Shown here: positions 1-25,882 of the stretch, piece after piece
Numbering within the stretch: the stretch's first letter is position 1
Layout: each line of letters starts with the position of its first letter
Assembly (NCBI GenBank): GCA_963712115.1
Contig: CAVQGX010000034.1
Location: 1-25,882, forward strand
DNA length: 25,882 bases
Reading direction: 5' to 3'
Origin: an uncultured delta proteobacterium
GTDB lineage: Bacteria; Desulfobacterota; Syntrophobacteria; BM002
The notes under the pieces: generated by a model
What the model saw: only the letters and a program-made list of their open reading frames with translations
Told to the model about the DNA's origin: nothing
The model's database searches: none
Position numbers and translations under genes: made by a program

Positions 1-35
1 CACACTCTGCTGGAATTTAATCTGGCACAAAATGT
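1..35. repeat. Module-boundary direct repeat, copy A (left part cut off by the window edge)
   Basis: CACACTCTGCTGGAATTTAATCTGGCACAAAATGT aligns without gaps to 3663-3697 and 6971-7005. Confidence 0.85.
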
Positions 36-63
36 CGAAGGCTGTCAAGGCAATGTCCACAAC

Positions 64-102
64 AAAGAAAAGAGGCTGAACGCACATGGCATCCAGCCTC
101 TT
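64..102 (-). terminator. Rho-independent terminator after the lipoprotein gene
   Basis: Stem AAGAGGCTG (70-78) / CAGCCTCTT (94-102); the A-rich run at 64-70 gives a U tail on the minus strand. Confidence 0.65.
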
Positions 103-151
103 ATCAAGCCAAATTATTTCGTTATTGAGATTTCCGCTCAATCCGATACGT

Positions 152-697
152 CTAAAATTCTTTGTCTTTTACATGTTCTTCATAAAAACGACGAAAACAT
201 CCAAAATTACTCGCTGAAAGAGAATACTCACGTTTTTTTACTTTGCACTTTACTTCTTCAGCATAAGTTATCTCCTTGAGTTGCTCAGGAGTAATATCGT
301 AAGCTGCCATATCCATGCCCCACAAACGAGAAAGTACGCTTTGAAGTTCTATCCTGCCTGAGCTTGTCAATCGCATATCTTTGTCATCAGCTGTCATGAC
401 CAAGGTTTCGGCAGGCTTTACAAAAAGCCAGTCTAGTCCTTTGTAGATAATCACTAGTTGGAGCTTGTACTTTTCTTCCTTCCTGTGAAGCCATATGTTT
501 AAATCCAGACTAGTTCCTAACTCATTATTTTCAGTTTTTATGGCGGTAAAGTTACCATTTTCATCTACTTCAGCTCTAATTGCACAAGCTGTAGGAGTAG
601 CTGATTCTGGTGGGTATGTTTTCCTGGAGCATCCAAATTGAAAGGTCATTAACAAAGGAAAAATAAGAAAAATCGGAAATACATTGCTTCTCATCAT
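152..697 (-). CDS. Hypothetical lipoprotein, 181 aa
   Basis: AAGGAG RBS; hydrophobic N-terminus ending in a lipobox-like QFGC. No family recognised. Confidence 0.75.
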   Translation of the reverse strand: MMRSNVFPIFLIFPLLMTFQFGCSRKTYPPESATPTACAIRAEVDENGNFTAIKTENNELGTSLDLNIWLHRKEEKYKLQLVIIYKGLDWLFVKPAETLVMTADDKDMRLTSSGRIELQSVLSRLWGMDMAAYDITPEQLKEITYAEEVKCKVKKREYSLSASNFGCFRRFYEEHVKDKEF

Positions 698-1005
698 TAA
701 ACTCCTTTGTACTTGGTCGGAGTGCCAACCTCACAAAAGGCGTTCTCATCATCTACACATCATATTGAGTGCCAACCTTACCATCGGGGCGTGGATAATA
801 CCTTTTCTTAATTTAAACCAAGATATGGTGGCGGGGTTTCAGTGGGGAAAGTGTGGATTAAAGTATGAGATATTCAGTTTCCAAAGAAATAGACAGAGCC
901 GGTTCTGACTCTGCCTTTCAGCTTGGGCTTGAACTTAACCTATTCAATTTCAATGAGTTAAGAGGCTCAGCAACGGGTCGGTGTAAACCCAGATTAAATT
1001 ATGGC

Positions 1006-1965
1006 TTAGTGTGGTGGAGATCCTACGCTTCGTTTGAAAGAAATAACTAGTCGATCATCTCCCAAAATGATCTGATAAGAAGGCTCCTTTTCGGATACCA
1101 AGTCAAATACCACTCGTAACTTCTCACTATGTAGACCCACCCGTATCTTTTTGACTAGCAATCCTTTCAGGCTCTGGACACCTTTCACCTTAGTAGACCG
1201 AACCGCCATGAAATCCATCACCAATCTCGGTGGGCTATTCAAGAAGAAAGTATCATATTGAGCAAGACTTCCATCAGCGAGGATGTAGATACGCAATTCT
1301 TCATCTGATTTAATTGATTTGATGGCCGTTATTTCATGCGCAGGCATCACTGGCTCCCTTTTAGTGGGTTGTACAGAAGAAAGTATCCCTTCTTCTAAAG
1401 TGGGGGCAGCCGTAGCGGCTTCAAGTCTACCGCCGAAGTCTTCAGCCTTCGATTTTGTAACGGGTTCTATCTGGAGAGGCTTAGCTCCTGTCTGAAGAGA
1501 TGATGTGTCGAAACTCACCCAGATCTTCCCCTGCGCTCTGCTAATTACGTATGTGACATCCCTGTTTAAATCTATCCCGATTTGCGTTAGAGGCTGAGGA
1601 CCACTGATAAGCACTGAAGCTCTAATTCTGCCAACGATCTCGTTTTCTTTATGTCGTGGCAGGACCTCGGGGCTGATAACTGTATTCGGCAAATCTACTT
1701 TTAGTCCTAGAGGATTAACCGTTTTACTTGCCTCATAGGTCATGGATTCAGAACCGGTGAGTACAACGTGCCATCGGTCATCCTGATTGATGACCTCGAT
1801 GGTTCTAAGTATGTTGGGATCAGTAGTAGTTTCATCCTCAGTTCCGCCTGAGGAAAGGGTTGGAGAGGTATTGGGAGTAGCGTGGTCCATAGCGTATAGC
1901 ATACATATTAAGAGTATCAAGAAAATTACGCAGCCTTGAGCTAAATGATACCGGACATGCGCCAT
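1006..1965 (-). CDS. Exported protein with two AMIN-like domains (as in the PilQ/AmiC N-terminus)
   Basis: GGAGG RBS; N-terminal hydrophobic segment; two AMIN-type segments (NPLGLKVDLPNT; YDTFFLNSPPRLVMDF...KIRVGLHSEKLRVVFDL). Confidence 0.75.
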   Translation of the reverse strand: MAHVRYHLAQGCVIFLILLICMLYAMDHATPNTSPTLSSGGTEDETTTDPNILRTIEVINQDDRWHVVLTGSESMTYEASKTVNPLGLKVDLPNTVISPEVLPRHKENEIVGRIRASVLISGPQPLTQIGIDLNRDVTYVISRAQGKIWVSFDTSSLQTGAKPLQIEPVTKSKAEDFGGRLEAATAAPTLEEGILSSVQPTKREPVMPAHEITAIKSIKSDEELRIYILADGSLAQYDTFFLNSPPRLVMDFMAVRSTKVKGVQSLKGLLVKKIRVGLHSEKLRVVFDLVSEKEPSYQIILGDDRLVISFKRSVGSPPH

Positions 1966-2209
1966 TTAGTAACCATACCTCCAAAAAACTATTACCCCAC
2001 CTGACAACAGCAAGCTTTCTTTTTTAGCCATATCCTGTGATTTATTAGAAATGAAATAAGGCTTGGCAAACAGGCACAGGAGGTCTGAGAGTGTCAAGTC
2101 TATATTTTATAGAGCCATTCCAGAGCCGATCTAACATGTTATCAGATTAACACGCACAAATCGATAACGTATATTGTAATGTTTCAGACAGGTCAAGAGA
2201 AAAAAGGTG

Positions 2210-3522
2210 TTAGTTTGGTACGGCAGTCAATTGTTGTTGGATTCGTCCTTGGTTGACCTGTCTCCTTCGTTCTTTGGCAATTTGAACCATCTGCCTGTAG
2301 TGATTGAGAAGCTGGCTCTTGTTTCCGAGACGGTGGACATCGCCAGGGGTATAGTTCCACAGGGCCTGATGGGGCCGTTGTTCGTTGTAGTAGTCAATGT
2401 AGTGGGCCAGGCACAGGCGAGCGATCTCTTCTGAAAGATACGTGGGATAGCAGTAGATCTCTTCTTGTTTCACTGTCCGGTACCAGCGTTCCTGTCGGGC
2501 ATTATCCGTAGGACGATACGCTCTTGCTGGGGAGAGCAGCATCTCCAGGTCTTTGATCAGCCGCCTGGTCTTGATCGCCGTATTGGGTGAACCCTGATCT
2601 ACCCGGACAATGGGTTTGGGATGTTGATGCTCGATTCTCTCACTCATGTAGGCAAGTGCCAGGAGTGCTTGAACCTCTCGTTGGGTGACGGTCTTCACCA
2701 CGGCCCAGGCTACGATGTAACGGGAAAAATAGTCGATAATAGTGAGCAGGTAATGCCTCAATCCGGTAATCGACAGAATGGTCCAATCCTCTCCCCAGAT
2801 CTGGTTCGGGCGAAACGGTTCATATCGAGCTACTTTCCAGGGAGCCGTCCGCAGACAGGCAGCCATGACCCAGCCGAGAGCTTTGAGCCGACGGTAGCAA
2901 CTCGAAGGGCTGATCCAATGACCGTCCTGTCGCAACAAACCACTGACTTGGCGATGGCTGAGCTGAGGCTCTCCTTTCTTCTTCTTGATGATGGCGTGCT
3001 GTTCCTCAGCAGTCAGACGGAGCACGGCGGCCGACTTCTTTCGGACTGTAGGAGGGTTCAGCCAAACATAGTATGTGGAACGACAGACCCCAAGGCCCCT
3101 GAGCGTCTCTGATATGGAAAATCCTTGAGCACGGAGCCTTTGGACTTCCTCGAGGATCCGATGCCGCTGCTCCTGGCTGTAGGTGGCTCCCGTGGGACGG
3201 TTCGTTAGAGCAAGTTCATCTCTTTTTTTAAAAGCATCAGCTCTTGGGTCTGCAGAGCCAGGGCTTCCTTCAGTCTCTGGTTCTCTTTCTCCAGCTTCTT
3301 GATGCGGGGATCCAATCTGGGCTTCTTCCCACTCAGAAACGCTTGCGCACCCTGCTCCAGAGCTTTCCTCCATCGGTAGAGGGTCTGAGGATGGATCTGA
3401 TACTTCTCCGCTACCTCGACACCGTTTCCAGATCGCTCCCATTCCCTGAGAATCTGGAGCTTCTGCTGAGGGGTAAACCTTTTGGCCTTTCGCCGAGTTG
3501 GGATGACTAGTTGTACGCTCAT
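2210..3522 (-). CDS. IS3-family OrfAB DDE transposase made by -1 frameshift at A7 (3223-3229)
   Basis: Slipping -1 at TTA AAA AAA G joins OrfA to KRDELALTNRP...; rve core with WGEDWT, IIDYFSR, RVDQG, DNARQERWYRTVKQE, YYNEQRPHQAL. The 3568 start in the ORF track is probably not the real start. Confidence 0.8.
3205..3522 (-). CDS. IS3-family OrfA (HTH plus coiled coil)
   Basis: AGGAGGAG RBS; RFTPQQKLQIL...VAEKYQIHPQTLYRWRK HTH; leucine-zipper-like IKKLEKENQRLKEAL. Confidence 0.85.
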   Translation of the reverse strand: MSVQLVIPTRRKAKRFTPQQKLQILREWERSGNGVEVAEKYQIHPQTLYRWRKALEQGAQAFLSGKKPRLDPRIKKLEKENQRLKEALALQTQELMLLKKEMNLL

Positions 3523-3646
3523 GCATCTTCCTCCTCCTGGTGACTATAGCACTCTCTTGAGCGTCCAACTAACACCTTTTAGGGGCTGAAACTGTCTAGA
3601 TCGGATTGAAACATTATATATAGACTTATCTTGATCACTACAAAAC

Positions 3647-3697
3647 ATTACATCCCTTAATTCACACTCGGCTAAAATTTACTCTGGCACAAGATGT
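3647..3697. repeat. Module-boundary direct repeat, copy B (intact)
   Basis: ATTACATCCCTTAATTCACACTCGGCTAAAATTTACTCTGGCACAAGATGT; its first 23 nt equal the rejoined flanks of the IS1111 element. Confidence 0.9.
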
Positions 3698-3706
3698 TGA
3701 GAGTAT

Positions 3707-3730
3707 AAAAAAGCGGAGCCGAAGCTCCGC
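3707..3730 (-). terminator. Rho-independent terminator
   Basis: GCGGAGC-CGAA-GCTCCGC (UUCG loop on the minus strand), with A6 at 3707-3712 giving the U tail. Confidence 0.8.
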
Positions 3731-3743
3731 ATGGTTTTTGAGT

Positions 3744-4022
3744 TTATGTGGTAGGACTCGCTGTGACATCAATGTAGTATATCTGATGCCCACTTCTGTC
3801 GGAATCTGGCCTCACAAGGATAACGTTCCGTGAAACAATGGACGCAGCGGTAGTGGCAATCACCATAGTCGGGTTTTCAACGGGTAGGCTAAGATACGTT
3901 TCATAATGAATGTGCTCGTGAGAAGGCTTATAACGACACTTTTCATGCGGAAAGGGACACTCAAGAATAAAAGCGGTCACCGCACCAATGACTACTATAC
4001 ACTGTTTACATTTTGGGTGCAT
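3744..4022 (-). CDS. Hypothetical protein, 92 aa
   Basis: Strong AAGGAGAGG RBS and a terminator directly downstream; Cys/His-rich N-terminal half; no family recognised. Confidence 0.5.
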   Translation of the reverse strand: MHPKCKQCIVVIGAVTAFILECPFPHEKCRYKPSHEHIHYETYLSLPVENPTMVIATTAASIVSRNVILVRPDSDRSGHQIYYIDVTASPTT

Positions 4023-4129
4023 TTAAAACCTCTCCTTTACATTCTGATTATAACAGGGCTAGGAATGCCGTAGTGTTCTTTGAAAAATGAAATACCTCGT
4101 CCTTAGTGGGAGTAGATACAATCTTAAAG

Positions 4130-4821
4130 CTAGGGTTTTTGGGTTTTTGTTATTTCTTGCTTAATTGCGCTTGCTAAATCTTCACCAACTATAATTGGGT
4201 CCCTACTAGGTTTTTTCTTATGCCAGGTGACAGCTATAATAACTTGTCCTGTGGTTACATCGACAATCCTTGCTGTCGCCCCGATATTTCCGTGTATTGT
4301 TCGCCCGATGCAAATTTCCCCAACATGAGAAACTTGCTTCTTTCCTTCGCTTCGACATTTCCTACTAAAAGATAATCTACACTGGCTATCTTGCCTATCT
4401 TACGATAATCAACATTCTCTGTTATACCAGTTTGACTAAGCCCATGTTCTTCGAGAATACTCGCAAGGTATGAGCGCTCAATGACTTTACACCCCGAGTC
4501 AATGAGGTTAGCTCCCACTGTATCACTAACAAGAAATCCCACACTGGGAATATCAGAGTAAAATGGTAAAACACCCAACACCTTGCCTGCAATATTACAG
4601 CTTGGAGTGGAATAAGATTTAGGGATTGGAGGAGTAGGAGAAGCACAGGCTGTTATCAATCTTTCATTTTGGTATCCTAAATACAATCCGTTTCCATCGT
4701 AAACTGCCGATGGTGTAAGAGAAGCTTTTTTGCCTTCTCCCGGCGTAGGCTCGGCATATGCAAAAAAGCCAACACCCATAACCAAAGCTAGGATGACAGT
4801 ACAGACACCTATCTTTCTCAT
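4130..4821 (-). pseudogene. CsgG/TolB-N-fold-like exported protein, frameshifted at a G4 run (4279-4282)
   Basis: KVIERSYLASILEEHGLSQTG...KIGKIASVDYLLVGNV is CsgG-like. Adding one G restores ATARIVDVTTGQVIIAV...KTQKP*, ending at 4130. Could be an assembly error. Confidence 0.65.
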
Positions 4822-4971
4822 TTTCGGCTGTTCCTATCGTTTCTGAGGCTCAAGGAAAATGACAGCAGCTTCTGCAGACCAGCACAGAAAGGAAAGATTG
4901 TATCTCGTGGATGAGTGATAGTGGGAAATTGAACTATTGTTAGATTACTATGGGGTGGCTGTGGACGCAAT

Positions 4972-5033
4972 AAAAAAGCCCCCACTGACCTGAGTTGCCC
5001 CTTGCTAAGGTCTGCGCGGGTGGCCTGTGGGGG
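4972..5033 (-). promoter_or_regulatory. GC-rich structured leader or terminator upstream of the CsgG-like gene
   Basis: Minus strand CCCCCAC...GACCT...AGGTC-A-GTGGGGG followed by C and T6, set in AT-rich DNA. Confidence 0.4.
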
Positions 5034-5331
5034 AAGCGGTACCGGAAATAATGAACTAAAAGAGAGATACATGAATATGCGGTTACTTTGCACCAAAGAA
5101 AAAATATAGTCAAACAATTTTTTTGTAATATCGTATATTTATCAACATGGTGCAAGGTTGTTAATTTGTAGATAACTCTTCTAATATCCTCATATTCGTG
5201 CCAAACTCTTTTAACAATTTACTTACATTGCAGAGCAAAAAAAATAGCCGTGGACAACCAGGGAGAAAGTGAAATAGGCTGCATGGATAAGGTGGAGAGA
5301 AATGAGAAATCTCGGACTGCTATAAATGCAG

Positions 5332-5342
5332 ATTACATCCCT
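5332..5342. repeat. Module-boundary repeat copy C, left part (up to the CT core)
   Basis: ATTACATCCCT is identical to 3647-3657. Confidence 0.85.
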
Positions 5343-5364
5343 TCTATGATGGCCTTGTTGTCAA

Positions 5365-5731
5365 GCCCTCTTTTGGGGTGAGAGGTTTTTGCCTTGCTTT
5401 TCACTATATTTTCGAAGCATCCGAACCGAGGATGACCCGCAGCTGGATCCGGCACCGCGCCCATGCGCCTTATGGTCTTTGGTTGTCTGGTTCCGTGGGA
5501 CGTGGGAGTGCGTGGCTCCTGTCTACCACCTTCTATCCGTGCCGCAGGTTGTAAGCGGACACCTAATACTGCATGCGCTCAGCGCCCAGTGGAACCCAGA
5601 GGAAAGATGCCCCATCTTAATTACGGTGTGTGTCTCTCACCCAGGGAAGTAACGGGCATCTTTACAACCAAAACCGCTCAGAGCTTTACGAGATCCCGAT
5701 GTGGTTTACTGCCAGAGCGCCCACATCCTGT
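5365..5731 (-). ncRNA. Putative bridge RNA / seekRNA region of the IS1111 element (exact ends unknown)
   Basis: A 10-bp stem (5603-5612/5654-5663) encloses an internal loop matching both halves of the insertion target; a second long stem (5486-5600) contains CTTCTAT, matching the element's own end. Confidence 0.75.
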
Positions 5732-6883
5732 CTAAACGATCGCCTTGAGACACGCCCCTTCAGGGATGAGTCCATGTGTTCGAAAACGCCACAGTGCAAT
5801 GAGCAGTTTGCGGGCCAGAGCCACAATGCCAATACGCCGCATGCGCTTGCCTCCATGGGCAAAGCGTTCATTGAACCACCGACTCAGCTCGCTTCTGGGC
5901 TGGTAGCGTAACCAGGACCAGGAAATTTCAACAATGAGTGTGCGGATCCGCTTGTTTCCCGCCTTACTAATTCCCTGTTCCCTGTGACTCTCACCACTGG
6001 TATAGGGCGTTGGCGTCAGACCCGCACAGGCACCCACCTCCCGACGATTGCCAAAGGTGCGCCAGCCAAAAAACTCTTTTTCAAATACCCAGCCACTGGT
6101 TATGCCAATCCCACACAGGCTCATCAATTGCGCCACTCGCCTGTCAGAGTCCGTATCCCCCCGGCGAATCCGCTCTCGTTGCTCCTTCTCCAGAGTCCTT
6201 ATCTGCTCTTCCACATGGCGCAGTCGTTCATGCTCCCGGATGAGTCGAGCTCTCAGTTCACCGGGTACCATCGTGCCATCCCACAGGCGTATCGTCTCTA
6301 TATAGGTCACAAAGTCTTTCCTGCTCGCATTGCTAAGCTCGATCCCGTGTAACTTCAAAAGCGAACGCATCCGGTTGCGGTGCATCGTGCGCTCATCTCT
6401 CAACGTCTCCAACTCCCGGTGCAAATGCCTGGCATCCTCCTCATCAACACTTGGCACCCGCACCACACTCCACAGCCGTCTCTCTCCAGCACAAAACCGT
6501 ATCAGCATCCGCACCAGGCTGCCGGCATCCAACCGATCCGTCTTCGCTCGCCTCTTGCGCCGGCTCACTTCAATACTGGAAGAATCCACCACCACGTTGG
6601 CGATCCCACAACTGTGCAAATAGCGGTGCAACCAAAACCCGTACCTGCCTGCTTCATAACAACTGACCACCGGCGTGTTAGTCGGCAGTCCAAAACGCCT
6701 CCTCGCTCTGGCAATGGCATCATGTAGCTCCAGCATAGCCCCGGAACCAATCACCTGGTTCTTGACTCTACCGCCGTCACTGAAAGCCAGCTTCCACTTC
6801 CTCTCAGAGAGCTCCAAGGCAATGTACAAAAACTTTTCAACTGTGCTATTCTCCCTCTTGAGGGTCGCTTGGATCTGGTTCAT
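5732..6883 (-). CDS. IS110-family (DEDD RuvC-like plus Tnp domain) recombinase/transposase
   Basis: IALELS, CYEAG, AKTDRLDA; C-terminal CGIG, AGLTPTPYTSG (catalytic Ser position), ISKAGNKRIR, VALARKL; GGAGG RBS. Confidence 0.95.
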   Translation of the reverse strand: MNQIQATLKRENSTVEKFLYIALELSERKWKLAFSDGGRVKNQVIGSGAMLELHDAIARARRRFGLPTNTPVVSCYEAGRYGFWLHRYLHSCGIANVVVDSSSIEVSRRKRRAKTDRLDAGSLVRMLIRFCAGERRLWSVVRVPSVDEEDARHLHRELETLRDERTMHRNRMRSLLKLHGIELSNASRKDFVTYIETIRLWDGTMVPGELRARLIREHERLRHVEEQIRTLEKEQRERIRRGDTDSDRRVAQLMSLCGIGITSGWVFEKEFFGWRTFGNRREVGACAGLTPTPYTSGESHREQGISKAGNKRIRTLIVEISWSWLRYQPRSELSRWFNERFAHGGKRMRRIGIVALARKLLIALWRFRTHGLIPEGACLKAIV

Positions 6884-6965
6884 TGTAACCTCCTTGGTCC
6901 TTTGGGTTTGACAAGTACCTCTTTATACCACCAAAGGACTATCCAAGCGGCCCTTCATAGCATCT

Positions 6966-7005
6966 TAATTCACACTCTGCTGGATTTCAAACTGGCACAA
7001 TATTT
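6966..7005. repeat. Module-boundary repeat copy C, right part
   Basis: TAATTCACACTCTGCTGGATTTCAAACTGGCACAATATTT aligns to copies A and B. Confidence 0.85.
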
Positions 7006-7349
7006 AGTTTCCTGTCAACGACTGCTTCGACTCCGCTTCACTGCGCCTACAGCCCTTTGCCCAGCAAGCCCAACAAGCACAGCAAAAGGTCAAAAAAAAT
7101 GGTGTGCGCATTTGGCAGGCGCGTCCGGCACCTGCACGAAAAGCGCTGGAGGGACTACCCGGCCTCCGAATTCGGGCGCTGGTGCGATTGCGTTCGTTCG
7201 AGCTGGCGGGCATGGTGGCTGCGGCGAGGATCGGCTGGACCGAAGTGGCGCTCTTAAGCCTTCGCATCGCGGGGGTATCGGTAGTAGGCATTGGTCGAGG
7301 CAAGATCGTCGATTCTGGGGGCGATTTGGGCGTCGGATTGTTCCGATTT

Positions 7350-7427
7350 GTTGGGTATAGAGTTGGGAGTAGATAAAATTCAAAAGAAAAAGGACTTAGA
7401 TTATTAGTCTAAGTCCTTAATTTTAAA
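7350..7427. other. Probable island attachment (att) end next to tRNA-Val
   Basis: Tandem 11-mers GTTGGGTATAG / GTTGGGAGTAG (arm-type-like) and IHF-like TAAGTCCTTAATT directly beside the tRNA CCA end. Confidence 0.45.
7382..7418 (-). terminator. Terminator hairpin after tRNA-Val
   Basis: AAGGACTTAGA / TCTAAGTCCTT stem with an A-run at 7382-7391. Confidence 0.75.
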
Positions 7428-7503
7428 TGGTGGGCGGGACAGGAGTTGAACCTGCGACCCCCGGCTTGTAAGGCCGATGCTCTCCCCACTGAGCTACCCG
7501 CCC
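7428..7503 (-). tRNA. tRNA-Val(TAC)
   Basis: GGGCGGGTAGCTCAGTGGGGAGAGCATCGGCCTTACAAGCCGGGGGTCGCAGGTTCAACTCCTGTCCCGCCCACCA; 76-nt cloverleaf, anticodon TAC, encoded CCA. Confidence 0.97.
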
Positions 7504-7569
7504 ATATGTATATGTGTTTTGCCCTTAACAGGTCGTCATTCTTCTGTCAAGGGGATTTTAGGAACGGCA

Positions 7570-7607
7570 AATAATAAAGCGCCCAATCGATTTCCAACTG
7601 AGCGCTC
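7570..7607 (-). terminator. Probable terminator after lon
   Basis: Minus-strand AGCGCUCAGUU / GAUUGGGCGCU stem with G-U pairs, followed by UUAUUAUUU. Confidence 0.55.
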
Positions 7608-7633
7608 TGTTTATCTAGCTCGAGGCCTCAGGA

Positions 7634-10084
7634 CTAGTGAGCAATAATCTCTTCTGAGGGTTCAGGAGTTTCACTTGGCACCATAATCTCCTCAGGTTCT
7701 TCTGCAGCTTTGCTGAATAGTTTTTCAGGATCCTCCAGCAACAAAGCTTGCTTAAGCACCTCATCCATGTGCTCAACCAGTACAAGGTCAACTTCCTTCA
7801 AGATCTTACCAGGAATTTCCTTTATATCCTTGGCGTTTTCTTTGGGAATAAGTACCTTCTTGACCAAGCCGCGGTGGGCTGCCAGCACCTTTTCCTTCAA
7901 ACCTCCAATGGGTAGCACCCGTCCTCGCAAGGTTATCTCGCCGGTCATGGCCAGATCTTTGCGAACAGGTACCTTGAGCAAAGCGGAGGCGATTGCAGTG
8001 GCCATAGTGATGCCTGCGGATGGCCCGTCTTTGGGAATGGCACCTTCAGGCACATGGACGTGTATGTCTAGCTTCTTGTAGAAATTCGGGTTGAGCTCTA
8101 GAGCAGCAGAACGGGAGCGTACATAGGTAAGTGCCGCCTGGGCAGACTCCTGCATTACTTCGCCTAGCTTGCCTGTGATAGTAAGGCCTCCTTTGCCCGG
8201 CATTGTAGCTGCCTCAATACCCAGCAGTTCACCACCAAATTCTGTCCAGGCGAGACCAATAGCGAGGCCGATCTCGTCCTTTTCCTCGGCGCGGCCGTAA
8301 TGGAACTTGGGTACACCGAGATATTTGGCTATACTTGGCTCGATTATCCTAATCAGCGTGTCGGGTCCCTGTTTAACTATCTCCTTGGCCACCTTCCTGC
8401 AGACGGAAGCTATTTCCCGCTCGAGATTGCGTACTCCAGCTTCTTTAGTGTAGCGGCGAATAATCTCATAAATTGAGCCATCAGAGAAGTAGATGTTTTC
8501 TGGCTTTAGTCCGTTGGTTTCACTCTGTTTTTTCACCAGGAACTGTTTAGCGATATTGACTTTGTCAAATTCAGTGTAGCCCGGCAAGCGAATGATCTCC
8601 ATGCGATCCTGTAAGGCCGGTGGTATAGTGAACAGGGTGTTGGCTGTGGTAATAAAAAGAACTTCAGACAGATCGTAATCCACGTCTAAATAATGGTCAT
8701 TGAAAGCAAAATTCTGCTCTGGATCCAGAACTTCCAGCAGTGCCGCAGATGGATCACCGCGGAAGTCCATGCTCATTTTGTCAACCTCGTCCAGGCAAAA
8801 CACAGGATTGTTGGATTTGGCCTTGCGCAGGCTCTGGACGATTTTTCCTGGGAGTGCTCCAATATAAGTGCGCCGATGACCGCGAATCTCGGCCTCATCC
8901 CGCACACCACCCAGGGAGAGGCGAATGAAATTACGCCCCAGAGCGCGAGCAATTGATTTGGAAAGGGAAGTCTTTCCTACTCCCGGAGGTCCCACAAAGC
9001 AAAGAATTGGTCCCTTTATTTTTTTGACCAGAGCCTGAACCGCCAAATATTCGAGTATTCTTTCTTTGGGCTTTTCCAGGCCATAGTGGTCCTCGTCCAA
9101 TATTTGAGAAGCCGCCTCAATGTCTAATTTGTCTTTGGTGCGATCGTACCATGGCAGGGAAAGCAGCCAGTCGATGTAGTTTCTCACCACTGTGGCCTCG
9201 GCGGACATGGGCGACATCAACTTCAGTTTCTTAAACTCGGCCCGAACCTTGTTGGCGGCTTCCCTAGACATGCGTTTTCGTTTGATCCGTTTTTGCAGTT
9301 CAGCCAATTCGTTTCTAAAGTCATCCTTTTCGCCCATCTCCTTCTGGATGGCCCGCATCTGTTCATTCAAGTAGTATTCCCGCTGGGTCTTTTCCATTTG
9401 TTTCTTGACCCGTCCCTTGATGCGCTGTTCTGTCTGGATGATCTCAATTTCACCGCTAATGTAGGCATACAACAGTTCAAGTCGCTTGAAGTGCGGGATG
9501 GATTCAAGGAGATTTTGCTTGTATTCAATTTTGAATGGCATATGGGAGGCAATGGTGTCGGCCAGTCGCCCTGGTTCCTCAATGGAGGAAACTGAAAGAA
9601 CCATCTCCTGAGAGATTTTCTTATTTAGTTTGGCGTACTTTTCGAAGGCCTGAATGGTGCTGCGCATTAAAGCTTCGATCTGGACATCTTTCTCAGTTTC
9701 CTCAGGTATCTCTTCAACCTGAACCATAAAAAAGTCCGGATTGGAGATAAATTTGACAATCTGTCCGCGCTTTTTGCCCTCCACCAGTGCTTTTACCGTA
9801 CCATCCGGCAAACGAAGCAATTGCAGAATGGTGGCCACGGCCCCCGTGCGGAAGATGTCTTTCTCCGAAGGAGTATCGGTTTTCGCCTTTTTCTGGGTGG
9901 CAAGAAAAATCGTTTTGTCTTCGCCCATGGCATACTCCAGGGCCTTTATCGATTTCTCCCGTCCAACAAAAAGAGGGGCCACCATGTTAGGGAAAATCAC
10001 GATGTCCCTAAGGGGCAGAAGTGGATATTCTTGCAGCATTGACGCCGCCTCCGTATCAATATTTTCGCGATTTTTCTTGAACAT
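7634..10084 (-). CDS. lon: ATP-dependent Lon protease
   Basis: PLLPLRD N-domain, Walker [15 protein letters not shown], protease motif PKDGPSAG; follows clpX. Confidence 0.98.
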
Positions 10085-10198
10085 ATTTTTCTCTTATCAA
10101 AGATAAAGGCAATATTGCCGATTACACGTGGCCTTCACCAGTTATATAGCTCCAGTTCCTAATCAGATGAGCTGTTAACTTAAAACCTGTCGCTTTTG

Positions 10199-11449
10199 TC
10201 AAGCTGATTCCAGGGAGCCTTCATAGAGGAGCAAGGGTAATTCTCTGCTTGTCACTACCTCCTCGCTGATTACGCATTCGCGAATATCTGGCTGAGAAGG
10301 AATCTCGTACATAATATCAAGCATGATGTTTTCCAGAATACTCCTAAGCCCTCGTGCCCCGGAGTTTCGCTTCATTGCCTCCCGAGCCACTGCTTGCAAG
10401 GCACCTTCGGTAAAGCGCAGGGTTACGTTTTCCATGCCAAAAAGTTTCTGGTATTGTTTTACCAGGGCGTTTTTCGGCTCGAGCATGATCTGTACCAATT
10501 CCTCTTCGGTCAATTCATGTAAGGTTGCCACCACTGGAAGTCTTCCAACAAACTCGGGAATCATGCCAAACCTGATAAGATCCTCCGGCTGCACTTGAAT
10601 GAGAATCTCTCCCAGTTTGCGCTCCTCCCGTCTCTGGATATCAGCGGCAAATCCCAGGGCTTTGACCCCGATGCGTGACTTGATTATGCCTTCCAGGTTG
10701 TTGAAGGCACCACCGCAGAGGAAAAGAATGTTAGTAGTATCAATTTTAATGAATTCCTGCTGCGGATGCTTGCGTCCCCCCTTAGGTGGTACATTTGCGA
10801 TTGTGCCTTCCAGGATTTTTAACAGCGCCTGCTGAACCCCCTCACCTGAGACGTCTCGCGTGATGGAAGGACTGTCCGCCTTACGGGCTATTTTGTCTAT
10901 CTCGTCAATGTAGACAATGCCCCGGGAGGTCTTTTCAACATCGTAATCGGCGGCTTGAAGCAAATTGACAATGATATTCTCCACGTCCTCACCAACGTAG
11001 CCCGCCTCCGTTAGAGTGGTGGCATCGGCAATGGTAAAGGGAACGTCGAGGATGCGCGCCAAGGTCTGGGCCAGTAGAGTTTTGCCACATCCGGTGGGTC
11101 CGATCAGGAGGATATTGCTTTTCTGGATCTCCACATCCTCCATTTCTGCCCGTGATTCAATACGCTTGTAGTGATTATAGACTGCCACCGAGAGAATTTT
11201 CTTCGCCCGTTCCTGACCGATGACGTAGTCGTCTATGGCATCCCTGATCTCAGCAGGCTTGGGCACACTGCTTAATTTTGCAGCTTCTTCTTTTTCAAAT
11301 TCCTCGGCAATAATGTCGTTGCAGAGTTCAATACATTCGTCACAAATATAGACGGTGGGACCAGCAATGAGTTTCTTCACCTCGTCCTGACTTTTGCCGC
11401 AGAATGAACAGACCAGATCTCCACCCCGGTCATCTTTCTTTCTCGTCAT
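10199..11449 (-). CDS. clpX: ATP-dependent Clp protease ATP-binding subunit
   Basis: CSFCGKS zinc finger, [31 protein letters not shown] loop. Confidence 0.98.
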
Positions 11450-11535
11450 CTATTCCTCCTCGCTCAACTGAGGTCCCCCTGAATTGTCTTTGCAGGGATA
11501 TTATACCAGAAGAGTCGCTATATTCAATGGGGTCT

Positions 11536-12180
11536 CTATTCACCCTCTTTCTTGCGAGTATCCGCTAGAGACTTTTTCTTAGTCTCCTCTTTGGGGCTCT
11601 CCCGTTCGACTATCACTTTGTCTATGATCCCATACTCCCTGGCCTCCGCACCACTCATAAAAAAGTCCCGATCGGTGTCCTTCTGGATTTTTTCCATGGG
11701 TTGTCCAGTGTGATGCGACATTATTTCATTGAGCTTCTCACGCATTCTAAGAATCTCCTTGGCCTGAATTTCCACATCTGTGGCCTGGCCTTGGAAAGCA
11801 CCGAGGGGCTGATGGATGAGAATGCGGGAATGGGGCAGCGAGAAACGTTTGCCACGTGCTCCTGCCGTCAACAGTAAGGCGCCCATGCTTGAAGCCTGGC
11901 CCAAACATAGGGTTGATACATCAGGCTTGATGTACTGCATGGTGTCGTAGATGGCCAAACCAGCAGTAACCAGGCCTCCAGGTGAATTGATGTAAAAGTT
12001 GATATCTTTGTCCGGGTCCTCAGATTCCAAGAAGAGCATCTGAGCGATAATCAAATTGGCCACCTCATCGGACACTACAGTTCCCAGAAATATGATTCGG
12101 TCCTTGAGCAGCCTAGAGTAAATGTCGTAGGCCCTTTCACCGCGGCTGCTCTGTTCGACAACAATAGGTATAAGAGTCAT
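11536..12180 (-). CDS. clpP: ATP-dependent Clp protease proteolytic subunit
   Basis: [31 protein letters not shown] (Ser), IHQP (His), DTDRD. Confidence 0.98.
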
Positions 12181-13517
12181 GAATTTTCCTCACTCTCACT
12201 TTGTTTGTTCTCAGGACCAGAGATAGGCACCTGCTCACCTTCGGTAATATCCGCCTGATCCTGGAGGAAATTTATAACCTTGTCTTCCAGCAATTGATGC
12301 CTGTACGAATCCATCATGTTACTTCTCAGGTAGAAATCTCTCACCTTATCGTAGGGCTGATTCATTTTCTCTGCGGTACTGTGTAAGCCTTGGTCCAGCT
12401 CCTCATCGCTGATCTCGAACCCTTCCTGATGAGAAATTCTTTCAAGGAGAATGGACGTTTGCACCCTCTTCTCTGCCATTTGGCGGTTTCGCTCCTTAAA
12501 GGTGTCTTCATCCATTCCTGCCTGCTCTAGAGTAAGGTTCTGGGATGAAAGACGGAAGCGTATGGTATCCAACATTCTTTGCAATTCCTGTTCCACCATG
12601 CTTTTGGGAACTTCAAAAGGATTACGATTGAGCAGTTCATCACAGATCTGCACCCAGACCTCATCATCTATTCGCTTTCTTTTGCTACTTTCCAGTTCCT
12701 GGCGTATAGCCGAGCGCAAATCTTCCAAGCTCTCGAATTCACCTAGATTCTTAGCGAACTCGTCGTTCAACTCTGGCAGAACCTTTTCTTTAATGTCCTT
12801 CACCGCTACCTGGAAAGTGGCTTTCTTGCCGGCAAGATTTTTGTTGCCGTAATCAAAGGGAAAGGCAACCTGGATCTCTCTCTCTTCACCCTTGCTGGCA
12901 CCTAAAAGTTCATTTTCGAACTCGGGGTTGAAACGATTACTCCCCACTTCCAAGTGAAATCCGCTGGCTTCACCATCAGGCACCGGCTTACCATCTGCAA
13001 AAGTTCTAAAATCAAGGACAGCGTGATCCCCCTGCTGAATGGGGCGCGGTTCCTCGAGAGACCTCAGATGAAAATTGGTTTGCCTCCGCAGGGCCAGCTC
13101 GGCTGCAATTTCCTCATCGCTGACCTCCAATGGGGGTCTCTTTGCCGGGATATTCTTGTAATCCTGAGCATGGACTTGCGGTTTCACCTCGACAACAAAA
13201 GAATAACGGAAAGGCTCACCCTCCTGTAGAACCTCTCTGTCCAAATCAGACTGGGAAACAACCTCCATCCCAGTCTGTTCAAGAGCCTCCATCAAAGTAT
13301 CGTTGACCAGTTCTAGGCCTACCTCGTGGTTGACCTGATCCCCGTAATGTCGCTTGAGAATGGTCAAGGGCACCTTTCCCGGACGAAAACCTTTGACTTT
13401 TGCACTGCGGTTGAGCCGGTTATAGGCTTTTTTTAGCTGACGGCTTACAACCTCCTCGGGCAGTTCCACATTTACCCTGCTTGTGATCTCACTTATTTGT
13501 TCAACGGACACTTTCAT
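12177..13517 (-). CDS. tig: Trigger factor
   Basis: GFRPGKVP ribosome-binding signature, FKBP-like middle domain, canonical tig-clpP-clpX-lon order. Confidence 0.96.
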
Positions 13518-13854
13518 AGTAATTTTGCCTGGGTCTTTTCAAACTATTCTGAGGGAGGGTTATTTATTTAGCAATTCTGTGACAGCAAAACTGGCTCAGG
13601 GACAGCACTTTTGGCGGAGCTCCCTGAATCGCCCGACAATATAATCATAGTAGGTACCATCTGGCAACCCCTATTGCAACCATCTCAGCTCAGATAAGGC
13701 CAGCAGAGAAATTTGCTTCCTCTCTAATTATACACTGCCATAACATAAATGAGTAAATGTCATATGATGCAAAGGTGGAGGGAGGTAGGCAAGGTAGCCC
13801 TTGAACTCGCAATCGTCTTAGCGCGGATATTTCATGAATTGTCCCGGTTAATGC

Positions 13855-13939
13855 TGGTGCGAGAGGGGAGACTCGAACTCCCATGGGTTGCCCCGCTGGA
13901 TCCTAAATCCAGTGCGTCTGCCAGTTCCGCCACTCTCGC
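13855..13939 (-). tRNA. tRNA-Leu(TAG)
   Basis: GCGAGAGTGGCGGAACTGGCAGACGCACTGGATTTAGGATCCAGCGGGGCAACCCATGGGAGTTCGAGTCTCCCCTCTCGCACCA; long variable arm, anticodon TAG. Confidence 0.97.
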
Positions 13940-14068
13940 ACTATGTCAGGTCTTTTCTGGCACAGTTCGGATGGGAAGTTTACCCTGCAACCCGACCCAT
14001 TGCAAGTGAAAGATTGAGACCGCGGTCAGAGTTCAATGACTTCGACGGTACGCATGGCCAACGGCTTT

Positions 14069-14325
14069 GGATTACTGGAGCAGGTATCATTTACGATTTC
14101 AGATTGCTGATTGCAGATTGAGGCTGAATTCGATCCTTCCCAGTACGTTCTGAGCATTTAAATCTGAAATCTACATTCTAAAATCTAAAATCGCTGCACT
14201 CCATTACTCCAGCTGACTCCCGTGCGAAGGAGAGACTCCTAAGGCTCCCTTGAGGGGGAGTTCAAAGCCAGCTCCTCCCTCCGGGCCGTAGGCCCTATGG
14301 GCCGGAGGCAGGGCCTGGATTCTTT
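14069..14325. repeat. REP/MITE-like palindromic cluster
   Basis: Heptamer arrays GATTTCA/GATTGCT/GATTGCA facing AATCTGA/AATCTAC/AATCTAA, plus the palindrome CCTCCGG...CCGGAGG. Confidence 0.55.
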
Positions 14326-14576
14326 GCTAACGGAGGACTTTTTCCTTGCCTCTGTAAATTCAATTGTGTAATCTTCTACTTATTAGCATTTCTAATCAGG
14401 GATTCCGCAATAGACAGATCATAAAGACCAACAATTGTTTCTGCAAAAACAAAACAAAAGACGTTACAGCATAAAAGTATAGATGAGACCTTAAGATAAA
14501 TATTTCAATTGTCATTTCAGTAACTGGTAAACTTAATGATAATTTAAAAGCAGCTAAATTCAAAAGGAGAAGATAG

Positions 14577-14894
14577 ATGCATGGTACAATAAAAAAAATA
14601 GGCTGTGCTTTTCTCTCTTTATTAATCTTAAGTTTGCTCTTAAATAGTTACGCATTATGTCAACAGTTGGCTGTAAAAAGACAGACAGATGGGACTATTA
14701 AAATACAAAGTATCCCATCGCAAATTAAAGTAGTTGTTTCAAATATGGTCTATTGTAGGACTATTGATGAACTAATAAAAGAAGAGAAGGATAGTTTAAA
14801 CAGACTTATTTCTGATAACAGATATGGCGAAGTTAAAGATTCCATAGAGATTATTGAGGGTCTACGGCAATTAAAAGTCCAGAAATGTAACTGA
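14577..14894 (+). CDS. AT-rich hypothetical exported protein, 105 aa
   Basis: AAGGAGA RBS; signal-peptide-like N-terminus; no family recognised. Confidence 0.6.
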   Translation: MHGTIKKIGCAFLSLLILSLLLNSYALCQQLAVKRQTDGTIKIQSIPSQIKVVVSNMVYCRTIDELIKEEKDSLNRLISDNRYGEVKDSIEIIEGLRQLKVQKCN

Positions 14895-14909
14895 GCACGG
14901 AAAAGAATT

Positions 14910-16439
14910 ATGGCAAAGAAAAAAGTACAACTGCGTATACTGATGGCCTTTTCAGAGGTCGCGCCTTTCGCCAAGACTGGTGGCTTGGCTGATGTGGGTG
15001 GTGCGCTGCCTTTTGCTTTAAGCGAACTTGGCTGTGATGTGCGAATTGTAATGCCATTTTACAATCGATTTATTGAAAAAATTGCGAACAAAAAACTTTC
15101 GGTGGAGAATCTTTCAGTGCCACTGGGTAGCCAGGTTCTTGCCGCGGATATCTATCATGTCAGATTAGATGACAACGTGGTTGTCTACTTCATCCAGCGG
15201 GATGAATTCTTTGATCGGTCCTACCTCTATGGCACCCCAAAAGGTGATTATTTCGATAATTTCCAACGATTCACCTATTTTTCCAGGGCTGTTCTAGCCA
15301 TGTGTCCAGAGGTACAGTTCAAGCCTGATGTGGTTCACGCCCACGACTGGCAGAGCGGTCTGGTGCCAGCCTACCTGAAACATTTATATGCCACCGACGA
15401 ATATTGGGCCAAGACTGCGAGCGTCTTTACTATTCATAACATTGCCTATCAAGGACAATTCGCACCAGAGCTATTTCCACTTACCGGCTTGCCGGCCCAT
15501 TTTTTCTCCATGGATGGCATGGAATTCTTTGGTGGGATCAACTTCATGAAGGGGGCAATAGTCAGTGCTGATGTAATAACCACTGTCAGCCCGCGCTACA
15601 GTGACGAGATCCAGACTAGAGAATACGGAGAAGGGTTGGAAGGTGTTCTCCAAAAAAACCGGAGCAGATTGCATGGGATCCTGAACGGTGCCGATTATAA
15701 CGAATGGAACCCCGAAACCGACCCGTACATTGCTGCCAACTATTCTCGTCATAACCTAGACGGCAAGCGTATATGCAAGCTGGATTTACTTCGGGAGGTA
15801 GAGCTTCCGGAGAGACTAATGAACAGACCCCTCCTTGGAGGTATCTCTAGATTGGCCGACCAGAAGGGTTTTGATCTCTTGGCGGCTGTTCTTGATAAGC
15901 TGGTAGCCCAGGATATAGGGTTAGTAATTCTGGGGGTTGGTGATGATAAGTACCAAAGAATGCTGACCGATCTGGCCACTAGCTATCCGGAGAAGGTTTC
16001 AGTGCAGTTGAAGTTCGATGAGCCGCTCGCTCACAAAATCGAGGCCGGGGCAGATATTTTTCTCATGCCTTCGCGCTACGAACCATGCGGGCTGAATCAG
16101 ATTTACAGTCTACGGTATGGCACGGTCCCAATCGTCCGGGCCACGGGGGGGTTGTACGACACCATTAAACCCTTTAGCCCGGCGCGAGGCGAGGGCGTCG
16201 GCTTTAGCTTTGACAAATATAAAGCCGATTCTTTCTGGCGTGCTTTAATGGAAGCTCTCGCTCTTTTTAACCAGCCAGAGACCTGGCGGCAGATAATGCA
16301 GAACGGCATGGCCACGGACTTCAGTTGGAAGTCATCCGCCCTCGAATATTTAGAGCTCTATGAGAAAATCCTGGCCGAGAAGGAGAGGGCAGCGGACAGA
16401 GGGCAGCAGGCAGTAGACAGTAAGCGTCGCAAGACCTAG
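14910..16439 (+). CDS. glgA: Glycogen synthase (GT5)
   Basis: EVAPFAKTGGLADV, HAHDWQ, FTIHNIAYQG, SRLADQKG, MPSRYEPCGLNQ. Confidence 0.96.
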   Translation: MAKKKVQLRILMAFSEVAPFAKTGGLADVGGALPFALSELGCDVRIVMPFYNRFIEKIANKKLSVENLSVPLGSQVLAADIYHVRLDDNVVVYFIQRDEFFDRSYLYGTPKGDYFDNFQRFTYFSRAVLAMCPEVQFKPDVVHAHDWQSGLVPAYLKHLYATDEYWAKTASVFTIHNIAYQGQFAPELFPLTGLPAHFFSMDGMEFFGGINFMKGAIVSADVITTVSPRYSDEIQTREYGEGLEGVLQKNRSRLHGILNGADYNEWNPETDPYIAANYSRHNLDGKRICKLDLLREVELPERLMNRPLLGGISRLADQKGFDLLAAVLDKLVAQDIGLVILGVGDDKYQRMLTDLATSYPEKVSVQLKFDEPLAHKIEAGADIFLMPSRYEPCGLNQIYSLRYGTVPIVRATGGLYDTIKPFSPARGEGVGFSFDKYKADSFWRALMEALALFNQPETWRQIMQNGMATDFSWKSSALEYLELYEKILAEKERAADRGQQAVDSKRRKT

Positions 16440-16605
16440 GCCCACGAGCAAATAGGCCACAGATATAGAAGTTGGGATTCTCCTGAATTTTGGGCCGGTG
16501 CCAGAGATCAAACGCAAAGTTTTTGATAATTTCAGAAAATATAAGGCTGATTGAATCTGTGCAAATCTGTGTCCAAATTAATCCACTCAAGGAAAGGATA
16601 ATTCG

Positions 16606-16827
16606 ATGACTCCCAAGCGAATTGTTTTTTTGGTTTTGGGGTTGCTGTTTGCAACGTTCATTGTTCAAAATGCTGAGGTGGTACAGGTGCGCTTTCTTTT
16701 TTGGAGTGCACAGGCGTCACGGGCTATCATTATACTGGGAACTTTCGTCCTGGGGATTATAGTGGGCTGGGTGTCTGGCCGGGTGAAGAAGAAAGATACA
16801 GCTATACCGGTGAGTACTGACAAGTAA
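16606..16827 (+). CDS. LapA-family (DUF1049-like) small membrane protein
   Basis: Two TM segments around FIVQNAEVVQVRFLFW. Confidence 0.75.
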   Translation: MTPKRIVFLVLGLLFATFIVQNAEVVQVRFLFWSAQASRAIIILGTFVLGIIVGWVSGRVKKKDTAIPVSTDK

Positions 16828-16869
16828 CCTCTGACCAGTCAGAATTCACTAGACAGTAGCCAGCAGATA

Positions 16870-17004
16870 GCAGGTAGAACTCAGAGGTCAGAGATCAGAT
16901 GTCGGAGGTCAGGGGTAAAGCTGATCTCTGATCTCCGACTTCTGACCTCTGTGATGGACGACTTGAACGGTATCAACGATTTGAACCGTTTGAACCATTT
17001 GACG
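16870..17004. repeat. Long inverted repeat, left copy
   Basis: 16870-16960 is the reverse complement of 18980-19070 with one mismatch; continues through 9-mer TTGAACNNN units. Confidence 0.9.
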
Positions 17005-17083
17005 ACATGCCCACTGCTCCTTGCCTACGGGATTCTGGCTTCTGACCACTTTTTGACCAACATCAGATCAGAGATAAGCTCGC

Positions 17084-18673
17084 ATGGAACTAGGCATTGA
17101 AGCGCAAGCATTGTGGTTGCTGATAATTGCTGCAGCCGTCGCAATGTTCACTAAATACATTCGGCTGCCATATACTATTGCCTTGGTAGTTGTAGGACTA
17201 GCCATGGGGGCACTCGATCTTCTGCCCCATATGCTTCTCACCCCGGAATTGGTCTTCCATATTTTCTTGCCCATCCTCCTCTTTGAAGCAGCATTCAATA
17301 TAGACATACTTGACCTGCAGAAAACTGCTCGATCCATTGCGGTGTTAGCCTTGCCAGGTGTGCTGCTGGCCGCCACCGTCACTGCTATTGTTACCTATTT
17401 CGGATTTAAGTTGTGGAAAGGGGGTACCGACTTATCTTGGGGCCATGCTCTACTTTTTGGCACCATCGTAGCTGCAACAGATCCTATTTCGGTGCTGGCT
17501 CTTTTCAGAGAGTTTGGGGTCACCCGAAGGCTTAGCTTAATTATAGAAGGCGAGAGCCTTTTTAACGACGGCGTGGCGGTAGTGCTTTTTGGGGTTATTC
17601 TGGCGATGGTTCAAGGGGACGATTTTAACGCCCTAACTGCTATAGGGCAATTTGTAGTAAGCGTGGTTGGTGGAGGGGGCATTGGAGTCCTGCTCGGCCT
17701 GGCCATGGCCAAAATAATGAGCTTGGTGGATGACCATCTCATCGAGATTACCTTGACCACAATTCTTGCTTTCAGTGCTTATTTGCTTGCCGAGCATCTG
17801 CATGTCTCAGGGGTTATTGCGGTTATTGGGGCAGGTATAATGACCGGTAACTACTCGACAAAACTGGCCATGTCACCCACTACCCGAATATCAGTTTCAG
17901 ACTTCTGGGAATATGCTGCCTTTGTAGTTAATTCTGTGCTTTTTGTCATGGTTGGTATCGAGGTGAAAATAGTCGACTTTGCACCACTGTGGGTTGCAGC
18001 ATTGTTGGCAGTAGCTGCCATGACCTGTGGACGGGCAGCCGCGGTGTTTGTCACAGCACCTATTATCGGCAGGGTGGATAAAGTTTTACCTGCAAGTTGG
18101 CAAGGTGTGCTCTTTTGGGGGGGCATTCGAGGAGCCATCTGCATGGTCCTCGCTCTTAGCCTACCCAGGGATCTGGCTCTCCGTCAGCTCTTGATAACCA
18201 TGATTTTCGCAGTGGTGATATTTACCCTGCTGGTTCAGGGCTTGAGCATGAAGGCTTTGCTTAAGAAGCTGGGTCTAATTCCAATCAAAACGCAGGAGAC
18301 GTACGAGGCAAGGAAGGGTGAAATATACGCCCTAGGGCGAGTCCGGTTGGAGCTGGAGCAGATGCATAACCGTGGCGCCCTGTCACAACGAAACTATGAA
18401 ATTTTGGCACCGCGCTTGCAGGATCGTTTAAAGGATTTAAAGGTAGATTTGCATGAGGTTGCCGCCATAGAGCGGGAGGCCGTGGCTGAGGAATTGGACC
18501 GTGCAGAAGAAAGGCTCCTCCACGCAGAAAAAGACGGAATCAGGGAGGCCTACCTCTCTGGAATCATCTCAGAAGGGGTTATGAAAAAACTCTTGAGCAG
18601 TGTTGATGATAGACTCTTTGCCCTGGAGACAGCCGCGGAAAAGCATCCCACTTCCAATGGAAAAGAAAATTAG
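17084..18673 (+). CDS. CPA1-family (NhaP-type) Na+(K+)/H+ antiporter
   Basis: FLPILLFEAA, AATDPISV, IEGESLFNDG, SGVIAV, WGGIRGA, LVQG motifs; many TM segments. Confidence 0.92.
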   Translation: MELGIEAQALWLLIIAAAVAMFTKYIRLPYTIALVVVGLAMGALDLLPHMLLTPELVFHIFLPILLFEAAFNIDILDLQKTARSIAVLALPGVLLAATVTAIVTYFGFKLWKGGTDLSWGHALLFGTIVAATDPISVLALFREFGVTRRLSLIIEGESLFNDGVAVVLFGVILAMVQGDDFNALTAIGQFVVSVVGGGGIGVLLGLAMAKIMSLVDDHLIEITLTTILAFSAYLLAEHLHVSGVIAVIGAGIMTGNYSTKLAMSPTTRISVSDFWEYAAFVVNSVLFVMVGIEVKIVDFAPLWVAALLAVAAMTCGRAAAVFVTAPIIGRVDKVLPASWQGVLFWGGIRGAICMVLALSLPRDLALRQLLITMIFAVVIFTLLVQGLSMKALLKKLGLIPIKTQETYEARKGEIYALGRVRLELEQMHNRGALSQRNYEILAPRLQDRLKDLKVDLHEVAAIEREAVAEELDRAEERLLHAEKDGIREAYLSGIISEGVMKKLLSSVDDRLFALETAAEKHPTSNGKEN

Positions 18674-18730
18674 TGATGAAAACTGATATGTCGCCCTACC
18701 ACCCTCCAACCGCTTCCCCAGGAGCCCGGT

Positions 18731-18904
18731 ATGAAGAAAAATGAGAAATTGCTGGAGGCCTGGAATCAGTTAGTCAAAGCGATTAGCCAGAAAGAGGGCT
18801 TGAGCGGAGATCAGGCAGTACAGCATGTGAGGAAGCATTTTCCTGAGCTCTACGACCTTTACAGGCAGGCTCAAAAGGAGAAGCAGACGAAGGGGTCGAA
18901 GTAA
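18731..18904 (+). CDS. Small hypothetical protein, 57 aa (not in ORF track)
   Basis: GGAG RBS at 18721; MKKNEKLLEAWNQLVKAISQKEGLSGDQAVQHVRKHFPELYDLYRQAQKEKQTKGSK* reads like a helical protein. Confidence 0.6.
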   Translation: MKKNEKLLEAWNQLVKAISQKEGLSGDQAVQHVRKHFPELYDLYRQAQKEKQTKGSK

Positions 18905-18927
18905 CTCGCATAGCGCATAAAGCACAG

Positions 18928-19070
18928 CGTCAAATGGTTCAAAGCGTTCAAATCGTTTAAGTTGTTAAACCGTTTAAGCCGTCCATCACAGAGGTCAGAA
19001 GTCGGAGATCAGAGATCAGCTTTACCGCTGACCTCCGACATCTGATCTCTGACCTCTGAGTTCTACCTGC
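18928..19070. repeat. Long inverted repeat, right copy
   Basis: Reverse complement of 16870-17004, with about one extra 9-mer unit. Confidence 0.9.
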
Positions 19071-19128
19071 TGCCCGCTGCCTGCTGCCTGCTGAAATGGG
19101 GGGCTCGACTCTACCTGACTAATGCAGT

Positions 19129-20382
19129 ATGATTGGCCGCATGAAAGCAATCGTCCTCATTGTCTACCTGTTCTTCCTCGGCTTCTCTATGTGGCTCAAG
19201 TGGTTGAACATTACGTATCTTAAAGAGCAGGGCCAGCAGGTCCCACCCGAGTTCGCCGGAGCTATCAATGGTGACACCTTGAGAAAAACCACATCCTACA
19301 CGGCGGAAACCAGCAGGCTGAGTGTTATTGCCTCGATTCTCAATAATATACTTGTGATTGCCTTCCTCTTCGGGGGAATCATAACCATATATGACGGTTG
19401 GATTGCTTCCCTCTCTCAATCATTTGTTTTGAGGGGAGTACTTTTTATGCTAGGCCTTCTCTATGGAGAGACCATTTTTTCTATTCCATTTAGCCTATAC
19501 AAGAATTTCAGTATCGAGAACCGCTACAGCTTCAATACCCTCACCGGGAAACTTTGGTTGAGCGATTTGATTAAATCTACGGTTATCTCAACCCTTCTGC
19601 TGTCAATCCTCGTTGCGGCAGCTCTTTATCTGGTCCAGTATACACCCGGGTGGTGGTGGCTGTGGGTTTGGCTTCTGTTTCTGCTCTTTAGCATCTTTCT
19701 CATGTATATTTCGCCCTACGTTATTGAACCACTCTTTTTCAAATTCGAACCGGTGCAGACCGAGGGGCTGGAGGGAGAGATCAGATCTTTGATGGAAAAA
19801 GCGGGGCTGAAGGTGGGCAGTGTGTTTCAGGTAGATGCTTCCAAACGTAGCCGACATTCCAACGCCTATTTTACCGGAATAGGTAGGGTAAAGCGAATCG
19901 TCCTTTTCGACACCCTGCTGGAGAGTATGAGTCAGAGTGAGATTATTGCGGTGCTTGCCCACGAAGTGGGACATTGGAAAAAAAAGCACGTGTTGAAAAG
20001 GATCATACTGACCGAAACAGTGGCACTGGGAGCAATCTTTCTCGCCCACAAATTGCTCAATTGGGAGGGGTTGCCTGGCATGATCGGCTTGCAGGAGGGT
20101 TCCTTCTATGTGCGGCTTGCCATACTGGGATTTCTCGGATCCCTGCTAATCTTCCCCCTCACGCCAGCTTTGAGCCTTCTTTCCCGCAAGCATGAATGGC
20201 AAGCAGATAGGTTCGCCTGCGCGCTCACTGGACGACCCCTGGATTTGGCCAATGCTTTGATAAAGCTCTCCAAGGACAACCTGGCCAATCTTCATCCCCA
20301 TCCCCTTTACGCCGCTTTCTACTATAGTCATCCTCCCGTGGTGCAGCGGGTCGGCAAGCTGCAGGATCAAGCTGCTTCGTAA
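19129..20382 (+). CDS. M48 family (Ste24-like) membrane zinc metallopeptidase; start may be 19141
   Basis: DASKRSRHSNAYFTG, KRIVLFDTL, HEVGH (HEXXH), EWQAD, YYSHPP. Confidence 0.93.
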   Translation: MIGRMKAIVLIVYLFFLGFSMWLKWLNITYLKEQGQQVPPEFAGAINGDTLRKTTSYTAETSRLSVIASILNNILVIAFLFGGIITIYDGWIASLSQSFVLRGVLFMLGLLYGETIFSIPFSLYKNFSIENRYSFNTLTGKLWLSDLIKSTVISTLLLSILVAAALYLVQYTPGWWWLWVWLLFLLFSIFLMYISPYVIEPLFFKFEPVQTEGLEGEIRSLMEKAGLKVGSVFQVDASKRSRHSNAYFTGIGRVKRIVLFDTLLESMSQSEIIAVLAHEVGHWKKKHVLKRIILTETVALGAIFLAHKLLNWEGLPGMIGLQEGSFYVRLAILGFLGSLLIFPLTPALSLLSRKHEWQADRFACALTGRPLDLANALIKLSKDNLANLHPHPLYAAFYYSHPPVVQRVGKLQDQAAS

Positions 20383-20418
20383 GAAGTCCTAGGTGGTCAG
20401 TATGAAAATTGGTCCGGG

Positions 20419-21525
20419 CTAGGGAGTCAATTGAAGCCTTTGTCCCACCCTTAGCAAGGATCCTTGAATGTTGTTGAGCCTTTTCAAGGTTGTTACGGAG
20501 ATCCCGGTTCTCACCGAAATATGGCTTAGAGTATCGCCTGCTTGAACCACGTAATGGTTGGGGGATGGTTCGGTAACTTCTCCAGATGATTTATTATCAA
20601 GCCGTTGAAGAGCCTCTGTTAGCCTGGATTCGGTGCCAAGGGGGACCTTAATGGTGTATTGTCCAGTTGGTAATTGGTGTCTAAGGATATGAGGGTTTAG
20701 CTCTTTTAGAACCCTGTATTCTGAGCCTATGGCGGCCGCCACATAGGCGAGATGGAGTTGCCTGTCAATTTTGACCTGGACGGTATCGTATTCTAAGGGC
20801 TGGTATATCTGTTCCTCTACCAAGTGGTAGCCATAGCGTTGTGGATTCTCCATGATGATCTTTATGGCGGTAATGCGAAAGATGAAACGCTCAGTCTCTG
20901 AGGGAAGGTTGAGGCTGTAAAAGTCGTCGACCTTTTGTTTGCTTATTTCCCTTTTGAGATGATACTCCCCGCAGTTATACGCTGCCAGTACCATCGTCCA
21001 GCTGGCGAATGTATCCCGAAGGTGTTTAATATAGTTTAGGGCTGCATCAGTGGCATGCTCAAAATCCAATCGTTCATCGATCATCTGGTTTTTGCGAAGG
21101 CCGTATTCTCTGCCAGTGGGAGCCATCAGTTGCCATAATCCTACGGCTCCCTTACTCGAACGGATGCCAGTGATAAGTGCACTCTCAGCCACGGCGAGGT
21201 ACTTAAGGTCGTCCGGCAGTCCTTCCTCAGCCAGTTTTTTTTCCAGGTAAGGGAAATACCGTCCTGCCCTCTTAAGCCACAGAATGACTTGGGGCCTTTC
21301 CCAAACTGCTATGGTGAATTCTCGATCCAACTTTTCCCAGACACTGGGACTGTCAAGGGGAATCAATTCGTCGCATAGGGTGATTGATTGAGGGAGGTTA
21401 ACCCTGGCAGAATCGATGTGTTTGGTTTTCAGGGGAAAATATGCACAAGACGGAAGCAGAGCTATTAGAAATCCGAGGAGCAAACCGAAGGTGGCCAGCC
21501 GCATGGAGTGAGATTTAGCTTCCAT
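20419..21525 (-). CDS. MltD-like lytic transglycosylase with C-terminal LysM, probable lipoprotein
   Basis: LPSC lipobox-like motif; YLAVAES (catalytic Glu), AVGLWQLM, AAYNCG; LysM YVVQAGDTLSHIS...LKRLNNI. Confidence 0.9.
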   Translation of the reverse strand: MEAKSHSMRLATFGLLLGFLIALLPSCAYFPLKTKHIDSARVNLPQSITLCDELIPLDSPSVWEKLDREFTIAVWERPQVILWLKRAGRYFPYLEKKLAEEGLPDDLKYLAVAESALITGIRSSKGAVGLWQLMAPTGREYGLRKNQMIDERLDFEHATDAALNYIKHLRDTFASWTMVLAAYNCGEYHLKREISKQKVDDFYSLNLPSETERFIFRITAIKIIMENPQRYGYHLVEEQIYQPLEYDTVQVKIDRQLHLAYVAAAIGSEYRVLKELNPHILRHQLPTGQYTIKVPLGTESRLTEALQRLDNKSSGEVTEPSPNHYVVQAGDTLSHISVRTGISVTTLKRLNNIQGSLLRVGQRLQLTP

Positions 21526-21640
21526 AGTAGACTCCGGTCATTAGCAGGTTCAATCTTTTCCGTACAAGCTAACTAGCTGAAATAAAATTGTATTTTTTGA
21601 GAGTTAGATTTTTCTCTCTCTTTCCCCGGTATAATACTGG

Positions 21641-21658
21641 TGCAGGGTTGGTGCCAAA
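21641..21658 (-). promoter_or_regulatory. sigma54 -24/-12 promoter for the transglycosylase gene
   Basis: Minus strand TTTGGCACCAACCCTGCA = GG-N10-GC. Confidence 0.65.
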
Positions 21659-21837
21659 GGGTTGGAGAACATCAAAAACCTCGGTCAATTGCAGTTTTAT
21701 TAAGTTCCTTGCTAAATTCCAACATCTGGCCATGTCGGCAAATTTGGCCAAAGGGCAAAAAGGGATTGGTGAAAAGGCCAGCTCATGAAGGCGGGGTGAG
21801 GAATGTAAGTAAATGTTAATTAATGATAATAAATTAT

Positions 21838-21867
21838 TTGACTTTTTTCTCTTAGAGGGACTATCAT
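21838..21867 (+). promoter_or_regulatory. sigma70 promoter for the cold-shock gene
   Basis: TTGACT-18 bp-TATCAT with AT-rich upstream DNA; implies a ~120-nt 5' UTR, as is usual for csp genes. Confidence 0.55.
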
Positions 21868-21994
21868 CACCTAAACCATGAAGGGGCCGTATATATTGAC
21901 GGCCAGGTTTCGTTTTGAGGTAGGATCCATTTGTAAAAAAGTGGCAACCTCAAGTGTGGAACCGTTAGAATTTTTTCGAAAGGAGGGTGTCACT

Positions 21995-22195
21995 ATGGCC
22001 ACTGGCATCGTAAAGTGGTTTGATGACCGCAAAGGCTACGGATTTATTGAGCAAGAAGATGGTCCGGATGTATTCGTTCATCACTCAGGGATCAACGCAA
22101 GCGGTTTCAAATCTCTCAACGAAGGCGACAGAGTAACCTTTGACGTGGAACAGGGCAAAAAAGGTCCTGCCGCAGTAAACGTCACCAAGGCTTAG
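21995..22195 (+). CDS. Cold-shock protein (CspA family), 66 aa
   Basis: AAGGAGG RBS; [18 protein letters not shown] (RNP1), DVFVHHS (RNP2). Confidence 0.96.
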
Positions 22196-22218
22196 TTGCT
22201 AGTAACACGGTTATCACG

Positions 22219-22255
22219 GGCGTCTTGTCTAAACAGGACAAGACGCCTTTTTTTT
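22219..22255 (+). terminator. Rho-independent terminator
   Basis: GGCGTCTTGTC / GACAAGACGCC stem followed by T8. Confidence 0.9.
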
Positions 22256-22466
22256 GCGGGTCGCCCTGAAAGTCGCACATTCCGCATTCCGCATCCGAAA
22301 GCCGCAATCAGAGTTGCTCCAGTACTCCAAACCAGATATCGAATGAGCTATTTGGTCAGGACAAATTTGGCCAATTGGCCAAACTTTTTTGAAAGCCCAT
22401 ACTGTCGTAAAATCGCGAATATTCGCAAATGTCCTAAATAAATACGATTTCTCTTCCCTCCTATTC

Positions 22467-22483
22467 TTGGCACTACTTCTGCA
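22467..22483 (+). promoter_or_regulatory. sigma54 -24/-12 promoter
   Basis: TTGGCACTACTTCTGCA = GG-N10-GC, about 80 bp before the ATG at 22561. Confidence 0.7.
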
Positions 22484-22560
22484 GATACGGACGGGTGGCA
22501 ATCTCAATCTAAGCGGGGTTCTGCAACTATTCTGGATAACTATTCTTGGAAGATAAACTT

Positions 22561-22680
22561 ATGAATGGAAGGCCAAGCGAAAGATGCGGAGGTTGTGTTT
22601 GGTGGCACGAGGGACCTCTTATGTGCCAGGGGTGCCCTAACAATCCAGATACAAAGAGAAAGGAAGCTGGAGGTGATTGA
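22561..22680 (+). CDS. Small 4-Cys protein, 39 aa (not in ORF track)
   Basis: MNGRPSERCGGCVWWHEGPLMCQGCPNNPDTKRKEAGGD*; two CxxC pairs; the stop overlaps the next ATG (TGATG). Confidence 0.55.
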   Translation: MNGRPSERCGGCVWWHEGPLMCQGCPNNPDTKRKEAGGD

Positions 22681-23408
22681 TGTCGCAGCAAGAGAGGGAC
22701 TTCCAATCCTGCCCATTTTGTGACGCTAGTGAGTACGGAGATGAAGGTGTGAGGTTGAGACTCGTCTCCACTTCCAGTGGCTATTATGCAGTCATCTGTT
22801 ATTGTGGTGCTGCGGGGCCAATAAGAGATAGTGAAGAAAAGGCAATAGAAGCCTGGAATAGGCGAGACTTTTCTAGAGGAGATGCAGCCCAAAATTTGTT
22901 CAGTGCATCATTTACACTGGGGCAGGTGGGACTTAGAGGGGATCTTCAATCCTTCGATTTTTCTATGGTCCTGCAGGTTGTTTCTAAAGGTGAAAAGACT
23001 GGCGTCCTTTACTTTAGACAAGGGGAGGAAGTCAGGGCCTTGCATTTAAGAGGTGGTAACATCATCGCTGCCAGCGGCAACGAGGGACTGCGCTTGGGGC
23101 AAATCGGATTTGGCAAAGGGTTGATTTCTCAAGAACAGCTGCAGGAGGTTTTGATAGAGGCAAAGAAGACCGGGAGGCGAATGGGTGAGGTCCTCCTTGA
23201 TCTTTCCTATATAAATGAGGATGAGCTTAAAGAGTTGATTCGTCACCAGATAAGAGAGATAGTCTTGGAAATTTCCTGCTGGAAAGAAGGAGATTTTGAA
23301 TTTCGGGACTATCCAGAAGAATTTGACGAACGAGGGATCGAAGACATTAATATCATGAGAATAATTCTGGAGGCAGCGGTAAGAAGAGATGAAAGGGCTG
23401 CTGCCTAA
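22680..23408 (+). CDS. Lar-like zinc ribbon fused to a DUF4388 (PATAN-like) domain
   Basis: GGAGGTG RBS; CPFC...VICYCGAAGP...AIEAWNRR, then LRGDLQSFDFSMVLQ...KTGVLYF...LRLGQ...WKEGDFEF...EAAVRRDE. Confidence 0.75.
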   Translation: MSQQERDFQSCPFCDASEYGDEGVRLRLVSTSSGYYAVICYCGAAGPIRDSEEKAIEAWNRRDFSRGDAAQNLFSASFTLGQVGLRGDLQSFDFSMVLQVVSKGEKTGVLYFRQGEEVRALHLRGGNIIAASGNEGLRLGQIGFGKGLISQEQLQEVLIEAKKTGRRMGEVLLDLSYINEDELKELIRHQIREIVLEISCWKEGDFEFRDYPEEFDERGIEDINIMRIILEAAVRRDERAAA

Positions 23409-23773
23409 CCCGGATAATTCACGAGTCGGCTGCTCCGACCGCGGATATGGGCGTCCTTCCGTGCGTCCTCGGGTCCCGCACCCTGCAACGTACTTTTCAA
23501 GTACGCCTCGCCTTCGATCTTGGATTTCGGATTTCGGATCTCGGATTTTTGACAACAATTGATTATATCGAACTCAATAGTTCAGATTTTGCCATTTGTT
23601 CTCTGGTTTCCAAGAGCTTTTGAGCAAATTTTCAATCCGCATTCCGCATCCGCATTCCCCAATCGTCAACCCGGTGGCCCGCCCGCCTCGCCTGAGCGAG
23701 CAGGCTCGCGATGGCGGGCAGGCAAGCCCATCTTCACGGTCTCGCGACACCAATTCGTGAATTATCCGGGTTA
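23406..23773. mobile_element. MITE-like element with 19-bp terminal inverted repeats and nested REP-like repeats
   Basis: TAACCCGGATAATTCACGA (23406-23424) / TCGTGAATTATCCGGGTTA (23755-23773); no transposase inside. Confidence 0.7.
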
Positions 23774-23802
23774 AATTTCCCTCTTTGTTGCTCGGAAGGT
23801 TT

Positions 23803-25419
23803 CTATTTTCTCTTTTGGTTATTCTTCTTCCTCGCAAGCTCGAGCTCCTTTTGAATTTCATCTTTGCTGATTATGAGCGACTGGAATTTGGAGTAGTGTA
23901 GAGCTCTAGAGGGCTGATGTTCCTGTACGTCCTCTTTTAACGCATCCATAATGCTTCCTTTTTTCCAAGCTGTTATAAATGCGTTGACGTACATAGGATC
24001 AAACTGTATTCCTTTTCTTTGACGCAATTCCTCGATAGCAAGTTCAGGATCGAGACCATTTTTGTAGGGCCGGGTGGTGGTCATGGCGTCAAAGGCGTCA
24101 CATACTAGCAGCAGTCGGCCCTCCTCAGGAATTTCATTTTGTTTCAATCCATAGGGATAGCCATTACCATCCCAATGTTCGTGATGGTAAAGGATAAAGG
24201 GAAGGACCGGCTCCAGGAAATCTATTCCGGCAACCATCTTGGCGCCAATCTCCGGATGCTGCTTCATAATCTGCCATTCTTCATCAGCCAGCTTTTCGCT
24301 CTTCAAGAAGATACTGTCAGGAATGCCGATCTTGCCGATATCGTGAAGAATTCCACCTAATTCAGCCGTGCCCAGCTCCTCCCCTGACCACCCCAAAGAG
24401 GAGGCAACAGCCACGGCAAGACGACTGACTCGCCAGTTGTGCCCCACAGTGTATGGATCCCTTGCGTCTACGGCCTTGGCTAAAGCACGAATTGTATCCC
24501 TGTAGCTCCTTTTTAACTGGCCTAAATAAAGGGCGTTCTGAATCTGTACCGACGCCGGACCGGCTATCGAAATCAGGAGCTCAAGATCATCCTCGGTAAA
24601 AGCTTTAACCTGGCTGGACGCATCCAAGTAGATGACCCCAAGAACCTCATTTTGCCGGATTAGAGGCACGCAGAGGGCGGAACGGATTTGGTCAAGGGAG
24701 ATGCTTTCGCTCAGGGAAAATCGGTCATCCATGGTTGCATCATCAACCAGGATTCCCACTGAATCTTCCAAAACCTTGTTCAGTATACTGCGGCTGAGAA
24801 GGGAGGTATCTAGACCATTGCCCCCAGCCTTGGCCTTGGAGCAGACAATGTCGAGCTCTCCTGTATCCTCGTTGAGGGCCAGCACTGCCCCCCGTTCGGG
24901 GCCAAACATCAGAAAAATTTCCTCGAGGATCTTCTCCAGCACCATCTCCAGAACCAAATCGCCCCCAATTGCCCTGTTCATTCTCATGATTGCCTGAAGA
25001 CGCTGCAGGGTTAAATCGTCTCCCCCTGTGGCAGAAAGTTGTCCAGCTATCTGGGTCTGGGTCAGATCTGGCATCCTTCTCTCGATAGCTATGGTTGCGA
25101 GGGGGTCTTTAATCTCAGGCTTACCGATTTCTCTCTCTGAGAAGCGAAGCTCGGTAAAGCCGATAGTGATGGTGTCACCAGGTCGCAAGAGATGGCTTTC
25201 AATGTTTTCGCCGTTGACAAAGGTCCCGTTGCTGCTTTTCATGTCTTCTATAAGAAATCCCTCATCTGTTGCGAGGATCTTAGCGTGATTTCTCGAAACC
25301 TTTGCATCGATTAAACGGACTTTGTTGTCTGACCTCCTCCCAATGGTCAGCTGAGAGCGAAATGTGTGCTTTTGGCCCTGAAACGGCCCACTGAGGATCT
25401 CGAGGCAACCAGTTCTCAT
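23803..25419 (-). CDS. FHA-GAF-HD-GYP protein (probable cyclic dinucleotide phosphodiesterase)
   Basis: FHA: IGR, VSRNHA, SSNGTFVNG; GAF: SALCVPL...GVIYLD; HD-GYP: HDIGK, HHEHWDGNGYP, DAFDAM...RPYK. Confidence 0.92.
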   Translation of the reverse strand: MRTGCLEILSGPFQGQKHTFRSQLTIGRRSDNKVRLIDAKVSRNHAKILATDEGFLIEDMKSSNGTFVNGENIESHLLRPGDTITIGFTELRFSEREIGKPEIKDPLATIAIERRMPDLTQTQIAGQLSATGGDDLTLQRLQAIMRMNRAIGGDLVLEMVLEKILEEIFLMFGPERGAVLALNEDTGELDIVCSKAKAGGNGLDTSLLSRSILNKVLEDSVGILVDDATMDDRFSLSESISLDQIRSALCVPLIRQNEVLGVIYLDASSQVKAFTEDDLELLISIAGPASVQIQNALYLGQLKRSYRDTIRALAKAVDARDPYTVGHNWRVSRLAVAVASSLGWSGEELGTAELGGILHDIGKIGIPDSIFLKSEKLADEEWQIMKQHPEIGAKMVAGIDFLEPVLPFILYHHEHWDGNGYPYGLKQNEIPEEGRLLLVCDAFDAMTTTRPYKNGLDPELAIEELRQRKGIQFDPMYVNAFITAWKKGSIMDALKEDVQEHQPSRALHYSKFQSLIISKDEIQKELELARKKNNQKRK

Positions 25420-25691
25420 CTGTATGATCCCTATAATAGCTTTATTGTGCTCGATTATTACCGAGAAGTGAATAGCCCCAGTGTGTGGCTAGAGCATTGT
25501 CGGTGCCATAGGTTCTAGCAAGCCCCGTACCAAAGTTGAAGGCAAATAAAAAAATAGGGAGGAGGAATGGTTCTTTGGCCAGATGGTCTCTGGCCGTTTG
25601 GCCAAATCTAGTGATTTAGCCACGGCAATCGGGAGCCCTTGGTATGACTTAAAAGTCTGATTTTACGTGATATTTTCAATTAAATAATAGT

Positions 25692-25708
25692 TTGGCAGCA
25701 ACTTTGCT
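25692..25708 (+). promoter_or_regulatory. sigma54 -24/-12 promoter for a transcript running out of the window
   Basis: TTGGCAGCAACTTTGCT = GG-N10-GC with a TTGC -12 element. Confidence 0.65.
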
Positions 25709-25882
25709 CATACCCCTTGCCTGACTAATGTCAGCATCTTGGGGGGGAGGAAGTTGTTCAAATATCTAAAGACTAAATTCTCAGGTTTTGCCATCCTTTG
25801 GACTCTACTTAGTCTTGGGCCTGCGAGTCAGAGCTACGCATCTGTTTATGCCTACGTGAGTAACTCATTCGACAATACTGTA

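Follow-up and report, generated by a model that had tools for sequence, protein, structure and literature searches.

Two oppositely oriented site types bound accessory gene modules in a Desulfobacterota genome and may serve site-specific module exchange

The 4.9-Mb genome assembly of a sediment bacterium carries many copies of a short repeat that occurs in two types, T1 and T2, with a rule governing their relative orientation. The repeat is restricted to one genus, its cores are the breakpoints of module mosaics, and it occupies an island that varies between species. On balance, we favour the explanation that gene modules are shuffled by site-specific recombination at these repeats, as in pdif modules. 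A site-specific recombinase would carry out the exchanges, and the host XerC/XerD pair would putatively be that enzyme. The window analysed here, a stretch of 25,882 nt, contains one such array. An initial sequence-only reading of this DNA had envisaged simple tandem accretion of modules at a single site; instead, two heterospecific, oppositely oriented site types alternate.

Site architecture and copies in the window

The core of the site consists of a variable weak arm (consensus rAAGTGTGGATTA), an asymmetric 7-bp centre, and a strong arm that hardly varies (TAATTCACACT). The centre reads CATCCCT in T1 and CATACTT in T2, which generally lies in the opposite orientation. The core forms an imperfect palindrome with a 10-7-10 layout, its identical stretch spans 22 nt, and about 33 nt of accessory sequence, often followed by a terminator, lie 3′ of the strong arm. 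Judged by its sequence, the repeat is best read as the conserved half of a putative lox- or dif-like recombination core.

A 30-nt IUPAC consensus, allowing at most one mismatch, matches the window exactly three times and none of 100 dinucleotide shuffles (0/100), which bears out the three copies reported earlier where chance would yield none. A repeat finder places them (family D2) at 1–48, 3663–3710, and 6971–7018; with the upstream box ATTACATCCCTTAATT included, they extend over 1–38, 3647–3701, and 5332–5342 plus 6966–7007. All three are T1 sites on the plus strand. Copy A (1–39) is cut by the contig end, begins at site position +16, and retains the end of the strong arm and the 33-nt accessory segment. 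Copy B (3638–3701) comprises a weak arm (3638–3650), the centre CATCCCT (3651–3657), the strong arm TAATTCACACT (3658–3668), and the accessory segment (3669–3701); metagenome contigs display a depth spike and loose ends at 3646/3647. Copy C is split, precisely where the 7-bp centre meets the strong arm, by an IS110-family element (5343–6965, minus strand; Pfam DEDD_Tnp_IS110 and Transposase_20) with CT on both sides, leaving weak arm and centre at 5323–5342 (ending in CATCCCT) and strong arm and accessory segment at 6966–7007, both on the plus strand. An IS-free joint from 5328 to 6964 is present in metagenome contigs, and two IS110-family lineages are found inside the site in this genome.

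A fourth site, overlooked in the sequence-only reading, is of the inverted T2 type (808–877, plus strand), with a flank at 808–850, an arm at 851–860, the centre AAGTATG at 861–867, and a degenerate arm at 868–877. The supposed first module is therefore in fact two modules, and the T2 site between them is a breakpoint: modules on both sides each recur elsewhere in the genome, positions 3–868 being 98% identical to C36:12971-13836 and positions 848–2174 being 97% identical to C3:110345-111651.

Cargo genes, insertion sequences, and surroundings

Without the IS elements, the copies lie about 2.2 kb and 1.7 kb apart, as previously noted. The description of these intervals as two-gene minus-strand modules holds for the four minus-strand genes and fails for the first interval, which the T2 site at 851–877 divides. 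The genes encode a 181-aa protein that belongs to no Pfam family and whose N-terminus is lipoprotein-like (152–697), a 319-aa protein with a C-terminal AMIN domain (1006–1965), a 92-aa ORF product with no Pfam family (3744–4022), and a 188-aa protein whose N-terminus resembles a signal peptide and which has a weak CsgG-like match (4255–4821). A terminator-like hairpin followed by a T-run (71–103, minus strand), read from the sequence, lies downstream of the first gene, and a two-way terminator hairpin (GCGGAGCC...GCTCCGC; 3708–3742; repeat family D7) is kept beside many T1 copies. The genes at 3700–5330 have no DNA match across the 17 other genus genomes, nor does the gene at 4255–4821 have a DNA homologue there. 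Other species share no more of this module than a conserved leader segment (4970–5273, minus strand; including a terminator-like hairpin at about 4975–5035), which matches twice in G010 and once in G008 at 75–77% identity.

An IS3-family element (orfA and orfB; 2175–3618, minus strand) is flanked by a TAT target duplication; its true ends were set by comparing three genome copies, and it is missing from some metagenome contigs. The modules have a GC content of 42.2% and 41.4% versus 48% for the remaining window. A tRNA-Val(TAC) gene (7428–7503, minus strand) faces the array with its 3′ end; the repeat is not a duplication of a tRNA end, as had been concluded earlier.

Number, orientation, and arrays across the genome

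The same-orientation copies expected beyond the window were found in numbers, arranged in arrays. An iterated nhmmer search recovered 112 T1 copies, mostly in same-orientation clusters, and a 12-mer census (at most one mismatch) counted 111 T1 and 62 T2 sites versus 17 and 20 for reversed-motif controls. Among neighbours less than 8 kb apart, T1–T1 pairs have the same orientation in 39 cases and are inverted in none, T2–T2 pairs have the same orientation in 11 cases and are inverted in one, and T1–T2 pairs have the same orientation in four cases and are inverted in 64 (64/68). Among the matches listed in two exact-site searches, one of which listed 150 of 257, T1 and T2 occur together at 15 places in seven other genomes and are inverted in every case. 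T1 and T2 often form inverted pairs 76–130 nt apart with a terminator in between; many T1 sites stand without a neighbouring T2, among them the three window copies.

The arrays total 185,917 nt and have a GC content of 45.4% versus 49.05% elsewhere in the genome. They form several chromosomal islands, one of them adjoining tRNA-Val, with modules of 0.1 to 6.6 kb. Most modules hold one or a few accessory genes, oriented so that a terminator and a site follow them. In 66 T1–T1 intervals (median 1547 bp), 73,773 of 95,540 coding nt (77%) lie opposite the T1 strand; as in integron cassettes, genes are co-oriented and the site stands at their 3′ end. The sites cluster in about 186 kb rather than being dispersed genome-wide between core genes, a provisional statement for a fragmented assembly; the large contigs C20 and C30 contain no sites.

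Distribution among related genomes

A T1 18-mer and a T2 19-mer each occur in the same 16 of 17 other genus genomes and in none of 23 genomes from other genera, and backward-read control motifs had no matches in the same genome set. Only G001 has no exact site match, which gives 17 of 18 genus genomes with sites when this genome is counted. The tRNA-Val array is absent from five related species (G012, G008, G016, G014, and G005), in which a conserved small gene lies 100–260 bp from tRNA-Val where the array stands here. Since the tRNA-Val flank of these species corresponds to sequence located here at C42:31013-20853, the array constitutes an insertion.

Breakpoints and module mosaics

Variable module content with breakpoints inside the site had been predicted, and near-identical segments do switch partner in the cores. 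Among intragenomic alignments of at least 300 bp and at least 90% identity, 35 of 207 endpoints fall no more than 30 nt from a core centre, a zone that makes up 0.31% of the bases (about 55-fold enrichment). One right-hand module is joined to four different left flanks, with identity beginning at ACATCCC; pairs sharing the left side diverge at +19 to +24, and the breaks of nine T2-centred pairs fall at −8 to +33. Other boundaries lie elsewhere: a 3.2-kb accessory block on C27, with a T2 and a T1 inside, has outer ends without a core (compared with G012 and G007), and that between window position 3647 and C3:110319 seems to lie near +45, outside the core.

The proposed single-module circles did not appear, nor was any recombination product seen, in the contigs of four metagenome runs. 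The sole metagenome joint that goes back, from 5328 to 1, carries a different left half-site and thus represents a paralogous neighbour rather than a circle. Homologous exchange is itself likely within a 22-nt identical core, so that core breakpoints fall short of proof for a site-specific enzyme. Moreover, the genome bin has 6% contamination and long contig pairs that are 93–99% identical, so that some apparent duplicates may stem from two co-binned strains; such strains would still reveal variable module order, but not events within one cell.

Candidate recombinases

The sequence-only reading had noted that the window lacks a recombinase, and indeed the contig is without any tyrosine or serine recombinase gene. 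Its expectation of a consistently linked, dedicated recombinase found no counterpart: two integrase types adjoining arrays are sporadic (2/18 genomes and 6/17 same-genus genomes), and serine recombinases occur in 1/18 genus genomes. XerD (TIGR02225; 375 bits, cut-off 330) and XerC (TIGR02224; 347 bits, cut-off 335) are both encoded, and XerD-like and XerC-like profile rows are present in 18/18 genus genomes. They are the only tyrosine recombinases common to all, and six site-bearing genomes have just two tyrosine recombinases in total. As XerC/XerD are the sole recombinases found in all 18 genomes, the suggestion that a different recombinase acts here is unproven. G001, with no exact site match, also has XerC/D. 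Since all these genomes are incomplete and metagenome-assembled, an island-borne recombinase could have remained unassembled.

The repeat differs from the chromosomal dif, as earlier proposed: the genome's dif is a single conserved 28-mer at C43:75937-75964. Compared with this dif, the strong arm agrees with the XerD arm at 7/11 positions and the weak arm with the XerC arm at 4/11, and the centre of the site measures 7 bp versus 6. Action of host XerC/XerD on T1 and T2 is the favoured candidate mechanism and the least secure step of the proposal.

Proposed mechanism and alternative explanations

Modules would be gained, lost, and swapped when two sites of one type exchange strands within their 7-bp centres, with host XerC/XerD as the favoured enzyme. 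Recombination between directly repeated sites (T1 × T1 or T2 × T2) would excise or insert groups of modules, and a crossover at a T1 pair combined with one at a T2 pair would let two DNA molecules trade a single module. Laboratory cassette exchange with heterospecific sites follows the same scheme.

The main rival, which we consider possible though unlikely, is a REP/BIME-like or MITE-like palindromic intergenic repeat, with mosaics arising from homologous recombination and co-binned strains. REP elements are extragenic, present in hundreds of copies, taxon-specific, and targeted by IS110-family elements; the copies described here are likewise extragenic, in the hundreds, genus-specific, and hit by IS110-family elements. 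The palindromic core, the common T1–T2 inverted pairs 76–130 nt apart around a terminator, the core-free outer ends of the C27 block, and the contamination of the bin are all consistent with this explanation. However, no REP-associated transposase carries the units (four Y1_Tnp genes have their own, unrelated hairpins), and the sites are limited to about 186 kb of lower-GC islands, with none on C20 and C30. Random insertion would also not be expected to couple centre type to orientation (64/68 T1–T2 pairs inverted; 39/39 T1–T1 pairs direct), and the roughly 55-fold enrichment of duplication endpoints at cores likewise argues against this rival. As for MITE traits, inverted T1–T2 pairs exist; no target duplication was seen in the flanks read, and no parent element was found.

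It is improbable that modules move via folded single strands, with the T1–T2 inverted pair as a hairpin substrate whose centre stays unpaired. Folded single-stranded substrates are used elsewhere, namely integron attC sites and the cholera-toxin phage attachment site used by XerCD, and a short T1–T2 unit forms stems of 12 bp and 15 bp separated by a 3×3 internal loop (−26.4 kcal/mol, z = −7.2, 0/200 shuffles as good). A 149-nt unit also folds well (z = −4.2), whereas a third reaches only z = −1.5, with 13/200 shuffles as good. Many T1 sites, including the three in the window, lack a nearby T2 partner, weak and strong arms show no covariation, and the hairpin of the accessory segment is weak (mean −3.85 versus −2.45 kcal/mol for shuffles).

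We regard as very improbable that the repeat is an operator or promoter motif, that is, a palindromic transcription-factor site upstream of many accessory genes. The palindromic 10-7-10 layout, the location with a terminator on one side and the next gene's leader on the other, and the conservation of adjoining leaders suit such a role, but it leaves unexplained the change of partner exactly at the core, the inverted second type downstream of genes, the IS targeting, and the confinement to variable islands; nor was a convincing −35/−10 pair apparent by eye.

The genome contains an integron integrase (487 bits, cut-off 265) at C27:2350-3303 with its own array of canonical attC sites (CCTAAC...GGTTAGG), and on C27 neither site type comes closer to it than 100 kb. 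R″/R′ boxes (RYYYAAC...GTTRRRY), present in that array, occur neither in the repeat nor in its flanks, in line with the initial view that the repeat is not an attC. Unusual attC sites of this integron, in integrase-less clusters, are hardly credible as an explanation: the genes show cassette-like polarity, but the repeat is unrelated to the canonical attC and has no AAC/GTT boxes, and IntI-like profile rows (about 130 bits, 322–331 aa; judged by score and length only) occur in 4/18 genomes while sites occur in 17/18.

Comparison with known systems

REP/BIME units associated with RAYT are genus-specific, extragenic, and palindromic, alternate in orientation near terminators, and are hit by IS110-family elements. 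Alternating, genus-specific, extragenic palindromic units near terminators are also found here, but no RAYT is flanked by them (four Y1_Tnp matches have other hairpins), and the copies are confined to variable islands in which they mark module boundaries.

Sedentary chromosomal integrons and integrase-less attC clusters share with the present arrays their large size, small, mostly co-oriented cassettes of lower GC content, a species-specific repeat ending each cassette, variable content, and targeting by IS110/IS1111-type elements. They differ in that the present arrays lack both an attC box sequence and a link to IntI, the true integron being separate; moreover, a second, inverted site type exists and the core looks double-stranded rather than an obligatory hairpin.

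Tycheposons reportedly integrate at tRNA-derived attachment sites and encode integrases of their own, whereas one non-tRNA site is used at every locus here. Prochlorococcus tycheposons also form variable islands of cargo modules beside tRNA genes (10.1101/2020.12.28.424599).

The arrays closely resemble the pdif modules of Acinetobacter plasmids. Their pdif/dif modules depend on XerC/XerD (PMC13141974, PMC12907356, PMC10132070), inversely oriented sites alternate, and exchange requires identical spacers (PMC13141974); specialised IS elements target the sites (PMC10132070). The same scheme of module swap through paired sites has been proposed for pdif modules. Both systems feature a short bipartite site with one well-conserved arm, one weaker arm, and an asymmetric spacer, modules with one to a few accessory genes, specialised IS elements targeting the sites, and arrays without a recombinase gene. 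Sites of opposite orientation alternate in both (here in 64 of 68 T1–T2 pairs), and exchange seems restricted to sites with the same spacer; mosaic junctions here fall in T1 and T2 cores, no event having been seen directly. The analogy may be literal. In contrast to the plasmid-borne pdif sites, with two 11-bp Xer arms and a 6-bp spacer in a dif-like arrangement, some 170 sites over 186 kb lie on the chromosome of one genome here, with a 7-bp centre and 7/11 and 4/11 matches to the dif arms. Just two centre sequences occur, each strictly bound to one orientation; the core is flanked by conserved leaders and a further accessory segment of 33 nt, and the host belongs to the Desulfobacterota, with a putative role for Xer. 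Accessory DNA is split by the sites into small gene packets of varied order much as in Acinetobacter pdif modules, yet on a chromosome and with a different site.

Repeat Copies and Insertion Sequences in the Window

The three copies of the ~50-bp repeat that had been reported from sequence alone, as delimiting a cassette-like array beside tRNA-Val, are genuine: they form one repeat family at 1–48, 3663–3710, and 6971–7018, a 30-nt consensus (at most one mismatch) has exactly three matches in the window, and none of 100 shuffles yields any match. If the upstream box ATTACATCCCTTAATT is included, the copies lie at 1–38, where the contig start truncates the repeat, at 3647–3701, and at 5332–5342 plus 6966–7007. 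The third copy is split by an IS110-family insertion sequence (IS) at 5343–6965, inserted precisely between ...CATCCCT and TAATTCAC..., with CT at either side. An IS3-family element occupies 2175–3618 and is flanked by a TAT duplication, its ends having been set against two identical copies elsewhere. The minus-strand genes, their low GC content (41–42%), the terminators, and the tRNA-Val (7428–7503) described in the sequence-only reading agree with the present analysis, and its site list holds for this repeat form, termed T1; the single window copy of a second form, T2, with its core at 851–877, had been overlooked.

Two different IS110-family lineages insert within the site. The window element lies after the center (CT core), and a second lineage of ~1.32 kb, with four copies 90–98% identical, inserts after TTCACAC with TCAC at either side; site-inserted elements also occur at C41:2039–3360 and C42:16950–18345 (C denoting contigs of the source genome, G000) and as copies on C48 and C36. 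The arrays hold seven DEDD transposase paralogues. Elsewhere in the window, at 16845–19095, 127-nt inverted repeats that are 91% complementary and built of 7-nt units (CAGAGGT/CAGAGAT...) surround ~2 kb and may mark a transposon or an invertible segment.

Site Anatomy and Orientation Rule

Aligned T1 copies constitute an imperfect palindrome, in which a variable left arm (...AAGTGTGG/ACTTTGT/AGTTTAG followed by ATTA) and a nearly invariant right arm (TAATTCACACT) enclose the invariant 7-bp center CATCCCT; an accessory sequence of ~33 nt (CnGCTGGAATTTAATCTGGCACAAGATGTTGAGA) follows, often succeeded by a shared two-way terminator. T2 reads AAAAGTGTGGATTA-AAGTATG-TAATyCACA and corresponds to the T1 unit inverted, its center CATACTT differing at two of seven positions. 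A genome-wide 12-mer census allowing one mismatch counts 111 T1 and 62 T2 sites, compared with 17 and 20 for reversed-motif controls. Neighbors less than 8 kb apart obey a strict arrangement: T1–T1 pairs are direct in 39 cases and inverted in none, T2–T2 pairs direct in 11 and inverted in one, and T1–T2 pairs direct in four and inverted in 64. As single-stranded DNA, short T1–T2 pairs can form a long hairpin with the center unpaired, and folding of three such units gives z = −7.2, z = −4.2, and z = −1.5.

Copies across the Genome and the Genus

The window is one entire contig of an assembly that comprises 4.9 Mb in 70 contigs, the bin being 94% complete with 6% contamination. An iterated profile search recovers 112 T1 copies, mostly in same-orientation clusters. 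Further same-orientation copies beyond the window, as anticipated from sequence alone, number 16 on C3 (106–128 kb), 10 on C36, 8 on C42, and 6 on C13, and other contigs carry them too. The 66 intervals between same-orientation T1 neighbors have a median length of 1547 bp (range 130–6594 bp), and 77% of the coding sequence within them is on the strand opposite the repeat, so that genes run toward the terminator and then the site. The fact that several contigs start or end inside a T1 copy implies that the sites break short-read assemblies and hence leave these organisms' accessory genomes under-sampled. Another dispersed repeat of ~144 nt, exemplified by L099:11563–11706 (a locus stretch of the same-genus genome G002), occurs at ~80 places in G000 with 75–86% identity; its copies are spread over many contigs, core regions among them, and have no relation to T1 and T2.

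A T1 18-mer and a T2 19-mer both occur in 16 of 17 same-genus genomes, the set being identical for the two and controls giving zero; neither is found in G001 (80% complete) or in any of 23 genomes from 17 other genera. A one-genome-per-species scan returned at least 92 stretches, and among the matches listed most belong to metagenome-assembled genomes (MAGs) labelled Syntrophobacteria, Syntrophobacterales, Desulfobacteraceae, or Deltaproteobacteria, the single matches in unrelated phyla there approximating the chance number for an 18-mer in 596 Gb (an estimate of ~17). Depth in metagenome contigs from estuaries and sediments is 22–181 over window positions 3557–3810 and ~5 alongside; 24 metagenome contigs align from 3646/3647 rightward and bear different sequence leftward. 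Three genomes (G002, G011, G013) are given as single contigs; the two inspected, G002 and G013, are N-joined scaffolds with sites near gaps, which renders the scatter of their sites uninformative.

Partner Changes at the Site Cores

Pairwise comparison of 3-kb stretches centered on each T1 reveals near-identical pairs that have one side only in common. Where the right side is shared, similarity begins at −9 to 0; where the left side is shared, it ends at +19 to +24 or farther into the conserved accessory part. A single right-hand module stands behind four left flanks (on C3, C4, C28, and C31), identical from ACATCCC on; as the base at +2 differs according to the left flank, exchange is placed at about +3 to +15, across the center. 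For T2, the breaks of nine pairs lie at −8 to +33, one of these pairs being in the window. Window 3–868 is a 98% copy of C36:12971–13836 and 848–2174 a 97% copy of C3:110345–111651, the junction falling at the T2 center. On all contigs with sites, 35 of 207 alignment endpoints (≥300 bp, ≥90% identity) fall within 30 nt of a core center, a zone covering 0.31% of bases; the other endpoints belong mostly to IS copies or long duplicated stretches. In the C41/C42 pair, the common stretch is an IS and not a module.

Breakpoints inside the site, which the sequence-only reading had expected, thus exist at T1 and T2 cores alike. Its single-module circles were sought in four metagenome runs, all in the form of contigs (the best run containing 0.24 of the sampled words), and none was found; most metagenome joints have sides shorter than 30 nt and therefore reflect repeats. 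Some of the near-identical pairs may represent two strains binned together, in which case they are strain differences rather than paralogues and match the proposed comparison of module order between strains. Long stretches 93–99% identical between contigs (e.g., C3:18–31 kb with C29, and C2 with C4), together with the contamination estimate, suggest two related strains in the bin.

Cargo and the tRNA-Val Island

The arrays total 185,917 nt at 45.4% GC, the remainder of the genome having 49.05%. Their foremost cargo is a 13-member paralogue cluster with PilZ in both members scanned; PilZ also occurs in a separate 3-member cluster and in an FHA-cNMP-PilZ protein. Further signalling cargo includes single receiver domains, FHA proteins, and a cyclase-TPR protein, and the envelope and other cargo comprises SH3, PKD, HtrA, an MreB paralogue, DUF4136, a caspase-TPR protein, a sulfatase, an aminotransferase, and several IS. 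For the genes of the window's second module, no match at the DNA level turns up in the genus's 17 other species; of this module, the leader at 4970–5273 alone recurs. Within this conserved 5′ leader of a 188-aa gene, a GC-rich minus-strand hairpin at 4975–5035, followed by a T-run, looks like an attenuator or a new riboswitch and has no match in Rfam.

The tRNA-Val flank in G012, G008, G016, G014, and G005 is the counterpart of C42:31013–20853 in G000, and in these five relatives a conserved small gene ends 100–260 bp from tRNA-Val. The G000 island is therefore at least 27 kb at this place, running from C42:20850 down to 1, across a gap, and through C34:1–7427, C34 being the window contig. One T1 lies ~95 nt from tRNA-Val in G002 and two lie within 4.5 kb in G017; the G002 join beside tRNA-Val crosses a run of N and was left out of synteny. 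At the inner edge of the island, adjoining tRNA-Cys, is a c-di-GMP-I riboswitch (76.9 bits) at L113:19147–19237 (= C42:19147–19237); the commonest array cargo family is PilZ, a c-di-GMP receptor domain. On contig C11 of G012 (L100:15041–18193), tRNA-Val to lon spans 3.3 kb, with an inverted 46-nt copy of the tRNA 3′ part at the far end. A 3.2-kb accessory block at L160:3085–6306 (= C27:117085–120306), missing in G012 and G007, contains a T2 and a T1; its outer ends carry no core site, and thus not all module blocks are site-bounded.

Candidate Recombinases

The consistently linked recombinase that the sequence-only reading had foreseen did not emerge, and integrases near the arrays are sporadic. 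The internal arrays of C31 and C9 have no recombinase gene inside or adjoining, and Pfam scans covering 37 proteins of the arrays, their flanks, and the window detect IS transposases only and no site-specific recombinase. Two candidates for a dedicated enzyme were rejected: the C39 integrase beside tRNA-Pro is present in 2 of 18 genus genomes, and the small Xer-like recombinase at C3:1094–1930 in 6 of 17 as well as in a site-free genus; the latter type lies ~2.5–3.6 kb from sites in G000 and G006 alike. Serine recombinases are absent from G000 and present in one of 18 genus genomes.

A tyrosine-recombinase census shows that every one of the 18 genus genomes has a single XerD-like and a single XerC-like gene, and six site-bearing genomes (G002, G003, G006, G007, G013, and G016) possess two tyrosine recombinases in total. 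The XerC and XerD genes of G000 (C30:207931–208920 and C62:23741–24634) exceed the respective NCBIfam cut-offs. The strong (right) arm equals the XerD arm of G000 dif at 7 of 11 positions and the weak (left) arm the XerC arm at 4 of 11, and the center is one base longer. Given this census, the sporadic array integrases, and the arm comparison, host XerC/XerD is the favored candidate, though overall less likely than not. Since the genomes are incomplete MAGs, an unassembled or unrecognized recombinase is possible.

Alternative Explanations

The main rival holds that the repeat is REP/BIME- or MITE-like and that its copies recombine homologously. This would account for the palindromic layout, the pairs of inverted sites, and the targeting by IS, but it leaves the orientation rule, the confinement to islands, and the missing transposase unexplained. 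An integron attC identity was rejected, in keeping with the sequence-only reading: the integron integrase gene (IntI) lies apart from the repeat at C27:2350–3303 (487 bits, cut-off 265; locus stretch L001 covers 856–4800), and C27:1–3303 is a canonical integron with at least four attC (CCTAAC...GGTTAGG) separating small ORFs on the minus strand as far as the contig start. Nor is the repeat chromosomal dif, as had likewise been judged, the genome's dif-like 28-mer being single-copy on C43 and kept in 15 of 17 genus genomes and five of other genera. A second dif-like site with dif-identical arms and an altered spacer (G002:C1:280948–280975 and G016:C48:5156–5183) may belong to an Xer-integrated element.

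The repeat matches no known RNA family in Rfam (gathering thresholds for the window and six array loci; E ≤1 for window 1–7450), and the T1–T2 unit has no match in plasmid and phage collections searched in distant mode. A RAYT/IS200-type link was dismissed because the Y1 transposases have unrelated ends, and inspection by eye disposed of a sigma-54 promoter (TGGCAC... is on the wrong strand, and spacing to the −12 element fails), of a small peptide or GGA-rich RNA upstream of T1 (frame lost; one flank class only), and of a hammerhead-like motif in the other flank class, which has no stem II. Literature searches yielded no description of the site, nor of such arrays in Desulfobacterota.

Comparison with Known Systems

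A tentative reading, to which we assign slightly less than an even chance, is that this genus of sediment Desulfobacterota practices chromosome-wide natural cassette exchange through two heterospecific, oppositely oriented lox/dif-like sites, by XerC/XerD recruited to a non-dif site or by a recombinase of unrecognized kind. Through these sites, with centers CATCCCT and CATACTT, single gene modules would be swapped between DNA molecules and none lost. Engineers use the same design for cassette exchange, a rigid pairing of two site types that are inverted and incompatible. The cargo of such exchange would be signalling genes (PilZ, receiver, FHA) and envelope genes. If correct, cassette exchange would stand with integrons and plasmid dif modules as a third general architecture of gene capture, would extend modular gene capture at short core sites past integrons and Acinetobacter plasmids, and would have shaped several per cent of the chromosome in uncultured anaerobic sediment bacteria. 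The system would also allow a clear-cut test of the redirection of Xer recombinases to sites distant from dif.

The pdif modules, XerC/XerD-dependent dif modules of Acinetobacter plasmids, are the closest match to the T1/T2 arrays. According to one account (PMC13141974), oppositely oriented pdif sites alternate, events require identical or near-identical spacers, and module pairs are excisable between direct sites; single modules are thought to move via a cointegrate and subsequent resolution at a second site pair, and their movement is still treated there as an open question. A natural version of the engineered design, with 29-bp sites, could explain how single pdif-type modules move. The T1/T2 arrays would follow the same logic as pdif modules, but their site is different, their center types are fixed at two, they are chromosomal, and their scale is far larger. 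By sequence, T1 and T2 satisfy neither the attC nor the pdif definition; they are therefore placed in neither family and regarded as a variant of this kind of system.

Follow-up and report, generated by a model that had tools for sequence, protein, structure and literature searches.

An IS1111-type insertion sequence, probably RNA-guided, in a palindromic intergenic repeat of an uncultured delta proteobacterium

The window analysed here, the whole 25,882-nucleotide stretch of a contig from an uncultured delta proteobacterium, carries a 1623-bp insertion sequence, IS-A, which looks intact and is most probably (we put the probability at about 0.88) an IS110-family element of the IS1111 type, RNA-guided into the type 1 site of an intergenic repeat. 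In the mechanism proposed, the 3' non-coding region of the element would encode a bridge/seekRNA, in which the strands of a hairpin internal loop would pair with both DNA strands astride the CT core of TTACATCC-CT-TAATT, the sequence spanning the insertion point, and a second RNA region would hold guides for the element's own ends. A complex of transposase and RNA would insert a circular copy of the element in one orientation and without target duplication, the insertion point being the most conserved 15–17 bp of a palindromic repeat that is genus-wide and dif/lox-shaped and may itself be a site where genome segments were exchanged. The anatomy of IS-A, the matches between guides and target, their covariation in relatives and the repeated independent insertions at one position are direct observations, set out below.

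Boundaries and insertion of IS-A

The element interrupts one copy of the repeat (copy C), and further copies lie in the same window:

5343..6965, minus strand: IS-A, an insertion sequence of the IS1111 type, its 1623 bp including the CT core once (junctions read; relatives align)
5332..5342, plus strand: outer portion of copy C, comprising the weak arm's end and the spacer as far as the CT core
6966..7009, plus strand: inner portion of copy C, comprising the conserved arm, TAATTCACACT, and the tail
3647..3703, plus strand: repeat copy B, an uninterrupted type 1 site (sequence read; 23-mer match)
1..44, plus strand: repeat copy A, partial, at the contig start
6949..6960, minus strand: left subterminal inverted repeat, CTATGAAGGGCC (read from sequence)
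5344..5354, minus strand: right subterminal inverted repeat, GGCCATCATAG (read from sequence)
5359..5364, minus strand: TTGACA, 16 nt from the 3' end of the element (read; also in the ends of relatives)

The left junction reads ...AGATTACATCCCT(5342)|TCTATGATGG... and the right junction ...CATAGCATCT(6965)|TAATTCACACTC..., and removal of IS-A joins 5332–5342 to 6966–6977, rebuilding the 23-mer ATTACATCCCTTAATTCACACTC. This has a single uninterrupted match in the window, at 3647–3669 in copy B, with 0 mismatches (0 of 100 shuffles), and outside the 23-mer copies C and B agree at 41 of 49 bases. An earlier note on this DNA had proposed a precise insertion with an empty counterpart alongside, and the restored 23-mer bears this out. 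Copy B is nevertheless no special partner of copy C, since the 23-mer occurs in exact form 11 times in the genome and the 15-mer TTACATCCCTTAATT 49 times (85 when up to one mismatch is allowed). CT(T) stands at both junctions (5341–5343 and 6964–6966) with no other junction repeat, so that the boundary is ambiguous by 2–3 bases; it is the usual 'core' of the IS110 family. Relatives with 87–97% nucleotide identity align with IS-A from end to end. The subterminal repeats (CTATGAAGGGCC against CTATGATGG-CC) differ by one mismatch and one gap, and the terminal extensions come to 5+1 bp with the AG core counted on the left or 3+3 bp with it counted on the right, figures that hinge on how the repeat ends are drawn. 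Abutting the two ends in a circle would create TTGACA-N17-GATGCT, a possible junction promoter; such promoters are known for the IS1111 family (described in PMC11187229).

Of 24 listed sequencing runs, all stored as contigs, 20 contain part of the stretch, and the best DNA runs include 0.42–0.52 of its words. In each of two runs (X1 and X6) there is one contig in which 5334 is linked to 6964 through the letters 'CC'; these contigs have only 21 letters on one side and a left flank about 10% different, and may come from another repeat copy or organism, so that they do not show an empty copy C. A 1137-nt contig from an RNA library (X15) spans 5331–6408 with 43 letters differing, and is no evidence of transcription because it may be DNA carried over from a relative.

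The transposase

5732..6883, minus strand: transposase gene, 383 aa (profile matches, motif, and alignment of the C-terminus with the transposases of ISCro4 and IS621)

The product scores 191.2 bits against NF033542, 'IS110 family RNA-guided transposase' (cut-off 140), 57.7 bits against PF02371 (cut-off 21.3) and 28.8 bits against PF01548, slightly below the 29-bit cut-off. Its C-terminal motif, GLTPTPYTSG, lines up with AGLTPRRYESG of the ISCro4 transposase and, judged by motif and alignment, contains the catalytic Ser-Gly; the corresponding IS1111 motif is given as GL-P----S(T)G in PMC11187229. In the RuvC-like motif the first acidic residue is E rather than D (ALELS) throughout the IS-A clade, a replacement of the first catalytic D that should be of note to enzymologists. 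At 383 aa the protein exceeds the 330–350 aa typical of IS1111, and its relatives are similarly long. Its best plasmid-borne relatives, from Burkholderiales, share 52–54% identity, and a scan of genome contigs returned one short relative without flanks. Non-coding sequence is distributed unevenly, with 389 nt downstream of the gene (5343–5731) against 82 nt upstream (6884–6965). The IS1111-type identity assigned in the earlier note is thus upheld by agreement among the profiles, the downstream non-coding region and the subterminal repeats.

The predicted guide RNA and its matches

5603..5663, minus strand: target-binding hairpin of the predicted bridge/seekRNA (loop strands match both insertion flanks; stems with compensatory changes)
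5530..5570, minus strand: donor-binding part of the predicted RNA (matches the IS ends; flanks a conserved stem-loop)

The 5' loop strand, UUACUUCCCU (5643–5652), matches target strand TTACATCCCT with one mismatch, and the 3' loop strand, AAUUAAG (5616–5622), is an exact 7-mer match to the other flank and core. The 10-mer and 7-mer guides lie on opposite strands of a single internal loop, overlapping in the core, and both matches within 60 nt were reproduced by one in 200,000 shuffles. At the sequence level IS-A has the seekRNA order, the complement of the top strand lying 5' of the bottom-strand match and the two overlapping in the target. Within the donor-binding part, AUAGAAG (5530–5536) corresponds to the 3' end of IS-A plus core, AGUAUU (5565–5570) is able to pair with bases 2–7 of the element, and all 12 of the relatives aligned carry CACGGATAGAAG unchanged. 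Compensatory changes occur at 7 of 23 consensus pairs (12 sequences); the stems are conserved among relatives and the loops variable. The folding signal resides in local hairpins only, the fold of the entire non-coding region being no better than shuffles (z = 0.29), and at gathering score Rfam assigned no family to the RNA region, two tRNAs being its only matches.

Relatives of IS-A carry guides that follow their own targets. In one (L004) the guide CCCGTTAG equals its own flank CCCGTT|AG, in two others (L041 and L046) 9 nt of the 5' guide match the 3' flank, and a further relative (L039) has a 7-nt match between guide and flank. On average the 3' guide matches its own flank over 5.4 nt, against 2.8 nt in mismatched pairings; in several distant relatives this match is only 4 nt long, core counted in. 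IS-A departs at its fifth base from the left ends of all 16 relatives and its 5' guide carries one mismatch to its own target, so this copy may be decaying; it is single-copy in the source assembly (G000) despite 49 exact targets being free. From what is known of the family we infer that the RNA is produced, that a circular intermediate forms and that this copy is active.

We regard as very improbable the notion that the transposase itself reads the palindromic DNA or a hairpin, with no RNA and with coincidental loop matches. Structure recognition was widely held, before 2024, for elements targeting attC sites and REPs, the site does have dyad symmetry, and the entire non-coding region is not unusually stable; yet guide and flank covary in relatives inserted at unrelated, non-palindromic targets and again copy by copy in the second lineage described below, stems are conserved with compensatory changes as loops vary, and the loop matches were reproduced in 1 of 200,000 shuffles. 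The formal possibility that the half-sites belong to a larger mobile element with the repeat as its ends, filled and empty sites then not being alleles, can be dismissed: IS-A is single-copy in the genome, as that idea would allow, but 49 exact 15-mers stand uninterrupted without it, and in 16 other contigs, with differing tails, similarity to IS-A stops exactly at the same two junctions.

Copies elsewhere and a second lineage

Near-identical copies of IS-A occur in 16 metagenome contigs, with 13 5' junctions and 10 3' junctions readable, all in a single orientation. The 3' junctions begin with AGGGATG in 10 of 10 cases, and GTGTGAATTA, with no more than two mismatches, closes 11 of the 13 5' junctions; the remaining two 5' flanks (L053 and L057) fit the core poorly, with 3 and 5 mismatches. 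Similarity to the element ends at the same two junctions in all 16 contigs, the repeat tails vary among contigs, and the context past the repeat core differs for every copy. The earlier note would have counted copies in sequence unrelated to the repeat as a refutation; the copies found lie in the repeat core in differing contexts, and that check is passed. In another genome (G011), a copy 85% identical to IS-A sits in a cognate site.

A second IS1111-like lineage, IS-B, is present in four copies with 28% identity to the IS-A lineage, and uses the same core at a position about 8 bp away. Its loop architecture is that of IS-A, and its guides are copy-specific, matching each copy's own flanks (TTAATTTACA, TAATCCACA and ACGAAGTG). 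The second element also shows a change of reading frame near codon 60, which may be a programmed frameshift or a defect common to the copies. Other IS110-family lineages in the genome, namely C (two copies), D (two), E (four) and one on contig C18, were rejected as users of the repeat, their junctions lying outside its core; a single copy on contig C54 has one end abutting a truncated type 2 core. The rve-type element at 2175–3620 in the window was likewise set aside as a source of the repeat, its ends being unrelated to it.

The target repeat

857..868, minus strand: site core in its type 2 form, TCATACTTTAAT
7428..7503, minus strand: tRNA-Val(TAC), about 450 bp from copy C

The type 1 repeat is extragenic and has about 110–120 copies in the genome (120 nhmmer hits). 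Each site has an 11-7-11 arm-spacer-arm layout with one strong arm and the near-invariant spacer CATCCCT, replaced by CATACTT in type 2 sites; the spacer, not the stem, is the best-conserved part. Owing to the degeneracy of the weak arm, a site by itself folds into a poor hairpin. Of 17 genomes in the genus 16 have the core, as does the one genome of a sister genus, and 0 of 23 others do; three further sister genera lack it. In one repeat-bearing genome (G002) an uninterrupted type 1 site lies about 110 bp from the orthologous tRNA. A full-text search of the body of papers with an 18-mer, a 12-mer and a reverse-complement 17-mer found no published description of the repeat, the 12-mer appearing in three unrelated papers only.

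Sites form co-oriented arrays with a spacing of 0.7–2 kb, each immediately 3' of one of a diverse set of accessory ORFs; many others occur singly behind ordinary genes. In the window, copy B is followed by a terminator-like hairpin (3706–3735). Of 60 type 2 hits, 20 are turned towards a type 1 core at one of two set distances, 78–79 nt or 133–136 nt. Comparison of 17,205 site pairs yielded seven that share at least 120 bp outside the core and not inside (400 bp in every one listed) and five with the reverse pattern, shared inside and not outside, one of them IS-B; the homology breaks sit within the core. A 1.3-kb module between a type 2 and a type 1 core recurs in two unrelated contexts (C3:106034-107342 and C4:7416-8705). 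Dyad symmetry and homology breakpoints at the core together suggest exchange at the site.

What the repeat may be

The earlier note had taken a dedicated parasite as evidence of an abundant, conserved functional site. Abundance and conservation of the core stand; that it is a recombination site is unproven by the insertion, since the target is set by an RNA guide of about 15–17 nt, and relatives within the family target REPs just as well. The note had also suggested that recombination at the tRNA-proximal site may be blocked by the insertion, which is plausible given that IS-A moves spacer and conserved arm 1.6 kb apart.

Nearly as good as an even bet, in our judgement, is a REP- or REPIN-like selfish or structural intergenic element whose breakpoints mark rearrangement hot spots. 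High copy number, extragenic position and conservation across the genus fit this description, the paired type 2 hits (20 of 60, at fixed spacing) resemble REPIN doublets, and REPs are classic targets of the IS110 family (PMC11187229). Against it, single sites fold poorly with a degenerate weak arm, and conservation peaks in the spacer instead of the stem. A link to RAYT genes was also rejected: when 2.5-kb flanks of the four Y1_Tnp/PF01797 (RAYT/IS200-type) genes were scanned, no core lay within about 2.2 kb of any of them, the sole core found being about 2.2 kb from the gene on contig C48, and the RAYT-like gene on contig C20 is flanked by a different, GC-rich palindrome of GTAG type.

Rather doubtful, though with observations on its side, is the view that a dedicated site-specific recombinase uses the repeat as its core site and shuffles gene modules as integron-like or lox-like cassettes. 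It would account for the 11-7-11 layout and near-invariant spacer, for a weak arm whose median complementarity is about 7 of 11 positions (a shifted control gives about 3), for the co-oriented arrays behind accessory ORFs, for breakpoints in the core (seven plus five among 17,205 pairs), for the 1.3-kb module in two contexts and for the restriction of the core to the genus and one sister genus. The enzyme it calls for did not appear: a profile search, the neighbours of the arrays and other genomes disclosed no recombinase linked to the repeat, and none of seven tyrosine recombinases scored reached the integron-integrase cut-off (best TIGR02249 score 49.3 bits against 265). The integrase beside the arrays on contigs C39 and C11, tried as the array recombinase, was not found with that query in three repeat-bearing genomes (G002, G013 and G005), and the genes around the array in G002 are of the cytochrome, BON and regulator kinds, with no recombinase among them. 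The integron version was discarded, with no integron integrase above the cut-off and no in-register RYYYAAC...GTTRRRY pair; the many lone sites behind ordinary genes also weigh against cassettes.

Less likely still is a bolder form, in which type 1 and type 2 sites would be heterospecific lox/dif-like cores of an undiscovered, genus-wide module-swapping system, with at least two unrelated IS1111-like lineages parasitising its most constrained 20 bp. IS-B copies do track the site variants base by base, and if such a system existed the guides of these elements would serve both as a readout of it and as bait for it.

Comparison with known systems

Within its family IS-A is an ordinary case, RNA-guided in a way already known and by a mechanism that is in print (PMC11187229, PMC11208160, PMC11208158). 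It has in common with IS1111 elements the N-terminal RuvC-like DEDD and C-terminal PF02371 domains, the GL-P----S(T)G motif, the longer non-coding region downstream, the subterminal repeats (about 11–13 bp in the group), the seekRNA order and a single target and orientation without duplication, and departs from them in lacking terminal extensions of 7 (or 6)+3 bp and a length of 330–350 aa. That some IS1111 members target attC sites and Tn21 inverted repeats, as the earlier note stated, and also REPs, is in print (text of PMC11187229; reference list of PMC11208160).

The nearest counterpart in habit is ISPa11, an IS1111 element of REP sequences in Pseudomonas aeruginosa, which, as portrayed in PMC11187229, combines a DEDD transposase and a downstream seekRNA region with orientation-specific insertion into a high-copy palindromic intergenic repeat, as IS-A does; ISPpu9 and ISPpu10 of P. 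putida, known from abstracts, belong beside it. The target sequence and host lineage are unrelated to those of IS-A, no close protein relative was seen, and the IS-A transposase is the longer one (383 aa), with E in the first catalytic position. For the IS1111-attC group (ISKpn4, ISPst6, ISPa25), PMC11187229 places insertions at one set position, close to an end of a site of recombination type that comes after cassette ORFs, again as in IS-A, and reports diverged transposases sharing one target and similar guides, much as two lineages with 28% identity do here. The present target is not attC, however, lacking the R''/R' consensus as well as an integron integrase above the cut-off, and the attC lineages cut at the same position whereas IS-A and IS-B insert about 8 bp apart. 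A further IS1111-type element parasitises a conserved functional end or site of another mobile system (a title in the reference list of PMC11208160); IS-A targets a repeat that has no known transposase or recombinase, and whose dif/lox likeness consists in arms about 7/11 complementary (about 3 in the control) without a cognate recombinase found.

With the IS621 bridge RNA, as depicted in PMC11208160 and PMC11208158, IS-A shares the logic of target and donor loops, the CT core and guides on the strands of internal loops. The RNA of IS621 lies in the 5' end, whereas that of IS-A would be 3'-terminal, next to long subterminal repeats of the IS1111 sort, and its donor guides, unlike those of IS621, surround a multi-stem region. 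Guide rules can usefully be tested on IS-A and IS-B, since two lineages converge on one 22-bp core with guide and target covarying copy by copy in one genome. The repeat, conserved throughout a genus of uncultured bacteria from sediment, has the shape of a recombinase site and lies at the edges of exchanged or duplicated segments; the insertions mark its invariant core, and their sequence offers a handle for gathering more such sites from metagenomes.

Insertion point and anatomy of the element

The proposal of the earlier note that an IS1111-type element (IS-A) has inserted precisely into one copy of a repeat (copy C), with an empty target (copy B) alongside, holds at both junctions. Read directly from the sequence, the left flank ...GATTACATCCCT runs up to 5342, and the insert, which extends up to 6965, is followed by TAATTCACACTC... 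When joined, the flanks give ATTACATCCCTTAATTCACACTC, a 23-mer found uninterrupted at 3647-3669, a match that none of 100 shuffles gave, and the likeness between filled and empty copies extends to 41 of 49 bases. Since CT(T) is present at both junctions, the boundary is uncertain by 2-3 bases; this CT(T) is the family-typical 'core', not a target duplication.

Features of the element and its empty target
3647-3703, plus strand: repeat copy B, uninterrupted
5343-6965, minus strand: IS-A, an insert of 1623 bp with one long ORF on the minus strand
6883..5732, minus strand: transposase ORF, 383 aa
5603-5663: target-side hairpin of the predicted RNA, in the 3' non-coding region of IS-A

The transposase scores 57.7 bits against PF02371 (cut-off 21.3) and 191.2 bits against NCBIfam NF033542, 'IS110 family RNA-guided transposase' (cut-off 140), and 28.8 bits against PF01548, slightly below the 29-bit cut-off. 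Around the catalytic Ser-Gly its C-terminal domain can be aligned to the solved ISCro4 and IS621 transposases, with catalytic residues for this comparison taken from passages of PMC11208158. According to passages of Siddiquee et al. (PMC11187229), IS1111 is distinguished from IS110 by a longer 3' non-coding region, subterminal inverted repeats and a C-terminal motif. The assignment to IS1111 stands on all three, namely non-coding stretches of 82 nt 5' and 389 nt 3' of the gene in the transposase sense, inverted repeats CTATGAAGGGCC and CTATGATGG-CC, and the motif GLTPTPYTSG. Misfits are the protein length (383 aa vs the 330-350 aa given there for IS1111), the terminal extensions (5+1 or 3+3 vs 7+3) and the first catalytic residue, where all seven aligned transposases of the clade carry E in place of the D of other IS110-family proteins. 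This position (window 6800-6830, codons ~19-27) reads ALELS/AFELS vs GIDLH/GIDVS elsewhere in the family, and in the clade bearing it many transposition events have evidently taken place. At 16 nt from its 3' end IS-A has a perfect TTGACA that, were the ends abutted, would stand 17 nt upstream of the 5'-end GATGCT, a possible candidate junction promoter of a kind known in the IS1111 family from the same passages.

A predicted guide RNA and its targets

In the hairpin at 5603-5663, the 5' loop strand, UUACUUCCCU, equals TTACATCCCT of one DNA strand with 1 mismatch, and the 3' loop strand, AAUUAAG, corresponds to the opposite flank together with the core. At the core the two matches overlap, with the top-strand complement first, the order also reported for IS1111 seekRNAs in the text drawn on from PMC11187229. 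When the region was shuffled 200,000 times, both matches arose within 60 nt once. Downstream of the hairpin, the motif CACGGAUAGAAG closes with the 3' end of IS-A itself and the core; upstream of this motif lies AGUAUU, able to pair with bases 2-7 of IS-A, and the two, on either side of a conserved stem-loop, form the donor side of the predicted RNA. Across 12 aligned sequences of relatives the stems persist, with compensatory changes in 7 of 23 pairs, and the loop strands vary. The non-coding region as a whole has no unusual fold stability (z = 0.29) and matches no Rfam family at gathering score.

Loop strands of relatives change together with their flanks.

Guide strands of relatives matching their own flanks
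L004 (genome G017, 54% aa identity): 3' guide CCCGUUAG; own flank CCCGTT|AG, 8 nt
L003 (genome G009): 3' guide; own flank TCATAG, 6 nt
L041: 5' guide; 9 nt of own 3' flank
L046: 5' guide; 9 nt of own 3' flank
L039: 5' guide; 7 nt of own 3' flank

Against the flanks of other elements, 5' guides match 0-5 nt; 3' guides match on average 5.4 nt of their own flank vs 2.8 nt of others. Certain 3' guides match just 4 nt, core included, and the 5' guide therefore bears most of the specificity.

Copies of IS-A elsewhere agree with such targeting. Few were found in representative genomes: one truncated and 85% identical, within a cognate repeat variant (G011); two relatives, 54-56% identical, lie in other targets. 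A metagenome scan gave 30 loci, among them 16 contigs with copies 87-97% identical in DNA and at least one junction. Against its own reading the earlier note had set any copies lying in sequences unrelated to the repeat, an outcome that the near-identical copies do not show. Among near-identical copies, all ten 3' flanks begin with AGGGATG, and 11 of 13 5' flanks fit the core, six terminating exactly in GTGTGAATTA and five differing at 1-2 bases; the other two differ at 3 (L053) and 5 (L057), the latter with a variant (type 2) core at the expected place of the doublet partner. Orientation is constant and the DNA past the core is unlike between contigs; the copies have therefore inserted independently, into sites of a single family. 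Relatives at a greater distance (L038/L054 and L056) lie in other sequences, as reprogrammed guides would lead one to expect.

The genome itself, assembled in 70 contigs, has one copy of IS-A. Its fifth base (window 6961) is G, vs A in the left ends of all 16 relatives (AGATACTATG), and its 5' guide has U at 5648, where most relatives have A, matching the target. This may be a decaying copy, which would be in keeping with its solitary state in a genome where 49 exact targets are free.

A second lineage on the same repeat

The genome encodes 15 PF02371 genes in ~7 lineages. One, IS-B, has four copies of ~1.29 kb in type 1 sites (spacer CATCCCT); its protein is 27-28% identical to that of IS-A, and it inserts at (G)TG of AAGTG^TGAATTAAGGG, ~8 bp from the IS-A core. 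Subterminal repeats are present in it too, its 3' non-coding region shows the loop frame of IS-A, and its guides match each copy's own flanks, copy-specific bases included (TTAATTCACA, TTAATTTACA and TAATCCACA on one side; ACGAAGTG, AGAGTG and GAAAGTG on the opposite side). In both copies examined (C42, L008 1335-2352; C36, L010 1346-2361), the reading frame of the transposase changes after the first 56-64 codons, a segment (MYYTGIDLHKK...) containing the first catalytic D; the cause is a programmed frameshift or else a defect common to the two. None of the remaining lineages (2, 2 and 4 copies, and one on C18) lies in the type 1 core; on C54, one copy has its resolved end against a truncated type 2 core. 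An IS110-family lineage of four copies, one truncated (C30:40973-42025, C30:130752-131804, C30:230975-231610 and C47:2608-3660), has a TCTGAC(C/T)TCTG-like sequence common to ends and flanks, and a different target.

The target repeat

Iterated nhmmer found 120 repeat copies in the genome, with an information peak at AT.ACATCCCTTAAT..ACACT. The core pattern, at no more than 1 mismatch, occurs 86 times here; 16 of the 17 other genomes in the genus have it, as does the one sister-genus genome, and it is absent from 23 other genomes searched; the reversed pattern, as control, gave 0-1 hits. Type 1 sites consist of a weak arm, the 7-bp spacer and a strong arm, TAATTCACACT, the arms being complementary at a median of ~7/11 positions vs ~3 in a shifted control. 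Type 2 sites (spacer CATACTT; 60 hits) face a type 1 core at 78-79 nt in 13 cases and at 133-136 nt, with a terminator hairpin in between, in seven. Sites are placed in co-oriented arrays 3' of diverse ORFs, including those for PilZ, response regulator, OmpA-like, GNAT, GATase and PKD proteins. The repeat sequence was not found in the main text of the published papers searched.

Among 17,205 site pairs compared, seven are alike for at least 120 bp outside the core (400 bp in all seven listed) and divergent 0-36 nt inside; five, one of them IS-B, show the reverse pattern. A 1.3-kb module with a response-regulator gene, flanked by a type 2 core and, at its opposite end, by a type 1 core, recurs in two unrelated contexts, with homology ending at the outer edge of both cores:
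C3:106034-107342, first context
C4:7416-8705, second context
These breakpoints and the shared module indicate that segments have been exchanged at the cores.

Likewise, window 1-868 is duplicated at C36:12971-13836, starting from a type 2 core (window 857-868). An rve-family IS (HTH and integrase core; window 2175-3620; three genome copies) is inserted between copy B and the AMIN-domain gene, the arrangement lacking it being found on C3 near 110345-110349.

No other site lies as close to tRNA-Val(TAC) and Lon as copy C. IS-A parts its spacer from its strong arm and would thereby be expected to disable this copy, provided that the site has a function. G002 has an uninterrupted type 1 site at a distance of ~110 bp from its orthologous tRNA-Val, and six other genus members have other DNA there, including part of an integrase in G004. 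The DNA beside tRNA-Val (L059-L068) is species-variable, with a repeat array in this genome and G002, a conserved small ORF (MEKKWLLRLP...) in four genomes and the end of a tyrosine recombinase in G004; this tRNA is apparently a hot spot of integration.

The recombinases, array flanks and Y1 transposases examined provided no enzyme that could be linked to the repeat. None of seven tyrosine recombinases scored above the integron-integrase cut-off, three genomes with the repeat yielded no match to an integrase adjoining two arrays, and an array in a closed genome has no recombinase at either end. A RAYT link fared no better, as none of four Y1 transposase genes is flanked by the repeat. The RAYT-like one (171 aa, C20:238078-238593) has a different, GTAG-type GC-rich palindrome (GGCGGGGATAAACCCCGCC) on both sides, which is a separate classical REP family. 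These tests are in keeping with a dispersed, palindromic repeat of intergenic DNA.

Comparison with known systems

By most tests applied to its sequence, IS-A appears to function like, and to be, an IS1111-type seek/bridge-RNA element. The earlier note took it as evidence that the repeat is an abundant, conserved functional site; abundance and conservation of the core are borne out, and function is not indicated by the element, because its targeting is RNA-programmed. IS-A belongs to a known type of element, and the repeat itself is the more interesting item. The closest analogues of IS-A, as portrayed in portions of the literature, are the IS1111-attC group, ISPa11 and ISPpu9/ISPpu10, whose targets are REPs, and IS4321/IS5075, whose targets are Tn21 inverted repeats. 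In sequence IS-A is not close to these; its best plasmid-borne relatives, from Burkholderiales, are 52-54% identical.

Follow-up and report, generated by a model that had tools for sequence, protein, structure and literature searches.

The window analysed here, a stretch of 25,882 nucleotides from an uncultured delta proteobacterium, carries an insertion sequence with one long recombinase frame and a large non-coding right end, whose features are compiled in Table 1. By its domains and predicted fold, the encoded protein is a recombinase of the IS110 family: it scored 57.7 bits against the Pfam profile PF02371 (Transposase_20), 28.8 bits against PF01548 (DEDD_Tnp_IS110), i.e., just below the cut-off of 29, and 191.2 bits against the NCBIfam model NF033542 (IS110 family RNA-guided transposase; cut-off of 140). 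A Foldseek search with an AlphaFold model built on 26 homologues (mean pLDDT of 81.7) retrieved chains of the ISCro4 or IS621 bridge-recombinase complexes as all of the best ten PDB matches (E of ~1e-13, TM scores of 0.52 to 0.63, 20 to 24% identity), while PDB matches by sequence alone were weak (E of ~1e-8) and lay in the C-terminal half. The KTDxxDA stretch aligns to ISCro4, and the motif GL-P----SG (S296-G297) as well as E77, D116 and D119 are invariant in 26/26 aligned homologues. The first catalytic acid, assigned by motif position and not by superposition, appears to be E24; it is located at the end of the first strand in the AlphaFold model and is also invariant in 26/26 homologues, so that the clade may use an E-E-D-D catalytic set. 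The element is part of a large clade. The protein search returned at least 8,000 matches at E of ≤1e-30, the closest among the matches listed being 84 to 96% identical, and homologues at ~52% identity occur in the culturable genera Cupriavidus and Paraburkholderia. The neighboring genes encode an AMIN-domain protein (1006-1965) and a CsgG-like lipoprotein (4255-4821), both inside repeat-bounded modules, and a Lon protease (7634-10084) beyond a tRNA-Val gene (7428..7503).

The limits of the element could be read to the base, since taking out positions 5343..6965 recreates a 15-mer that is present intact elsewhere in the window, and the filled and the empty target sites are just 1.7 kb apart. 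The core dinucleotide CT is found on each side of the element with no duplication beyond it, and the repeat carries on past the right target half at 6971..7018 (repeat family D2). The non-coding ends comprise 80 nt before the gene (left) and 389 nt after it (right). They contain imperfect subterminal inverted repeats, in which about 10 of the 12 letters are complementary with one indel. Most of the homologous loci have kept the same ends, i.e., AG|A[T/A][A/G][C/A]TATG on the left and CATAGA|AG on the right. The published IS1111 layout consists of a short left end and a long right end with the RNA (PMC11208160), and the subterminal inverted repeats of the group are described as 7 to 17 bp long; with its 80- and 389-nt ends, a predicted RNA at 5672..5478 in the right end and its inverted repeats, the element has this arrangement. 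Its layout is thus that of the IS1111 type, and the protein of 383 amino acids is longer than the range of 330 to 350 amino acids given for IS1111-family transposases (PMC11187229).

Table 1. Features of the insertion sequence, its predicted RNA and its target sites, with positions in the window.
Feature	Position	Strand	Remarks
Insertion sequence, 1621 bp	5343..6963	-	Left end (recombinase orientation) at 6963, right end at 5343
Recombinase gene, 383 aa, IS110 family	5732..6883	-	Sole long minus-strand frame here
Left half of interrupted target, TTACATCCCT	5333..5342	+	Includes core CT (5341..5342)
Second core CT and right target half TAATT	6964..6970	+	Together CTTAATT; core at 6964..6965
Empty, uninterrupted target 15-mer, TTACATCCCTTAATT	3648..3662	+	
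Right subterminal inverted repeat, GGCCATCATAGA	5343..5354	-	Read from sequence
Left subterminal inverted repeat, CTATGAAGGGCC	6960..6949	-	Partner of GGCCATCATAGA; read from sequence
Outward-facing TTGACA	5359..5364	-	16 nt from the right end
Bridge RNA structured core, predicted, 195 nt	5478..5672	-	Minimum free energy fold gives all helices
P1, closing stem	5672..5664 with 5486..5478	-	
Target-binding stem-loop	5603..5663	-	10-bp outer stem, 12x12 internal loop, 4-bp inner stem
P2, outer stem	5663..5654 with 5612..5603	-	AAAGAUGCCC with GGGCAUCUUU, perfect
P3, inner stem	5641..5638 with 5628..5625	-	GGUG with CACC, nine-letter cap
5' target guide, UUACUUCCCU	5643..5652	-	5' loop strand reads G, UUACUUCCCU, G
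3' target guide, AAUUA + core AG	5622..5616	-	3' loop strand reads GU, AAUUAAG, AUG; AUG at 5615..5613
Donor-binding stem-loop	5487..5599	-	Helices compensatory
P4	5599..5591 with 5494..5487	-	
Small hairpin within donor-binding stem-loop	5585..5575	-	
5' donor guide, AGUAU	5566..5570	-	Pairs with left end ATGCT, one G:U
P5	5562..5554 with 5546..5539	-	
3' donor guide, AUAGA + core AG	5529..5536	-	Guide and core at 5536..5530, then G (5529)

The outward-facing TTGACA box is found at exactly the same spacing in 38/58 distinct right ends, and on the circle junction it would face GATGCT at a distance of 17 nt, the corresponding letters being GATACT in most relatives. Circle-junction promoters are described for ISEc11 and ISEc21 and, more generally, for IS1111-family elements with seekRNAs (PMC11187229), and by analogy the conserved box fits a junction promoter of this kind. 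A hairpin that resembles a terminator and has a T run is located on the plus strand just inside the right end (5367-5385) and points inward from the left flank; it might stop transcripts that enter from outside and are antisense to the RNA and the gene. A promoter-like site is located on the minus strand at 6962-6990, with a -35 TTGAAA in the target repeat and a -10 TAAGAT across the junction of flank and element, where the uninterrupted repeat has TAAGGG; a promoter scan at this junction gave one site versus 0.9 expected by chance, so that the site is not evidence for a promoter.

A second, unrelated insertion sequence (2175-3620) encodes a DDE (rve) transposase on the minus strand (2210..3568; Pfam PF00665 and PF13683) and has the terminal inverted repeats TGTAATGTTTCA and TGAAACATTA. 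It sits inside the module that adjoins the empty target, and three copies of its left end are present in the genome. Homing of this DDE element to the 15-mer was considered and rejected, the adjoining module DNA being uninterrupted on contig C3 as well. A DNA contig of run X2 that joins 5334 to 6964 was likewise rejected as an empty version of the locus, because 8 of 80 letters differ; it has two other letters between the joined positions and was read as a variant copy of the repeat.

Downstream of the gene, the minus strand contains the hairpin that the sequence-only reading had proposed at 5663-5603 as a target-binding loop. Its letters are exactly as noted there, and ViennaRNA predicts the hairpin with a 12x12 internal loop both in the 392-nt non-coding region and in the 195-nt RNA. 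The 5' target guide has the same sense as the plus-strand sequence TTACATCCCT and would therefore pair with AGGGATGTAA of the recombinase strand; it matches at 9/10 letters, the exception being U for A at the fifth letter (5648), i.e., a genuine U:T mismatch at a distance of four letters from the core. The 3' target guide is the exact complement of CTTAATT (7/7). The match to the left half plus core and the exact match to core plus right half, as originally described, were thus both reproduced. The AUG that follows the core is the same as the beginning of the left end and accordingly looks like a handshake guide, a feature known from IS621 (PMC11208158). When the 389-nt non-coding end was shuffled 20000 times with its dinucleotides preserved, a 9/10 match to the first motif occurred in 136 and the exact second motif in 348, and the two motifs in this order at a distance of ≤80 nt were found in none (0/20000).

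The RNA predicted here extends beyond this hairpin, since a closing stem joins it to a second, donor-binding stem-loop that the sequence-only reading did not contain. The 3' donor guide has the same letters as the right end CATAGA|AG, and the G at 5529 copies the first letter of the right flank, again resembling a handshake guide. The six helices (P1 to P5 and the small hairpin) were read from the window sequence and from A2, a sequence-only MAFFT alignment of 69 RNAs from which duplicates, N-containing rows and incomplete rows had been removed; the loci L018, L022 and L037 carry the motif described below but were left out of A2 and of the flank analyses. In A2, 80.5% of 2514 cells were in standard pairs, compared with 37 to 50% when the 3' partners were slid by 1 to 3 columns, a comparison in which the tested structure is favored because it came from the window's own sequence. 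Both sides were altered in 30/38 pairs, which amounts to compensatory change, and none of 500 column shuffles of A2 matched any of the observed pairing measures. The helices of the donor stem-loop (4 to 6) were 80 to 95% paired and showed compensatory changes, and P1 was only 53.6% paired. RNAalifold on A2 recovered just two of the six helices, for which reason the structure was named by hand and its pairs were counted. The folding energy is unexceptional, with a z score of -1.89 for the 195 nt and of +0.16 for the whole 392-nt end. In Rfam, only two tRNAs exceeded the gathering score in the window, and the matches over 5300..7000 were all at chance level (E of >1), so that the RNA fits no Rfam family.

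The same downstream arrangement recurs in the homologous loci. The motif CACGGAUAGAAG of the donor stem-loop is present in 77/83 loci, and so is the motif CACGGATAGAAG downstream of the gene (the window, L004, L005 and L010 to L089). Of the six loci in which the motif is missing, five are cut less than 180 nt from the stop codon, and L054 comprises 337 nt downstream of the gene, still without the motif. With respect to expression, an RNA-library contig of X15 covers 5331..6408 at ~95% likeness; it continues into the flanking DNA and may therefore represent DNA or read-through. In X17 and X18, the RNA-library contigs account for parts of the gene and stop at 5638 and 5653, respectively. The cover of X15 ends by 7005 and X17 and X18 have none over 5343..5637, such gaps in cover being uninformative.

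The homologous loci were obtained from a metagenome scan with alignment A1, in which 585/599 candidate stretches encoded a relative of the recombinase and 80 loci were returned, and from genomes of related species, which added the usable loci L004 and L005 (one short locus, L002, was not used). The same RNA architecture is present in about 50 distinct metagenome elements and in one element of Cupriavidus necator N-1. Covariation of the donor loop with the element ends bears on the question of whether this loop has a function of its own. A stricter seekRNA reading would confine the functional RNA to the short target hairpin (~60 to 90 nt), with the protein recognizing the ends through the inverted repeats and the second loop being part of a longer precursor or a recognition element in DNA or for protein. 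The letters of the donor loop are indeed nearly invariant, and much of their match to the ends could hence reflect joint conservation, but the 5' donor guide shifts with the left-end variants: ATACT or ATGCT goes with AG[U/C]AU (with ATGCT, AGCAU is found in 4/6 loci, and the AGUAU of the window is compatible by wobble), ATAAT goes with AU[U/C]AU in 8/9 loci, and with AAACT the fourth guide letter is U or C in 10/10 loci, compared with A in 47/48 other loci. Moreover, the letter behind the donor core follows the first letter of the target flank in 55/56 loci with wobble counted (identical in 47/56, U versus C in 8, incompatible in 1), and the closing stem makes one unit of both stem-loops. A function of the short hairpin alone is accordingly unlikely. 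In the target loop, the two letters that come after the core are those with which the left end begins in 54/58 loci. The donor covariation is broken by L052, where the left end is ATACT and the donor guide and the post-core letters of the target loop are of the AAACT type.

The preferred reading, which we hold to be highly probable from the comparison of sequences, is that of an intact IS1111-type element of the IS110 family whose right end encodes a two-loop bridge RNA (seekRNA) of ~195 nt. In this mechanism, the 5' strand of the target loop would pair with the recombinase-sense strand right of the insertion point (AGGGATGTAA) and the 3' strand with the opposite strand left of it (AATTAAG), both pairings including the core (CT on the plus strand). 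The donor loop (5599..5487) would recognize the two ends of the element, joined in the excised circle, by pairing with both strands in a like manner. Strand exchange by the recombinase at the core would follow and place the element at TTACATCC|CT|TAATT with no duplication beyond the core. By analogy with IS621, ISEc11 and their relatives, we infer that the RNA is made, binds the recombinase and directs the reaction.

The central prediction of the bridge RNA reading, i.e., that loop and insertion site change together in homologous elements, was borne out across ~50 distinct elements. When seven flank letters were compared with the loop window, the own-locus mean was 5.04/7 on the left versus 4.27 between loci and 5.65/7 on the right versus 4.19 between loci. 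None of 10000 permutations reached the own-locus means (52 distinct RNA windows on each side), a count that overstates independence because the loci are related. Over the five letters that precede the core, the 3' target strand agrees with the left flank at identities of 0.76, 0.71, 0.69, 0.94 and 1.0 against a between-loci background of 0.24 to 0.46, and letters farther out are at background (49 loci). The left guide thus comprises five letters plus the core, and the AAUUA plus AG of the window is exactly the guide length of the family. Agreement of the 5' target strand with the reverse-complemented right flank extends over ~8 to 10 letters, and the register of this strand relative to the core varies (28, 17 and 5 of 50 loci). 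In spite of the relatedness of the loci, the pattern is also seen in highly divergent elements: an annotated IS110-family copy on plasmid pBB2 of C. necator N-1 (NC_015724.1) has the guides TAAGTGAGCC and CTTATAG, which match its own, different flanks. At the other end of the range, the window and the loci L010, L011 and L073, whose elements are 96 to 97% identical, differ in their outer flanks and share one insertion point within the 15-mer, and the X15 contig represents a fifth context of this insertion point. The same loop at unrelated targets, which would have spoken against guidance, was accordingly not seen, with five contexts sharing one point of the repeat; a caution comes from L013, whose RNA is the same as that of L012, yet whose site matches only 7/10 letters, which indicates that specificity is not absolute. 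Three loci of a genome of the same family (L121, L122 and L123 of G018) have ends that are 87 to 93% identical to those of this element and are flanked by a different, GC-rich site, CCGCCCCAA-AG-GGGTGGGG.

The presence of both target halves in the DNA of the element would also be expected if the split copy served as an attP-like site for recognition by the protein at the level of DNA homology. However, the two halves belong to different strands and occupy the two sides of a hairpin in which stem pairing is kept by compensatory changes, which argues for a constraint on RNA and not on duplex DNA, and the related IS621 and ISCro4 enzymes were solved with RNA in exactly the same role, so that an attP-like site is hardly credible. 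The RNA-guided targeting of the repeat, as first suggested from the window alone, is supported by comparative rather than experimental evidence, namely the family of the recombinase, the stem compensation, the covariation of loop and flanks, and the insertion point that the four close copies have in common.

The single mismatch of the 5' target guide had been taken to suggest that other natural target copies would read TTACTTCCCTTAATT. This expectation failed, as the sequence was found in 0/22 genomes of the family, with the genome of the window itself included, and none of the 85 target copies in the latter has T at the mismatch position. Instead, the guide is polymorphic at 5648 and 5650 among near-identical elements of other samples, and the comparison identifies the mismatch as a polymorphism of the guide. 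The X17 contig has A at the fifth guide letter and hence a perfect match (UUACAUCCCU), and further variants are UUUCAUCCCU in X15, UUGCAUCCCU in L011 and L073, and UUGCAUCCCA in L010. Rare target variants beginning with TTGCAT and TTTCAT are present in the genus; some of the guide variants thus have matching sites, and that of the window has none.

The element is a single copy in its own 4.9-Mb assembly despite 85 target-like sites, and it may therefore be weakly active or recently arrived. A more far-reaching interpretation is that the copy in the window is decaying or already inactive, its guide having drifted (U at 5648) in a loop that is still readable. This would accord with the single copy, with a guide that is two positions off that of the 96 to 97% identical relatives and with the absence of any target carrying the matching T in the genomes searched. 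Yet the recombinase frame is open and 96% identical to its relatives, both ends, both cores and all RNA helices are intact, the same guide version is present in DNA run X2 at a depth of 47, and other homologous elements also occupy sites with distal mismatches. Decay of this copy is thus doubtful, if less so than the alternatives considered above.

Bridge RNAs and seekRNAs were first described in 2024, and they were predicted for most IS1111-type elements in the same year. The bridge RNA of IS621, as described by Durrant et al. (2024, PMC11208160) and Hiraizumi et al. (2024, PMC11208158), shares with the RNA of this element the two internal loops, the use of one guide per strand on either side of a CT core that is included in every pairing, and handshake or handshake-like letters that adjoin the 3' guides; the recombinases have the same fold. 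On the other hand, the RNA here is located in the right end, downstream of the gene, in contrast to the 5' position in the left end of IS621, the order of the guides relative to the gene is reversed in comparison to IS621 and the IS110 group as presented in PMC11187229, the recombinase has 383 instead of ~326 amino acids at 20 to 24% identity and E24 instead of D11, and the 3' guides consist of five letters plus the core, unlike those reported for IS621. The comparison extends to the seekRNA elements of the IS1111 family, i.e., ISEc11, ISPa11, ISKpn4 and ISPst6 in the account of Siddiquee et al. (2024, PMC11187229), which have in common with this element a downstream non-coding region, subterminal inverted repeats and a top-strand guide that is located 5' of the bottom-strand guide. 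The seekRNAs of that study were shown experimentally (PMC11187229), whereas the RNA here is predicted from sequence.

With respect to the target, the genome contains 49 exact copies of TTACATCCCTTAATT and 85 with at most one mismatch, which are arranged in co-oriented arrays, e.g., 13 copies within 21 kb of contig C3 (C3:107322-128020). The 15-mer is the most conserved part of the repeat and has less conserved sequence on both sides; the repeat lies between co-oriented gene modules, the 15-mer being followed by a semi-conserved CACACT...CTGGCACAAGATGTTG, and downstream of it a GC hairpin with a T run is often found on the gene strand. The 15-mer is present in 16/17 genomes of the genus with 3 to 63 copies each and in 2/4 other genera of the family with 1 to 6 copies, and among 39 genomes of other families of the class, three have one copy each and the others none. 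A close relative of the element was found in its own genome only, apart from a 363-bp remnant in G011. The genus-wide occurrence of the repeat and the near confinement of the element to its own genome indicate that the repeat is older than, and independent of, the insertion. Homing to repeats is a familiar habit of such elements, and ISPpu9 and ISPpu10 reportedly insert into REP sequences. Further examples are IS621 itself, which homes to REP sequences, the IS1111-attC group, and IS4321 and IS5075 in the inverted repeats of Tn21 (PMC11208160). As in these cases, the insertion is in the conserved core of an intergenic repeat that exists in many copies, and occupied and empty sites are neighbors. 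What sets the present target apart is that this 15-mer is specific to the genus, is found where co-oriented gene modules adjoin and is neither an attC site nor obviously palindromic.

Overall, the element is a new example of a known mechanism and not a new kind of system, and the result is what a specialist would expect. Its value as an example is that it is fully readable: the guides for target and donor, the handshake-like letters, the stem that closes the RNA and the outward-facing promoter box could each be assigned to exact positions. Since near-identical elements vary their guides against an unchanged target, they also provide a natural read-out of mismatch tolerance. Furthermore, the guides pick out the 15-mer within a genus-specific repeat as its conserved core. 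One conceivable interpretation, which we consider quite improbable, is that the 15-mer is the crossover core of an undescribed, genus-wide module-exchange system and the element its dedicated parasite, comparable to the IS1111-attC group for integrons. If this were true, the bridge RNA would mark the functional center of the site to the base. In addition, an RNA-guided recombinase that recognizes all 85 copies could itself drive rearrangements between the arrays.
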